The notes below the pieces were generated by a model, which was given only the letters and a program-made list of their open reading frames with translations, made no database searches and was not told the DNA's origin. The position numbers and the translations under genes were made by a program. Of a DNA stretch of 64,000 nucleotides, positions 1 through 64,000 are shown in pieces. The stretch is from Candidatus Krumholzibacteriia bacterium (GTDB lineage: Bacteria > Krumholzibacteriota > Krumholzibacteriia > JAJRXK01), in assembly GCA_041484665.1 (NCBI GenBank), contig JBGPIA010000004.1, positions 197,550 through 261,549 on the forward strand, written 5' to 3'. Every line of letters begins with the position of its first letter. The stretch's first letter is position 1.

Positions 1-85
1 CGTCCCGCTCCGCGCGACCCCGCATTCCTTGCTGCACTCGCTTCTGCCTTCTAGACTTGCGGCATCTCCCGGCAGGAGCCCCGCC

Positions 86-949
86 ATGAGCGACCCCTCC
101 CCACCGTCCAAGCCCGGCCGCGACCGGCTGAGCAACCAGGCCTCCTCGGAGAGCCTCGATGCCGTGTGGACAGCGATCGAGGAGGGGCGCGTGGAAGAGG
201 CCATGGACATCGCCGACACCCTCGGCCGCGAGCATCCCACCGACGGCGAGGTGCACCTGGCGCTCGCCGCGGCGGCCTACGAGGCGGGCGATTCGCCGAC
301 GGCGCTGGAGGCGGCACGCCGGGCCGGCGAGCTGGGGATCGAGGATCCGCAGATGCAGCGCTGGTACGAGGCGGCGGCGCTGTACCAGCTCTGGCAGCTC
401 GACAGCGCGCGGCAGGTCCTCCAGGAGATCGTGCGAGACGATGCCGAGTTCGCCGACGCCTGGTACATGCTGGCGCAGGTGTGCGAGACGCTCCAGGACC
501 AGGTCGGCGCGCGCCGTGGGTACGACCGCGCGTTCGCCATCGAGCCGGACCGCTTCCTCAAGCCCATCCGCATCGATGCGCGCGACCTCGACCGGGTCAT
601 CCTGCAGGCGCGCGGCGATCTGCCTACGGAGTTCCGCAAGGCCCTGGAGGAGGTCCCGGTGGTCGTGCAGCCGCTGCCCACCCTCGAGATGGCGAAGGCG
701 GCGGGCGAAGACGAGCCACCGCTGCCGCCGGATCTGCTGGGCCTGTTCGTGGGCAGCAGCCAGCTCGACCACTCGGTGTTCAATCCGGTGGAGCAGCCCG
801 GAGTGATCTTCCTCTTCCAGACCAACCTCGAGCGCATCTGCCCGGACGAGGAGACGCTCGCCGAAGAGGTCCGCATCACCCTCTACCACGAGCTGGGCCA
901 CTATCTGGGATTCGAAGAGGACGACATGCACCGCATGGGGCTGGAGTGA
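86..949 (+). CDS. TPR-repeat protein with C-terminal Zincin_1-type metallopeptidase domain
   Basis: ATG at 86 after GGAG; helical TPR-like repeats; C-terminal DLLGLFVG...IFLFQ...ITLYHELGHYLG (HExxH). Confidence 0.85.
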   Translation: MSDPSPPSKPGRDRLSNQASSESLDAVWTAIEEGRVEEAMDIADTLGREHPTDGEVHLALAAAAYEAGDSPTALEAARRAGELGIEDPQMQRWYEAAALYQLWQLDSARQVLQEIVRDDAEFADAWYMLAQVCETLQDQVGARRGYDRAFAIEPDRFLKPIRIDARDLDRVILQARGDLPTEFRKALEEVPVVVQPLPTLEMAKAAGEDEPPLPPDLLGLFVGSSQLDHSVFNPVEQPGVIFLFQTNLERICPDEETLAEEVRITLYHELGHYLGFEEDDMHRMGLE

Positions 950-1048
950 TCCCGGCGCTTTGCGAGGGCACCCGCAGGCAGCCCGCGTTCCCCGGGCGCG
1001 CACTCCGGCGCCACGGGCCGTTCCCCTCGTCCTCCCGGGGCTGACCAG

Positions 1049-2755
1049 GTGGCCACCTTCGCCCGCACCCTGGTGACCGCGGCGCTGCCGTACGCCAACG
1101 GCCCGATCCACCTGGGCCATCTGGCCGGCGTGTATCTGCCGGCCGACATCTACGTGCGCCACCTGCGCATGCGCGGTCAGAACGTGCTGTTCATCTGTGG
1201 CACCGACGAGCACGGCGTGCCGATCACGCTGGCCGCCGAGAAGGAGGGCGTGTCGCCCAAGGAGCTGGTGGACCGCAACTACGTCGGCATCCGCGACAGC
1301 TTCGAGCGCCTGGGGATCGCGTTTGACAACTTCAGCCAGACCAGCCGGCCCATCCACTACGAGACCAGCAGCGCGTTCTTCCTCGATCTGCACCGCCAGG
1401 GCGCGCTCAAGCAGGGTGTGACCCGGCAGTTCTACAGCGAGCGGGCCGGGCGTTTCCTGCCCGACCGCTACGTCGAGGGAACCTGTCCCTACTGCGGCAA
1501 CACGCGCGCGCGGGGGGACCAGTGTGAGGCCTGCGGCTCGCAGATGGAGCCCGAGAAGCTCATCGCACCGCACAGCGTCGTGGACGACAGCCCGCTGGCG
1601 TTGCGTGAGACGACCCACTGGTTCTTGGCCCTGGGCGAGATGCAATCCCAGCTGGAGCAGTGGATCCACAGCAAGAGCGACTGGAAGGAGAACGTCGTCC
1701 ATTACTGCAACGGCTGGTTCGCCCAGGGGTTGGGCGACCGTGCCGTGACGCGCGACCTGGACTGGGGAGTGCCCGTGCCGCTGCCCGGCCACGAGGGCAA
1801 GGTGCTCTACGTGTGGTTCGACGCTCCCATCGGGTATATCTCGGCGACCAAGGAGTGGGCGGCGGCCCATGGCGACCCGCAGGGGTGGCGCGTCTGGTGG
1901 CAGGACCCGACCACGCGCCTGCTGCACTTCATCGGCAAGGACAACATCGTCTTCCACGCGCTCTTGTTTCCCGCCATGCTCATGGCGCACAGCGAGCCGT
2001 ATATCCTCCCCGACAACGTCCCGGCCAACGAGTTCCTGAATCTGGAAGGGAAGAAGCTCTCCACCAGCCGCGGCTTCGCAGTCTGGCTGCCCGACTACCT
2101 CGACCGGTTTGCGCCCGACTCGTTGCGCTATTGTCTGGCGCGCAATCTGCCCGAGACGCGCGACACGAGTTTCTCCTGGGACGACTTCCAGGTGCGGCAG
2201 AACAACGAGCTGGCCGACGTCCTGGGCAACTTCGTCAACCGGACGGTGACCTTCGTCGGGCGTTACTTCGACGGGCGCGTGCCGGCCAAGGGCAGCCCGT
2301 CCGTGCGCGATACCGTCGCGCTGGACGCCATCGTGCGCGCGGCGCGCAGCGCCGGGGAGCAGCTCGAGACATTCCAGATCCGCGCCGCCAGCGAGACGCT
2401 GATGCTGCTGGGCAAGGAGGCCAACCGCTACTTCGACGACGCCCAGCCGTGGGCCACGCGCAAGAGCGATCCCGCGGCCTGCGCCACCAGCCTGTGGGTG
2501 TGCTGCCAGTTCGTGCGCGCGTTCGCCGGGCTGTGGGCGAGCTTCCTGCCATTCACCATGCAGAAGCTGTGGGCGGCGCTGGCGATGGAAGGCGACCTGC
2601 GGCGCGAGGGGTGGCCGCTGGGGGATGACGGCCGCCTGATCGAGCTGCCCGCGGGGCATCCGATCGCCTCGCCGGGCATCCTGTTCAAGAAGATCGAGGA
2701 CGCGCAGATCGCTCCGGAGAAGGAGCGGCTCCAGGCCATCCGGGGGCGCGGTTAG
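1049..2755 (+). CDS. metG: Methionine--tRNA ligase, short form lacking the C-terminal tRNA-binding domain
   Basis: TAALPYANGPIHLGH (HIGH), CPYC/CEAC knuckle, YVWFDA, GKDNI, KLSTS (KMSKS-like); 568 aa. Confidence 0.97.
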   Translation: MATFARTLVTAALPYANGPIHLGHLAGVYLPADIYVRHLRMRGQNVLFICGTDEHGVPITLAAEKEGVSPKELVDRNYVGIRDSFERLGIAFDNFSQTSRPIHYETSSAFFLDLHRQGALKQGVTRQFYSERAGRFLPDRYVEGTCPYCGNTRARGDQCEACGSQMEPEKLIAPHSVVDDSPLALRETTHWFLALGEMQSQLEQWIHSKSDWKENVVHYCNGWFAQGLGDRAVTRDLDWGVPVPLPGHEGKVLYVWFDAPIGYISATKEWAAAHGDPQGWRVWWQDPTTRLLHFIGKDNIVFHALLFPAMLMAHSEPYILPDNVPANEFLNLEGKKLSTSRGFAVWLPDYLDRFAPDSLRYCLARNLPETRDTSFSWDDFQVRQNNELADVLGNFVNRTVTFVGRYFDGRVPAKGSPSVRDTVALDAIVRAARSAGEQLETFQIRAASETLMLLGKEANRYFDDAQPWATRKSDPAACATSLWVCCQFVRAFAGLWASFLPFTMQKLWAALAMEGDLRREGWPLGDDGRLIELPAGHPIASPGILFKKIEDAQIAPEKERLQAIRGRG

Positions 2756-2866
2756 CGCCTGAACTGGGCGTGCGCTGTGCGCGCGGCCGGGTCCACCCAC
2801 ACGCCGCGCATGAGCGACAGGTCGACGTCGCAGCCGCGTCTCCAGCTGTTCGGTGGCGCTTTGCAG

Positions 2867-2995
2867 TCACCGCCCACTGGGGGCTCCGGCTCGGCCGCTC
2901 TCGATGGCGCCTGCGAACGCCGCGAGCGCGGCGCGCAGGAGAGCCGTGTTCGAGGAGGCGAGCCTCAGACTTCCCGAGATGGCAAGGATGCGCAT
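2867..2995 (-). pseudogene. Internally deleted NADPH-dependent FMN reductase remnant (42 aa)
   Basis: Own translation MRILAISGSLRLASSNTALLRAALAAFAGAIESGRAGAPSGR*; GSLR..S.N flavin-binding N-terminus; GGGGAG RBS; not in the ORF track. Confidence 0.7.
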
Positions 2996-3024
2996 GGTCG
3001 CAGACTCCCCCAGCGAATGCAGGA

Positions 3025-3651
3025 TCAGGCTGGGCGACTTCGTCGCTGCTTCGCCGAGCTGGACTCGATCTCGCTCACCGCGTTGCGGTCACCGCTCGAC
3101 GCAGGCACGTCCCAGGCGTCTGCCCTGCGGCGATCCCTTAGTCGCACGCAGGCCTCTTGATCCGCGGGCCGGACGCAGTCGCAGCCGATGCGCTCCCAGT
3201 CCGGGTCCGCGGGATCCAAGCCCAGCAACCGGATCGCGTCCGCTCCACAGACGAAGAACTGACTCCGGTAGGGCAGGAGATACCCACCCTCGGCTTCCAA
3301 CGACGCCCGCGCTTCTTCGTAGCTGGAGAACCAGCGATTCAGGAAAGCATCCATGCCGCGCGCATACCACGACTCGCTCCGCGGGGCAGCCGACTCGAGC
3401 GCCGCCTTCAGTGCGCCCCATGATGCGTAGCCACTTTCTTGCGCGATGACCGCGAGGGCGTGCTTCAGCCGCACGCGGTCGCGGTCATGGGCGAACTCGG
3501 GCCCGGCCGTGCCAGAGAACGAGCGAAGCCGCAGAAACCGCTCCCTGGCGGTCGCCGACTCTGCTGGATTGCCTGAGCGGAGCTGCTTGAGGAGGCGCCG
3601 CGCGTGCGCGCGATAAGCAGTGAGGCGTTTCGGTCCTTCGCGACTTTCCAC
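3025..3651 (-). CDS. Hypothetical protein with N-terminal helical motif (ARRLLK...ALAVIAQESGYASW)
   Basis: GTG at 3651 with AAGGAG RBS; motif recalls the N-termini of glyoxalase-superfamily and ankyrin-associated proteins. Confidence 0.7.
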   Translation of the reverse strand: MESREGPKRLTAYRAHARRLLKQLRSGNPAESATARERFLRLRSFSGTAGPEFAHDRDRVRLKHALAVIAQESGYASWGALKAALESAAPRSESWYARGMDAFLNRWFSSYEEARASLEAEGGYLLPYRSQFFVCGADAIRLLGLDPADPDWERIGCDCVRPADQEACVRLRDRRRADAWDVPASSGDRNAVSEIESSSAKQRRSRPA

Positions 3652-3783
3652 AATGGACTCCTTGGTGTCCGCTGCGTTGAGCCCGACCGACCGCAGCAAC
3701 CAGGGAGTTCGCGAGGAACCGCCCCGAACATGCAACGAGGGTGAGAAATTCTTTCGCGGGCGCAGGCGCCCCTCAGCGCCTGC
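3652..3783 (-). promoter_or_regulatory. Structured 5' leader (candidate cis-regulatory RNA) with SD-sequestering hairpin
   Basis: 5' hairpin GCAGGCGC/GCGCCUGC (3762-3783); 3' hairpin CUCCCUGGU-UGCUGCG...CGCAGCG-ACCAAGGAG (3658-3707) pairs the SD. Confidence 0.55.
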
Positions 3784-3788
3784 ACGTG

Positions 3789-3817
3789 AGGATAGCCGGT
3801 GGAGGTGGACGCGTCAA
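3789..3817 (-). promoter_or_regulatory. Sigma70-type promoter
   Basis: TTGACG-17 bp-TATCCT on the minus strand. Confidence 0.7.
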
Positions 3818-3862
3818 TGCCCGCTGGCCCCGATCGAAGCGGGAGCCCGCTCCCGTCTCTCG

Positions 3863-4459
3863 TCAATCGGCTCCGGTGCAGACGACAAAATCGGCAGCCT
3901 CTCGAGCTCTGTGCTCGATGATGTACCGGTCCAGATCGGGCATCCACTCGGACTCCCATCGGTCGCGCGCGGCTTCGCCGTCGCGCTCGATCCCCCTGGC
4001 CAAGCGCAACTCCCTTGGACACTCGACCCAGATCCTCAGATCGTACAGGCGCGCCAGCTCCTTGCGCGGCGAGTAGACCCCCTCGACGATGACCACGCCA
4101 CCTGGGGCGAGCTCGCACGTCTTTGCCAAGGCGTCTGCATTCCAGTCGAATCTGGGACACTTTGCGGGTTGACCCTCCCGAATGGGCATCAAGACCTGTT
4201 CGAGAAGGCGCTCCCAATCGAAGTCGGAGCCGATCGGTTTCTCGTGTGCTACTCCCGTCCAGCGCTCTGCGGAATTCTTGAAGAAATCGTCGAAGCGGAC
4301 GCTGGCGCTACGCTGGGCGGCGCGTTCGAGCGCGCTCGCCAGCCGGGTCGCCAACGTCGTCTTGCCGACGCCGCCCGGTCCGTCGATACCCACGAGGATC
4401 GTGAGCCCTCACCTGCGCAGTGCCGCACGGCGATCGACGATTTCGGGCAGGTGGTCCAA
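3863..4459 (-). pseudogene. Uridine kinase-like P-loop kinase with in-frame TGA near the N-terminus (could still be made from GTG 4393)
   Basis: TTG 4459 with GGAAGG RBS gives MDHLPEIVDRRAALRR*GLTILVGIDGPGGVGKTT; TGA at 4409-4411; DDFF and VIVEGVYS motifs. Confidence 0.65.
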
Positions 4460-4615
4460 GAACCTTCCCTGTCGCCCCGACGCACGGGCAGTCAGCCGCT
4501 CAAGCCAGCCGAGCGGTTTTGCGGGGCATCGATTGCAAAGCCCTCCGGGACAGGCCCGGTCCCGTTCTACCCGGGGTCGGCCGGACGGGCAAGCTGACCC
4601 GCCCGTAGTGGCCCT

Positions 4616-4783
4616 TCAATGGTTGAGCATGTACAAGCCCACGACCAACAGCGACAGTGCATCAGCCCACAACAGTGGCGTGCTCCGCCCGCTTGCCTTC
4701 CACGTCCCTACCAAGCCGACCCCCAAACCCGCCACACTCAGAGACAGCATCGCTGCGGCGACTCAGCGGATGTTTGCGCTCAA
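4616..4783 (-). pseudogene. Small two-TM membrane protein with in-frame TGA
   Basis: GGAGG then TTG: MSANIR*VAAAMLSLSVAGLGVGLVGTWKASGRSTPLLWADALSLLVVGLYMLNH*. Confidence 0.4.
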
Positions 4784-5004
4784 TAAGAGTTGCCTCCAAT
4801 TTTATCGCGGTCCAGGACTCTGGCGTCCATGTGGAATGTGGCGAGGCGGAGCAGGAAACGCCCGATCGACGGCTCCTCTCACATGATGTCGACATTGGTG
4901 ATCCAGGACGGGACGGACACGAGATCCGCCGAGCCTTCCCCGACGACTTGATTGGCGACGTTGCCGGCCTCGCTCCTGGCGTAGCGTGTCTCTGGGTACT
5001 GCAC
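4780..5004 (-). pseudogene. N-terminal fragment of a LipJ-like alpha/beta-hydrolase (hydrolase-adenylate cyclase family)
   Basis: VQYPETRYARSEAGNVANQVVGEGSADLVSVPSWITNVDIM*EEPSIGRFLLRLATF; TGA 4879-4881 replaces the W of MWEEP; truncated afterwards. Confidence 0.75.
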
Positions 5005-5103
5005 AGCAGTCGTCTGGTTTCCCTGACGGCCCAACTTGAATTGGCCGGAACACGCCATTCTCCCGCCCGTGGCGCCACCACGCCGTGCGCTCCCCCCGGC
5101 GCC

Positions 5104-6135
5104 TCACGGCTTTGTCGCGACACCCGCCCCCACGCGGCGCATCAGCATCGCCTTCTCCTTCTCCGGGAGAAACGCTGAGTCCACCGCCGTCCGCTGCCAC
5201 CGCGCCAGCTCCGCTGTGGTCGCCCCCCACTCCACCGCCACCGCCCGCTCGCCCAAGAGCGAGCTCTCGAAAAACGCTGGGTCGTCGCTGCCCAACGCGA
5301 TCCGCACCCCCGCCCTCGCCAGCCGCAGCAACGGATGTGGTCCCCCGCGCTGGGCCGGGTCCCAAGCCGCCGTCCGCAAGTTGCTCGTGGGACACACCTC
5401 CAGAACGACGTCGCGGCACACCAGATCGGCGACGAGTTTGGGATCCTCGATGGCGCTGATGCCATGACCGATGCGCGTCACGCGCAGCTCTTCGTGCGCC
5501 TCGCGCACGGCCTGCGGCGATGTCCCCTCGCCGGCGTGGCAGGTGACGCCGAGCCTCGCCTCCCGCGCACGGTCGAACACGCCGCGGAAGTCCGCCGCCG
5601 GCAGCGCCCGCTCGTCGCCACCCATCCCGAACCCGACGATTCGGCAGTCGCCCGCCAGCTCGCGCGCGACGTCGACCACCCGCTGCGCCGCGGCCGGTCC
5701 CAGCTGCCGCGTGGCGTCGGCGATGAAGCGCACGTCGGGCCCGCCCACCCTGGCGCGCGCGCCCGCGACCGCCGCCAGGTGCGGCAACACCCGCGCGGGA
5801 TCGATTCCTGCCAGGAGCATCTGCCCCACCGAGACGAACGCCTCGGCGTAGACGACATTCTGGCGCTCCAGCGCGCCGAGCAGGTCCTCCAGCACCTCGC
5901 CGTAGACCTGCGGGCCGTCCAGCAGCCGCGTCATCCACCCGAACAGCTTCAGGAACTCCGGCAGGGTCGAAAAACGCCAGCCGGCGGGCGTCAAGCCGCC
6001 CGCGGGCGGCGGGGGCACGCCCTTTGCCCTCGCCCACAAGGCGGAGGCACGCGTGGCCGTAATCGCGCCCTCCAGATGGAGATGCAACTCCACCAGCGGA
6101 GGTCCGGCGGAAGGATCTGCCTGTGTGGAGGTCAA
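5104..6135 (-). CDS. add: Adenosine/adenine deaminase family protein
   Basis: ELHLHLEG, CHAGE, RIGHG, EVCPTSN, SDDP motifs; TTG 6135 after GAGG. Confidence 0.9.
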   Translation of the reverse strand: MTSTQADPSAGPPLVELHLHLEGAITATRASALWARAKGVPPPPAGGLTPAGWRFSTLPEFLKLFGWMTRLLDGPQVYGEVLEDLLGALERQNVVYAEAFVSVGQMLLAGIDPARVLPHLAAVAGARARVGGPDVRFIADATRQLGPAAAQRVVDVARELAGDCRIVGFGMGGDERALPAADFRGVFDRAREARLGVTCHAGEGTSPQAVREAHEELRVTRIGHGISAIEDPKLVADLVCRDVVLEVCPTSNLRTAAWDPAQRGGPHPLLRLARAGVRIALGSDDPAFFESSLLGERAVAVEWGATTAELARWQRTAVDSAFLPEKEKAMLMRRVGAGVATKP

Positions 6136-6179
6136 TTCTGTCCGCCTCTTCGTCCTCTGCGCCGCGCTGGGAGCACCGG

Positions 6180-8075
6180 ATGCCGCGTTCGTTGGGCCTC
6201 GTCCTCGTCGAAGCCGGTCACCTCGACCGCGCCGCGCTGGACGCGTTGCAGCGCGAGACGGGCGGCGATGACCGCGCACTGGCGGCCCGCCTGCTGGAGC
6301 GCGGCCTCGTCGACCGTGCGGCCCTGCTGAAGGCACGCGCCAAGGCTCTGGGCGTCTCGGCGGTCGAGATCGATCCCTACAGTATCGACCCGGCGATCGT
6401 CGAGATCGTTCCCGAGCAGCTGGCGCGCCGGATCAGGGCCATCGCGCTGTTCCGCGTCGGCATGGACCTCACGCTGGCCATGGCCGACCCCTCCGACATC
6501 GTGGCCATCGACCTCGCGCGCGACGCGACCGGCTGCGAGATCCAGCCGGTGCTCGCCGCCGAGGAGGACATCCAGCGCGCCATCGCCCTCTACTACGACA
6601 TCGACGTCTCGATCCGCAACCTGGCCGCCGAGGAGACGGGCATCCTCGATAGCGGCGCGGGGGCGGAGCACCCCGGGTCGGCCCAGGAGCTGACGCTCGA
6701 AGACATGCCGGCCGACGGCGCGCCCGTCGTGCGCATGGTGAACCTCGTCCTGCTGAAGGCCGTGCGCGGCGGCGCCAGCGACATCCACATCGAGCCCGAC
6801 AGCGACGGCCTGCGGATCCGCTACCGCGTCGACGGCCGCCTGCGCGAGGAGCACAAGCTGCCGCTGGCGCTGCACGCGGCGCTGGTGAGCCGCATCAAGG
6901 TGCTCGCCGATCTCGACCTGGCCCAGAAGCGCCTGCCGCAGGACGGCCGCCTCAGCATCAAGGCCGAGAGTCGCAAGATCGATCTGCGCATCAGCACGCT
7001 GCCCACCATCAAGGGCGAGAAGGTCGTGATGCGACTGCTGGACAAGGGCAGCGCCATGCCCAGCATCGACACCCTCGGCCTGTCGGCCGCCAACCTGCAG
7101 CACTGGAAGCAGCTCATCGACCGGCCCAACGGCATCGTGCTGGTCACCGGCCCCACGGGCAGCGGTAAGACCACCACGCTGTACGCCTCGCTGCTGGCCA
7201 TCAACACCCTCGACCGCAACATCGTCACCGTCGAGGACCCCGTCGAGTACGACTTCCCGGTGATGAACCAGGTGCAAGTGAACCCCAAGGGCGGCCTCAC
7301 ATTCGCCACCGCCTTGCGCAGCATCCTGCGCCAGGATCCCAACGTGGTGATGGTCGGCGAGATCCGCGACGGCGAGACGGCCTCGATCGCCATCCGCGCA
7401 GCGCTCACGGGGCACCTCGTCGTCTCGACGCTGCACACCAACGACGCCCCCAGTGCCGCCACGCGCCTGATCGATATGGGCGTGGAGCCATACCTGCTGG
7501 CCAGCGCGCTCAAGGGGATCCTGGCCCAGCGATTGGTGCGCCGCATCTGCCCCCATTGCGTGAAGCCGGCCGCGCTGGACTCCGAGCAGGTGCCCGTGGA
7601 GCTGGGCGACTGGCTGCGGCAACAGGGCATCCAGCCCCACTGCGGCGCCGGCTGCCGCCACTGCCATGGCACCGGCTTCGCAGGTCGCGTCGCCATCCAC
7701 GAGCTGCTCGTGATCGACGAGGAGATCGAGCGCTGCATCGTGCGCACGATGCCGACCGCCGACGTGCGCGCGATCGCGCGTCGGCGCGGGATGGTCGACC
7801 TGTTCAGCGACGGCATGGAGAAGGTGCGCGCGCGGCTGACCACCGCCAGCGAGGTGCTGGTGGCCACGCGCATGGGCGCCGAGAGCGACGCCGCCGGGAG
7901 CAGTGGCGACGGCCGCGGCACCGACGACCACAACAGCGGCGCCCGCAGCGCCGACGCCCGCGCCACTGACCCTCGCGCCATCGACCCGCGCAGCGTCGAC
8001 CCCCGTGGCGTCGGCCCCCGCCCCAACATTCCCCTGACCCCGATCGCGGAGCCGAGCGTGCATGGCGCTGTATGA
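6180..8075 (+). CDS. pilB: GspE/PilB family assembly ATPase
   Basis: ASDIHIEP, GPTGSGKTTT, EDPVE, LRQDP.VVMVGEIRD, STLHTND, CPHC/CRHC Zn motif; MshEN-like N-terminus. Confidence 0.93.
   Translation: MPRSLGLVLVEAGHLDRAALDALQRETGGDDRALAARLLERGLVDRAALLKARAKALGVSAVEIDPYSIDPAIVEIVPEQLARRIRAIALFRVGMDLTLAMADPSDIVAIDLARDATGCEIQPVLAAEEDIQRAIALYYDIDVSIRNLAAEETGILDSGAGAEHPGSAQELTLEDMPADGAPVVRMVNLVLLKAVRGGASDIHIEPDSDGLRIRYRVDGRLREEHKLPLALHAALVSRIKVLADLDLAQKRLPQDGRLSIKAESRKIDLRISTLPTIKGEKVVMRLLDKGSAMPSIDTLGLSAANLQHWKQLIDRPNGIVLVTGPTGSGKTTTLYASLLAINTLDRNIVTVEDPVEYDFPVMNQVQVNPKGGLTFATALRSILRQDPNVVMVGEIRDGETASIAIRAALTGHLVVSTLHTNDAPSAATRLIDMGVEPYLLASALKGILAQRLVRRICPHCVKPAALDSEQVPVELGDWLRQQGIQPHCGAGCRHCHGTGFAGRVAIHELLVIDEEIERCIVRTMPTADVRAIARRRGMVDLFSDGMEKVRARLTTASEVLVATRMGAESDAAGSSGDGRGTDDHNSGARSADARATDPRAIDPRSVDPRGVGPRPNIPLTPIAEPSVHGAV
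7941..8020 (+). repeat. Degenerate 15-bp (5-aa) tandem repeats in the ATPase tail
   Basis: ARSAD-ARATD-PRAID-PRSVD-PRGVG-PR. Confidence 0.7.
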
Positions 8076-9273
8076 CTACATCGCGCTGACAGCCTCCGGC
8101 GAGGAGGTGCACGGCGTGCTGCAGGGCCCCAGCCCGGCCTGGGTCGGCACGCACCTGCGCCAGCGTCAGCTCGTTCCCCTCGAGGTCACGCCTGCGCGGC
8201 CGCGCGAGGGGTCGCTGGCGCAGCTGCGCCGCCACCTGCCCGTCACCCCCGACGACCTTGCGCTTCTGAGCAGCCAGTGCGCCGTGATGCTGGAGGCCGG
8301 CGTCCCGATCGTCGCCGCCCTGGAGCTCTTGGCCGACAACAACTCGAAGGTCCGCCTGCGCAACGGCCTGCAGCAGGCGGTCGGCGTGGTGCGCGACGGC
8401 GGCAGCTTGCACGAGGGGCTGACGCAAAGCCGTCTCTTCCCCGGCGTCTACCTCGACATGATCCGCGCGGCGGAGACCGGCGGCACGCTTGCGCGGACCA
8501 TGAAGCAGCTGGCGACCTACCTCGACCGCGAGTGCGAGATGCGCGGCAAGCTGCAGAAGGCTCTCGCCTACCCCGCGTTCCTGGTGGTGCTCAGCCTGGG
8601 GGTGGTCACCTTCCTCCTGGTCGCCATCATCCCGCGCTTCACGCACATCCTCGCCAACCTGGGCGTACAGCTGCCCTGGCCCACGCGCGCGCTGATCGCC
8701 CTGAGCAAGGTGGTCACGCGGGGCTGGCCATTGCTGCTGCTGCTGGCCGTGGGCGGCATCGCCGCCGTCGCATGGGCGGTGCGCGACCCGCGCGCACGCG
8801 CGCGCCTGGACGCCGCTCTGCTGCGGCTGCCCCTGCTTGGCGAGCTGGTGGCCAAGAACGCGCTGGCGCGCATGACCTACGTGCTGAGTTCGCTGCTGTC
8901 GGCGGGCATCCCGCTGGCGGAAGCCATGGCGGTGAGCGCGTCGACCGCGGGCAACCGCAGCCTCGCCGCGGCGCTCGCCCGCGCCCGCCGCGAGATCCTC
9001 ACCGGCGCTAGCATTTCGGAGGCGCTGGCCACCACGGGCGCGTTTCCACCGCTGGTGATCCAGATGGTCGTGATCGGTGAGAGCGCGGGCAACCTCGACA
9101 TGGTGCTCGCCCGCGTATGCGACCTCTACGACCAGCAGGTGGACCGGGTCATGCGCACGGTCGTCTCACTGGTGGAGCCGTCACTGATCGTCGTCTTGGG
9201 CGGCGTCGTCGGGTTCATTGCGCTGTCGTTGGTGCTGCCGATGGTCAAGGCCGTCTCGGCCATCGGCGGATAG
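8062..9273 (+). CDS. pilC: GspF/PilC family inner-membrane platform protein
   Basis: MLEAGVPI, AAETGGTL, ALAYP, GESAGNLD, SLVEP; three TM segments. Confidence 0.93.
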   Translation: MALYDYIALTASGEEVHGVLQGPSPAWVGTHLRQRQLVPLEVTPARPREGSLAQLRRHLPVTPDDLALLSSQCAVMLEAGVPIVAALELLADNNSKVRLRNGLQQAVGVVRDGGSLHEGLTQSRLFPGVYLDMIRAAETGGTLARTMKQLATYLDRECEMRGKLQKALAYPAFLVVLSLGVVTFLLVAIIPRFTHILANLGVQLPWPTRALIALSKVVTRGWPLLLLLAVGGIAAVAWAVRDPRARARLDAALLRLPLLGELVAKNALARMTYVLSSLLSAGIPLAEAMAVSASTAGNRSLAAALARARREILTGASISEALATTGAFPPLVIQMVVIGESAGNLDMVLARVCDLYDQQVDRVMRTVVSLVEPSLIVVLGGVVGFIALSLVLPMVKAVSAIGG

Positions 9274-9323
9274 GGGCTTCCACGGAGGAAGGCAGGCCCC
9301 GGCGAGACACCAAGGACCGGGGC

Positions 9324-9345
9324 GTCGTCAACGAGTCGTCAACGA
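9324..9345 (+). repeat. Perfect 11-bp tandem repeat directly before the pilin RBS
   Basis: GTCGTCAACGA x2, running into AAAGGA. Confidence 0.8.
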
Positions 9346-9359
9346 AAGGAATGCGATCC

Positions 9360-9890
9360 ATGCGCTCGATGCGAAACGGAAGCCGCGGGTTCAGCCTTGC
9401 GGAAGTGCTGATCGTGATCGCCTTGCTGGGCATCCTCGCCACGGTCGTGCTGCTGAACCTCGGCGGCTCCGACACCAAGGCCAAGGAATCGGCACTCAAG
9501 TCGAACGTGGCGGCGCTGCGCACCGCCGTCGATCTCTACCGCGCCGACCACGGCTGGAACCCGTGCAGCTCGACGGACGCGAACTACCCGTGCACGGCTG
9601 CGCAGTTCCGCAACAAGCTCACCTATTACACCCGCGACACGGGGGCCGCGTCGAAGACCTACGTCGCCGACACCTTCCGCTTCGGCCCCTATCTGAAGGA
9701 GTTCCCCACGGAGCCCTTCGGCAACTCCGATGACGTGACCATCGTGGCCGGGACCAAGCGCCTCAAGGCCGACATTGCCACGGCTGTCGCCAAGAGCAGC
9801 GCAACCGGCGGTTGGTACTACGAGGCGGACAGCGGCAACCTCGTGGCCAACCTCGGTACCACGTTCCCGGACACGTACGCGGGGTTCTGA
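9360..9890 (+). CDS. Probable major pilin/pseudopilin (PilA/GspG-like)
   Basis: Class III signal RG|FSLAEVLIVIALLGILATVV; LRTAVDLY..DHG, GPYLKEFPTEPF; start could also be 9351 or 9369. Confidence 0.88.
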   Translation: MRSMRNGSRGFSLAEVLIVIALLGILATVVLLNLGGSDTKAKESALKSNVAALRTAVDLYRADHGWNPCSSTDANYPCTAAQFRNKLTYYTRDTGAASKTYVADTFRFGPYLKEFPTEPFGNSDDVTIVAGTKRLKADIATAVAKSSATGGWYYEADSGNLVANLGTTFPDTYAGF

Positions 9891-10267
9891 TGGCCGGCCT
9901 CGGCCGGACCCGGCGCAATCCGCAGGGCTTCAGCCTGGCGGAGGTCGTGCTGGCGCTGGTGTTGCTCGGATTGCTGAGCGCGGGGGCCTCCAGCCTGGTC
10001 ACCTCCGCGCTTGGCACCTCCAACGCTCAGCGCGACCAGATGATCGCGCATCTGCTGGCGGCGCGCGAGCTGGAGACCGCGCTCGCGGGTGGTTACGGCA
10101 CCTTGCCCGCGGGCACGCGTGCGGCCGCCGCGGTGGCGGGCTTCCCGCAGTACACCGCGCGGCTCTCGGTGGCCCAGCAGGGCGCCGACCTGCGGTGGGT
10201 CCGTGTAACCGTGAGTGGGCCGGCGGCAGCCGACTCGTTGGAGACGCTGATCGCGAATCGATCTTGA
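9890..10267 (+). CDS. Minor pilin (PilV/GspI-like)
   Basis: QG|FSLAEVVLALVLLGLL; TGA/ATG overlap with upstream pilin. Confidence 0.8.
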   Translation: MAGLGRTRRNPQGFSLAEVVLALVLLGLLSAGASSLVTSALGTSNAQRDQMIAHLLAARELETALAGGYGTLPAGTRAAAAVAGFPQYTARLSVAQQGADLRWVRVTVSGPAAADSLETLIANRS

Positions 10268-10347
10268 CCGAAGCGCCCATCGGTCGTGAGAGGAGCGTGG
10301 CCCGTGGCGGGGCAGCGCAGCGGGTGCAGACCACGGGAGGGTGCGGC

Positions 10348-10839
10348 GTGACGCGCGCGCGCCCGCAGGCGGGATTCACCCTGGTGGAGGTACTCATCGC
10401 AACGGTCGCGATGGCGGTGCTGGCCGGCGGGGCGTACGCGCTGTTGTCGGCGGCGTTGTCGGCCGAGGGGGTGGCGCAGCGCACGCAGGCGGCCGTCGGT
10501 GGCGCGGCGCAGCTTGCCCTGGCCGTCGCGGGCGAAGTCGCGCGCTGCGAGGCCGTGCTGCACGCGGCGGGGGACTCGCTCACGCTGCGTCTGCCCGGAG
10601 GCCAGAAGGTCGCGTACGGCGCGCGCGATACCGCGGAGGCGCTGGAGGTCTACCGCACGCGGCTGCAGGGCACGGTGTGGGTGGAGGAGCCGATGCATCC
10701 CCTGGCCAGGCTGCTGCACGCCGACGGGACGGTCCCGGCGATCGCCTTCGCCCAGGGGCCGCCCGGGGTCGTCACGTGCCGTATCACCACGGCAGGCTTC
10801 GACGGGCAGTTCGCCGCCAGCCGGTGGGTGGGCCCATGA
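10348..10839 (+). CDS. Minor pilin (PilW/GspJ-like)
   Basis: GGAGG RBS, GTG; AG|FTLVEVLIATVAMAVL. Confidence 0.8.
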   Translation: MTRARPQAGFTLVEVLIATVAMAVLAGGAYALLSAALSAEGVAQRTQAAVGGAAQLALAVAGEVARCEAVLHAAGDSLTLRLPGGQKVAYGARDTAEALEVYRTRLQGTVWVEEPMHPLARLLHADGTVPAIAFAQGPPGVVTCRITTAGFDGQFAASRWVGP

Positions 10840-11312
10840 GATCGAGAGCACGAGCCGGACGGGCGCCGGCGGGGCGGCCGCGCGCATGGCGCGCACAGGA
10901 CGGCAGCAGCATGGCCGTGATGCTCGTGGTGACCGTGCTGGTCTCGGCCCTGGCGCTGGCCATGGCGACGGGTCTTTCGTCGTCGACGGCGCTCTCGGAC
11001 CGCAGCCGCAACGGGCGGCGCGCGGCCTACATCGCCCGCGCCGGGCTGGAGCGGACGTGCGCGCAGCAGCTCCGCGCTCGCAGCGACTGGAGCGGCTTGC
11101 CGGCCGGGTCGCTGTACGCCGATCAGGCCTTCGGAGGTGGCGCTTACGACGTGGCGCTCGCGCCGGCCGGGCGCGACACGGTGATCATCACCGCGCGCGG
11201 CCACTTCCGCGATAGCAACCGCCCGTTGGTGGTGACCGTAGCCCGCAGCCAGGCGGGCGGCATTGCCTTCGCACGCATCCGCGACACGTTCCTGCAAGGG
11301 TGGCTGCCATGA
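10836..11312 (+). CDS. Minor pilin (PilX/GspK-like, lacks Glu5)
   Basis: DG|SSMAVMLVVTVLVSAL...AAYIARAGLE; ATGA overlap. Confidence 0.75.
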   Translation: MRSRARAGRAPAGRPRAWRAQDGSSMAVMLVVTVLVSALALAMATGLSSSTALSDRSRNGRRAAYIARAGLERTCAQQLRARSDWSGLPAGSLYADQAFGGGAYDVALAPAGRDTVIITARGHFRDSNRPLVVTVARSQAGGIAFARIRDTFLQGWLP

Positions 11313-13291
11313 CGAGCGGACCGCGAGACCGATCGAGGCTGGCCCGGGTGCTGGCGGGCGCCGCCGGCGGGCGGGCCGGGCTGCGCTGGGGACGTCCCGG
11401 CGGACGCCAGGTCCTGGGGCTGGACATCGGTGCCGACGTGGTGCGCATGGCACTGCTGGAGAAGCGCCGTGGCAAGCTCTCGGTCCTCTGGACGGAGCCC
11501 ATCAGCCTGACCGAGCTCAAGGGCTTCGCCGACTTCGACGCTGTGGGGGCGCGGCTCGCCGCCGTCTTGCACGCTCGCGGAGCGGAGCACGTCGAGGTCG
11601 CCGCCATGCCGCCGTGGAGCTCGGGCCGCGTCTCCATCGAGGAGATGCCGGCCATGGGCGAACAGCGCCTGCGCAAGGCGGCGCGCTGGTACGCGGAGCG
11701 GGCGGAGGGTGACGATCCGCTCGCGCAGGTCCATCACGCCATCCCGCAGGCGACACGCCCAGGCCAGGACGGAGCCGCGGTCATGGATGCCATGCTGATC
11801 TCCATCGACCGCGTCATGCTCGACGGCCTCGACGAGATGTGCCGTCGCCTCTCGCTGCGTCTGCGCTGGGTCGTGCCCCAGCCGCTGTGCGCCGCGGCGG
11901 TGCTCCCCCTGGATCTGCGGGGGCGTCCGGTCCTGGTGGTGGACGTGGGCGCCGCGCAGACCCGCATGGCGCTCGTCGTCGATGGCTCCGTTCGGCTAGT
12001 GCGCAAGCTCAGCGCCTGCGCCAACGACACGGTGAAGGCCGTCGCTCAATCGAGCGACCTCTCCTGGGAGGACGCGAGCGCCGCCGTGCGCGCCGCCGCG
12101 GCCATGCCCGCCACGGGCACGCCAGGCGCCGGTGCACCGAGCGCCGCTGCGGTGCGCGCGGCGGGCGCCGAGCTCAAGCGCCTGGCCAAATCCCTCGGCG
12201 AGGAGATCGAGCGCAGCGCCGCCTACGTCGCCGCCCGCCACCGTGCGGAGGTCCAAGCCGTGCTGCTGACCGGCGGGCTCGGGGGCTCTCCCGCCCTGAA
12301 CGCCGCGCTCCGGGAGCGCGTGACTCTCCCCTTGCGCGCGCTCGACGCGGCGCAGAGTGCGCTGCTGCGCGGCGCGCGCGCTCGGGAGCCCTTCGGCTCA
12401 GATTGCGCGTTGGCGTGCGGCGCGGCCCTGCTGGCGCTCACCGGTGGCGCGTCGATCAATCTCATGGCGCGCGGCCGCCGGCCGGCCGGCCGCGAGGCAG
12501 GCGCCCGCGCAGGAGCCCGCGCGCAGCTGGGCCTGCGTGCGGTGCTGCGCTCGCGTTGGGCCGCAGCCGCGGCCGTCCTCGCCTTGGCCGTGACCGGGAG
12601 CGAGCGGCAGCTCGTGCGCGTGCAGACGAGCGCGCGAGCCCGGCTGGCAGCGCTGCAGACGCAGGCGGAGAACCTCGACGTCCTGGCCCAGGCCGCCAGC
12701 ACGCGGGACGCCGCTGTGGACCTGCGTGACCGCCTCGCCGCATTGCAGCGCGTCTACCGCCAGCGGACGGTGCTCACCCCATTGTTGGCGCGCATCGTGG
12801 CCTCACTCCCTGACGAAGTGTGGCTCACCGCGATGGGCGTCGAGCGCACCGCCACAGCCGCCGACAGCACCGCCGGCGACGCCGGGCCCGCAGGAGCCGA
12901 TGGCGCGGAGGGTACGGAAGGCGCGCCGGCGGCGGCGCACGTGTCCGGGGGCGCGGGCGCGTCGCTCGCGCTGCACTTGTCAGGCCGCGCACGGCGCGTC
13001 GAGCCCATCGCCGAGCTGGTCGTCAGCCTGGAGTCCAACGCTTTGTTGTCCCGCATCCAAGCCCTCGACATCCGGGAGGAGCTGGTGGGCGAGCCGGGCC
13101 GCCAGAGCCGCGTCTTCACCTTCGAGATCCAGGCGGTGCCCGCTCGCGCAGCGGATGCAGTGCTGGTCGCCGGCGGCGCGCCCGCCGCGAACGGCGTGCA
13201 GGTCGCGCACGAGGTACCGGTCGCTCCTGACGCGCAGGCTGGGCGCGAGCTACCTGACGCGTGCGGCGCGCACGACACGCCCGCGCGCTGA
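11309..13291 (+). CDS. PilM-PilN fusion protein
   Basis: Actin-fold motifs LGLDIG, VVDVGA, LLTGG, then INL motif, TM helix, coiled coil, LPDEVWLT...LSGRA (PilN). Confidence 0.8.
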   Translation: MTSGPRDRSRLARVLAGAAGGRAGLRWGRPGGRQVLGLDIGADVVRMALLEKRRGKLSVLWTEPISLTELKGFADFDAVGARLAAVLHARGAEHVEVAAMPPWSSGRVSIEEMPAMGEQRLRKAARWYAERAEGDDPLAQVHHAIPQATRPGQDGAAVMDAMLISIDRVMLDGLDEMCRRLSLRLRWVVPQPLCAAAVLPLDLRGRPVLVVDVGAAQTRMALVVDGSVRLVRKLSACANDTVKAVAQSSDLSWEDASAAVRAAAAMPATGTPGAGAPSAAAVRAAGAELKRLAKSLGEEIERSAAYVAARHRAEVQAVLLTGGLGGSPALNAALRERVTLPLRALDAAQSALLRGARAREPFGSDCALACGAALLALTGGASINLMARGRRPAGREAGARAGARAQLGLRAVLRSRWAAAAAVLALAVTGSERQLVRVQTSARARLAALQTQAENLDVLAQAASTRDAAVDLRDRLAALQRVYRQRTVLTPLLARIVASLPDEVWLTAMGVERTATAADSTAGDAGPAGADGAEGTEGAPAAAHVSGGAGASLALHLSGRARRVEPIAELVVSLESNALLSRIQALDIREELVGEPGRQSRVFTFEIQAVPARAADAVLVAGGAPAANGVQVAHEVPVAPDAQAGRELPDACGAHDTPAR

Positions 13292-13317
13292 GCCGTGCGC
13301 AACGAGAAGAGGTCCCG

Positions 13318-13995
13318 ATGGCTGCACTGCGTGGACCGAGAGGGTTGAGCCCCGTGACCCGGGCCCTCGCCGTGGCCGTGTTGCTGGGCTGCGGCGGGAG
13401 CGCCTACTACGGGCACCGCCTGCGACCCGCGAGGGTGGAGCTGGCGCACCTGCGACAGCAGTCCGGCGCGCTGCAGCGCCGCATCTCCGACGCCCACGAC
13501 TTGGTCGAGACGCTGCGCAGCGAGCGCAACGAAGCGCGCCAGTGGGTCGGCTACGGGCTGATCCTGCAGGCCCAGACACCGGGGCGCTCGCTGCGGGAAC
13601 TGCTGCTGCGCTGCGGGGCGGGCGACGGTCCCCGCGTACAGGTGCGCGAGGCACACTTCGAGCCGGCGCCCGTAGCGCAAGGATTCGCGCGCATGCGCTT
13701 CCACCTGGTGGTGACGGGCACGGCGCTGGAGCAGCTGCAATTGTTGCGCGACCTGGACGCGGCGTTTCCGCCCGTCGAGCTGGAGAGCGCGGAGCTCACC
13801 TCGGAGCCACCCGCCGTGACACCCGGCACGGCCGGGGCGTTCAGCACGACGGCGGTGGCCGGGATGTCCGGCCCTTCGCGCGGGTCCACCGGGCTCGACA
13901 AGCTCGCGCGCATGGCCGACGCGCTCCCGGGGGGCGGCGCCGCTGGACGCGTCGTCCAGACGGAGCTGAGAGGCTACGTATATGAACCAAACTGA
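13318..13995 (+). CDS. PilO/GspM-like alignment subunit
   Basis: N-terminal TM, coiled coil, FHLVVTGT...LLRDLD ferredoxin-like pattern; operon position. Confidence 0.65.
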   Translation: MAALRGPRGLSPVTRALAVAVLLGCGGSAYYGHRLRPARVELAHLRQQSGALQRRISDAHDLVETLRSERNEARQWVGYGLILQAQTPGRSLRELLLRCGAGDGPRVQVREAHFEPAPVAQGFARMRFHLVVTGTALEQLQLLRDLDAAFPPVELESAELTSEPPAVTPGTAGAFSTTAVAGMSGPSRGSTGLDKLARMADALPGGGAAGRVVQTELRGYVYEPN

Positions 13996-14581
13996 CCGTA
14001 CCGCGCTCGGCGGCGAAGAGAGGGACAAGCTCGCCGCCGGATACGTCGCCCAACGCGGCGGCCGACGCACGGGCCGATGGACTGGCCGACGCGCGGCCCC
14101 CACCACGCGCCCACCGCTCGCGCGTCGCGCCGCGACGGGGATGCTGCTGGCCTGCGTCGCGCTCGCGGCCTGCGGTTGCCGGCACGAGCGCGCCGCGAGC
14201 CACGCGCCAGCCGCGTCGCAGCTTGCACCCGGAGCGCAGGAGCCGGCCGCGCTGGCCGAGGCCTCCATGCAGGAATTCCGAGCGTACGTGATCGGTGATA
14301 CGGGCAGCGCGCCGCTGCCGCAGCGCGATCCATTCGCGCGCGGAGCCGCGCCGACCACTGGGGCCGCCGCGCCATCTCCCGCGCGCCCTGCGCCGGCGGC
14401 GGCGCGGCCGGCTCCCTTGCAGCTGCAGGGACTGCTCGAGCGGGACGGGGTCTGGGTGGCACTGATCGACGGCCAGCGCGTGCGCACGGGCGACGCGCTC
14501 GGCGAGTGGCAGGTAAAGCGTATCGACGCCGCAGGCGTCACGTTGCAGCACGGCGCGCTCCGGCGCCGGCTGGGCCTGTGA
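13982..14581 (+). CDS. PilP/GspB/C-like accessory protein, possible lipoprotein
   Basis: LAAC lipobox-like, RDPF motif, LQLQGL...ALIDGQRVRTGD..GEWQVKRID domain; true start may be downstream. Confidence 0.7.
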   Translation: MNQTDRTALGGEERDKLAAGYVAQRGGRRTGRWTGRRAAPTTRPPLARRAATGMLLACVALAACGCRHERAASHAPAASQLAPGAQEPAALAEASMQEFRAYVIGDTGSAPLPQRDPFARGAAPTTGAAAPSPARPAPAAARPAPLQLQGLLERDGVWVALIDGQRVRTGDALGEWQVKRIDAAGVTLQHGALRRRLGL

Positions 14582-14604
14582 CGCGTACTGGAAAGAAGGC
14601 AGGC

Positions 14605-15963
14605 ATGCGAACGGGATTGGCACCGACGGTCCTGGCCCTCGCGCTCGCGGCGCTGACTGCGCCCTCGACTCCGCAGCCGGCGGCGGCCGGGCCGCAGGGC
14701 GCGCCGGCCACGGCGCCACCGCGCGCCGCCGAACCAGCGCCCCCGCCAGCTGGGGCGCAGAGTCGCTACAACCTCCAGTTCCGCAGCGCCCGCCTGGACG
14801 CCATCCTGCGCGCTCTGGCCGAGGCGCACGGAGCCAACCTGGCCGTCACGGGCGAGCTGGACACCGTGATGACGGCGAACCTCAGCAGTTTGACGCTGCC
14901 GGACGCTCTCGAGGCGCTGCTGGGAGCGACCCGCTGGACGTGGACGGAGGAAGCCGGTCTCTACCGCGTGGTGCCTGGCGGTACAGTCGTGACGCGCATC
15001 GTCCCGCTGCGCTATTCCAACGCCGGGCAGGTCGCCGAAGTGCTGCGAGCGCAGCTGCAAGACGTGACGATCAACGCCGAGCCCCGCAGCAACAGCGTGC
15101 TCGCCAGCGGCCCGGTGCCGCGCGTGCGCGAGGTGGCGCGGCTGCTTGCGGACATCGACCACTCGCGCCCGCAGGTACGCATCCGCGCCGAGATGGTCGA
15201 GGTCAGCCTCACCGACTCCGATGTGCGCGGGGTCGACCTCGACGCGCTGCTCTCCGGACGGGACGCCGACGCCCGGCTGCGCACGGCCTTCGGCGACGTG
15301 CTCGACCCCTCCACCTTGAAGGTCCACACGCTGCAAGGCGACCTGGAGGTCACCGGGATCCTCGCGGCGCTGCGCGAGCGGCGCAAGGCGGCGCTGCTCT
15401 CCAGCCCGGAGATCACCACCCTCGACAACCAGCCCGCCCGCATCCACGTGGGCGAGCGTGTCCCCTACCAGCGCGCCACCACTGAGACGCAGACCGGCGC
15501 CACGTTGGCGGAGGTCGAGTTCCTCGACGTGGGTGTGAAGCTGGAGGTCACTCCTACGGTGAGCGACGACTCCACGCTCTACCTGCAGCTGCACAGCGAA
15601 GTGAGCGAGGTGCTCGATCAGAGCGTGCAGAACGTTCCGCGGATCGGCACGCGCGAGGCCGACACGCGCGTCATGGTCCGGCACGGCGACACCGTGGTGA
15701 TCGGCGGCCTGATCCGCGACAACATCACGCGCACCACGAAGAAGTTCCCGGTGCTGGGCGACATCCCGCTCCTGGGGCTCTTGTTCCGGCGGGACACGGA
15801 CGTGAAGACCAAGACCGAGCTGCTGGTCTTCATCCACCCCTGCATCCTGCCCGATCCCGCCGACCTGCGCCCCACCGCCAAGCAGCAGGAGCTGCGCGAC
15901 CGATTCACGCCGGAGGGCTATCGGGAGGACGCGGACGGGACGACGGGCGGTCGCAAGCGCTGA
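14605..15963 (+). CDS. Secretin (GspD/PilQ family)
   Basis: Signal peptide; QVRIRAEMVEV, PEITTLDNQPARIHVG, VIGGLI, PVLGDIPLLGLLFR, ELLVFIHP. Confidence 0.92.
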   Translation: MRTGLAPTVLALALAALTAPSTPQPAAAGPQGAPATAPPRAAEPAPPPAGAQSRYNLQFRSARLDAILRALAEAHGANLAVTGELDTVMTANLSSLTLPDALEALLGATRWTWTEEAGLYRVVPGGTVVTRIVPLRYSNAGQVAEVLRAQLQDVTINAEPRSNSVLASGPVPRVREVARLLADIDHSRPQVRIRAEMVEVSLTDSDVRGVDLDALLSGRDADARLRTAFGDVLDPSTLKVHTLQGDLEVTGILAALRERRKAALLSSPEITTLDNQPARIHVGERVPYQRATTETQTGATLAEVEFLDVGVKLEVTPTVSDDSTLYLQLHSEVSEVLDQSVQNVPRIGTREADTRVMVRHGDTVVIGGLIRDNITRTTKKFPVLGDIPLLGLLFRRDTDVKTKTELLVFIHPCILPDPADLRPTAKQQELRDRFTPEGYREDADGTTGGRKR

Positions 15964-16010
15964 GTAGCTTGTCGCGCGGCCGGTGTGAGTGGCTTGTCGC
16001 GCGGCCGGTC
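15961..16010 (+). repeat. 25-bp tandem duplication starting at the secretin stop codon
   Basis: TGAGTAGCTTGTCGCGCGGCCGGTG / TGAGTGGCTTGTCGCGCGGCCGGTC. Confidence 0.85.
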
Positions 16011-16117
16011 GGGGGAATGGCCCGCCGGGCTCGGGCGCCCCGCAGGCCCGCAAGACGCCGGAAAACGCGGGGGCTCCGTGTCGAGCCCAAGCGCACCCAG
16101 CCTCCCCGGCGGGGGGT

Positions 16118-16146
16118 TTGACAGGCGTGGATCGGCAGGGTAAAGT
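16118..16146 (+). promoter_or_regulatory. Near-consensus sigma70 promoter
   Basis: TTGACA-17 bp-TAAAGT. Confidence 0.8.
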
Positions 16147-16152
16147 CGGCTT

Positions 16153-16246
16153 GGGACGAGTCGCAGGTGGTCCCCCGCGGGGAAGGCCTCGCGGGGGCCA
16201 CTTTACGCACCAAGGGGTTCGCTACATTGCCCCTGCAACCCGTCCC
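16153..16246 (+). ncRNA. Unclassified structured ncRNA candidate (three-way junction)
   Basis: Starts at the expected +1; 5'/3' ends pair (GGGACG/CGUCCC); ~15-bp inner hairpin; GGGG-UUCG...CCCC arm. Confidence 0.55.
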
Positions 16247-16310
16247 CGCGCCCGGTCCCCCGGGGCCGGAACCTGCTGTGACCGCCTGCCGGCCGCCCTT
16301 GCAGCCGCGG

Positions 16311-16571
16311 TCACTCGCTCGTTTTCGGGCTTCCCCACCGCGCAGCCGCCGCCGCGATCCCCAGCGCCGCGAGCGCCCATACCCAGATGATGGCACCTGC
16401 TCCCACGCCGTAGGTCAGGAAGGCCGCGTGGGCCGTTGCGCGATTGAATTCCGTCAAGATGGCCGGGGGGACCGTCTTCTGGAAGATCGAGAAGAACCAC
16501 TGGCCAAGTATGATTCCGATCACCTCGCTGCCGACGAGCAGAGCGAGCGCCGCGACGAGCTTGCCTCTCAT
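16311..16571 (-). CDS. Small two-TM membrane protein
   Basis: 86 aa, GGAG RBS, two hydrophobic helices, coding-like codon pattern. Confidence 0.75.
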   Translation of the reverse strand: MRGKLVAALALLVGSEVIGIILGQWFFSIFQKTVPPAILTEFNRATAHAAFLTYGVGAGAIIWVWALAALGIAAAAARWGSPKTSE

Positions 16572-16867
16572 GGGGATCTACTCCAACCGATCGTGACTGG
16601 CAGCTCGCTGCGGCAAGGAGCCCTCGGCCGGCCTGACTGGCTCCTCCATCACCGTCCGCAAGCGCATGCCGGTATCCTGACGTGAACCGTTCCCTGGGCC
16701 CCGGTCCCCGTCGCCCGCCCCACTCTAACCCTGCGGTCGCGTTCTGTTCCACTGGTGCTTGCCGGCGATTGTCCCGGCAGAATGCCCCCTTGCGAGCGCG
16801 TGGTGCGGGCGGCCAGTCCGTGCGTGGATGCCGCTCCCCGTCGCAGGACAGGTCGCCGATCCGGATC

Positions 16868-16883
16868 TGTGATCTAGCTCTCA
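16868..16883. promoter_or_regulatory. CRP-like binding site
   Basis: TGTGA-TCTAGC-TCTCA versus TGTGA-N6-TCACA, in a divergent intergenic region. Confidence 0.45.
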
Positions 16884-16941
16884 TGGGCGAAAACGTGGGA
16901 GAATCCCCTCAGGGGTGCATGCTCCGACCCCTGGGCCCCAG

Positions 16942-16977
16942 TCGGCGGCGCTGACCGTATCGGCGGCGCTGACGGTA
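16942..16977 (+). repeat. 18-bp tandem repeat
   Basis: TCGGCGGCGCTGACCGTA / TCGGCGGCGCTGACGGTA. Confidence 0.8.
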
Positions 16978-17023
16978 GCATCGCGACGACGGTGCTGTGT
17001 CCTATCACCGGGGAGGACTCCCG

Positions 17024-18037
17024 ATGGACTGGAACAAACCTCTTGGCGCTTGCGACTCTTTGCTCCCGCCGACGGGCCGGCGGGCTCGCCGGCTCTTGCC
17101 CGCGGCGACTGCCCTCTTCGCTGTGGCCCTGTTGCTCTGCCAGGCGCCCGGCGTCGGCCGGGCTCAGTCCGTCACACTGGCGGGCCTGTGGCCCAATGAG
17201 GACGGTCGCATCTGGAATTACGATGCGGTCTACCAGGAGCTGGGCGGCCCGCCGGTTGCGTTCCGCGCCAGCTTGCTCTTCGATGGGTCCGCGCCGATGC
17301 CGGGCGGCGTTACCGTGCAGAACCTGAAGGGAATCGTCTCCGGTCTGGCACCGCTCGCCGCGACGGGCGCACGTCCAGGTGACGTCGCTTTGGCGGGGCT
17401 CTCGGGCTTCCAGCGATCGCTGTGGATCGCGCGACCGGACCTGCGGCCCGCGCTGCAACGACGAATGGCAAGCACAGCGGCCTTGACGGAGGTGCGGTGG
17501 CCGTTCGTCCTGCTGGGCCCGGCGCAGCTCGCCGACGGTGTCGGTTTCTCGAAGACCTCCTCGCAGGTCGGGATCTGGCGCGGCGAAATCGCCAACTGGT
17601 CATGGTGGTGGCTGCTCGACAACCTGACTGTCGGGGCTCGCTTCGACCAGCAGCTGGTGCCCGACCTCGCCTCCAACGTGTATCTCCACGCTGAGGTGAA
17701 GCAGATCCTCCCCCAGGCGACGCTTCCGAGCGGGACGTTCAACAACGTCCTGGTCATGGAGTACGTCGTCGATTACGGCCAGCAGACCATCACGGACGAG
17801 AGTGGCCACCTGATCGGGACGGGCCGCTATGAGACCCGCGGGACGATCTCCTTCGCGATGGGGGTGGGGCCGATTCACTCCGACGAGGAATTCGTCGTTG
17901 CCGAGCTCGACTGCCCCAGCGGGTGCCCGCCTCCACACGCCCCGGGCGAGGTGCTGGCGCAGGGTGAGCTGACGCTGCGCGAGCCATCGGTGCCCGACGC
18001 GCGCAGGAGCTGGGGCGAGCTGAAGGCCCGGTACTGA
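17024..18037 (+). CDS. Secreted hypothetical protein ending in SWGELKARY
   Basis: GGAGG RBS; signal peptide (ALFAVALLLC...GRA|Q); beta-rich body; terminal SWGxxKxxY motif. Confidence 0.85.
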   Translation: MDWNKPLGACDSLLPPTGRRARRLLPAATALFAVALLLCQAPGVGRAQSVTLAGLWPNEDGRIWNYDAVYQELGGPPVAFRASLLFDGSAPMPGGVTVQNLKGIVSGLAPLAATGARPGDVALAGLSGFQRSLWIARPDLRPALQRRMASTAALTEVRWPFVLLGPAQLADGVGFSKTSSQVGIWRGEIANWSWWWLLDNLTVGARFDQQLVPDLASNVYLHAEVKQILPQATLPSGTFNNVLVMEYVVDYGQQTITDESGHLIGTGRYETRGTISFAMGVGPIHSDEEFVVAELDCPSGCPPPHAPGEVLAQGELTLREPSVPDARRSWGELKARY

Positions 18038-18145
18038 CCGGGGCTCGCGCATCCGCGGGGCTCCCCGCGGCTTGCCGCGAGGGGGGGCGGCCAGGCGAAC
18101 CGGGCCACCCCACCCCAGCAGCGGGAAACGCGACGATGATGCGCC

Positions 18146-21100
18146 CTACTTGACGAGCATCATCTTCCTCTGCAGCACGGCGCCGTCTGCCGTCAACCGT
18201 GCGATATACACACCGCTGGCGACGCGCTGGCGGGTATCGTCGGCGCCGTCCCACACTGCCTCGTGGCGGCCGGCGGGGCGGACCTCGCTGAGCAGCAGCC
18301 GCACCCGCTCGCCGCGCACATTGTACACCTCCAATTGCACCGCGCTCTCCCGCGCCAGGTCGAACGCGATCGTGGTGCGCGGGTTGAACGGGTTGGGATG
18401 GATGGAGGCCAACGCGGTGGTCTTGGGCAAGGGCGTCACGCCCGGCGCGCCCGTCACGGCGGGCACGAACTGCAGGCGGTAGTGCCCGTCCTTGGGCAGG
18501 TCGGCGGCACCTGCCTTCCACACCGCGATGCAGTAGTAGCCTGCCACCGGGATGTCCACCACGAGCCACTCGTCATCACCGGCTGGATTGAACCAGGCGA
18601 CGCCGTTGAGCAAACCGCTGTTCTTGCCGTGATACGGCAGACCGCCCTCGTGGATCGTGAGGCCCCAATCCACCTGGCCCGCATCCTCGAACAGGCCGAT
18701 GGCGATAGGACCTGGGTCGAGGTAGACCTCGTGGAGCTTGAGGATGTGGCCCGGACCCAGCCCGAAGCCGGTAAAGACGCCGGCAGGATTGGTGCCCAGG
18801 TACGTGGAGGCGACCGTCTCGGCGGTGTAGCTTTGGGTTCCGCCGTTGTTCACTACACCCACGTCGAACGCGCGCACGGGCGAGGTGGCCCGGAAGTTCG
18901 CGAGCACGAAATCGGACTGACCGGTCGACCACCCGGACATGGTGCGCAGGACGTTGAAGCCGGCCGACGTGCCGCCGGCCATCTCGTGCAGCCGCGGGTC
19001 GACGTCGCTGGCTGCGCCGGGCATCGTGGCCGTCCCCTGCCACCAGCCGTCCCGGCCGGCTTGGACCGGCACCGGCGTGCGCAGCCCATCGCAGTTGTAC
19101 GAGACCGGCTGCAGTCCGCCCAGGATCACGTCGTCCCAGCCGCCGGTAGGATCACCAGGAGCGTTACGCGTGAAGGGCGTCGCCACGGCCAGCTGCAACG
19201 GGGACCACACCCACTGCCGGCCGTAGAAGTTGTTGAGCTCGCTGATCTCGGTCACGGTGTGGTTGTCGTCGAGGCGGTACGTGAGCGTGTGCCGCCCGCC
19301 GGGGACGTTGTAGGTGATGCTGGAATTGGAGGTCGTCAGGCCATTGGGCGAGATCGACCCCATGAAGGACGTCCCGACGTTCACGTCGTCCACGAAGTAG
19401 CGGGTGTAGAAGTTGCCCGAGCCGTTGAGACCGGCGTTGATCAGGGCCACGTTGAGGTACGTGGACGCGCTGTTGCCCGCCAGCGTGGTCGGGAAGGGAA
19501 CCGAATTGAACGTGCCGTCGGGCGCGGGGCGCGGCACGAAGGGGCCGGCCCAGCCCGCGGGCGTCGTCGGCAGCAGGTCGGCCGGCGTCATGTACGGCTG
19601 CACGATCACGTCCACCGCGAGCGCGGCCTTCACCGCCGGGACGTCCTTGGGATCGCGCCAGACGGCGACGCAGAACCAGCCGCCCGTCGTGGTGGAGGCC
19701 GTGAGCTGGGCGTGGCCGCTTGGGTCGGTTTTTGCGTACGCCGCGTAGCTCAGCAGCCCACCGGTGGCGAAGTTGTTGTCGTAGAGAGCGATCTGGATCG
19801 GCCCAGCCGAGGTGTCCACGTCGGCCGCGACGGTGAAGTTCTGCGCGGAGGGCACGTTGAACTGCCGCAGCTGGATGTAGCGGTTGGCCGGCAGCGTCAC
19901 GGCGATCGGCGTCCCGAAATTGATCGAGGAGCTGAACTCCTTGATTGCGTTGTACTGGCCGGTGCCGTCGTTGCCGTTGGTTACGCCGACGTCCCAGGTG
20001 TTCGCCCCGGAGTTGTCGAAGCGAACCAGCATCGCGTCCAGGCAGCCGGCCGGCCGCGACGATGTCCCGTAAGTCACGGCGCCCAGGAAGCTGAAGCCGT
20101 TGGTGGCCCCGCTGGTGTGGGCGTCCAGGCGGGCGTCGTAGTCGTCGCTGTTGTTGACCGCCCACACCGCCACGCACGAGTAGAAGCCTCCGGTCTGGCT
20201 GAAGGTGAGCCCGTCGCAGTTGGAGCTGACGAAGAGCGGCACCGTGGTAAATCCACCGATGGGATCAGGCGGCGCGCCGCGCGTCACCAGGGTCGACGTA
20301 TTCAGAATGAGCGGCGACCAGACCCACTGGCGGCTGTAGCGATTGTCGGTCTCGATGTGCTCGGCGTGCTCCTCGGGAGAGTCGGCCCACACCGACAGGT
20401 TGTGCCGCCCACCCGGCACCGTGATCGGACCGTTGTTCCACCAGGCCACCACCTGCCCCGGGCCGCACACGATGTTGAACGACCGCAGGGCGACGAACAG
20501 CCCGTCCCGGCGGAACTCGTTGGTCCAGGTGTCCATCGTCGGCAGCTCGCCCCCGTTGATGAAGGCAATGTTGAAATAGGTTGTGGTGGAGTTGCCGAAC
20601 AGCACGGTGGGCGCGGGCGCCGAGGTGAACGAGGCATCGGCGGCTGTGCGCGGCACGATGGGATACGCCCAGCCCGGCTCGTAGTGCCCCGGCCTCATGT
20701 CGGCCGGATAGGGATCGCGGATCGTGATCGGCCCGAACGACGCATACTGATTGTCCCAGTTGCCTGCCCGGTCCACGCTGCGGATGTTGAAGTAGTAGGC
20801 TCCGGGATTCAGGTCGGCAGTCGTGAAGGTCGTGACGTTGCCGATGTCCTTGGTGGTGTTGGGCAACGCTGGCGTATTCAGCGTCACCGAGACGCTGTAT
20901 CCATCGATCCCCGAGAGGTCGTCGGTCGCCGCCGTCCACGTGTACTGGATCGTCCCATCGGGGGAGGAGACCGCGATCGAGTGGCTGGGTGAGCCAAGAT
21001 TGCCCACCAGGCCCGGATCGGTCGTATCGGTCTGGTTGAAGCCGTTGTTCTCGCAGGTCGCCCAGAACTGGGTCTTGAGCTGCGGGTAGGCGGCCTTGAA

Positions 21101-22738
21101 CGTGGCAATGAATGCCGCGGGGGTCGTCGGCCCGTAGTTGTGCGCGAGATCCATCATGTCCTTGAAATTCAGGTCGAGCTCGTCGATCCCCTGGCTGTAG
21201 GCTGGATCGTCGTCCTGCGTAGAATCGATGATGTCGCGCAGCAGTGCCGCCATCTGCCCCTCGGACTGGAAGGCGTCGTCGAACTGGTTCACGACTCCGT
21301 CCTGGCACGGTTGCACGGTCTCGGCGTTGCGGAAAAACTGCGAAGCCAGTCCGTAGTCACTCGCCAGCGATTCGGTGAGGAAGTCGGCGGCGAAGTCGGG
21401 GAAGCCCTCCGCCCAGGCATCCTGGCCGCTCTCCTGGCACCACAGGCAGTGGCCGCAGTCACCGGAGCTGTCGCAGCGCGGTGGGGAATTGCAGTAGTCG
21501 TCGTTGTCGTAGTCGCCGAAGTCGTCCACCCAGTGGTGGCTGTACTCGTGCGAGATCGTGTCCTCTCTCCACTGCTTGCCGGCATTGATGTGCATCTCCT
21601 CCCAGAACGGAGTGTACCAGGAGTTGCTGTCGCTCTCGGGCCATTGCACATCGACCGACGGTGTGTCGTAGCCGCGGTTGTAGTACCAGCGCCAGGTTCG
21701 GGTGGCAATGGTGAGGATGTGCAGCGCCGGATAGTCGCTGGCGTACTTGGGCCGGCGGCTGCCGAAGTCGATGAAGGTCCCGGTGAAGTCCTCGATCGTG
21801 CCGGTATCCCAGATGTAGTTGTTCTCCAAGATGTCGGTCTCCTCGACCTCCACCCGGCCGTTGGCGGCCTCGAACTCGAGGTAGATATCTGGATCCTCGC
21901 TCTGGTCGTAGAGGAACGTGATGTCGAAGTAGCCGTTGGCGTCGGTGCTCGCCGCGGCGAGCTCGTCGTCCCAGTCGACGTCTTCGTCCATTACGCGCAC
22001 GGTCGCGCCGTCGGCACCGACCGCCGGGCCATCAGAGCGGTAGTAGAAGAAGCGTCCCGTCACCCGGATGTGGTAGTCCTTGTTGATCACGCCATCGCGC
22101 GGGGCGTCGCCTGCGGCCTCCTCGGCGGAGACGCCCTTGCCAAGCGCGGGCTGCGCACGCGGCGGCGCGGTCGGCGGCTCGACGCGCGCCTCGGCTGTGA
22201 CCGAGGGCGGAGGCACCAGGTCGGTGCGCGGGTCGAGCGTGGTCTGGTCCTCGCGCGCGGGGCCCTTGCCCAGCGCGGTCGTGCGCGGCGTGAGGCGGAT
22301 TTGCCGCGTGTAGACGTTCCCGTTGTACTTGAACGAGAAGACCACGGGATCCGTGGGGTCATCCGGGATCGCGCTGAAGGTGACGTCGAGGGGCACCATC
22401 GCCGTGAGCGCGGTTGGTGTGCCAGGTGGGATGCTGAACGAAACGGGCTGCCAGGTGGGGACCCCGGCTCCCGAGCGGCCCCCCAGGCCGGTCAGCGAGA
22501 AATCGCTGACCGAGGCGTTCACGGCGCCGGTGATGCGCAGCGTGCCCTGGTAGATCTGACCCTGCACGGGGTAGGTGTACGGTCCCGGTGGCAGCACCTG
22601 GACCTTGATCGGCGGGCCGAGCGTGGCGGCGACCGGGTCGGCCACGAGCATCAGGAGGAGCATCGCAAGGATCGGTGCGAGCAGCCCGCGCGCGGCGAGC
22701 GGGCCGGGGGCGGGCCGATGGGAACCACGGCGCTGCAT
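18146..22738 (-). CDS. Large secreted zinc metalloprotease-like protein with FN3-like domain, duplicated module and FlgD-Ig C-terminal domain
   Basis: Signal peptide; HEYSH plus downstream EGFPDF; YYFNIRSVDRAGNW; C-terminal PNPFNP...WDGADD...SGVYIARL...KMMLVK. Confidence 0.88.
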   Translation of the reverse strand: MQRRGSHRPAPGPLAARGLLAPILAMLLLMLVADPVAATLGPPIKVQVLPPGPYTYPVQGQIYQGTLRITGAVNASVSDFSLTGLGGRSGAGVPTWQPVSFSIPPGTPTALTAMVPLDVTFSAIPDDPTDPVVFSFKYNGNVYTRQIRLTPRTTALGKGPAREDQTTLDPRTDLVPPPSVTAEARVEPPTAPPRAQPALGKGVSAEEAAGDAPRDGVINKDYHIRVTGRFFYYRSDGPAVGADGATVRVMDEDVDWDDELAAASTDANGYFDITFLYDQSEDPDIYLEFEAANGRVEVEETDILENNYIWDTGTIEDFTGTFIDFGSRRPKYASDYPALHILTIATRTWRWYYNRGYDTPSVDVQWPESDSNSWYTPFWEEMHINAGKQWREDTISHEYSHHWVDDFGDYDNDDYCNSPPRCDSSGDCGHCLWCQESGQDAWAEGFPDFAADFLTESLASDYGLASQFFRNAETVQPCQDGVVNQFDDAFQSEGQMAALLRDIIDSTQDDDPAYSQGIDELDLNFKDMMDLAHNYGPTTPAAFIATFKAAYPQLKTQFWATCENNGFNQTDTTDPGLVGNLGSPSHSIAVSSPDGTIQYTWTAATDDLSGIDGYSVSVTLNTPALPNTTKDIGNVTTFTTADLNPGAYYFNIRSVDRAGNWDNQYASFGPITIRDPYPADMRPGHYEPGWAYPIVPRTAADASFTSAPAPTVLFGNSTTTYFNIAFINGGELPTMDTWTNEFRRDGLFVALRSFNIVCGPGQVVAWWNNGPITVPGGRHNLSVWADSPEEHAEHIETDNRYSRQWVWSPLILNTSTLVTRGAPPDPIGGFTTVPLFVSSNCDGLTFSQTGGFYSCVAVWAVNNSDDYDARLDAHTSGATNGFSFLGAVTYGTSSRPAGCLDAMLVRFDNSGANTWDVGVTNGNDGTGQYNAIKEFSSSINFGTPIAVTLPANRYIQLRQFNVPSAQNFTVAADVDTSAGPIQIALYDNNFATGGLLSYAAYAKTDPSGHAQLTASTTTGGWFCVAVWRDPKDVPAVKAALAVDVIVQPYMTPADLLPTTPAGWAGPFVPRPAPDGTFNSVPFPTTLAGNSASTYLNVALINAGLNGSGNFYTRYFVDDVNVGTSFMGSISPNGLTTSNSSITYNVPGGRHTLTYRLDDNHTVTEISELNNFYGRQWVWSPLQLAVATPFTRNAPGDPTGGWDDVILGGLQPVSYNCDGLRTPVPVQAGRDGWWQGTATMPGAASDVDPRLHEMAGGTSAGFNVLRTMSGWSTGQSDFVLANFRATSPVRAFDVGVVNNGGTQSYTAETVASTYLGTNPAGVFTGFGLGPGHILKLHEVYLDPGPIAIGLFEDAGQVDWGLTIHEGGLPYHGKNSGLLNGVAWFNPAGDDEWLVVDIPVAGYYCIAVWKAGAADLPKDGHYRLQFVPAVTGAPGVTPLPKTTALASIHPNPFNPRTTIAFDLARESAVQLEVYNVRGERVRLLLSEVRPAGRHEAVWDGADDTRQRVASGVYIARLTADGAVLQRKMMLVK

Positions 22739-22760
22739 GGTATGTCGTGCCTCCTGCCGG

Positions 22761-23393
22761 CTACTTCGGTGAACCGTTGTCGGCGCCGCCGCCCGCAGGC
22801 GCGCCGCCGTTGCCGGGCGTGGGCGCGCCAGGGCCGAGCTTCATGGCATCGATGATGGCTTGCGCCTCCTCAGCCAGGTCGGTCATGCCCATGGCGCGGG
22901 CGTGGCGCTCCTGCATCTCGATGTAGCCGAGCTCGGTGTCGAGCTTGAGCCGCTCGATCTGGCGCTCCAGCTCGAGCGCCTGATGGGCGTCCACGGCTTG
23001 CTGGAAGGCGAGCGTGAGCTGCGCGAGGCGCTGCTTGTATCCGGCCTTGGCCTGCTCCATCTCCTGGGCCAGCGCGGCGCCGAGGTTCGCGACGTTCGGG
23101 GCCTGCGCAGGAGCGATCAGCTCTGCAGGCGTCGCGTGGAGATCGACCTGCCCGCCGCGGATCCCTGCAATCTCGGCTTGGTTCACGTCCAGGTCCGCCC
23201 TCGCGAGGGTTGCGCCATCGGGGGCCGTCACTTGGATGACGGCAGCCTTCGCGGCGGTCGGCCGCTGCACGGCGGTGGCCGCGTCGACGGCAGTGGCCGC
23301 GGCGCCGGCGGCGGGCGCGGGCGCCGGCGGGGTCGTCGCCGCCATCAGTGAAAGCGATACAACTGCAACCGCGACAATTAGATAGCGACGCAT
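22761..23393 (-). CDS. Secreted coiled-coil protein upstream of the protease
   Basis: GGAGG RBS; signal peptide; helical C-half; 22 bp gap to the protease gene. Confidence 0.8.
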   Translation of the reverse strand: MRRYLIVAVAVVSLSLMAATTPPAPAPAAGAAATAVDAATAVQRPTAAKAAVIQVTAPDGATLARADLDVNQAEIAGIRGGQVDLHATPAELIAPAQAPNVANLGAALAQEMEQAKAGYKQRLAQLTLAFQQAVDAHQALELERQIERLKLDTELGYIEMQERHARAMGMTDLAEEAQAIIDAMKLGPGAPTPGNGGAPAGGGADNGSPK

Positions 23394-23683
23394 TGGCAAG
23401 CGCCTCCGGGGTGAGCGTGGGTGTGCACAGGACCGGGGAGTTGCCCAGCAACGGGTTGGGACGGTCCACCCCGGTCCCTCTCACCAGGATCAATGTCGGG
23501 CTGGGCGGCGATCGCACATGGGCCGTGGTGAGATGTCGGATGCGCGATCCCGTGCGCCCGGAAAGGCGATGCTGGATGGAAACCGGCTCGACCGGCGACG
23601 CCGCGGGGGGCTCGCGGCGCCCTCATCGGCGGGCAGCGGCCGCTCTGCCCGTTGGAGGTCGGAAGGTCTTGGTGCCGCCGGTC

Positions 23684-26086
23684 CTACGGTGCGAGTCCGG
23701 CGCGGTGCAGGAGGTCGTTGAATCGCGGGTGCCCGCGCAGGCTCGCCAGGCAGGGATCGACCTTCAGGAACAGGGCGTCGCCTCCACGCGCGCTGACGGT
23801 ATTCTCGAGCAGCGAGAGCGCCTTCTCCGTCTCCCCCAGTCGCGCGTAGAGTTGCGCCAAACGCGAGGCGTACGCGGGCCCCGTCCCCCCCATGGCGAGC
23901 GCGCGGTCGACGCACGCCCGCAGGTAACCGCGCGGGCCAGCGGCTGCATACGCCGCGCGTAGTGTCGCCACGGCTGCCGTGCCCCCTTCCTCTGCGGGGA
24001 GGTACGTCTCCAACACGTCCAACGCCGTGGCGAAGTCGCCCTTGAGCTCGCTGAACGTGACGATCTGGGAGTGAGGGAGCGCAGACGTCGGGGCGATCTC
24101 CACGGTCTTGCGTGCCTGCGCGATCGCGTCGTCGAGGCGACCGGCGTAGGCGAGCTCGGTGGCCAGATCCCAGTTGATGAGGACCGAGAATGGATCGAGC
24201 TCGCGGGCGCGCAGGTCGTGCTGGATCGCCTCGTCGGCATGCCCCTCCGCTCCAAGGATGATCGCGGACAGCAGGTGCGCCTGTGCGAGCCCCGGGTTGA
24301 GCTCGAGGGCGCGCACGAGCTCGCGCTTCGCTCCCGCCCAGTCCCAATTGCCGAAGAAGAGTGCGGCCCCCATCGAGGTGTGGGCTTCGGCAGACGCCTC
24401 GTCGCGCGCGAGCGCCTTGCGCGCGTTCTCCTCCACCTTGGGCATCGCCACCTCCAGCGGCTCCGTCGAGAAGATCTGCGCGAGCAGCAGGTGCGCGTTG
24501 GCGATCCCCGTGTAGTAGCGCGGGTCGTCCGGGTCGAGCGCAATCGCTCGCTCGAAGAGCCCGATGCTCTTGCGCACGGCCTCGTCCGACGCCATGTCCC
24601 AGAAGTGCACCCCCTCCAGGTAGAGATCGTTCGCCCCGGGGTTGACCGCGCGGCCGCCCCCCTCCATCCGTGCGTGCTCCTGCGGTGTGAGCTGGACTTG
24701 GATCATCTTCGCGATGTCGATCGCCACTTCGCGCTGGAGGGTGATGACGTCTCTCAACTCCCTCTCGTAGCTCTTCGCCCAAAGGTGCCGATCGCTCGCC
24801 GCGTCGATCAGCTGCGCGGTGATCCGCACCCGGCCCTCCGAGCGGAGGACCGAGCCCTCGATGACCGCGTCGACGCCCAGCTCGCGCGCGATCTCGGGAA
24901 GCGGCTTCTGCGTCCCCTTGAAGCGCATGACCGACGTGCGCGAGATTACCTTCAGCGCGCCGATCGGCGCGAGGTTCGTGATCAGCTCCTCGGTCATGCC
25001 GTCGGCGAAGTACTCGTACTTCGCGTCGCCCCCGAGGTTGGCCAGCGGGAGGACCGCGATGGAGCGGAAGCGCGGCGAAGACGCGCGCGGTGGGGCGGGG
25101 AACGCCCGCCCCTCGTTCGCAGGCCCGCGATGGCGGAAGAAGTCGGTCCTGCGGCCTGCAACGACCGCGACGGTCGCGCCGGCCACAACGAGGCCGAGGG
25201 CGAGCCACCTGCGCGATCGCCGCCGGAGCGGACCGGAGTGCGGCCGGACGACCGACGCGTCGTGCTGTAGTGTCTCCAGCGACGCGCGCACCTCGCTCGC
25301 GGTGCGGTAGCGCTGCCCCGGCTCCTTGGCGAGGCAGCGGAGGATCGTTGCACGCAGGCCCGGCGGCACGCGCGGCGAGAGCGGCGGCGCCGGATCGTTG
25401 ATGATTGCGGTGGCGACCTCGACCACGGAACGCCCCCCGAATGGTAGCTTGCCCGCTACCATCTCGTAGAGGACGACGCCCAACGCCCAGATGTCGCTTC
25501 GTGCGTCCGAGGCCGCACCGCTGAGGACCTCCGGCGCGAGGTATGCCGGGGTCCCGACGACGAGACCGCTCTGGGTGAGCTGGAGGGCATCATCGCCGGG
25601 GTGATCACCGTCTCCCGACGCCCGCTTCGCCAACCCGAAGTCGAGGACCTTCGCGCGGCCCTCCGGTGTGATCACGACGTTTGCCGACTTGAGATCGCGG
25701 TGGACCACACCCCGTTCGTGCGCGTGGGCGAGCGCGTCAGCGATCTGGGCGCCGTAGCGGGTCGCTGAGTCGATGGGCAGCGGCGCCAAGGCGACCAGCT
25801 CCCGGAGCGTCCTCCCCTCGACCATTTCCATCGCGATCGCGACGCTCCCGCCCTCCTCGAGCACTTCGTAGATCGTGCAGACGTGCGGGTGGTTGAGCGA
25901 GGAAGCGGTGCGCGCCTCGCGCAGGAGCCGCGCCCGGGCCGTCTCGTCCGCCAGTGCCCCGGCCGGTAGCACCTTGAGCGCGATGTCGCGGCCCAGCCGC
26001 TCGTCGTGGGCGCGGTACACGACGCCCATGCCTCCCGCGCCCAGCTGGCCCTTGATCCGGTAGCGGCCGATCGTGGTGCCGATCAT
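23684..26086 (-). CDS. Hanks-type Ser/Thr kinase with TM helix, TolB_N-like and TPR domains
   Basis: LGAGGMGVVY, HRDLKSAN, DFGLA, GTPAYLAPE; SIAVLPL.NL...YFADGMTEELI; TPRs. Confidence 0.93.
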   Translation of the reverse strand: MIGTTIGRYRIKGQLGAGGMGVVYRAHDERLGRDIALKVLPAGALADETARARLLREARTASSLNHPHVCTIYEVLEEGGSVAIAMEMVEGRTLRELVALAPLPIDSATRYGAQIADALAHAHERGVVHRDLKSANVVITPEGRAKVLDFGLAKRASGDGDHPGDDALQLTQSGLVVGTPAYLAPEVLSGAASDARSDIWALGVVLYEMVAGKLPFGGRSVVEVATAIINDPAPPLSPRVPPGLRATILRCLAKEPGQRYRTASEVRASLETLQHDASVVRPHSGPLRRRSRRWLALGLVVAGATVAVVAGRRTDFFRHRGPANEGRAFPAPPRASSPRFRSIAVLPLANLGGDAKYEYFADGMTEELITNLAPIGALKVISRTSVMRFKGTQKPLPEIARELGVDAVIEGSVLRSEGRVRITAQLIDAASDRHLWAKSYERELRDVITLQREVAIDIAKMIQVQLTPQEHARMEGGGRAVNPGANDLYLEGVHFWDMASDEAVRKSIGLFERAIALDPDDPRYYTGIANAHLLLAQIFSTEPLEVAMPKVEENARKALARDEASAEAHTSMGAALFFGNWDWAGAKRELVRALELNPGLAQAHLLSAIILGAEGHADEAIQHDLRARELDPFSVLINWDLATELAYAGRLDDAIAQARKTVEIAPTSALPHSQIVTFSELKGDFATALDVLETYLPAEEGGTAAVATLRAAYAAAGPRGYLRACVDRALAMGGTGPAYASRLAQLYARLGETEKALSLLENTVSARGGDALFLKVDPCLASLRGHPRFNDLLHRAGLAP

Positions 26087-26320
26087 GAGAGAGGGACTCT
26101 CCCCGTCGAACGTAGCGTGAGGGAGTGCAGGAGGGGGAGAGTCTAGCGCACGCGCCGGCGGCCGGCCACCGCGAGGGCCAGCGCGCGACCTCGTGAGCGA
26201 GGCCTGTGCCCATCAACCCCACGGGAGCGCTGGACCCGACGGTGCGCGCGGGATCGGATCCTGGGCAAACGCGGGCGGTGCCCCACGGGGCCGCCGATCG
26301 CGGTGGTGGGGCGCCCTGGG

Positions 26321-27784
26321 TTAGATGTACCGCCCGATATCGATGTTGCGGATGACGGGGTCGATGCACTCGACGATCTCGTCGGTGTGCTGGCCCGTCT
26401 CTGGATCCAGCGCCGCCAGGTCGAGGAGGGTGGTCTGCCGCGGCCGGCGTCCACGCTCGTCCTGCAGCACGCGGACGACGGGGCGGTCGGAGGCCTCGAT
26501 GTTCGTCTCCACGACCAGTCCGATCGGCCCGCTCTTGAGCTTGACCACGCTGCCGATCGGGTAGACCCCCATCATCGAGCAGAACGCCTCGACCAGCTCG
26601 CTGTCGAATGCGGTTCCGGCCTGCTTGCGCAGCATCTTCAGCACCTCGAACGGGCGAGCCTGGCTACGGTAGGGCCGGATGGTGGTGAAGGCATCGTAGA
26701 CGTCGGCGATCTTCACGATGCGGCTGCCGCGCAGGATGTCCTTGTAGGGCAGTGGCGGATAGCCCGTGCCATCCATGTTGAGGTGATGTTCGATGGCGAT
26801 CCGAGGTGCGATCTCGTTCGTGCACGCCGCTTCGCGCAGGATGTCGGCGCCGTCGGCGGGGTGCTTCTTCATGATGGACCACTCCACGGGAGTGAAGCGC
26901 CCGGGCTTGTTGAGCACCTCCAGCGGAGTGTAGAGCTTACCGATGTCGTGGATGAGCGCGGCGACGCCGAACTCCTCCAGGTCGCGGCCTTTCCAGCCGA
27001 TGGCGCGCGCGAGGGCGATCGAGAGCAGCCCCACGTTGATCGAGTGGTCATACGTGTAGGGGTCGTGACGCCGCAGACTGGCCAGGATCAGCGTGATCTC
27101 CTCGCGTCCACCCATGTTCCCGGCCAGGGCGGAAAGGGTGGAGTTGCGCTGTCCCACGGGGGCGGCTTCGGGATTGGAATGCCCCTGTGTGATGGTCTCG
27201 ATGGCGGAGGTGATCTCCCCCACCATCTCGCGAACTTCGCGGCCGGCGCCCTCGTCCTCGCTCAGCATCGAGCCGAGCCGGCTGCGCTTGAGCACCTGGG
27301 GAAGCTCGATGCTCGCCTCGGGGCCGCCCTCCTGCGCACTCAGCTCGACGTGCTCCAGCAGCTGCCGCAGGTCGTCGCCGATGGCAGCCTCCTTGGTCTG
27401 CAGCAGGCGCAGGAGCTCCATCACCTCGCGTACGCTGACGTCAGGATGGAAGACGAGCGCGCGCAGCCCTTTGCGCCGGACCATCCCGTGGAGCTGACGC
27501 ACGGCGCGCGGGAGCTGGGTCATCTCCTCGCCGCGCGCGGCCAGGCCCTTGGCGGTGAACTCCAGCCGCAGCGGCTGCTCGCGGCTCTGGTCGACCAGCA
27601 GCTGCTGGAGGATCAGGGTCTGGTTGTAGACCTCGCGATCCAGCCATGAGAAGCGCAGAGCGCTGCGCAGGACGCTGCAAATGAGTGCGGTCAGCGCTAC
27701 GAGCCGGCCGGCGGAGGCTTGACCCTGCTCCTGGGCGGACTCCTCCGGAAGCGCTGGAAGTGTCGATATTCTAGAGACTTCCAA
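26321..27784 (-). CDS. HD-GYP domain cyclic-dinucleotide phosphodiesterase (start uncertain)
   Basis: YTYDHSINV, HDIGK, HH.NMDGTGYP, ADVYDA.TTIRPYR; C-terminal GVYPIGSVVKL extension. Confidence 0.88.
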   Translation of the reverse strand: MEVSRISTLPALPEESAQEQGQASAGRLVALTALICSVLRSALRFSWLDREVYNQTLILQQLLVDQSREQPLRLEFTAKGLAARGEEMTQLPRAVRQLHGMVRRKGLRALVFHPDVSVREVMELLRLLQTKEAAIGDDLRQLLEHVELSAQEGGPEASIELPQVLKRSRLGSMLSEDEGAGREVREMVGEITSAIETITQGHSNPEAAPVGQRNSTLSALAGNMGGREEITLILASLRRHDPYTYDHSINVGLLSIALARAIGWKGRDLEEFGVAALIHDIGKLYTPLEVLNKPGRFTPVEWSIMKKHPADGADILREAACTNEIAPRIAIEHHLNMDGTGYPPLPYKDILRGSRIVKIADVYDAFTTIRPYRSQARPFEVLKMLRKQAGTAFDSELVEAFCSMMGVYPIGSVVKLKSGPIGLVVETNIEASDRPVVRVLQDERGRRPRQTTLLDLAALDPETGQHTDEIVECIDPVIRNIDIGRYI

Positions 27785-28052
27785 GGCGGTTGCACCCCTG
27801 GGTGATGGGGACCCCCCCGCGGTGGAGCCATTGCCGCCGGGGCACGATGAGGCGGCTGCATAGGGCGGGCCAGCGAGGGGCAGCTGCAGGCCCCGGACGG
27901 GAGGCGGGGCCTGCCTGCGAGCGCCCCCCAGGCGGGCCGTGGGAAGGAGTTGCCGCGCAGCCAGCGCGCGAGATTGCGCTTGTGACCAGCCGCGTGCGGG
28001 CACGTGCCGGAGCGCGACCGGAGGGGCGAGCGGGACGCGCTCGCGGCGGCGA

Positions 28053-28175
28053 GCGAAGCGGCGATTCTGCGAAGCGGCCACTCTAGCAGAGCAGCCACCC
28101 AGCAGAGCGGCGACGCAGCGAAGCGGCCACTCGGCGCAGAGCCGCCGCAGCGAAGGGGCGCCGCGGCGAAGCGGC
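28053..28175. repeat. Degenerate intergenic array of about 8 units of 14-18 bp
   Basis: Cores GCGAAGCGGC / GCAGAGCGGC recur with short variable linkers. Confidence 0.7.
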
Positions 28176-30220
28176 TACTTTAAGAGCACCGCGGACGCCG
28201 TGCGGCGCACGCCACCGTCCTCCAGCACGACGGTATAGGCGCCGCTGGCGAGCAAGCGCCCCAAGTCGTCGCGGCCGTCGAAGACAACCGAAAGCAGCCC
28301 GGGCCCACCTTGGCCGCGCGCCAGGGTCCTTACCCAACGGCCTCGCGAGTCCAGCACGCGCAGGGTGTAGGCCGCTGGCGCGGGCAGCTCGTAGCGGATC
28401 ACCGTCGATGGGTTGAACGGATTGGGTTGCGGAGCCAGCAGCGTGAGTCTGCCCGCGGGCAGCTCCGGAAGCGCGAACTGCTGCGCCGCTGCCACGCCGC
28501 CAGCGGTCCAGCGCAGCTCGACAACCCGGATCCCGGCCACGGTTCCGGCCGCCAGCTCGGCGCGCAGCTGCCCGCCCGCGGGCGTGAGCCCGGCGCCCAG
28601 CGTCGCCAGCCGGCGAGGCCATGTCTCGACGCTCCACAACGAGGCATCGCTGGCCTGCGCGGCCGGTCCGTCGAAGAGCAGGAGCCACCCGCCGGAGGCG
28701 GCCTGCGCCGTCATGCGCACCGTGGGCGCCGGCAGCACACCGCCCGACGAGGTGACGATCGCAGCCACGCCCGCCACGCCTGCGCCCGTGGTGTTGGCGT
28801 CGGGCGCGCCGATGATCAGATCGCCGCGCGTGTCGCCATCGAGGTCGCCCGCGGAGCTCACCGCCTGGCCGAAGTGATCGCCCGCGATCGCCGCCCCCGT
28901 GGGGTTGACCGGCAGGATGTCCACGATGCCCGGATCGCTGGCGCTGCTCCCGCTGAATCCTCCTGGGATCAGATAGACGTGACCGCTCGCCGCGCCGCCG
29001 GAATTGCGCAGCGGGGCACCCACGATGATGTCCTGCGTGCCGGCGCCGTCGTGATTGCCCACGTCGGCAACGGCTTCGCCGAAGCGGTCGCCGCCGGTCT
29101 CGCCCACGATCTGCAGGTCGTAGGCCGGCTGCGCCGCCGGCGTGGCCGAGCCGTAGAAGACGCGCACCACGCCTGTGTCGCCCTGATACCCGGGCGCGCC
29201 GATCAGCACATCGGTGAGCGTGTCATTGTTGAAGCGTCCGGCCTGGCTGACGGACGTCCCGTACAGGGCGTTGGCCTGGAACCCCAGAAACGTCACGTCT
29301 GCGGTGATGTCGGGCAGCGTGCTACTCACTCCACCGAAGAACAAGTAGGCGCGGCCGGCGTTCAGACCGTCCTGGCTATTCTGCGGCGCGCCGACCAGGA
29401 TCGCGGGCAACCCGGTGCCCTTGAAGCTCGGCACGTCCGTGACCGCCCAGCCGAACAGATCGCCCGCGATGGCGCCCTGGAAGCGCACCACAGAGCTCGT
29501 GGACGGCGTTACGGCGGCCCCCAGGAACAGGTACACGGCGCCGGCGTCGGCGCCGACGGCCACGGGATCGGCGTAGGGAGCCCCCACCACGAAATCGGGG
29601 TGTGTGTCGCCGTTGAGATCGCCCGCCTTGCAGACGGAATAGCCGAACTGGTCGTCTGCGGTCTCGCCTGTGAGCTTGAGGTCGAAGACCGCGTTGAGGC
29701 TCGCCGTCGCCCCGCCGAAGTAGATGTAAACGGCACCCGCGTCCGCCCCCACGGTGTCGTCGCCCGGCGCGCCGACTGCCACGTCGTCGTAGCCGTCATT
29801 GTTGACGTCGCCGACCCCCGCCACGGACCAGCCGAAGTGGGGCCGCTGGCTGGCCTGGCTCTCGGCGAGGACCAGCCGTGGCGCCGCGGTGAGCCGCGTG
29901 CCGCCCAGCCACAGGAAGGCGCGCCCGTTCTCCACGCCCAGCGTGTTGTCCATCGGCGCGCCAACGATCAGGTCGGGCTTGCCGTCGTTGTTCACGTCGC
30001 CAGCGTCGGCCACCGAGAAACCCGTCCGGCCGCCCGCCAGCTGTCCCTGCAGGAAGGCATCGACAGCGTGGGCCACTCCTGGGCGTGCGGCGAGGCCGGC
30101 GGCCGCGGCCAGGGCTAAGGCCACGGCGAGTACGCCGCGGCGTCCGGTCGCGACGACCGCCGGCGCTTGTTTCCCGCGATGCGTTATCGACGTCCCCACT
30201 CGGTGCGACCTGGACGACAT
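28175..30220 (-). CDS. FG-GAP (integrin alpha-like) repeat protein with FlgD-Ig C-terminal domain
   Basis: GGAGG RBS, ATG 30220; repeated FG.SV..AGD.N.DG..D..VGAP; C-terminal PNPFNP...FDGRDD.G..LASGAY. Confidence 0.9.
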   Translation of the reverse strand: MSSRSHRVGTSITHRGKQAPAVVATGRRGVLAVALALAAAAGLAARPGVAHAVDAFLQGQLAGGRTGFSVADAGDVNNDGKPDLIVGAPMDNTLGVENGRAFLWLGGTRLTAAPRLVLAESQASQRPHFGWSVAGVGDVNNDGYDDVAVGAPGDDTVGADAGAVYIYFGGATASLNAVFDLKLTGETADDQFGYSVCKAGDLNGDTHPDFVVGAPYADPVAVGADAGAVYLFLGAAVTPSTSSVVRFQGAIAGDLFGWAVTDVPSFKGTGLPAILVGAPQNSQDGLNAGRAYLFFGGVSSTLPDITADVTFLGFQANALYGTSVSQAGRFNNDTLTDVLIGAPGYQGDTGVVRVFYGSATPAAQPAYDLQIVGETGGDRFGEAVADVGNHDGAGTQDIIVGAPLRNSGGAASGHVYLIPGGFSGSSASDPGIVDILPVNPTGAAIAGDHFGQAVSSAGDLDGDTRGDLIIGAPDANTTGAGVAGVAAIVTSSGGVLPAPTVRMTAQAASGGWLLLFDGPAAQASDASLWSVETWPRRLATLGAGLTPAGGQLRAELAAGTVAGIRVVELRWTAGGVAAAQQFALPELPAGRLTLLAPQPNPFNPSTVIRYELPAPAAYTLRVLDSRGRWVRTLARGQGGPGLLSVVFDGRDDLGRLLASGAYTVVLEDGGVRRTASAVLLK

Positions 30221-30450
30221 GGTTCCTCCTGCGCGGCAGCCAGCCCCACGAGCCCCCATCCGACCCCCGGATGACCACTTCCAATGCAAGCCGCTCGCCC
30301 AATCATTGTGACAGATGGGAAAAGAGGGCGAAAGGGTCCCCTGCGACCCGGGTTGGGTCGCGTTCTTGCTTGCCGCCCTCGCGAGGAGCCGGGTAGGGTA
30401 ACCCCGCCTTCCCTACCGGCGGAAGGAACGACCCCAACCTCAAGGCGCAC

Positions 30451-31893
30451 ATGCGACGCTACGCTTGCATCCTGGGCACGATCACGTTGCTGGGAGGCGT
30501 CTACGCCTGGCTGGGGGGCTTCCAACCGGCCGGGCCGGCCGATCCGGATGACGGTGAGCCGGTGGCCGCCGCCAGCCTGCAGCCCACCCTCTCGGTGGAC
30601 CCACCGGCCGATCGACTGCGGGAGGCCGACCCAGCCTTCGGGGGGAGCCCGCCCGCCGTCACGGCGAAGACGTTGGACGCGGCTCCCGCCCACGGCGCCG
30701 TGCTGGCGCAGGAGGGCGCAGCCGATGCGCCGGTGCCTGGCCAGCCGCCGCTGGGCATCGAGCGCATCACGATCGGGCGCGGCGAGAGCTTCTACATGGC
30801 GCTCGAGCGCGCCGGCATCGGTCACGACACGATCATGCAATTGGTGGCCGCCTGCCGTGCCCACATCGACCTCAAGCGCGTCCAGCGGGGCGATGTCTTC
30901 GACCTCACCCGCGCACCGGGCGGGGCCCTGCAGTCGGTCCGCACGGAGCTCGACTCGGCCCATTACCTGGTGGCCAGCGCCGGCCCGGACGGCTTCAACG
31001 CGCAGCTGTGCAGCTATCCCGTGGAGCGCGAACTGAAGGCCGTGCGCGGGACCATCGACAACAACCTGTTCGATGCGCTCAAGACCGCTGGCGCCGATCC
31101 CGCGCTCGCGGTGCAGCTCAGCGAGATCCTGGGGTTCGACATCGATTTCTTCCGCGACTTGCGCAAGGGCGACACCTTCACCCTGCTCTACGAGGGGTTC
31201 GTCCACGAGGGCCGGCCCGTGCGCGACGGCCGGCTGCTGGCGGCGGACTTCGTGAACGACGGACGCCGCCACGAGGCCTATCTCTTCGAGAACACCCTCG
31301 GCCTGCCCGCGTACTACGACGGCGGCGGCCGCTCGCTGGAGAAGCAGTTCCTGCGCTCGCCCCTGAAGTTCGACCGCATCAGCAGCGGCTATAGCCTGCA
31401 CCGCTTCCACCCCATCCTGCGGTACTACCGTCCCCACGAGGGGGTCGACTACGCCGCGCCGTCGGGCACGCCCGTTCGGGCGACCGCCGACGGGGCCGTG
31501 CTGACGCGCGACCGCTACCGCGGCAACGGAAACTACATCGTGCTCAGGCATGGCGCCGGATACGAGTCGTGGTACCTGCACCTGTCCGGATTCGCGGCGG
31601 GGATCCTGCCGGGCCGGCGCGTCCAGCAGGGTGACATCATCGGCTACGTGGGCAGCACCGGGCTCTCGACGGCGCCGCATCTCTGCTACCGCATCATGCG
31701 CAACGGCCGGTTCGTCAATCCGCAGAAGCTCGAGCTGCCTCCGTCCGATCCGGTGGACGCAGCGCGGCGCCCCGATTTCATGCGCACGCGTGACGACCTG
31801 CGTATCATGCTGGCGTCGGTGCCACTGACCACCGGGGTGACGCTGGTGATGGCGCAGGCGCCCGGCGCTACGGCGGCCACGTTGGCGCGCTAG
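30451..31893 (+). CDS. M23 family peptidoglycan endopeptidase (MepM/OapA-like)
   Basis: N-terminal anchor; HEGVDY, YLHLS, GSTGLSTAPHL. Confidence 0.92.
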   Translation: MRRYACILGTITLLGGVYAWLGGFQPAGPADPDDGEPVAAASLQPTLSVDPPADRLREADPAFGGSPPAVTAKTLDAAPAHGAVLAQEGAADAPVPGQPPLGIERITIGRGESFYMALERAGIGHDTIMQLVAACRAHIDLKRVQRGDVFDLTRAPGGALQSVRTELDSAHYLVASAGPDGFNAQLCSYPVERELKAVRGTIDNNLFDALKTAGADPALAVQLSEILGFDIDFFRDLRKGDTFTLLYEGFVHEGRPVRDGRLLAADFVNDGRRHEAYLFENTLGLPAYYDGGGRSLEKQFLRSPLKFDRISSGYSLHRFHPILRYYRPHEGVDYAAPSGTPVRATADGAVLTRDRYRGNGNYIVLRHGAGYESWYLHLSGFAAGILPGRRVQQGDIIGYVGSTGLSTAPHLCYRIMRNGRFVNPQKLELPPSDPVDAARRPDFMRTRDDLRIMLASVPLTTGVTLVMAQAPGATAATLAR

Positions 31894-32001
31894 GCCGCCG
31901 CCGACCGGCGCCGGATCGCCGGCCCGAATCGGCACGAGCCTCGACGCTCATTCCCGTAGCCCGGTCCCTCGCCGCGGCCGCGTGCCGCAGGAGGCGAGGT
32001 C

Positions 32002-34503
32002 ATGCATCCTTCGGAGCCGAACGCTCGAAACGAGGGGCCCGCACCGGCGGAGCGCTCCGACCCCGTCGAGCAGTCCGCGCCCGCCGCGACGCCGCCGGCG
32101 TCCGCGAAGCCCGACTCGGCCGCGACGCGCTGGTCCGCGCTGGATCGGCGGGACGGGCTCCCCCCCGACCGTTTCGGCTGGAAGGCGCACCGTCTGGCCG
32201 CGCTGCACCAGGCCGGCGTTGCCACACCCGGCGGGTGGGCGCTGGACGCCGCCGCGACGGCGTCCGCCGCCCGCGATCCTCGGGAGGCGTTGGCGCTGGC
32301 GGGCGCGCTGCTCGAATCCGACCCCGACATAGCGCTCTGGATGGTGCGGTCCTCCAGCCCGGCCGAGGACCGCGACGGCGCGAGCCTGGCGGGGCTGCTG
32401 GAGTCGCGCTCCGCCAACGCCACCCCCGAGGCACTGGCGCAGGCTCTCGCGGCGGTGGGCGCCTCCGGCGGCAGCAGCCTCGTGCAGCGCGTGCTGGAGC
32501 TGCCCGCAGGCGGGGGGCTCGCCGTGGCGGTGCTGGCGCAGCGGCACCTGGAGTTGCGCGCGTGGTGGACGGTGGAGGTCCACCCCGACGCGAACGTCCT
32601 CCAGCTGGAAGGCTGGAGTGCACAGGCCGAGCCGGTCCGCGCGCTGCGCGCCCAGCTCCTCTGCGAAGAGCTCGCCGTGGGGAGCGCCGCCGGACCACCC
32701 TGGGCACGCGCGGCGCTGTCGCTGACCCAGCAGGCACTGGCGCACCTGGGCCCGGGAGCCTGGCAGCTGGAGATCGGCGAAGAGCGCGATCGCGTGCTGT
32801 TGCTGCAGGCCCGCCCCGCGCCTGCGCGCTGGTCCGCCTGGGGAGCGTCCGGACCAGCGCGGCTCGCGATGGACGTCGTGCCCGCGGCAGGTGCCGCGCC
32901 TGCGCTGGCGGGCGCGCGTGAGGACGTCCCGCACTTCCCGTTGCACCCGCAGGACGCGCGCGAGCACTGGGCGTGGGACGCGGAGCACTGTCCCACGCCG
33001 CTGTGTCCGCTGCTGGCGGGCTGGTTCGCGCGTTGGCTTGCGGCCCAACCGGCTGGGTTCGGCAGCCGGCTGATCGACGGGCGCTGGCACGACCGCACGC
33101 GGCCGACCGACGACGAGGCGGGCGCGGGGTCCGGCAGCGCCGAGCGCGTTGCGCCTCCCGCGGCGTGGGCGATCCCCGAGTCGGTGCAGGGGGCGCTGCG
33201 CGAGTGGACGACGCGGCGCGAGCCCGCGTTGCTGACCAGGCTCGCGGCGCTGGAGCGCGCCGCAGCAGCGCTCGCCGGACCGCTCTCGGCGACGCAGCGG
33301 CGCAGCGGCTGGCGGGAGTTCATGGGCGCCTGGCTCTTGCTCCAGCAAACCTACTTCTCCGGCGGACTGCGCAGAGCGCGCGGCTGGGCACGCCAGGCGC
33401 TGGACGCACTGCGCGGGCTAGCGCCAAAGGCGCCGGCGCCACCGCTGCCGCAGACCGAGGCCGCGCAGCGCGAGACCGCTCTGCAGGAGCTCGTGGCGCT
33501 GGCGCGCTGCTGCTTCCCGGAGGATGGCCCGCCCCCGTCACCCGGGTCGATCGCGGCCTTGCTGGATCCCGCCGCAGCGCCGGCGTTGCCCGCGGCGGCG
33601 CTGGCGCGCACGGGCGTGATCGACCACCTCCGCCGCTTCGGGCACGTCGCCGTTGCGCCCTGGGACGGTCGCGCCGCGGCCCTCGAGGAGGACCGTTGGC
33701 CGTTGTGGGCCGAGCTTGCTCGGCGCCTGGCCGGCAGGTGCGACCCCGGCCCGGCCTTCGTGCCCGCGGCCGTCTCCGCACAGCAGCGGCGCGCTCAGCT
33801 CGACGCCGCGCTCGAGTCCGCGCTGCCTGACACTCAGGAACGCGAGGCGGCGCGCGCCGCGGCCGAGACCGCAGCGCGCGTGCTGGCCGCCTGCGAGGAC
33901 GACGATACGCTGCTGGCGCGGGCCTATGCGCTCTGGCGGCGGGCCGCGCGGGCATTGGCGCAGGGGGTGACCGCGTCCGCATCGGCGCAGCGCGAGATCT
34001 TCGATCTGTTGCCGGGCGATCTGGACCGCATCCTGGTCGCTCCACCGGCGGAGCAGCCGCGGCTGTGGCGCGAGTCGCTGCGCCGCGGACGGGCGTTGGC
34101 GGCGGTATGGGAGGGCCGTACGCCCGCGGACGCTGTGCGCGCGGAGCCATCGGCGCGTCCCGGTCCCGGCCGCGCGGGCGAGCAACGGCTGGGGCTGCCC
34201 GCCTCGCCGGGGCGCGCGCAGGGCGCGCCACGCCGTCTGGACTCGGCGCAGCAGGATGGCGGCCCCGCAGCGGGGGAGATCCTCGTGGTGCCCATGCTGC
34301 TGCCGGCGGATGCGGTCGTACTGGGCCGCGTGGCAGCCGTGGTGGCGGAGTCGGGCGGAGCGTTGTCCCACGCGGCCGTGCTCGCTCGCGAGCGCGGTGT
34401 GCCCGCCGTGGTCGCGCTGCCAAAGGCGCGGCGTTGGCTGGCGTGCGCCCGCGAGGTGCTCGTCGACGGCGATCGCGGAACGGTCACGATCCTGCGCGAT
34501 TGA
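32002..34503 (+). CDS. PEP-synthase/rifampicin-phosphotransferase-like protein (ATP-grasp plus C-terminal His swivel domain)
   Basis: GWKA..L, VRSSS..ED...SLAG, LLQARP; ASPGRAQG...ESGGALSHAAVLARERGVPAVV. Confidence 0.75.
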   Translation: MHPSEPNARNEGPAPAERSDPVEQSAPAATPPASAKPDSAATRWSALDRRDGLPPDRFGWKAHRLAALHQAGVATPGGWALDAAATASAARDPREALALAGALLESDPDIALWMVRSSSPAEDRDGASLAGLLESRSANATPEALAQALAAVGASGGSSLVQRVLELPAGGGLAVAVLAQRHLELRAWWTVEVHPDANVLQLEGWSAQAEPVRALRAQLLCEELAVGSAAGPPWARAALSLTQQALAHLGPGAWQLEIGEERDRVLLLQARPAPARWSAWGASGPARLAMDVVPAAGAAPALAGAREDVPHFPLHPQDAREHWAWDAEHCPTPLCPLLAGWFARWLAAQPAGFGSRLIDGRWHDRTRPTDDEAGAGSGSAERVAPPAAWAIPESVQGALREWTTRREPALLTRLAALERAAAALAGPLSATQRRSGWREFMGAWLLLQQTYFSGGLRRARGWARQALDALRGLAPKAPAPPLPQTEAAQRETALQELVALARCCFPEDGPPPSPGSIAALLDPAAAPALPAAALARTGVIDHLRRFGHVAVAPWDGRAAALEEDRWPLWAELARRLAGRCDPGPAFVPAAVSAQQRRAQLDAALESALPDTQEREAARAAAETAARVLAACEDDDTLLARAYALWRRAARALAQGVTASASAQREIFDLLPGDLDRILVAPPAEQPRLWRESLRRGRALAAVWEGRTPADAVRAEPSARPGPGRAGEQRLGLPASPGRAQGAPRRLDSAQQDGGPAAGEILVVPMLLPADAVVLGRVAAVVAESGGALSHAAVLARERGVPAVVALPKARRWLACAREVLVDGDRGTVTILRD

Positions 34504-35923
34504 GACGCCGTGCCACCGAGGAGAGCGGGAGCGCGAGCAGCAGGATGGAAAGGCCGATGGCGGAGGCGCGCGGCAGCGACCGCGCGACGTAGGCCGTCCC
34601 GCCCAGCGCCGTTGCCACTGCCAAGAGCGGCGGCAGCGGCCACAGCGGGATACGCCGCGAGTCCGCAGCCACGCGCCCGCGCGCGCGCAGCCACATACCG
34701 CCTGCCAAGATCACAGCGCTGAACAACCCAGTCGCGAAGTAGAAATACTGCACGAGCTGCTCGAAACTCCCCACGCAGGCGTACACTGCGGCGGCCGCCG
34801 CGCACAGGAGCACCGCCACGGCAGGCGTGCGCCGCGGCGCCCACAGCCGGCCCGCCGCAGGGAAGAACAGCCCCGCGCCAGCCAGCGCGAGCAGGATGCG
34901 CGGCCCACTGAACAGCAGCGACACCATCGCGCCGAAGGTCGCCACGGTCACCACCGCGCTCAGCAGTCGGCCGCCGGCGGGCCCCATCAGCGCGCGCGCC
35001 AGGTCCGCGGCCACCGCGGGCGAGCCGGCGATGGCCTCCATCCCCAGGTGCCGCCGCAGCGCGAGCGCGTAGAGCACGTAGATCGCCATGATCAGCAGCA
35101 CCGTGCTCGTCAGCACGACGGTCAGCGTGCGCGCTGGACGCTCGACCTCGCCGGCCACGACCACGACCTCGAGAAAGCCGGCGTAGCACCACTCCATGAA
35201 GACGATCGCCAGCAACCACGGCAGAAGCCCCCCCGCAACCGCGCCGGTCGCCGTCGCGGAGACCGGCGCGTGGGGCAAGCCGGAGGGATCCGCGCCGTGC
35301 GAAGCCACGACCGGCGCGAGCGCGACCCCGGCCACGGCCAGCAGCAGCAGCGCTCCCACCTTGGCGGCGCTGAGCCCCACCTGCGCACGCGCGGTCAGCA
35401 CCACGCCCAATACGTTGAGCGACGCCGCCAGCGCGATCGCTCCGCAGGCCAACGCCGCGGTCGGCAGCTGCACGCCGAGCAGATCGGCGGCCGACGTCCC
35501 GAACACACGGGCGAGCCCCGCGATGCTCGAGGGGTAGATCACCAGCATCACGGCCCAGCCGTACGCGAAGGCGAGGCGGTCGCCGTAGATGCGGCGTAGG
35601 TAGACGACGTAGCCACCCGTCTCGGGGAAGGTCGTCGCCAGCTCTGCGTAGGACAGCGCCGATGCCAGGCTCAGCAACCCGCCCACGATCCAGATCCAAG
35701 TGAAGCTGGCCGGGTCGGGCAGCTGGCGTGCAATCTGCGCCGGCAGCACGAAGATCCCCGAGCCGATCACCACGCCCAGGGTGAGACCCAACCCGCGCCC
35801 TGGGCCCAGGCAGCGCGTGAGGGTGACGGCGCACGGAGCCGGCGCAGTGGTGCGCGGCAGCTTGGCGTGACCGCCTGCCGGCGATTCGGAAACGCCCCGC
35901 GGTGCGCGCCGCTGGGTTGTCAT
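34484..35923 (-). CDS. APC family amino acid permease
   Basis: VIGSGIF, YAELATTFPETGG, GEVERP.R, about 12 TM helices. Confidence 0.88.
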   Translation of the reverse strand: MTTQRRAPRGVSESPAGGHAKLPRTTAPAPCAVTLTRCLGPGRGLGLTLGVVIGSGIFVLPAQIARQLPDPASFTWIWIVGGLLSLASALSYAELATTFPETGGYVVYLRRIYGDRLAFAYGWAVMLVIYPSSIAGLARVFGTSAADLLGVQLPTAALACGAIALAASLNVLGVVLTARAQVGLSAAKVGALLLLAVAGVALAPVVASHGADPSGLPHAPVSATATGAVAGGLLPWLLAIVFMEWCYAGFLEVVVVAGEVERPARTLTVVLTSTVLLIMAIYVLYALALRRHLGMEAIAGSPAVAADLARALMGPAGGRLLSAVVTVATFGAMVSLLFSGPRILLALAGAGLFFPAAGRLWAPRRTPAVAVLLCAAAAAVYACVGSFEQLVQYFYFATGLFSAVILAGGMWLRARGRVAADSRRIPLWPLPPLLAVATALGGTAYVARSLPRASAIGLSILLLALPLSSVARRLNRAGS

Positions 35924-35924
35924 G

Positions 35925-37064
35925 CTAGCGCTGCACCGTAATGGCGGCGTGCGGGAGCAGTCCGTCCTGGGCACTGTTGGACATGGCCAGCGCTACGTGA
36001 CTCGCCGTCCGGGCGTCGATGCCGCGCCGCAGCACGCGCAGCGAGCTGGGCAGGCCCGGTGCGGGATCGAGCGCGGGCTCGAGCGTAATCATGATCTCGG
36101 GGTTGCGCAGGAACGGGATGCCGGTGGGCAGCTGCGTGTTGAAGTCCTGCCCGGGGAACGGCGGCGCGGCGACCGTACCGGCCGCGGGGCCTCCGCCGTC
36201 GGAGTCCACTCCAGTTGCGCTGCGGAAGCGGCCCATCGGGAGCATCTGGCGGATCGCGCCCGTCTCGCTGCGCTCCAGCAACCAGCCCTGGAAGGTGAGC
36301 GAGTCCGGCAGCGCCCCAGGCTGCCCCAACGCCAACGACGGCTGCGGCGCGGCGACCTCTCCGCGGAAGAACCACGCGCCCAGCAGCTCGTCGTTGGGGT
36401 CGCTGGTCGTGGGCGTCGCGAGCGTGACGTCGCCCGCCAGCGCGCGCAGATCGAGCGGCGCGACCTCACCGTCCTCGGCGGAAAGCTCCGTGCTCTGGAT
36501 GAAGCCCGGCGCGACAAAACTGCCCGCTGCGAGCTTGAAGCCCGGAGCGTGCGGCGCGCTCTCCTGGCCCACGATTTGGTAGGTGATCAGGGCGCGGGCG
36601 ACGTCGCCCCCGTCCCACGCCGCCGGCAGCGGTAGCGTCTCGATGCGCGCTCCATCCAGTCTCTGCATCACACCCAGCGTGTCGACGCGAAACGTCGCTG
36701 CCGAGACGAAGCGCTGCGGGACGTCCCACGGCTGCGTCCCCGCGGGTGGCGGCTGCGCGGGCGAGCCCAGCCACAGCTCGTAGAAGCCCTGCGTGGGGTT
36801 CAGCGGCAGCAGGCCGCTCACGGTCAGGAAGATCTGCTGCGTGCGCGGCGGTTGGCCGTTCTGATTGCGACGGCAGGTCGCCGCTGTGAGCAGCGGCACG
36901 AACAGCGCGATGAGGCCCAGCGAGCGGACGACGATGACCCGCGGCGTGCGCGGCCGGTGCGCGGCGAAGCGCGGGGCGGCGCAGAGCTCGGCAATGGAGC
37001 TTGTGGTGGAAGAGCGCCCGCCGATGGAGCGCGGGGCGGCGTCGGGGCTCGGACGAGCTTGCAT
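35925..37064 (-). CDS. Putative lipoprotein with RskA-like (YELWL/FQGWL) domains; start uncertain
   Basis: LLTAATC lipobox-like; two Y/F-x-x-W-L modules; PPFPGQDF, MITLEP. Confidence 0.65.
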   Translation of the reverse strand: MQARPSPDAAPRSIGGRSSTTSSIAELCAAPRFAAHRPRTPRVIVVRSLGLIALFVPLLTAATCRRNQNGQPPRTQQIFLTVSGLLPLNPTQGFYELWLGSPAQPPPAGTQPWDVPQRFVSAATFRVDTLGVMQRLDGARIETLPLPAAWDGGDVARALITYQIVGQESAPHAPGFKLAAGSFVAPGFIQSTELSAEDGEVAPLDLRALAGDVTLATPTTSDPNDELLGAWFFRGEVAAPQPSLALGQPGALPDSLTFQGWLLERSETGAIRQMLPMGRFRSATGVDSDGGGPAAGTVAAPPFPGQDFNTQLPTGIPFLRNPEIMITLEPALDPAPGLPSSLRVLRRGIDARTASHVALAMSNSAQDGLLPHAAITVQR

Positions 37065-37249
37065 GGCGAACTGCCTCTCAGGGATGCGGCTGGTGGGCGA
37101 CCGCGGGTCGGCCGTGGCAGCCGTCGCTGTGCGGCTGGGCCGCCTCCAGCACCGCAAAGACGTGCCGCCAATGTATGCTAGACCCCCGCTGGGGCGACAG
37201 GGGTCACCCGCGCCTGACCCTGCTGGCCCCCGGCGACTCGAGCTCAGTC

Positions 37250-38190
37250 ATGACGGATCGACGCTCTTCCCCTGTCTCAACCCACCCACGGAGCTGCGGC
37301 GCGTCGTATGCCGGCGTGCTGGTCGAAGGCGGGCTGCTCGCCGGCGCGATGGTCTCCGCTGGCTGCGCCCACGCCAGCAACCGCACGCCCGAGCGGGTGA
37401 TCCCGGCGCAAGCGCGGTCCGGTCCGGCGGCGATCATGGCAGATCTCATCATCGAAGTCGGCACGATCTACACTCTGGCGGGCGATCAGCCATCGCCCGT
37501 GGAGGCGCTTGCCATCGGCGGTGGCGTAGTGCTCGCGGCGGGGCCGCGCGCCGCGGTGGAGACGCTGCGCAACCCGCGGACGCGGACCCTCGATCTGGCC
37601 GGTGCGTGGGCGGTGCCCGGGCTGGTCGATGCCCACGGGCACCTGTTCAACCTGGGAGCCTTGCTCGCGCAGGTCGATCTCCGGGGCACGACCACCGCGC
37701 AGGAGTGCATCGAGCGCGCGCAGGAGCGGGCCGCCGCGCGGGGATCACGCGGGCGGCGCCCGACCCCAAGGGGGGCGAGATCGTGCGCGATGCGGCCACC
37801 GGCGAGCCCACCGGGATCGTCATCGACGCCGCCGACGGCTCTCTGCGCGCGCAGATCCCCGGACCCGGCGAGGCCGAGCTGGACCGGCGCCTGGATGCGG
37901 CCCTGGCGGCCGCAGCGGCGAGCGGTCTCACGGGCGTACCGGAGTGGGGGCGTCTGGCTCCAGGGAGCCGCGCCGATGTCACGGTGCTCGATACGGATCC
38001 GTTCTGCTCAGACGCAGCAAATCTGCTCAAGGCGAAGGTGGTCACGACGCTGGTGGAGGCAGTGACGGCGGGCGGTAAGAACGCGTCCGCGGTCGTCCCA
38101 GGCAGGCCAGCGACCCCCATGACCCCCATGACCCCCGCGACCCCGGCGGCCCCGCCAACCCCAGCGCCCCGCTCGGGCGGCGCGCACTGA
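37250..38190 (+). pseudogene. YtcJ-like amidohydrolase (Amidohydro_3) with frameshift and two large internal deletions
   Basis: Frame 1 carries PGLVDAHGH; after ~37735 another frame gives AGIT..PDPKGGEIVRD..GEPTG...GLTGV joined directly to GRLAPG.RAD.TVLD. Confidence 0.85.
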
Positions 38191-38318
38191 CGCGGCCTCG
38201 CGGCGGTCGGCCGGCGGACACCGACGCGAGCGTTCGACCCTGCGCAACGCGACACGGGGGACGCTTGAAGGAGAGGAGCCGGCGTGAAGGGCTCGCCCTA
38301 CCGAATCCGCGCGCCGCG

Positions 38319-39899
38319 CTAAGGGCGCGTGCTCCCAGCGGTGGCGCCGGCGGCGGCAGCAGTGCTGTCAGCAGCCCCCTGCGCATTCTCGCCCGGGATC
38401 ACCCCCAAGCCCAGCAGCAACGAATAGAGCCGGAAGTACAGATCGCGTCCGATCCGGTGCGCCCGTTGCTCGCCGTCGACGTGCAGCCAGTGGAAATCCT
38501 CGCCCGAGTGCCAGCCGAGGCGCAAGCGCACGCTGCGGTCGGGCCAGAACAGCGCGCACGCCACACGCTGCACGGGTGCGATTGCCTCGAAGCCACGTCC
38601 CTTCCCAAGCGACGCCGACGCCGTTGACTCGAGCGTCTCCAGACCGTGCACCACATTCTGCAACGGCGTCTCCAGCCGCGCCTTATCCCCTTTCCATCCC
38701 GCCGGGAGGCGCATCGTCCAGTCGCGGCCCTGGTGCACCGCCGTGCAACTCCCGCCCGCCAGCCACCTGATCGTCAGGCTGTCCAGTCGGTCGTAGTTGT
38801 CCGGGACCGGGTTGGTCTCCAACAGCTGCGCAAGCGATCGCTCGCCGCTCGAGAGCAGCGGCCCGCCGAGGGCAAGCACCGAGCGCAGCGTGTCCCGGCG
38901 CGCGTAGTACGTCGTCTGATCGATTTGATTCCCCAGCGCCACGCGCCGGATACGCTCCGGCTGCAGAGCGGCGGTGAACGAGATGTCCAAGATCGGCGCG
39001 TGCAGCCCAAAGGCAGACCAGTGCCTCGCGCTCACGTTATCCTCCACGTAGCGTTGAATGCGCTGCGTCGCGAGATCGTAGACCAACAGGTCCACCTCGT
39101 AGCGTTTGAGCTGACGCGGCGGCGTCTCCTCGGTGAACCACAGGCCGCGGCCATTGCGGCGCGCGCTCCAGCGCCCCTTGCCGGAGGCGATCGACACCCA
39201 ATCGATCGAGTCGCGGCTCACGGCGAAAAGGTCGTAGTTCCGCAAACCCTGGTGGGAGAGCCGCGCGAGCTTCCCCATCTCGGGCGGGGCCAACTCGATT
39301 TCGTCGCGGCCGTCGCGGCGCACGTAGACGGCCGTCTCCTGCGGATTCTCGTGGCCGACCCACAACGCGGCGCGCTGGCCAGCCGGCCCGGCAACCTCGA
39401 CGCGCACCACGCCGGGCAGGTTGGGAGCGAGCCCGAACTCAACCCACGCGGTCGTGTCGTGCCTGGTGACGATCGCCTGCAGCGCATGGACCGCGGTCAG
39501 TCCGCGCACCAGGCCGTCGCACACTTCGCCGTCGGCCGGCTCGCGCACCGGCGAGAGCAGCATCCAACGGTGGGATGGCGTCTCTCCCCCAGGGGTCGGG
39601 GGAGCTGCGGGGGCGGCGGGAACCGCGGGGACTGCAGCGGGGATTGCCGCGGTGACCGACGCGGGAACTGCAGCGGGCGTTCGCTGCGAGTTGGCAGGCC
39701 CGGGTTGGCGGACCAGCAGCACCGACTCGGGCACCCGGCGTAACCGAAGCGTGTCGACCACGGCTGGATCGATGGGCAGAAGCAGGCTCTCCTGTTCCTG
39801 GCGCAAGCGCCGCCGTTGCTCGCGCGGCTTATCCCAGAGGAACAGAAAGGCCGCAAGGACAGCGATCAGCGCAAGCAGGCTGGGGACACGGCGTGGCAT
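38319..39899 (-). CDS. DUF4340-like membrane-anchored protein
   Basis: N-terminal TM; repeated W.L..P...AD...L..L...FGL..P modules; downstream of GldG-like gene. Confidence 0.75.
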   Translation of the reverse strand: MPRRVPSLLALIAVLAAFLFLWDKPREQRRRLRQEQESLLLPIDPAVVDTLRLRRVPESVLLVRQPGPANSQRTPAAVPASVTAAIPAAVPAVPAAPAAPPTPGGETPSHRWMLLSPVREPADGEVCDGLVRGLTAVHALQAIVTRHDTTAWVEFGLAPNLPGVVRVEVAGPAGQRAALWVGHENPQETAVYVRRDGRDEIELAPPEMGKLARLSHQGLRNYDLFAVSRDSIDWVSIASGKGRWSARRNGRGLWFTEETPPRQLKRYEVDLLVYDLATQRIQRYVEDNVSARHWSAFGLHAPILDISFTAALQPERIRRVALGNQIDQTTYYARRDTLRSVLALGGPLLSSGERSLAQLLETNPVPDNYDRLDSLTIRWLAGGSCTAVHQGRDWTMRLPAGWKGDKARLETPLQNVVHGLETLESTASASLGKGRGFEAIAPVQRVACALFWPDRSVRLRLGWHSGEDFHWLHVDGEQRAHRIGRDLYFRLYSLLLGLGVIPGENAQGAADSTAAAAGATAGSTRP

Positions 39900-40142
39900 C
39901 AGTGATCGCGGAGCTCCATGGCGTGAGAACTGGTCCCGGCCCGGCGACCCGACATCCTAATAGAAGAGAGGGCCGCCGTCGCGGGCGGGATTGCCGTCAT
40001 CGGTTCGCGGTCGATCGACACACGATGGCTCAGCGCCACGCCTCGTCCAAATGCACAGGAATCAGGACACTCGTGCGCTCGGGGCTCAAGCCCTTGCAGA
40101 TCAGCGGTGTTCGAGGTTCGAAGCCCGAGGTTGCGAGGATGG

Positions 40143-40183
40143 TGTCATGATACCCGTACATGTGTGTCACCGGGCGTTGACAC
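40143..40183. promoter_or_regulatory. Paired palindromic enhancer-like sites
   Basis: TGT-N12-ACA (40143-40160) and GTGTCA-N8-TGACAC (40164-40183), centres 22 bp apart. Confidence 0.5.
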
Positions 40184-40256
40184 GACTCGCGCGCGGCCCA
40201 TCGTGCAACTCGATTCATTCAAAGCAGTTGTGGTCCTGGGTGCATTCCGGCGCGCA

Positions 40257-40271
40257 TGGCACGCGACCTGC
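40257..40271 (+). promoter_or_regulatory. Sigma54 (-24/-12) promoter
   Basis: TGGCACG-CGAC-CTGC, GG-N10-GC spacing, one mismatch to TGGCACG-N4-TTGC. Confidence 0.55.
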
Positions 40272-40547
40272 CTCTGCGGAGGAATGCGGATTCCTATAGG
40301 CAGGGGGCACGCGTAGGGGCGGACGTCTCCGGCCCTGGCGCCGGACTCTGCTCGGCCAGACTGCGGGTGGCCCGTGGAGCGCAGCGCAGCGGTGCGGAAA
40401 AAGGGCGGCGGCGAACGTCCGTGAGCAGCGCCGCGCGGACCCGGCGATGGAAGTTCGCGCATGCAGGGCTGACCGTCGATCACGACATGGGTGATTCTGC
40501 GACGCAGGGTAACGATGGTGGGTGGGGAACTCCGTGATCAGTGCGGC

Positions 40548-40725
40548 CGATCACGATTGCGAACGTCGGCAATGATCGATGCGTGGGGTGACATGGCTTC
40601 GACTGCGGATGGCCGGATCGGCGGGATGGCGAGTGCGGGACCCTGCTGGCCGGCTGCGAACGGCCGGATCGGCAGGGGCTGGGGACCGAGGCCCGGGAGG
40701 TCGATCGCGATTGCGAACGTCGGCA
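40548..40725. repeat. Four related spaced repeats (A-B-B-A)
   Basis: CGATCRCGATTGCGAACGTCGGCA at 40548 and 40702; CTGCGRAYGGCCGGATCGGC at 40603 and 40654. Confidence 0.75.
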
Positions 40726-40737
40726 GAGTTCCTGGGC

Positions 40738-42264
40738 CTAGAGCCACCGCCGACGGCGCCAGAACATCACGCCGCCGAGGACCAGCGGAATGGCGGGCAC
40801 CACCGCGATCCCCAAGAGCGCGACCCAGCGCAGCTGAGTACGCGTGAGCACGACGGCCTCGGAGCTGTCCGGGCGTGGGGCGAGTGCGATGCGATTCTCC
40901 TGCTCGGTGAGCCACAGCAGCATGCCGAGCAACAAGTCGCTATTGCTGCGCACGAGCAGGTTGGCGTTGTCCACGAAATCGACGTCGCCGACGACGACCA
41001 TCCGCGCCTTCTCGGGGAGCGCCGCCATGAAGCGCTGGCCACCGACCACCAGTGTGTCGGCCAGCGTGGTGTCGCGAGCGTCGAAGGTGTCGGGGTAGAA
41101 GGTGCGGACCAACCCGGTGAGCCCCTTCTCCTCCTCCCCAGGATGGAGCAGGAACCGCCGCAGATCGATCTCCACGGCGAAGGCCAGCGGCAGTGGGCCT
41201 GGTCGGTCCGAGCGTGGATCGAACTGTGGCTGGCCGTCAACGAGGTCGTTGAAGTCGGTCTCGCCCCACGCCTGCGGCGCGGTCTCCACCAGCCGGGTGG
41301 CGGCCACTCCCTGCGGAGGCGGCTGGACCGAGGACAGGCTGCGCGCAAGCGGGAACAGCACGGCTCCGGTGAAGCCGCGCGTGATGGGATTCTCGGGATT
41401 GCCGCCCTGGGTGAGGGCGATGCGAAAGCTGCCCCCGCCGGCCAGGTTGCGCCGGGCCTGACTGGGGTCGACGACGAACGTCCGGTCGGGCGAGACGCCG
41501 AACAGCGTGAGCATGGAGTCCGCGTCCGCCGACCCGGCGGGCTCCACCATCGCCAGCAGCCGGCCACCGCGGAGCACGTAGGCGGCAAGCGCCTCCTGCT
41601 CGCGCTGCGTCATGGGCCCCTCAGGAGCGGCCAGCACCGCGGCGTCCGCCTCGGGGGGAATGCGTGTAGCGCCGCTCAGGGGGAACGACTGGACGGTGAA
41701 GTTCTGCCGGCGCACGAGGTCGGCCAGCTTGCTGATGCCACGCGGCGACGTGTCCTCGATGGAGGCTTCCCCATGGCCAGTCAGGAACAGCACCCGCGGC
41801 GGGCGCGCGGAGATCAGGCGCACGATGGCACCGGTCAGGTCAGCCTCCTGCAGCTTGGAGACCTTCACCTTGAGGTCGCCGCTCTGCAGCACCAGCGTGC
41901 CGCTCTCGGTCACGCCATTGGCCTCGGCCAGCTCGGGCCGCCGGTTGAGGTCGGCCAGCTCGAAGCTGAGCCGCTCGGTATATTCCTGGTAGCTCTCCAT
42001 GAGCAGCCGGGCCTGTGTGCGTGGCGCGCGCTCATCGCTGAAGAAGCCCAGCACATGGATGGGCCGATCCAGCAGCTTGAGCACCTGGATCGTTTGAGGC
42101 GCGAGGGTCCGCCGCTTGGTCTGGGTGAGGTCGGCGCGCAGGTCGTGGCGTGCCACGACCACCGCAAGGAGTGCGATCGCCGCCAGCCACAGCGCGGCTG
42201 TGAGCCACAAGCCCGCCGCCGGTGGGATCGCCGTTGCGCGCAATCGTCTCAAAGCGCGGCTCAC
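40738..42264 (-). CDS. GldG-family ABC auxiliary component
   Basis: DLT..KR.TLA.QT..VL, VLFLTGHGE, Y..RGGRLL, MVVVGDVDF, WL; TM at both ends. Confidence 0.88.
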   Translation of the reverse strand: MSRALRRLRATAIPPAAGLWLTAALWLAAIALLAVVVARHDLRADLTQTKRRTLAPQTIQVLKLLDRPIHVLGFFSDERAPRTQARLLMESYQEYTERLSFELADLNRRPELAEANGVTESGTLVLQSGDLKVKVSKLQEADLTGAIVRLISARPPRVLFLTGHGEASIEDTSPRGISKLADLVRRQNFTVQSFPLSGATRIPPEADAAVLAAPEGPMTQREQEALAAYVLRGGRLLAMVEPAGSADADSMLTLFGVSPDRTFVVDPSQARRNLAGGGSFRIALTQGGNPENPITRGFTGAVLFPLARSLSSVQPPPQGVAATRLVETAPQAWGETDFNDLVDGQPQFDPRSDRPGPLPLAFAVEIDLRRFLLHPGEEEKGLTGLVRTFYPDTFDARDTTLADTLVVGGQRFMAALPEKARMVVVGDVDFVDNANLLVRSNSDLLLGMLLWLTEQENRIALAPRPDSSEAVVLTRTQLRWVALLGIAVVPAIPLVLGGVMFWRRRRWL

Positions 42265-42295
42265 GGCGCCGACCTCCAGGTCGATGCGGGCGCGC

Positions 42296-43081
42296 TCATG
42301 CCCCCCCTCGCGCGCGCAGCCGCCGCGCCTCGAGGCTGGCAGTGGTCAGGAACGTGAAGAAGGCCGTCACGCTCAGGAAGTACACCGTGTCGCTGAGGCT
42401 CGGCACGCCGAAGCTGAACGGGTACGCGTGCCCCAGCGGCGAGAGCCAGCGCAGCATCGCGCCCAGGGCGGCGGTCTGGGGCCCGGCCCACGTGCCGGCG
42501 AAGGTGAACGCCAGGAGCGTGACCACCGCGGCGATGAAGGCCACCACCTGGTTCTCGGTCAGCGCGCTCCACCACAGCCCCACCGCAAGCATGGAGAGGC
42601 CGCACAGGAAGATCCCCGCCTGCCCCGCGAGCAGCATCCCCGGCTCGAGCCGTCCGAAGATCAATACCGCGGCGGGATACACCGCGCCCATTACGAGCAT
42701 CAGCGCGAACAGCGCGGCGGCCCCGGCGAGTTTGCCCACGGCGATCTCCCACTCGCGCAGCGGGTACGTGAGCAGCAGCTCGCTCGTGCCGCTGCGCCAC
42801 TCCTCGGAGAACAGGCGCATGGTCAGCGCCGGCAGCAGGAACAGGAACAGCGACATATCCCAGGCGAGCAGCGGCTGCACGACCTGGTCCATGAGGTTGT
42901 GCTCGGGCTGCATCGCATTACCCGCAGTGAGCAGCACGTACGAGCGCTTGCTGAACTCCTCGAGCATGAACGCGAAGAAGATCCCGTGCGCCAGCAGGTG
43001 GAACCCCACCACCGCGTACGCGACCGGGCTGCGGAAGGCCGCGCGCAGCTCCCGTTCCGCAATGGCCAGCACGCCGTTCAC
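42296..43081 (-). CDS. ABC-2 permease (GldF-like)
   Basis: RELRAAF.SPVAY, PALTMRLFSEE.RSGT.ELLLT.P, SALTENQVVA. Confidence 0.9.
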   Translation of the reverse strand: MNGVLAIAERELRAAFRSPVAYAVVGFHLLAHGIFFAFMLEEFSKRSYVLLTAGNAMQPEHNLMDQVVQPLLAWDMSLFLFLLPALTMRLFSEEWRSGTSELLLTYPLREWEIAVGKLAGAAALFALMLVMGAVYPAAVLIFGRLEPGMLLAGQAGIFLCGLSMLAVGLWWSALTENQVVAFIAAVVTLLAFTFAGTWAGPQTAALGAMLRWLSPLGHAYPFSFGVPSLSDTVYFLSVTAFFTFLTTASLEARRLRARGGA

Positions 43082-44190
43082 GGGGCCTCCTGCCGCGGAG
43101 CATCCGGCGAGGCGGCCGCGCCGGGGCGTGCCGCACCCTCGCCGTGAGCGGTAGCTTCTCGGTGCGCCGTGCCATCACCGCCTGCCCTACCCTCGCCGTG
43201 TGCTCCACCTGCGCCGTACGCGCCGCCATCGTCCTGCGCCTCCCGGCGCACCAGCTCCAGGAACACGGCCTCGAGGCCCGCCCGCAGCGGAGCGAATTCG
43301 TGCAATCGGCACCCGGAGCGCACCAGCTCCTCGACCAGGGCCGGCGCGTCATCCGCGGCCCGCAAGTCGACGGTCCAGGACCAGCGGCCACGGTCAGCGG
43401 CCGCCGGCGTGAAGCCCGCCACGCACGGCAGCGCGCGCAGAATGGACTCCACACGCACGGCTACCGCACCCGCGCCCGCGTCGTCGTCCGCGCCACACAC
43501 CAGGCGCAGCCGGGCCCCTCCCGCGAGCAGCCGCTCCAGCTCGTCGGGCGAGCCCTCCGCCACCAGATGGCCGCGGTTGAGGATGAGCACGCGGGTGCAC
43601 AGACGGCTCGCCTCGGGCAGGATGTGGGTGCTCAGGATCAGGGCCTTCTGCCGCGCCAGTGCGGCCACGGTCGTCCGGATCTCCACGACCTGCGCGGGAT
43701 CCAGCCCCACCGTGGGCTCGTCGAGCACGAGCACCGGTGGATCGCCCAGCAGCGCCTGGGCCAGGCCGATACGCTGCCGGAAACCCTTGCTGCAGAATCC
43801 GATCAGCCGGCGCGTCACCGACTGCAGCCCGCAGGTGTGCACGACGCGCTCGATCTCGGCCGCGCGCTGCGCGGGCGGCACGCCTTTGGCCCGGGACGCG
43901 TAGCGCAGGAACTCCGTCACGGTGAGCTCGCGGTACAGCGGCACGTTCTCGGGCAGGAAGCCCAGCAGCCGTCGCGCTTGCAGAGGCTCGCGGGCGAGGT
44001 CGTGCGCCCCGATGCTGATGCTGCCCGCCGACGGGCTCAGCAGCCCCACCACCGCGCGCAGCGTAGTGGTCTTGCCCGCGCCGTTGGGGCCCAGCAGCCC
44101 CAGCACCTCACCTTGGCCCACCGTGAAGCTGAGGTCTTCGATCGCCGTGAGAGGCCCGTAGCGGTGGGTCAGCCCTCGCACCTGGATCAT
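43078..44190 (-). CDS. ABC transporter ATP-binding protein (GldA-like)
   Basis: GPNGAGKTT, CSKGFRQR signature, LDEPTVGLDP, STH; low-complexity tail. Confidence 0.92.
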   Translation of the reverse strand: MIQVRGLTHRYGPLTAIEDLSFTVGQGEVLGLLGPNGAGKTTTLRAVVGLLSPSAGSISIGAHDLAREPLQARRLLGFLPENVPLYRELTVTEFLRYASRAKGVPPAQRAAEIERVVHTCGLQSVTRRLIGFCSKGFRQRIGLAQALLGDPPVLVLDEPTVGLDPAQVVEIRTTVAALARQKALILSTHILPEASRLCTRVLILNRGHLVAEGSPDELERLLAGGARLRLVCGADDDAGAGAVAVRVESILRALPCVAGFTPAAADRGRWSWTVDLRAADDAPALVEELVRSGCRLHEFAPLRAGLEAVFLELVRREAQDDGGAYGAGGAHGEGRAGGDGTAHREATAHGEGAARPGAAASPDAPRQEAP

Positions 44191-44238
44191 GGGATCAGCG
44201 GACCATCGGGTCGGGGAAACCGCAGGCCAAGGACGCCA

Positions 44239-45267
44239 TCACCGCGGCAGCGAGCTCTTGGGCGTCCAGCGCAGCGCCGCGGCTCCCCAGGTGAAGCCGG
44301 CTCCAAACGTCGCGATCACGAGCAGGTGGCCCGCGCGCAGGCGGCCGTCCTCGTGCGCGATGCGCATCGCCGACGGGATGGTCGCCGAAGTGGTGTTGCC
44401 GTAGCGGTCGATCGTGACCACGACCTTCTCCTCGGGCAGCCCGAGTTTCTTGCGCACGTAGTCGATGATGCGCAGGTTGGCCTGGTGCGGGATGAACAGG
44501 TCGACCTCGTCCGTGGAGGCGCCGATCTTCTGCAGCACCTCCAGCGACACGTTGGCCATGCCCTCGACAGCCTTCTTGAAGACGATCTTGCCGTCCTGCC
44601 AGATCGTGTGCTCGTACCGGTCGACGGTCTCGTGGCTGGCGGGCTTCGCGCTGCCGCCCGCCGCCTGGTGCAGGTACGGCGCGCCCGAGCCGTCGGTGCC
44701 GTTGACCCAGTCGAGGATCCCCTCCACGCCATCGGGCAGGCGCTCGACCACCGTGGCTCCCGCCCCGTCGCCGAACAGCACACAGGTATTGCGATCGGTC
44801 CAGTTCACGATGCAGCTCATGATCTCCGCGCCGACCACCAGCACCTTGTCGTGCTTTCCGCAGCGGATCAGCGCGTCGGCCAGCGACACAGCGTACACGT
44901 ACCCGCTGCACGCGCCCAGCAGGTCGAACGCCCAGGCGCGCTTGGCCCCGATCTTGTCCTGCAGAATGCAGGCGGTGGCCGGGAAGATCGTATCGGGCGT
45001 GACGGTGGGAACGATGATGCAGTCGATCTCGCCGGCGTCGACCTGCGCCATCTCGAGCGCCTGCCGCGCGGCAGGCTCCGCCAGCGCGCTGGCGGGAGTC
45101 CCGGGCTCGACCAGGTGCCGTTCGCGGATACCGGTCCGCTCGACGATCCAGGCGTCGGTGGTGTCCACCATGCGCTCGAGGTCGGCGTTGGTGAGCAACC
45201 GCTCGGGAAAAGCCATGCCGACGCCGGTGATCCCGGCGTAGATTCGCGTGTGCGTGCGCAGCGTCAT
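44239..45267 (-). CDS. fabH: Beta-ketoacyl-ACP synthase III
   Basis: ACSG catalytic Cys, LFGDGAGA, PHQAN, YGNTTSA. Confidence 0.95.
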   Translation of the reverse strand: MTLRTHTRIYAGITGVGMAFPERLLTNADLERMVDTTDAWIVERTGIRERHLVEPGTPASALAEPAARQALEMAQVDAGEIDCIIVPTVTPDTIFPATACILQDKIGAKRAWAFDLLGACSGYVYAVSLADALIRCGKHDKVLVVGAEIMSCIVNWTDRNTCVLFGDGAGATVVERLPDGVEGILDWVNGTDGSGAPYLHQAAGGSAKPASHETVDRYEHTIWQDGKIVFKKAVEGMANVSLEVLQKIGASTDEVDLFIPHQANLRIIDYVRKKLGLPEEKVVVTIDRYGNTTSATIPSAMRIAHEDGRLRAGHLLVIATFGAGFTWGAAALRWTPKSSLPR

Positions 45268-45423
45268 GGGCTCCTCCGAAGGGGCCGCCACGACCGGGCC
45301 CGAGCGCGCGAGCCTACGGCAGCACTGCAGCCCGCGCAAGCCAAACTGCCCGCGTGAGCTGCACCGCCCGCGCGCAACGGCGGCGGTGGCGAGCGCGCCG
45401 CTCGCGGAGCAGTTTGCGCCGTC

Positions 45424-46620
45424 CTAGCTGCGGCCGGCTGCCGCCGCCTCGCGCAGGAACTGGGCAGCGGCGGCGAGCCCTTCGCGCAGCGCCGCGGTAG
45501 GGCCGCCGAAGCCGAGGCGGAAGCCACGCGCATCGCCGAAGAATGCGCCCGGCGTGAGCAGCACGCCGCGCTGGTCGCGCAGCGCCCAGATCCACTCGTG
45601 CGACCCGCCGGGGCTCGCGTCGAGGCCGAAGCCGAAGGGCCCGCGCACACCCGCGGCGCGCGCCAGCCCCAGCGCGGCCTCGTGCGCCGGGGGCGTGAGA
45701 CACGGGAAACAAACGATGCCGGCCCCGGGAGGCGCAAGCTCCACGCTCTCCGGCAAGGACGCTGCCCACGCCAGCACGTGCGCGGCGCCGGAGGCGGCCG
45801 TCTCCCGCGCGCGCTTCCACAGGGCGTGGCGCTGAGTCCACGCCCGCGCGCCGAGGGCCTGGCTCGCCGAGGGGAGCATCACGGGACCATAGTCGGTGAC
45901 AGCGGCGGCGCGCGCGATCCACCGCAGCGGTCCGACGGCAGCGCTCACGCGCAAGGCGCCCAGGCCCATCACCTTGGTGAAACTGTGCACCACCGCGCAG
46001 CCGGGCACGCGGTGCAGCAGCGTGGCGCGCTCGGGCTCGTCGAGGAACTCCAGGTAGACCTCGTCGGAGAGCACGGCGCAGCCCGCGCGTTGCGCCCAGG
46101 CGGCGACGCTGGCGACCTCCTGCTCGCCCAGCACCGCGCCCGACGGGTTGTGCGGCTGGGTGAGGACCAGCACGCTGGGCCGCTGCGGGCCGAGCCGCGC
46201 CAGCGCCTCCAGATCCAGGGTGAAGCCGCGGGCGCGCGGCCGGGGCAGGCGCAGGATGGGAGCGCGCAGGGCGGCGGCAATGCGCAGCAGCGGTTCGTAC
46301 GCTGGCTCTTCAACGATCACGGGCCCCGGCTGCTCGTCCAGACGGGCGGCGAGCAGCAGGAAGACCGTCCAGTGGCTGCCCGGCTGCACCAGCACGGCCT
46401 CGCGCGGGACCCGCCAGGCCTCAGCCAGCATTCCGGCCAGGGGCGGATGGTCGCTGCCGTCGCCGGAGAGCAGGTCAAGGGCGGGCACGGCACCGAGGAC
46501 CCTGGGGTCGGGGGGCGGCATCCCGCTCTGCGTCAACGGAATGCGCGCCCGCATCGCCTGCGTGCGGGCCCAGCGCAGGTAGTGGATGTCCTGGAACGCC
46601 GCTGCGCTCTGGGCCTGCAT
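45424..46620 (-). CDS. PLP-dependent aminotransferase class I/II
   Basis: PHNPSG, SDEVY, SFTK..GL..LR. Confidence 0.88.
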   Translation of the reverse strand: MQAQSAAAFQDIHYLRWARTQAMRARIPLTQSGMPPPDPRVLGAVPALDLLSGDGSDHPPLAGMLAEAWRVPREAVLVQPGSHWTVFLLLAARLDEQPGPVIVEEPAYEPLLRIAAALRAPILRLPRPRARGFTLDLEALARLGPQRPSVLVLTQPHNPSGAVLGEQEVASVAAWAQRAGCAVLSDEVYLEFLDEPERATLLHRVPGCAVVHSFTKVMGLGALRVSAAVGPLRWIARAAAVTDYGPVMLPSASQALGARAWTQRHALWKRARETAASGAAHVLAWAASLPESVELAPPGAGIVCFPCLTPPAHEAALGLARAAGVRGPFGFGLDASPGGSHEWIWALRDQRGVLLTPGAFFGDARGFRLGFGGPTAALREGLAAAAQFLREAAAAGRS

Positions 46621-46835
46621 GGCTGCAAACTACCATGCGTTGTGGCAAGGCGGCCACCGCGGCGAGGAGGTTCCCCCCGGCCCGCCCTCGCAGGGCTCGT
46701 CAGCGGATTTGGGCCGGCTGCGAGCGCGTGGGCGCCTGCGCACTGCGAGGCGCGGCAAACCTCACGGGATCAGACGGGCAATCGGGAGCGGGTGGGGAAG
46801 CAGGCGGGCGCGGCTCGTGATGGAGGACCTGGCGG

Positions 46836-46872
46836 AAAACGCAGACGGGGTGACATAAGTGCCACCCCGCCT
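46836..46872 (-). terminator. Intrinsic terminator
   Basis: AGGCGGGGUGGCA-CUUA-UGUCACCCCGUCU-GCGUUUU; G-U pairs fix the minus orientation. Confidence 0.75.
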
Positions 46873-46904
46873 CGAACATCCTCATCCCCCTGTTGTGAGG
46901 ATGC
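46836..46904 (-). ncRNA. Candidate ~69-nt sRNA (hairpin plus intrinsic terminator)
   Basis: GCAUCCUCA-CAACAGGGGGA-UGAGGAUGU hairpin followed by a 13-bp terminator stem and UUUU; own promoter. Confidence 0.6.
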
Positions 46905-46910
46905 GGGACC

Positions 46911-46955
46911 AAGATACGGTAGCCCACATCACAAAACTGTAATGCCCGTTACAGT
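46911..46955 (-). promoter_or_regulatory. CRP/FNR-family (NtcA-type) class II promoter
   Basis: Palindrome ACTGTAA-N6-TTACAGT (GTA-N8-TAC), exactly 22 nt, then -10 TATCTT. Confidence 0.65.
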
Positions 46956-46989
46956 CCAGCCCGCGTTCACAGAAACGTAACACCCCACC

Positions 46990-47652
46990 CTAGGGCGTGC
47001 CGGCGTGTCGGCTGCGCCCCCACGCCCGGGCTGCCGCCGCGGCTCCGCAGGCCAGGAACGCCAGGAAAACCGGCCAGGGGAAGGGGCTGGGGAGTCCGCC
47101 GCGGCTCACGTTGGGAGCGTCCCACATGAGCACCACCAGGAGCCCCAGCCCGCTGGCGATGGTCGCGGTCCACTCGCCCCGGGTCAACCGCACCGGCAGG
47201 CCGCGGTCGCGCAGCTCCTCGATCGCCAGGGCGGCTGCGAGCATCACCAGAGCGATCAGCACCGGAGCCGCCACCGGGCCGACCCAGGGCAGCGGGATCA
47301 GGAACAGGACGTCCCACGTGAGTGGGCTCTGCGGCCAGCGGTCCATGGCGTGGAGCCACAGGTAGTAGAACACGTCCCACACGCCGAACAGAAGCATGAA
47401 CGCGGCGAAGCGCCGCCAGCGATCGGCGCAGGACAAGCAGCCGACGGCCGCGAGCATGACGATGGTCGCCGCCTCGCGCCCGAGCTCGATCCACAGCAGT
47501 GGCCCCGTGATGGCGCGCAGCGGGAAGCGGAAGCCCTCGGGGTAGAGCAGCCGCCGCAGGTAGACCACGACGGCAGCCTCGAGCTGGGCCATGGCGATGG
47601 CGAAGATCGCCAGCCATAGCAGGCGGCGGCGGGTGTCGGGAAGCAGTCTCAT
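46990..47652 (-). CDS. Hypothetical integral membrane protein
   Basis: Multiple TM helices; EAAVVVYLR, FGVWDVFYY.WL, WDVLFLIP.PW.GPV. Confidence 0.8.
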   Translation of the reverse strand: MRLLPDTRRRLLWLAIFAIAMAQLEAAVVVYLRRLLYPEGFRFPLRAITGPLLWIELGREAATIVMLAAVGCLSCADRWRRFAAFMLLFGVWDVFYYLWLHAMDRWPQSPLTWDVLFLIPLPWVGPVAAPVLIALVMLAAALAIEELRDRGLPVRLTRGEWTATIASGLGLLVVLMWDAPNVSRGGLPSPFPWPVFLAFLACGAAAAARAWGRSRHAGTP

Positions 47653-47745
47653 GCGCGTGGGAGCGCGCACCGCCGGGACCCGCAAACGGGTGCGCGGCGG
47701 AGCGCGCTGATGCTCGACGCAGGCGGCGGACCGCGGGAGGCGCGG

Positions 47746-48480
47746 CTACCCGCCGCGCTTGCCGCCGCGGCCCTTGCCCTTCAGGTCGCCCTTGCCCTCG
47801 CCGGGCCGGGTACCGGCCTTGCTTGTTGCGCCCTTCCTCGGCCTGGCTTCGGTGCGGGCGTCCTTGGCCTTTTTGTCGGCCTTTGCGGGCTTCGCGCCGT
47901 GATCGTCCTTTTCGGCCTTCCCGGCCTTGGTGGCCTTTTCCGCCTTGGCTGCCCCCTTCTTCTTCTCCGCTGCTTTCGCGGTCGCGGCCCTGCCCGCACC
48001 CTGCGCCGGCTTCGCGCCGGGCTTGGACGGCTTGCCGGGCTTGCCCGCGCCCTTGCGCGCGCCCTTGGGCGCGGCCTCCCCCGCGGCCGCCGACGCCGCC
48101 GCACCGCCCGCGGCGCGGTCGCCGTCGCGCACCAGCTCCAGCAGTGCCAGCTCCGTCGCGTCACCCTTGCGGTAGCGCCCCAGGCGCAGCACGCGGGTGT
48201 ACCCGCCGGGACGCGCCTTGTAGCGCGGGCCCAGCTCCGCGAAGAGGCGTTGCACCGCCTCCTTGTCGTGCAACAGGTGGGCGACGTGCCGGCGGGCCGC
48301 GAGATCCCCGCGCTTGGCGAACGTGATGCAACGCTCGGCCAGACGGCGCGCCTCCTTGGCCTTGGGGATGGTCGTCTCGATGCGCTCGTGGGCGATCAGC
48401 GCGATGACCAGGTTGCGCAGCGTGGCGCGGCGGTGGGCCGCCGTCCGGCCCAACTTGCGCCCGTCGATCAGGTGTCGCAT
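47746..48480 (-). CDS. rplQ: 50S ribosomal protein L17 with long Lys/Ala-rich tail
   Basis: MRH...RKLGR...HR; RPGGYTR. Confidence 0.97.
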   Translation of the reverse strand: MRHLIDGRKLGRTAAHRRATLRNLVIALIAHERIETTIPKAKEARRLAERCITFAKRGDLAARRHVAHLLHDKEAVQRLFAELGPRYKARPGGYTRVLRLGRYRKGDATELALLELVRDGDRAAGGAAASAAAGEAAPKGARKGAGKPGKPSKPGAKPAQGAGRAATAKAAEKKKGAAKAEKATKAGKAEKDDHGAKPAKADKKAKDARTEARPRKGATSKAGTRPGEGKGDLKGKGRGGKRGG

Positions 48481-48541
48481 GGCACGGTATCCTTTTGCGG
48501 TCGTTGTCGGCGGCGGCTGGCCGCAGGACGCTGGCGTTCGC

Positions 48542-49564
48542 TCAGACCGCGGCGTTGCCTTGCCCGGCGGCAGGCTCGACCTTGATGGCCAGCCGCGCGA
48601 TCTCCTCGTCGAAGGTCATCCCGAAACGCAGCCCCATCCCCTCGAGGATCTCGCCGATCTCGTTGAGGCTCTTGCGGCCGAAGTTGCGGAACTTGAGCAT
48701 CTCGCTCTCGCTCTTGGTCACCAGGTCGAAGAGGCTGTCGATGTGGCCAGCCTTGAGGCAGTTGGCCGAGCGTACGGACAGCTCCAGCTCGTCCACACTG
48801 CGCTTGAGCAGCTCGACGAGCTTCTCCGTGTTCTCGTCGATCTCGACGAGGCCACGGTCGATGGGCTTCTCGTCGAAGTTGATGAACAGCTGCATGTGGT
48901 CCTTGAGGATCTTGGCGGCGTGGCCCAGGGAGTCCTCGGGTCCGATGGAGCCGTCGGTCTCGATCTCCAGGACCAGGCGATCGTAGTCGGTGCGCTGTCC
49001 GACACGGGTGTCCTCCACCCGGTAGCTGACCTTGCGCACCGGGCTGAAGTTCGCGTCGAGCTTGATCACACCGATCGTCTCGTCGGGGACGCTGTGCTCC
49101 TCGCGGTCGACGTAACCGCGGCCGAAATCGATGTAGAGCTTTGCGGAGAAGGTGGCGTTCTCTCCCAGGGTGCAGATCAGCAGATCGGGGTTGACGATGC
49201 GCACCCCCTCGGGGACCTGGATCATGCCGGCGGTGACGAGCCCCTCCGTGCTGGACTCCAGGCTGCACCAGGCGGGCTCGTCCTTGTCGTAGTCGAAGAC
49301 GACGTTCTTGAGATTGAGGATGATGTCGGTGACGTCCTCGATCACCCCCGGGACGATGCTCAGCTCGTGGCGCACCCCCTCGATCTTCACCGCGGTGATG
49401 GCCGCGCCCTGGATCGAGGAGAGGAGCGTCCGGCGCAGGGCGTTCCCCACCGTCAGCCCGAATCCCCGCTCCAGCGGCTGGATCACCAGCTGCGCCTTGC
49501 GGCCCTCGAGCTTGCTGTGCTCCCGATCGATACCCTTGGGCATCAAGAGATTCTTCCACTTCAT
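48542..49564 (-). CDS. rpoA: RNA polymerase subunit alpha
   Basis: PLERGFG.T.GNALRR, LELSVRS.NCL, NFGRKSL. Confidence 0.98.
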   Translation of the reverse strand: MKWKNLLMPKGIDREHSKLEGRKAQLVIQPLERGFGLTVGNALRRTLLSSIQGAAITAVKIEGVRHELSIVPGVIEDVTDIILNLKNVVFDYDKDEPAWCSLESSTEGLVTAGMIQVPEGVRIVNPDLLICTLGENATFSAKLYIDFGRGYVDREEHSVPDETIGVIKLDANFSPVRKVSYRVEDTRVGQRTDYDRLVLEIETDGSIGPEDSLGHAAKILKDHMQLFINFDEKPIDRGLVEIDENTEKLVELLKRSVDELELSVRSANCLKAGHIDSLFDLVTKSESEMLKFRNFGRKSLNEIGEILEGMGLRFGMTFDEEIARLAIKVEPAAGQGNAAV

Positions 49565-49640
49565 GTCTAGGTCCCTCTCCCTCGACGAAAATCCTGCTGG
49601 TGGCCCTGGGAGCCGAAGGCAGGCGACTCCCCCGCCGCGG

Positions 49641-50273
49641 TCAGACCTTCGAGTAGAGCTCGACGATCAGGTTCTCCTGGATCGGGATCGGCAGGTCCTC
49701 CTTGCTCGGCTCGCGGACGAGCTTCCCCTGGTAGCCCCCGGCGTCGAGCTCGACGAAGGGCAGGGGCGGTCGCCGGTTGGCGGCCTTGATCGCCTCGTTC
49801 ACGGTGGGGATCGCGCGGCTCTTCTCCCGGATGGAGATCAGCTGGCCCACGCGGACGTGGTAGCTGGGGATGTTGACCCGCTTGCCGTCCACCAGGACGT
49901 GGTTGTGGCCCACGAGCTGGCGCGCGGCACAACGGCTGGGCGCGAGACCGAGGCGATAGACCACGTTGTCGAGGCGCTTCTCCAGATCGGTGAAGAGATT
50001 GCTCCCCGTGGCGCCCGTGCGGCGCGCGGCCTCGGCGAAATTGTTGCGGAATTGCCGCTCGAGCACCCCGTAGATCGCGCGGACCTTCTGCTTCTCGCGC
50101 AACTGGAGCTTGTACTCCGACGGCTTTCCGGCGCGGCGCCGGCCGTGCAGGCCGGGCCCGTAGGGGCGTTTCTCCACCGCGCACTTGTCGCTGAAGCAGC
50201 GCTCTCCCTTCAGGAAGAGCTGCATGCCCTCGCGTCGGCACACCCTGCACTTGGGATCGATATACCTTGCCAT
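49641..50273 (-). CDS. rpsD: 30S ribosomal protein S4 (Cys-containing form)
   Basis: CRVCRREG, LREKQK, IVELYSK. Confidence 0.98.
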   Translation of the reverse strand: MARYIDPKCRVCRREGMQLFLKGERCFSDKCAVEKRPYGPGLHGRRRAGKPSEYKLQLREKQKVRAIYGVLERQFRNNFAEAARRTGATGSNLFTDLEKRLDNVVYRLGLAPSRCAARQLVGHNHVLVDGKRVNIPSYHVRVGQLISIREKSRAIPTVNEAIKAANRRPPLPFVELDAGGYQGKLVREPSKEDLPIPIQENLIVELYSKV

Positions 50274-50339
50274 GTGCTTCGTCCTGTTCTTGTCGTCTTG
50301 ATCGTGGGCGGTCCGGCCGCGCGCCGGCCGCCGCGAACG

Positions 50340-50732
50340 CTACCTTCGCCGGCGCGGCTGGCGCGTCCCGTTGTGGGGGACCGCCGTCACGTCCTTGATC
50401 CTGGAGATCTCCAGCCCGGAGGACTTCAGCGACCGGATGGCGGCCTCGCGCCCGCTTCCGGGTCCCTTCACCCAGATCTCCACCTTCTTCATCCCCAGCG
50501 ACATGACCTCGTCGGCGCAGCGGCGCGCTGCCATCTGGGCGGCGAACGCCGTGCTCTTGCGGGAGCCCTTGTTGCCGATCTTGCCCCCGCTCGACCAGGT
50601 GATGACGTTGCCGCCCATGTCGGTGATGGTCACGATCGTGTTGTTGAAGCTCGACTTGACGTGCGCCACGCCGAAGGCGTCGACCTTCTTCTTGACCTTC
50701 TTGACCTTGCTCTTCTTCGGTGCAACCGCCAC
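50340..50732 (-). CDS. rpsK: 30S ribosomal protein S11
   Basis: [20 protein letters not shown]. Confidence 0.98.
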
Positions 50733-50807
50733 GGTTCCTCCTTGACGATCCCTCGAGCGCGCGCCCGTCCGCGCGTGTGGGCGCGTGTGCGCGCCGGCGA
50801 TGCGGGA

Positions 50808-51185
50808 CTAGGCCTGCGCCTTCTTCTTGGCGCCGGGGCGGGCCTTGGGCCCTTTGCGCGTACGGGCGTTGTTCTTGGTGTTCTGTCCGCGCACCGGCAG
50901 GCCGCGCCGGTGCCGGATCCCGCGGTAGCAGCCGATGTCCTTCAGCCGCTGGATGTTCATCGCGGTCTCGGCCCGCAGCGCCCCCTCGACCTGGAAGTCC
51001 TTCTCGATGACGTTGCGGATGACCTTGGTCTGTTCCTCGGTCAAGGCGTTGGTCTTGGTATCGGGGTTGACCTGGGCCTTCGCGCAGATCGTCCGCGCCC
51101 GTGCTGATCCAATCCCGAAGATGTAGGTCAACGAGGTCACGATCCGCTTCTCGTTGGGGATATCCACCCCGGCGATGCGTGCCAC
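50808..51185 (-). CDS. rpsM: 30S ribosomal protein S13
   Basis: GTG start [24 protein letters not shown]. Confidence 0.98.
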
Positions 51186-51247
51186 CCTTGATCGCTCCTT
51201 TCGACCTGCCGGGCGGCGCCTGCCTGCGGCGCCACCGATAGCCGGTC

Positions 51248-51361
51248 TCAGCCCTGCCGCTGCTTGTGACGGCGGTTGACGCAGATCACCCGCACCACTC
51301 CGCTCCGCCGGATGATCTTGCACTTGTCACAGATCTTGCGCACCGAAGCCCGCACCTTCAT
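51248..51361 (-). CDS. rpmJ: 50S ribosomal protein L36 (Zn-binding form; not in ORF track)
   Basis: [37 protein letters not shown]. Confidence 0.98.
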
Positions 51362-51369
51362 GGCGTCCC

Positions 51370-51588
51370 TCACTTGTAGCGGTAGATGATCCGCCCCCGG
51401 GTCAAGTCGTACGGCGATAACTCCACGGTCACCTTGTCGCCGGGGAGGATGCGGATGAAGTGCATGCGCATCTTCCCGGAGACGTGCGCCAGGACCACGT
51501 GCTTGTTCTCCAGCGCCACGCGAAACATGGCGTTGGGGAGCGCCTCCACCACCGTTCCTTCGACCGATATCGGTTCTTCCTTCGCCAC
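51370..51588 (-). CDS. infA: Translation initiation factor IF-1
   Basis: [27 protein letters not shown]. Confidence 0.98.
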
Positions 51589-51620
51589 AGGGCCTTCCTG
51601 CGTTCGTCCCGGATCGCCTG

Positions 51621-52388
51621 CTACCTGTCCGTCAGGATCCGCGGTCCGTTCTCCGTGATGGCCACCGTGTGCTCGAAATGAGCGGACAGCCTGCCGTCGG
51701 CCGTGACCACGGTCCACTCGTCGGGAAGGATGACGACCTCCTTGGTGCCCAGGTTGAACATGGGCTCCAGGGCCAGCACCATTCCCACCTCCAGCCTCGG
51801 ATCGGGCATGGTGGGACAATCGTAGTTGGGCACCTGCGGGTCCTCGTGCAGCTCTGTCCCGATGCCGTGCCCGACCAACACCTCCACCACCCCATACTTC
51901 TTCTGGCGCGCCCGGCGCTCGATCGCCCGGCCGATGTCCGACACGCGGTTGCCGGCCTTGCAGGTCAGGATCCCGTCGGCCAGGGCAGCGCGCGTCGTCT
52001 CGCACAGCTCGCGCGCCGCAGGCGAGACCTCTCCCAGGCAGAAGGTCTCGGCGCTGTCGGCGTGGAAGCCCTCCTTGATCAGCCCGACGTCGATCCCGAC
52101 GATGTCGCCCTCCTGCAGCACCCGGTCCCCGGGGATCCCGTGCACGACCTCCTCGTTGACCGAAATGCAGCTGGCGGCCGGGAAACCATGGTATCCCTTG
52201 AACGATGGGATACAGTCCGCCGCCCGGATCCAGCCCTCGATCTTGCGGTCGAGCTCCGCCGTGCTCACCCCCGGCTTGACGTACCCCTCGCGCAGGCGCA
52301 GAAAGACCCGGGCCAGCTCCCGACCGGCGGAGGCCATCAGCTCCACCTCGCGCAGGCTTTTAAGCCGGATGCGCTGCGTCCAGGACAC
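51621..52388 (-). CDS. map: Methionine aminopeptidase type I
   Basis: [32 protein letters not shown]. Confidence 0.97.
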
Positions 52389-52935
52389 GGTCGATCCTTC
52401 CGGCGATCTCTTCGACCGCCCCCGTCCCGTCCACCTCGGCGACCGGCACTTCGGCGCGCAGGTACGCTAGGACGGGCTCGGTTTGCTTGCGATAGACCTC
52501 CAGCCGGTAACGGATGGTCTGCTCGGTGTCGTCCGCCCGCCCCCGCGCCAGGTTGCGTTTGAGGATCTCCGCGTCGGACACGCTCAGCACCAGCACCATG
52601 TCCAGCGTCCGCCCGTCCTTGCCGAGCACCCGCAGCAGGCTTTCCGCCTGTGGCACGGTCCTGGGAAAGCCGTCCAGCAGGAAGCCCTTGCGGGCGTCTG
52701 GCTCCGACAGCCTCGCCTCGACCATCTCCAGCATGAGCGCGTCGTCGACCAGATCGCCGCGCTCCACGACCTCCTTCACCCTGCGACCCAGGACGGTGCC
52801 GGCCGCCATCGCCGCCCGCAGCATCTCCCCGGTCGAGATGTGGGCGAGGCTCCGGCGCCGGGCCACCAATTCGGCCTGGGTCCCCTTGCCGGACCCCGGT
52901 GCACCCATGATGAGCAGCCGCCGCCGTGTCGCCAC
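52360..52935 (-). CDS. adk: Adenylate kinase (short, LID-less form)
   Basis: GAPGSGKGTQA, LDGFPRT, RGRADD. Confidence 0.97.
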   Translation of the reverse strand: MATRRRLLIMGAPGSGKGTQAELVARRRSLAHISTGEMLRAAMAAGTVLGRRVKEVVERGDLVDDALMLEMVEARLSEPDARKGFLLDGFPRTVPQAESLLRVLGKDGRTLDMVLVLSVSDAEILKRNLARGRADDTEQTIRYRLEVYRKQTEPVLAYLRAEVPVAEVDGTGAVEEIAGRIDRVLDAAHPA

Positions 52936-52944
52936 CGTCGCCCT

Positions 52945-54257
<1,313 letters not shown>

Positions 54258-54261
<4 letters not shown>

Positions 54262-54722
54262 CGCCTGGCCTGCTGCGGCTGCGCCGCCACCTCGACCGAG
54301 CCGCCGGCCGCCTCGATGGCGGCGACGGCCGTACGGCTGGCTTTGTCCACCTTGATGGTGTACGCGCGGCCCACTGCACCCTCGCCGAGCAGCTTCACGG
54401 GCCGGTCGGCGTGGCGGATCAGGCCGTGCTCGCGCAGGCCGGCGGCATCCACTGCAGTGACGTCGCCCAGACGCTCCAAGTCCCTGAGGTTGACGATCTG
54501 GTACGACACCGAGAACGGATTGTGGAACCCGCGCTTGGGCAGCCTCCGGTTCATGGGCATCTGGCCGCCCTCGAACCAGACCTTGTCCTTATTACCGGAG
54601 CGCGCTCCCGCGCCCTTGGTGCCGCGGCCCGAGGTCTTGCCCTTGCCGGAGCCGATCCCGCGCCCGACGCGCTTACCCGCGCGCTTGTTGCCCCCCGGGC
54701 GGCGCAGTTCGTTGAGCTTCAT
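54258..54722 (-). CDS. rplO: 50S ribosomal protein L15
   Basis: RVGRGIGSGKGKT, FEGGQMP. Confidence 0.98.
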
Positions 54723-54762
54723 GATCGCCTTCCCCCGTCGTGTTCTCGGACCGCAGCCGCGC

Positions 54763-54948
54763 CTAGCCCTTCACTTCCTCGACCTTCAGCAGGTGCCGCA
54801 CGTGGTGGACCATGCCGCGCACCGTGGGCGAGTCCTCGTGGATGCGGCTGGTCTGGTGGCGCCGCAGCCCGAGCGCCTTCAGGATGCGCTTGTGCTTGGC
54901 CGGGCGGTCGATGCCGCTGCGGATCTGGGTCACCTTGATCTTCGCCAT
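54763..54948 (-). CDS. rpmD: 50S ribosomal protein L30
   Basis: [18 protein letters not shown]. Confidence 0.97.
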
Positions 54949-54954
54949 GGTCCG

Positions 54955-55632
54955 TCACTCCCCTGTCGGGCCGCCGCCCTCGTTGGACGGGGGCTTGCGG
55001 CCGCTCAGGCCGAAGACCTGCGGCACCGTCAGCCCGCGCCGGCGCGCGACCGCCTCGACGGTGCGCAGCTGCTTGATCCCCGCGATGGTGGCCTTCACCA
55101 CGTTGTGCGGGTTGCTGTTGCCCAACTGCTTGGTCAGGATGTCGTGCACCCCGGCCACGTTCAGGATGGCGCGCACGCCACCCGCGGCGATCACTCCCGT
55201 TCCGGGAGAGGCCGGCTTGAGCAGCACCCTGGACGCCCCGAAGCGACCCACCGTCTCGTGCGGGATGGTGTGGCCCACCATCGGGATGCGGATCTGGTTG
55301 CGCTTGGCCGCTTCCCCTGCCTTGCGGATGGCGTCGGCGATCTCGTTGGCCTTGCCCAACCCCACTCCCACCTTGCCCTGCCCGTCACCCACGGCGACCA
55401 GCGCGTTGAAGCTGAACCGGCGCCCACCCTTGACCACCTTCGCGCAGCGGTTGATGTCGATCACCTGCTCGAGCAGGTCGCTCTGCAGCGTCTCGCGCTC
55501 GCGCCTTGGCCCACGCGAACGCCCATCGCGCCCACCGCCCTCGCGCCCGCCGCGCCCGCCAGGGCCGCCGGGGCCCGCAGGGCCGCCGCGCCCTCCGCCG
55601 TGGGAGTCGCCTGATCGTCTGGGTTGCGCCAC
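54955..55632 (-). CDS. rpsE: 30S ribosomal protein S5 with Gly/Arg-rich N-terminal extension
   Basis: [17 protein letters not shown]. Confidence 0.98.
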
Positions 55633-55643
55633 GTGTCGTCCTC

Positions 55644-56021
55644 CTAGAACTTCAGTCCGCCCTCGCGCGCGCCCGCCGCCAGCGCCGCGATCCGGCCGTG
55701 ATAACGATAGCCGCCGCGGTCGAAGACGACGGCGGAGATGCCCTTATCGCCCGCACGCTGCGCCAGCGCGAGGCCAACGGCCTTGGCCGTGGCCACCTTG
55801 CCCTTGAGCCCCTCCACGGGGGCGGGCGCGACCTTCAGGCTGCTGGCGCTGACCAGCGTGACGCCCGTCTCATCGTCGATGATCTGGACGAACAGGTGCC
55901 GGTTGCTGCGGTACACCGACAGGCGCGGGCGCTGCGCGCTCCCGCGCACCAGCTTGCGCACCCGCTCGTGCCGGCGGTCGCGCCCCTCACGCTTGCGCTT
56001 GCCCTTCTCGTCCATGCTCAT
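55644..56021 (-). CDS. rplR: 50S ribosomal protein L18
   Basis: [22 protein letters not shown]. Confidence 0.97.
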
Positions 56022-56106
56022 GGCATCGTCATCCTTCCTGGGTCCGCCATACCGCCGTCGCCACCGGCATCGGGTCCGGCCCCCGCCGCCAGCTGCCACG
56101 CTGCGA

Positions 56107-56649
56107 CTACGCCTTGGCGGCCGTCTTGCCGGCCTTCTTCTGGATCAGCTCGTTCTCGTAGCGGATCCCCTTGCCCTTGTACGGCTCGGGCGGCCGGTAA
56201 CCGCGGATTTCCGCGGCCACCTGGCCGACGCGCTGCTTGTCCACGCCCGTGACCACGATGCGCGTGGGGTCGGGCGTCTGGATCTGGATGCCGTCGGGCA
56301 CCGGATACTGGATCGGGTGCGAGTACCCTACCGTGAGTGTGAGGGCCTTGCCCTTGACCTCGGCCTTGTATCCCACGCCCACGATGCTCAGCTCCCGCTT
56401 GAACCCCTCCGTCACGCCCTTCACCTGGTTGGCGATCAGCGCCCGCACCAGCCCATGGGCGGCGCGCTGCGACTTGCTGTCGCCAGAGCGCTTGCAGTGC
56501 ACCACGGCGCCTTCGATCTCCACGGTGATCCCCGCGGGAATGTGCTGCGCGACCTCACCCTTGGGCCCTTTCACGATGGAGCAGCCGGGCTGGATCTCCA
56601 CCTGCACGCCCTTGGGCAGCTGGATCGGCTTCAAACCAATGCGCGACAT
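56107..56649 (-). CDS. rplF: 50S ribosomal protein L6
   Basis: [14 protein letters not shown]. Confidence 0.98.
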
Positions 56650-56678
56650 CGTCCCTCGCTCCTTGACTCGGGCGCCGA

Positions 56679-57074
56679 CTACCAGACCTTGCAGAGCACC
56701 TCGCCCCCCAGGCCCGCGATGCGCGCCTGGTGGCCGGTGAGGATCCCCCTGGACGTGGACAGGATGGTCGTCCCGTACCCGCCGAGCACGCGGGGGATCC
56801 GGTCCCGCTGGGCATAGATGCGCAACCCCGGCCGGCTCACGCGCTGCAGCCCCTCGATCACGGGCTCGCGCTCGGTGGTGTACCGGAGGTAGATGCGGAT
56901 CTTGCCTTGCGGGGCCTCCTCGATGAATTTGACGCTCTTCACATAGCCTTCGCGCAGCAGCACCTCGGCGATGGCCTTCTTCAACTTCGAGGCCGGAATG
57001 TCGACGCGCCGCAGGCGAGCATGGCTCGCGTTGCGGATGCGCGTGAGCATGTCCGCGATCGGATCGGTCATCAT
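56679..57074 (-). CDS. rpsH: 30S ribosomal protein S8
   Basis: DPIADMLTRIRN, SRPGLR, GGEV. Confidence 0.98.
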   Translation of the reverse strand: MMTDPIADMLTRIRNASHARLRRVDIPASKLKKAIAEVLLREGYVKSVKFIEEAPQGKIRIYLRYTTEREPVIEGLQRVSRPGLRIYAQRDRIPRVLGGYGTTILSTSRGILTGHQARIAGLGGEVLCKVW

Positions 57075-57126
57075 AGAGCTCGCGTCTCCTTGCGGGCGCC
57101 GGCCGCCTGCGCGGCGCCGCCCGTTC

Positions 57127-57312
57127 TCACCAGCTGGCCTTCACCACGCCCGGGATGTCGCCGCGCAGGGCAAGGTCCCGGAAGCAGATGCGGCAGAGGC
57201 CGAATCTGCGCAGGTACGCCCGCGACCGCCCGCAGCGGTTGCAGCGCGTGTAGCCCCGCACCTTGAACTTCGGCTTGCGCCTCGATTTTACGATCCAGCA
57301 GGTCTTCGCCAC
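57127..57312 (-). CDS. rpsN: 30S ribosomal protein S14, Zn-binding type Z
   Basis: RCNRCGR...LCRICFR, 61 aa. Confidence 0.98.
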
Positions 57313-57367
57313 GATCCTTCGCTCCTCGTTGCAGGCTCGTCCTGGACCCGGTCGGCCTCGCTGCAGC

Positions 57368-57910
57368 CTAAGTGCGGAAGGGCATCCCGAAGAGACGCAG
57401 GAGCTCCCGCCCCTCCTCGTCGGTCTTCGCCGTGGTGACGACGGTGATATTCATGCCCTGCAGCCGCTCCACCTTGTCGAAATCGATCTCCGGGAAGATG
57501 AACTGCTCGCGCAGGCCCAGCGTGTAATCGCCGCGCCCGCTCAGCTTGGACGACAGGCCGCGGAAATCGCGCACCCGCGGCAGCGCCACGTTGACCAGCC
57601 GGTCGAGGAACTCGAACATGCGGTCGCCGCGCAGCGTAACGCAGCAACCGATGGACACTCCCTCGCGCAGCTTGAAGTTGCTGATCGCCTTCTTGCTGCG
57701 GGTGACCATGGGCTTCTGGCCGGTGATGGCCGTGAGGTCCTTCACCGCGGTCTCCAGGAAGGCCGCGTTCTCGGTGGCCTTCCCCACGCCCATGTTCACC
57801 ACGATCTTCACCAGCCGGGGCACCTCCATCGGGTTGTGGTACCCGAACTTCTTCTGGAGCTCCGGCGCGACCCGGTCGTGGTACACCTGCTTGAGACGAG
57901 CCATGGTCAT
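57368..57910 (-). CDS. rplE: 50S ribosomal protein L5
   Basis: [21 protein letters not shown]. Confidence 0.98.
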
Positions 57911-57976
57911 CCTGCCCTGCGTGGTGGCTCCCGGTCCCCGAGCGCCCGCCGCGCCCGGAGCCGTCCGGGAGACGGC

Positions 57977-58255
57977 CTACTCCTTCTTGTCCTTCACTTC
58001 GACGGCGGCGCGGTTGGACGCGCGCTCGAGCACCTTCACGTTGCTGGCGTGGATCGAGGCTTCCTTCTCCACGATGCCGCCCTGCATGCCCCCGCCCGTC
58101 GCGCGCATCTGCTTGCGGTGCCGCTTCACCAGCCGCACCTTCTCCACGACCAGGCGGCCCTCGGCGCGGAGCACGCGCAGCACCCGGCCGCGCTTGCCCT
58201 TGTCGTCGCCAGCGATGACCTCGACCATGTCATTGCGCGCGATCTTGATCTTCAT
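57977..58255 (-). CDS. rplX: 50S ribosomal protein L24 (short)
   Basis: VIAGDDKGKRG KOW motif, GGIVEKEASIHASNV. Confidence 0.95.
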   Translation of the reverse strand: MKIKIARNDMVEVIAGDDKGKRGRVLRVLRAEGRLVVEKVRLVKRHRKQMRATGGGMQGGIVEKEASIHASNVKVLERASNRAAVEVKDKKE

Positions 58256-58276
58256 GGCACCACTCCTAGAGGACTT

Positions 58277-58645
58277 CTAGACGACTTCGGGAGCCAAGCT
58301 GACGATCTTCATGAAGCGGCGCTCGCGCAGCTCGCGCGCCACCGGCCCGAAGATGCGCGTCCCGACGGGCTCCCCGTCGGCGTTGATGATCACGGCGGCG
58401 TTCTGGCCGAAGCGGATGTAGCTGCCGTCGCGCCGCCCCTGCTCCTTGCGCGTCCGCACCACGACCCCCTTCACCACCTGCCCCTTCTTCACGGCACCGC
58501 CGGGGATCGCGGTCTTGACCGCCATGACGATGATGTCCCCTACGCGGGCGTAGCGCCGATTGGTGCCGCCGAGCACACGGATGCACTTGGCGGTCTTCGC
58601 CCCCGAGTTGTCGGCGATCACGAGCAGCGTTTCTTCCTGGATCAT
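58277..58645 (-). CDS. rplN: 50S ribosomal protein L14
   Basis: [19 protein letters not shown]. Confidence 0.98.
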
Positions 58646-58675
58646 GGCGAATCTCCCATCCCTGCCTGCGGCGGC

Positions 58676-58960
58676 CTACTTCGCCCGCTCCAGGACCTCG
58701 ACCACGCGCCAGCGCTTGAGCTTGCTCAGCGGGCGGGTGGACATGACCCGGACGACGTCACCGACCTTGGCCGTGTTCTCCTCGTCGTGCGCGTAGAGCT
58801 TGCTGGAGCGCACCACGTACTTGTTGTACTCCGGGTGGCGGACCTTCCGCGTCACCTTCACCACGCACGTCTTTGCCATGCCCGCGCTCACGACCTCGCC
58901 GACGCGCATGGCGCGGACGTGGCCACGGCTCTGGGCGGAGGGCTCCATCGTGTCTGCCAT
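58676..58960 (-). CDS. rpsQ: 30S ribosomal protein S17
   Basis: AHDEEN, RPLSK.KRW. Confidence 0.97.
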
Positions 58961-58964
58961 GGCG

Positions 58965-59189
58965 CTACTCCTTCCCGCTGCCCGGGGCGGACCTGGCCCT
59001 GAGCCGCTCGTTGAGTACGGTCCTCATCCTCGCCAGCTCGCGCCGCGCGTTGCGCACGCGGATCGGATTGTCGAGCTTGCGGGCCCTGAGCTGCAGCCGC
59101 ATGTTCATGAGGTTCTCCGACTCCTCGTCGACCTTGGCGCGCAGCTGATCCAGCGTCAGGTCGCGGAACTGGTACGCCTTGCGCAGCAT
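58965..59189 (-). CDS. rpmC: 50S ribosomal protein L29
   Basis: LDNP.R...RRELAR..TVL; position between rplP and rpsQ. Confidence 0.95.
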
Positions 59190-59605
59190 CACTCGCCCTC
59201 CTCGCGGACCACGAGCCGGGTCCGCATTCCCAGCTTGGACGCCCCGCGGCGCATGGCCTCCTTGGCCACCGCAGGCTCGACGCCACTCAGCTCGAAGATG
59301 ATACGGCCCGGCTTGACCACCGCGACCCAGAACTCCGGCATCCCCTTGCCCTTGCCCATGCGCGTCTCGGCCGGCTTCACCGTGATGGGCTTGTCGGGAA
59401 AGATGCGGATCCACAGCTTGCCGCTGCGCTTGACGTGGCGCGTGATGGCCACGCGCGCCGCCTCGATCTGGCGGCTGTAGATCCACCCGGGCTCGAGCGC
59501 CTGCAGGCCGTACTGCCCGAACGCGATGCTCGACCCGCGAAACGCGGTGCCGTAGCGGCGTCCCTTCTGCTGCTTGCGGTGCTTGACCCGCTTGGGGCTC
59601 AACAT
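59189..59605 (-). CDS. rplP: 50S ribosomal protein L16
   Basis: QIEAAR, RMGKGKG. Confidence 0.98.
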
Positions 59606-59607
59606 GG

Positions 59608-60279
59608 CTAGCTGGCCTCCTGGACCTCAGCGGCGAGTCTGCGGCGGAACTCGGAGGGGAAGATCTCCCCTTTGCAGATCCACACCTTCACGCCGATGGT
59701 GCCGTAGGTGGTCTTGGCCGTGGCGACGCCGAAATCGATGTCGGCGCGCAGGGTGTGCAGCGGCACGGAGCCGTCGTGGTAGGTCTCCACGCGGCCCATC
59801 TCCGCTCCACCCAGACGCCCGCTGCAGCGGATCTTGATCCCCTTGGCACCCATGCGCATGGAAGTAGCGATCGCCTTCTTCATGGCGCGGCGGAAGCTCA
59901 CGCGCTGGGTGAGCTGATGGGCGATGTGCTCGGCCACGAGCACGGAGGTAAGCTCGGGCTTCTTCACTTCCTTCACGTCCAGGTTGACGGTCTTGCCGGT
60001 CAGCTTCTGGAGCTGCGCCCGCAGCGTGTCCACCGTCTTGCCCTTGCGCCCGATCACCACGCCCGGCCGCGACGTGTGCAGCAGCACCGTCACCTTGTGC
60101 GGCTCGCGCTTGATGAGGATGTCCGCGATGCCGGCCGAGCCCACTTGCTCGGCGACGAACTTGCGGATGCGGATATCCTCGTCCACCCACTGGGCGTAGT
60201 TCTTCGTGGCGAACCACTTCGAGTTCCAATCCCGGTTGATGCCCAGGCGAAACCCGGTCGGATGCGTCTTCTGACCCAT
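59608..60279 (-). CDS. rpsC: 30S ribosomal protein S3
   Basis: [22 protein letters not shown]. Confidence 0.98.
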
Positions 60280-60300
60280 CGTCGGTCCCTTTCCGCGGCC

Positions 60301-60648
60301 CTACGGCTTCTCGGCCGTGACGGTGACTTTCACGTGGCTCATGCGGCGGCGGACCCGGTAGGCGCGTCCCTGCGCCCGCGGCATGATGCGCTTGAGCATC
60401 GGGCCATCCTCGACGCGGACGTCCGCCACCTGGAACGCGTCGTCGGGAATCCCTGCCGCCTCATCGTGCTGGCGCAAGTTGGCCACGGCCGACAGGATCG
60501 TCTTCTGGATGATCGGCGCGGCCTTCTTCTGGGTGAGCGCCAGGATATGGAGCGCCTCCTCCACGGTCTTGCCCCGCACCAAGTCGGCCACCAGCCGCGC
60601 CTTGCGGCCGGAGATCATGTTGTACCGAGAGACCGCTCTGGCCTCCAT
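60301..60648 (-). CDS. rplV: 50S ribosomal protein L22
   Basis: RKARLVADLVRG, PRAQGRA. Confidence 0.97.
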   Translation of the reverse strand: MEARAVSRYNMISGRKARLVADLVRGKTVEEALHILALTQKKAAPIIQKTILSAVANLRQHDEAAGIPDDAFQVADVRVEDGPMLKRIMPRAQGRAYRVRRRMSHVKVTVTAEKP

Positions 60649-60702
60649 GGCATCCCCCCGGGTATCTCGCGACTCTTGCCCTGCCAAAGGCCGATGCTCG
60701 CC

Positions 60703-60984
60703 CTACTTCTTCACCGCGGACTTGCCCTTGCTGCCGTGACCGCGGAATGTCCGCGACGGCGCGAACTCACCCAGCTTGTGGCCGATCATGTTCTCCTGGA
60801 CGTAGACCGGCACGAACTGCTTGCCGTTGTGCACCGCCAGGGTGTGCCCGAGGAACTCCGGCACGACCATGCTGCGCCGGGCCCAGGTCTTGATGACGCG
60901 CTTCTCGTTGCGCTCATTGAGCGCGTCGACCTTCTTCAGCAGCGCCGCGTCGACGAAGGGACCTTTCTTGATCGACCTCGCCAT
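60703..60984 (-). CDS. rpsS: 30S ribosomal protein S19
   Basis: [18 protein letters not shown]. Confidence 0.98.
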
Positions 60985-60997
60985 GGTCTTCCACCCT

Positions 60998-61825
60998 CTA
61001 CTTCTGGTTCCGGCGACGCAGGATGAAGCGGTCGCTCGGCTTGTGGTTGCGCGTCTTCTTTCCCTTGGCCAGCTGCCCCCAAGGCGAGCACGGGTGGCGC
61101 CCGCCGGAGCTCTTCCCCTCGCCGCCGCCCATGGGGTGGTCGATGGGGTTCATGGCCACGCCGCGCACGTGGGGCCGGCGGCCGAGCCAGCGCGTGCGCC
61201 CCGCCTTGCCGCTCACCACGTTCTCGTGGTCGGCGTTGCCGACCTCGCCGATGGTCGCGTAGCAGCTGCGGTGCACCATGCGCACCTCGCCCGAGGGCAG
61301 GCGTAGGGTGACGTTGTCGCCTTCCTTGGCCATCACCTGGGCGAAACAGCCGGCCCCGCGGGCGATCTGGCCGCCGTGGCCGGGCTTCAGCTCGATGTTG
61401 TGCACCAGCGTGCCCAAGGGCACCTTCCACAGGGGCAGCGCGTTGCCCACGTTGAAGGGCGCGTCGTCGCCGGCCAGGACGGTCGCGCCCACCTCGAGCC
61501 CCTTGGGGGCGATGATGTAGCGCTTGTCACCGTCGACGTAATGGAGCAGCGCGATGCGCGCCGAGCGGTTCGGGTCGTACTCCACGGACGCCACGCGGGC
61601 CTCGACGTTGCGCTTGTTGCGCTTGAAATCGATGTTCCGGTACCGGCGCTTGTGCCCGCCGCCGCGGTGCCAGGAGGTCACGCGCCCCTGGTTGTTGCGC
61701 CCGCCCGTGGAGCGCTTGGGGCCCAGCAGCGATTTCTCCGGCTCGCTCTTGGTGATCTCGGCAAAATCCGAGACCGTGCGGAAGCGCAGCGTCGGAGTGA
61801 CCGGACTGTACTTCTTGATCCCCAT
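60998..61825 (-). CDS. rplB: 50S ribosomal protein L2
   Basis: [25 protein letters not shown]. Confidence 0.98.
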
Positions 61826-61859
61826 GGATTCCTTCTTTATGGGCGCAATCGCCCGCCCG

Positions 61860-62150
61860 CTACACCAGGTCGAAGATGTCGATCTTCTCGCCCTGCGAGA
61901 GGGTCACCACGGCCTTCTTCCACGCCGGCAGCGTGCCCTCGTAGCGCCCCATCCGCCGGGGCTTGGCCGGCATCCTCATGGTGCGGACGTTGAGCACCTT
62001 CACGCCGAAGAACTTCTCGACGGCCCTCTGGATCTCGTGCTTGTTGGCCGCCATAGCGACCTCGAAGACGTACATATTCTTCCGCTCGCGCTGCGCCGCC
62101 GACTTCTCGGTGATCACGGGCCGGTGCAGCACCTGCGTCAGCAGCTTCAC
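61860..62150 (-). CDS. rplW: 50S ribosomal protein L23
   Basis: [15 protein letters not shown]. Confidence 0.97.
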
Positions 62151-62776
62151 GATCCGAACACCTCCAGGGCGCGCTTGAGCGCTGGCTCGGTGAAGAGCAG
62201 GGCCTCGCTGCGCAGCACGCGATAGGCGTTGAGCTGGTAGGCGGGGATGACGTCGACCCCCGCGATGTTGCGAAACGACCGGTAGAGGACCGGGTCATCG
62301 TCGCGCGTCACCACCAGCACCGTCTTGCCCGAGAGCCCCATGTGCGCGAGCATGGCCGCGGCCTGCCGCGTGCGCGGGGCGTCCAGCGCCGGGCTCTCTA
62401 CCACGTAGACCGCGCTTTGCTGGGCCCGGTCGGAGAGCGCAGAGCGCAGCGCGAGTTGGCGCACCTTGCGGTTGAGCCGCGTGATGTACTCGCGCGGTTG
62501 CGGCCCAAACACGGTGCCACCGCCCACGCGCACCGGCGACTTGGCCGAGCCGGCGCGGGCGCGGCCGGTGCCCTTCTGGCGGTACAGCTTCACCGTGGAG
62601 AACGCCACCTCGGCGCGCTGCTTCGTCTTGACCGTCCCCTGGCGCTGGTTCGCCAGGTAGACCTTCACGGTCTCGTACAGCGCCTGCTCGTGGAGCGGCG
62701 CCGCGAACAGCGACTCGGGCAGGCGCACTTCGCTGTGCCCCTCGCCGTTTGCGTTGAATCGCTTGGCCGTCGCCAT
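62147..62776 (-). CDS. rplD: 50S ribosomal protein L4
   Basis: RQKGTGRARAG, GGGTVFGP. Confidence 0.98.
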   Translation of the reverse strand: MATAKRFNANGEGHSEVRLPESLFAAPLHEQALYETVKVYLANQRQGTVKTKQRAEVAFSTVKLYRQKGTGRARAGSAKSPVRVGGGTVFGPQPREYITRLNRKVRQLALRSALSDRAQQSAVYVVESPALDAPRTRQAAAMLAHMGLSGKTVLVVTRDDDPVLYRSFRNIAGVDVIPAYQLNAYRVLRSEALLFTEPALKRALEVFGS

Positions 62777-62807
62777 CGCGCCTTCCTTCCCGCTGGGAGC
62801 CTTGGAC

Positions 62808-63434
62808 TCAGCCGCGCGCCACCTCGACCTCGACGTATCCGTTGCGATGCCCCGGCACGCACCCCTCGACGAACAACAGGTGGTTCTCCGCGTCGACCTT
62901 CACCACCGTCAGGTTGCGCGCCGCCCGCCGGGAGCCTCCGTAGCGCCCCGGCATGCCGTGGCCCTTGAAAACGTGCCCCGGATCGGAGTGCATCCCGATG
63001 GAGCCCGCCACGGCGTGGCACATACTGCCGTGGGTGTCGGGGCCTCCGCTCCAACCGTGCCGTTTGACGACCCCGGTGAAGCCCCGCCCCTTGGTCACGC
63101 CCGTCACCTTCACCCGCGGGATCTGCTCGAAGACGGCCACCGTCAGTTTCTGGCCGAGCTGGTAGCCGTCCACCGACTCGACGCGGAACTCGCGCAGCAT
63201 GCGCATGGGCCCGGTGCCCGACTTCGTCAGGTGCCCTTGCAGAGCTGCCGGCGTCCGCTTCGCCTTACGGTCGCTCCCGAAGGCGATCTGCAGGGCGGCG
63301 TAGCCGTCCTTCGCCGCGCTCTTGATCTGGGTGATGGGGCAGGGGCCGCACTGCAGGACCGTAACGGGCGTCATCCGCCCGTCCGCGTCGAACACGCGCG
63401 TCATGCCCAGCTTCTTTCCGATCATCCCAATCAT
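62808..63434 (-). CDS. rplC: 50S ribosomal protein L3
   Basis: [23 protein letters not shown]. Confidence 0.97.
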
Positions 63435-63496
63435 TGCACGTCTCCTGGTGGCGCCCCCCGGCCGGGTATCTGCCCAGTCACAGGTGCGCGCCGGCA

Positions 63497-63805
63497 CTAG
63501 ACCTTCAGCTCGATGTCCACGCCCGCCGGAAGGTTGAGCTTCATCAGCGCGTCCACCGTCTGATTGGTGGAGTTGACGATATCGATGAGCCGCTTGTGGA
63601 TGCAGATCTGGAACTGCTCCCGCGACTTCTTGTCCACGTGCGGCGACCGCAGCACGGTGTAGATCGATCGGCGCGTCGGCAAGGGGATCGGCCCCTTGAT
63701 CTCGGCGCCGGTGCGCCGGGCCGTTTCGCAGATCACCTGGGCGGAGCGGTCCAGCGTGGTGGGCTCGTAGGCCTTCAGCCGGATCCTGATATTCTGGCGC
63801 GACAT
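63497..63805 (-). CDS. rpsJ: 30S ribosomal protein S10
   Basis: [21 protein letters not shown]. Confidence 0.98.
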
Positions 63806-63850
63806 GTCTGCTTCCCCGTTTCCGTGGCCGTGGTGACGGCGTGGCTGCGC

Positions 63851-64000
<150 letters not shown>

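Follow-up and report, generated by a model that had tools for sequence, protein, structure and literature searches.

Behind a pilus operon of a Candidatus Krumholzibacteriia bacterium, a near-consensus σ70-type promoter is followed by a 94-nt sequence whose ends are complementary. Does this sequence encode a structured RNA, on which of its strands does it work, and does it belong to a family that is already catalogued? Catalogues of structured RNA families cover uncultured phyla poorly. Our analysis of the locus, which lies in a 64,000-nt stretch of DNA termed here the window, indicates that the element is probably a real, uncatalogued small structured RNA, two copies of which are known.

Table 1. 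Positions of the element, its parts, and its neighbors in the window
Feature	Position	Strand	Remarks
Secretin (PilQ/GspD-like), last gene of pilus/T2SS-like operon	14506..15963	+	Neighbor only
24-nt tandem duplication spanning the stop codon of the secretin gene	15961..16009		Absent at orthologous loci
σ70-type promoter	16118..16146	+	TTGACA, 17 nt, TAAAGT
Possible 3-bp hairpin with twister-L4-like loop	16146..16159	-	Straddles -10/+1; competes with outer closing stem
Candidate small RNA with its two ends paired	16153..16246	+	From fold and promoter position; +1 deduced
Inner closing helix P1, 5' strand	16163..16166	+	Pairs with 16233-16236
Variable hairpin P2	16167..16201	+	~15 pairs in the window, 4 in L216; base UGGUC..GCCA kept
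Invariant core	16203..16229		11 nt, 4 variable nt (GGGG in the window, CCCC in L216), 12 nt
Closing stem, 3' arm	16232..16246	+	Holds UGCAAC, partner of GUCGCA (16160-16165)
GC hairpin	16252..16269		U tract absent on both strands; not seen as a shared feature
86-aa hydrophobic protein	16311..16571	-	Neighbor only; convergent

Genomic context

The genome (5.45 Mb, 69.5% GC, 93.65% complete) is the only one of its genus in the collection. The element resides between the secretin gene and a gene for an 86-aa hydrophobic protein, an ORF ending at 16311 that is convergent, as had been predicted. This protein is without a Pfam or NCBIfam family, and its comparison with the Atlas yielded unnamed clusters only, below 0.9. 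Homologues of its gene occur at seven loci in 6 of 40 relatives, where they sit inside unrelated operons, and neither the element nor such a promoter is present at any of the seven. The genes beside these homologues, named by eye, are DUF4097-like, hydrogenase-maturation-like, or otherwise unrelated. Behind orthologous secretin genes (56-61% identity), a convergent gene follows directly in 4/4 cases and the element is absent. Because it is missing from both sets of loci, the element belongs to neither neighbor.

A housekeeping-type promoter abuts a stable fold

The promoter carries TTGACA at 16118-16123 and TAAAGT at 16141-16146 on the forward (+) strand. Its predicted near-consensus character is confirmed, with 10 of 12 consensus letters matched. 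Two promoter-like sites are seen within 15000-18000, compared with 0.1 in shuffled sequences. The genome contains 88 instances of the pattern TTGACA-N16..18-TANNNT where 1.6 would be expected; the spacing of TTGACA/TANNNT pairs peaks at 16-18, and several tRNA genes are preceded by the same pattern. Because of this excess, the appropriate spacing peak, and the position before tRNA genes, we regard the promoter class as real and as the housekeeping class of this organism. Promoter spacing would place +1 at or next to G16153, and this expected start coincides with the first base of the closing stem.

On the forward strand, 16153-16246 has a predicted folding energy of -56.1 kcal/mol (z -4.9), which is equaled by none of 200 shuffled sequences. 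Its z value is also the best among 86 windows downstream of promoters, a set that comprises the 88 promoter sites minus two that are too close to a contig end. The closing arms (16153-16167 and 16232-16246) are complementary at 13 of 15 positions, with two A-C mismatches, and the fold contains a long hairpin, a linker, and a GGGG/CCCC hairpin. The architecture given in the original prediction is therefore present, beyond what chance would produce, and so is the second hairpin downstream. The element occurs once in the genome; low-depth pieces of four DNA read sets show no variant within it.

A probable homologue on a metagenome contig

A scan of 241 million metagenome records with the linker and loop letters returned four stretches, three of them distinct. 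One, L216, is the start of an unrelated, lower-GC metagenome contig and retains 27 of 33 core letters. Among the other matches, L214 is a eukaryote-like leader, and L215 and L217 represent a single AT-rich stretch in duplicate. L216 has a 4-nt spacer as in the window, and its hairpin has UGGUC at the base. All four P1 pairs differ on both sides between the two sequences, and P2 has only four pairs in L216, with its closing pair changed from G-C to C-G. By a hand alignment with one 1-nt gap placed after the data were seen, these amount to five stem pairs altered on both sides. The GGGG/CCCC hairpin, in contrast, has lost or gapped 4/6 of its pairs. The GUCGCA/UGCAAC helix encloses the core in the window and lies downstream of the core, around other hairpins, in L216. 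The first letters of L216, GTCGG, are those that end the -10 box in the window; its own promoter region would lie beyond the end of the contig.

How often would such agreement arise by chance? For features chosen after the match had been seen, the estimates are 0.006-0.03 for the sequence extension alone, 0.03 for TGGTC upstream, and 1.6e-4 for the second helix. As an empirical null, the best of 53 distinct viral matches to the 3' half of the core kept 7/11 letters of the 5' half, and the best of 30 distinct matches to the 5' half kept 6/12 letters of the 3' half. Against homology, the shared P1/P2 fold lies ~9 kcal/mol above the best fold of L216, and the forward-strand fold of L216 is no better than those of shuffled sequences (z -0.1 to -0.55). 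Judged by its letters and paired changes, L216 is very probably a true homologue of the window element; we place this confidence no higher because the features of L216 were picked post hoc.

The 1059 nt of L216 that were examined contain no gene of the 86-aa type. A peptide shared by the two cores was rejected, as the frames there are only short or overlapping. Behind its core, L216 has more hairpins (85-142 and 197-279), one domain of which is closed by the GUCGCA/UGCAAC helix. These hairpins include two overlapping long inverted repeats, and ~870 nt of the contig are without a clear gene.

Comparison with known RNA families

The window produced no match to Rfam at gathering scores (weak ones only, at E<=10), and ARAGORN found neither a tRNA nor a cloverleaf in it. 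With Rfam as the reference, the check on novelty returned no family match, and our literature search found no paper on the motif. Motif sets outside Rfam, such as the ZWD repository mentioned in PMC10085705 and candidate lists that supplement papers (for example PMC10690425), could contain it and would then remove the novelty.

A tRNA-like character had been proposed on account of a T-arm-like hairpin. The GGGG/CCCC hairpin is indeed present in the window, but its loop is 10 nt long and lacks GUUCRA. The forward strand has GGUUCG, but its GG is CC in L216, where the T stem is lost. With no T-loop word and with both ARAGORN and Rfam empty, the element cannot be read as tRNA-like. What is conserved is instead a core of ~30 nt, which a short closing helix and a hairpin of variable length hold in place. 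By eye, the reverse-strand core resembles the D arm of tRNA-Pro among the tRNAs of this genome. Anti-tRNA pairing was rejected, as 142 and 180 of 200 shuffled sequences did as well.

SRP RNA is accounted for elsewhere, by the sole RF00169 match in the genome (C2:672293-672391). A σ70-linked stable RNA with paired ends is reminiscent of 6S RNA, to which the 3' part has a superficial resemblance. RF00013 does not match the element, but it also missed the genome's own 6S RNA although 48/60 relatives have one, so a divergent 6S RNA was a real option. A profile built from the 6S RNAs of 30 relatives then found that copy in conserved gene order (C2:212230-212055, reverse strand; E 8.8e-25), and the divergent form was rejected. 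Whereas 6S RNA is a ~180-nt rod, the element is half this size and lacks a central bubble.

Bacterial Y RNAs (YrlA, YrlB, and Yrn1) are described in excerpts of PMC4201824 as having a GNCGAAN0-1G motif in the 5' part and a link to Ro60, with YrlA genes located within 4 kb of a Ro60 gene. The element resembles them in its size (80-130 nt in this class), its paired 5' and 3' ends, and a large internal loop offered to proteins. Near its 5' end, GUCGCAG is one letter away from the Y RNA motif, to which there are 0 exact matches. Unlike Y RNAs, however, it has no T and D arms. The Y RNA model RF02553 was negative, the genome (93.65% complete) has no Ro60/TROVE match, and the neighboring genes are of other families.

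A pairing small RNA dependent on Hfq was also rejected, as a U-tract terminator is missing and Hfq was not found in the genome at 93.65% completeness. Neither invariant block has a perfect 12-nt complement elsewhere in the genome, and the 12-13-nt complementary matches that were found all use the variable letters. A sponge of the CsrB/RsmY type would need several GGA sites, and the forward strand has one. The hammerhead ribozyme is marked by the core words CUGANGA and GAAA; neither strand of either copy contains such words. The element is not a REP or MITE repeat, given its single copy. A retron noncoding RNA was rejected as well: the three reverse transcriptases (RTs) of the genome are all on other contigs and of group II intron type (C3:52848-53465, C12:72595-73380, and C12:6362-6973). 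One of these RTs is beside a tRNA gene and one is apparently truncated; two have Rfam intron matches, and the third was assigned by sequence.

Searches for further copies

BLAST against 40 relatives gave short matches only (best E 0.005), and pattern searches of other genomes of the phylum gave 0/200 and 0/207. The few matches obtained in further samples were rejected. In a second phylum sample, both matches (2/401) are coding, and a search of five genomes returned one of these again (1/5). A third sample gave 2/231, both inside long ORFs, compared with five control matches. Among the model searches, R1 matched 2/149 (E<=0.5), once in a terminator and once in a coding stretch, and gave weak matches in 39; model R2 matched 1/149 (E 0.26, opposite a gene), and model R3 matched 1/5, without the core.

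Eight viral scans, two of them judged on the 80 matches listed for each, contained no match with both core halves, and BLAST against plasmids and phages returned nothing. None of 40 matches to the closing-stem pattern in the genome collection holds the core. At one locus (L070:1501-1592, in genome G023; E 2.6), the closing-stem letters GUCGYAG/CUGCAAC surround an ordinary terminator, probably by chance. This terminator is placed after a gene for an outer-membrane protein.

A nearly invariant 27-nt core occurs in both a sediment bacterium of 70% GC and an unrelated contig of lower GC, but in none of 207 other genomes of the bacterium's phylum. Such a distribution suggests a function that depends on the sequence and that is transferred or lost without regard to the neighboring genes.

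Proposed function

The explanation that we favor, at a probability of roughly 0.45, is a stand-alone, σ70-dependent small noncoding RNA of a family without a catalogue entry that displays its invariant core to a protein. Housekeeping RNA polymerase would begin transcription at or near G16153, to judge from the promoter spacing, and the two ends of the transcript would pair into a stem that may shield them both. Because no U-tract terminator follows, trimming as far as this stem probably generates the 3' end. In the two sequences known, a nearly fixed loop of ~30 nt is held out by a short helix that tolerates changes of its letters and by a hairpin that tolerates changes of length. This loop is presumably the working face, most likely as a scaffold or decoy that is read by a protein. 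Pairing with mRNA is disfavored because there is no U tail, no Hfq, and no perfect 12-nt target. The element would have no relation to the pilus operon, and its distribution probably reflects horizontal gain or patchy retention.

That the element is an uncatalogued structured noncoding RNA, as originally predicted, is supported by the lack of an Rfam match, a promoter of a real class, and one probable homologue with compensatory changes. The best fold among 86 begins at the expected +1, and L216 combines five pairs changed on both sides with a core that is mostly kept. Against this stand the reliance on two sequences, the pair counts from an alignment whose gap was set after the data, and the ordinary stability of L216, in which the shared fold is not the best one. 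The structure of the core on the opposite strand, described below, also argues against it, as do the lack of a partner protein and the absence of the element from 207 other genomes of the phylum. If the core is protein-bound, it would represent a new RNA-protein pair; if it is self-cleaving, it would represent a new ribozyme class.

The working strand and a resemblance to twister

The forward strand had been assumed to be the working strand. We lean slightly in this direction, since the stem lies exactly behind the promoter and the first five letters of L216 match the end of the -10 box, and we consider the reverse strand less likely. However, the reverse strand is predicted to be no less stable when folded (-58.1 kcal/mol, z -4.6). 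The two A-C mismatches become G-U pairs there, and the closing stem has 15 unbroken pairs. A reverse-strand RNA could be a compact three-way junction (P1, core hairpin, and variable hairpin) followed by a small hairpin with a twister-L4-like loop. Located in the 3'-terminal part of the transcript from the 86-aa gene, it would be catalytic (self-cleaving) or would protect the 3' end, and the σ70 promoter would make its antisense copy. We treat this reading as a serious rival, if unlikely as a whole, and several observations agree with it.

The invariant core is unstructured on the forward strand and forms a G-U-rich hairpin on the reverse strand (three G-U pairs, -5.6 kcal/mol, p 0.027) that has the variable letters in its loop. 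The two-sequence consensus energy is -24.9 on the reverse strand versus -21.8 on the forward strand, and on the reverse strand RNAalifold, without guidance, finds both P1 and P2 together with the core hairpin and an extra hairpin. The small hairpin across -10/+1 has a 3-bp stem and an 8-nt loop in both copies, with 6/8 loop letters alike (p 2.6e-4 in a fixed register). It counts for the reverse strand because a forward transcript from the promoter would not contain it. However, this likeness can also be explained as an alignment with a 2-nt indel, the hairpin competes with the 15-bp stem, and its loop octamer occurs eight times in 3-bp stems in the genome. Moreover, the promoter of genuine class is on the forward strand, whereas none is found on the reverse strand near either copy.

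Excerpts of PMC5408937 define twister by P1, P2, P4, and two pseudoknots. The reverse-strand loop in the window is a weak match to Twister-P5 (RF02684), with 10.6 bits versus a cut-off of 37.6, and the element is not among the four Twister-P5 matches of the genome at E<=10. With its short stem, this loop matches the 10-nt twister L4 consensus, from which L216 differs at 4/10 letters; by our own mapping, the letters kept in L216 (CCCA and GC) are those that form pseudoknots in twister (PMC5408937, in excerpt). The reverse strand also has two AA-N4-GC words like that of the cleavage strand. Unlike twister, however, the window has no complementary P2' with GA-GGG and no P1, and P4 would lie outside the junction. 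L216 has a four-pair P2 with GA and 2/3 T1 letters, and the corresponding P2'-GA-T1 is absent in the window. The four variable letters show no covariation with the loop. Excerpts of PMC10085705 report no promising non-circular permutations of twister. Membership in twister was rejected for the missing P2'-GA-GGG strand and the low score; a related catalytic fold would still be conceivable. Elsewhere in the genome, C12:116213-116310 (reverse strand) contains two adjacent weak Twister-P5 matches, the better with 21.2 bits (E 0.1).

Under a more specific proposal, the element would represent a new class of small RNAs that catalyze a reaction or bind a ligand, and would combine a three-way junction, the invariant 27-nt core, and a twister-like pseudoknot loop. 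Its helix would lie around or beside the core (nested in the window, downstream in L216), and the housekeeping promoter would make its exact antisense copy. We regard this reading as a long shot.

Other explanations

The small RNA with a displayed core must also be weighed against the absence of any selected function. A lineage-specific promoter followed by GC-rich hairpins, together with a chance match in L216, could account for the data: at 72% GC hairpins are favored, relatives have no copy, and a single match extended afterwards from 241 million records, even with 27/33 letters, is not rare at such a scale. However, the fold is the best of 86, several features of L216 agree in register, and a strong promoter without a gene behind it needs a reason, so that we find this explanation rather improbable.

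Quite improbable, too, is a signal at the level of DNA or single-stranded DNA, or an orphan RNA from a mobile element or RNA-guided system (retron, bridge RNA, or omega RNA) that has lost its protein. Such an origin would suit the patchy spread, the absence behind 4/4 orthologous secretin genes, the 24-nt duplication nearby, and the four variable letters between fixed flanks, which resemble a guide slot. The reverse strand also folds as DNA (z -3.15). However, the element is single copy, the three RTs look like those of group II introns, and the one weak IS110 match is on another contig, with no such gene beside either copy in the sequence seen.

Least probable is an antisense partner of the convergent 86-aa membrane protein, as suggested earlier, here in the form of a cis-acting, antitoxin-like regulator that would pair with the 3' untranslated region. 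The layout is convergent, the promoter is strong, and no terminator separates the gene from the element. However, the fold stops 65 nt before the stop codon and overlaps no coding region, 0/7 homologous loci in unrelated operons and none of the L216 sequence seen pair such a gene with the element, and the invariant core would be left unexplained.

Two other σ70 promoters in the genome are followed by very stable folds, at C1:282149 (reverse strand, z -4.25) and C20:38626 (reverse strand, z -4.02).
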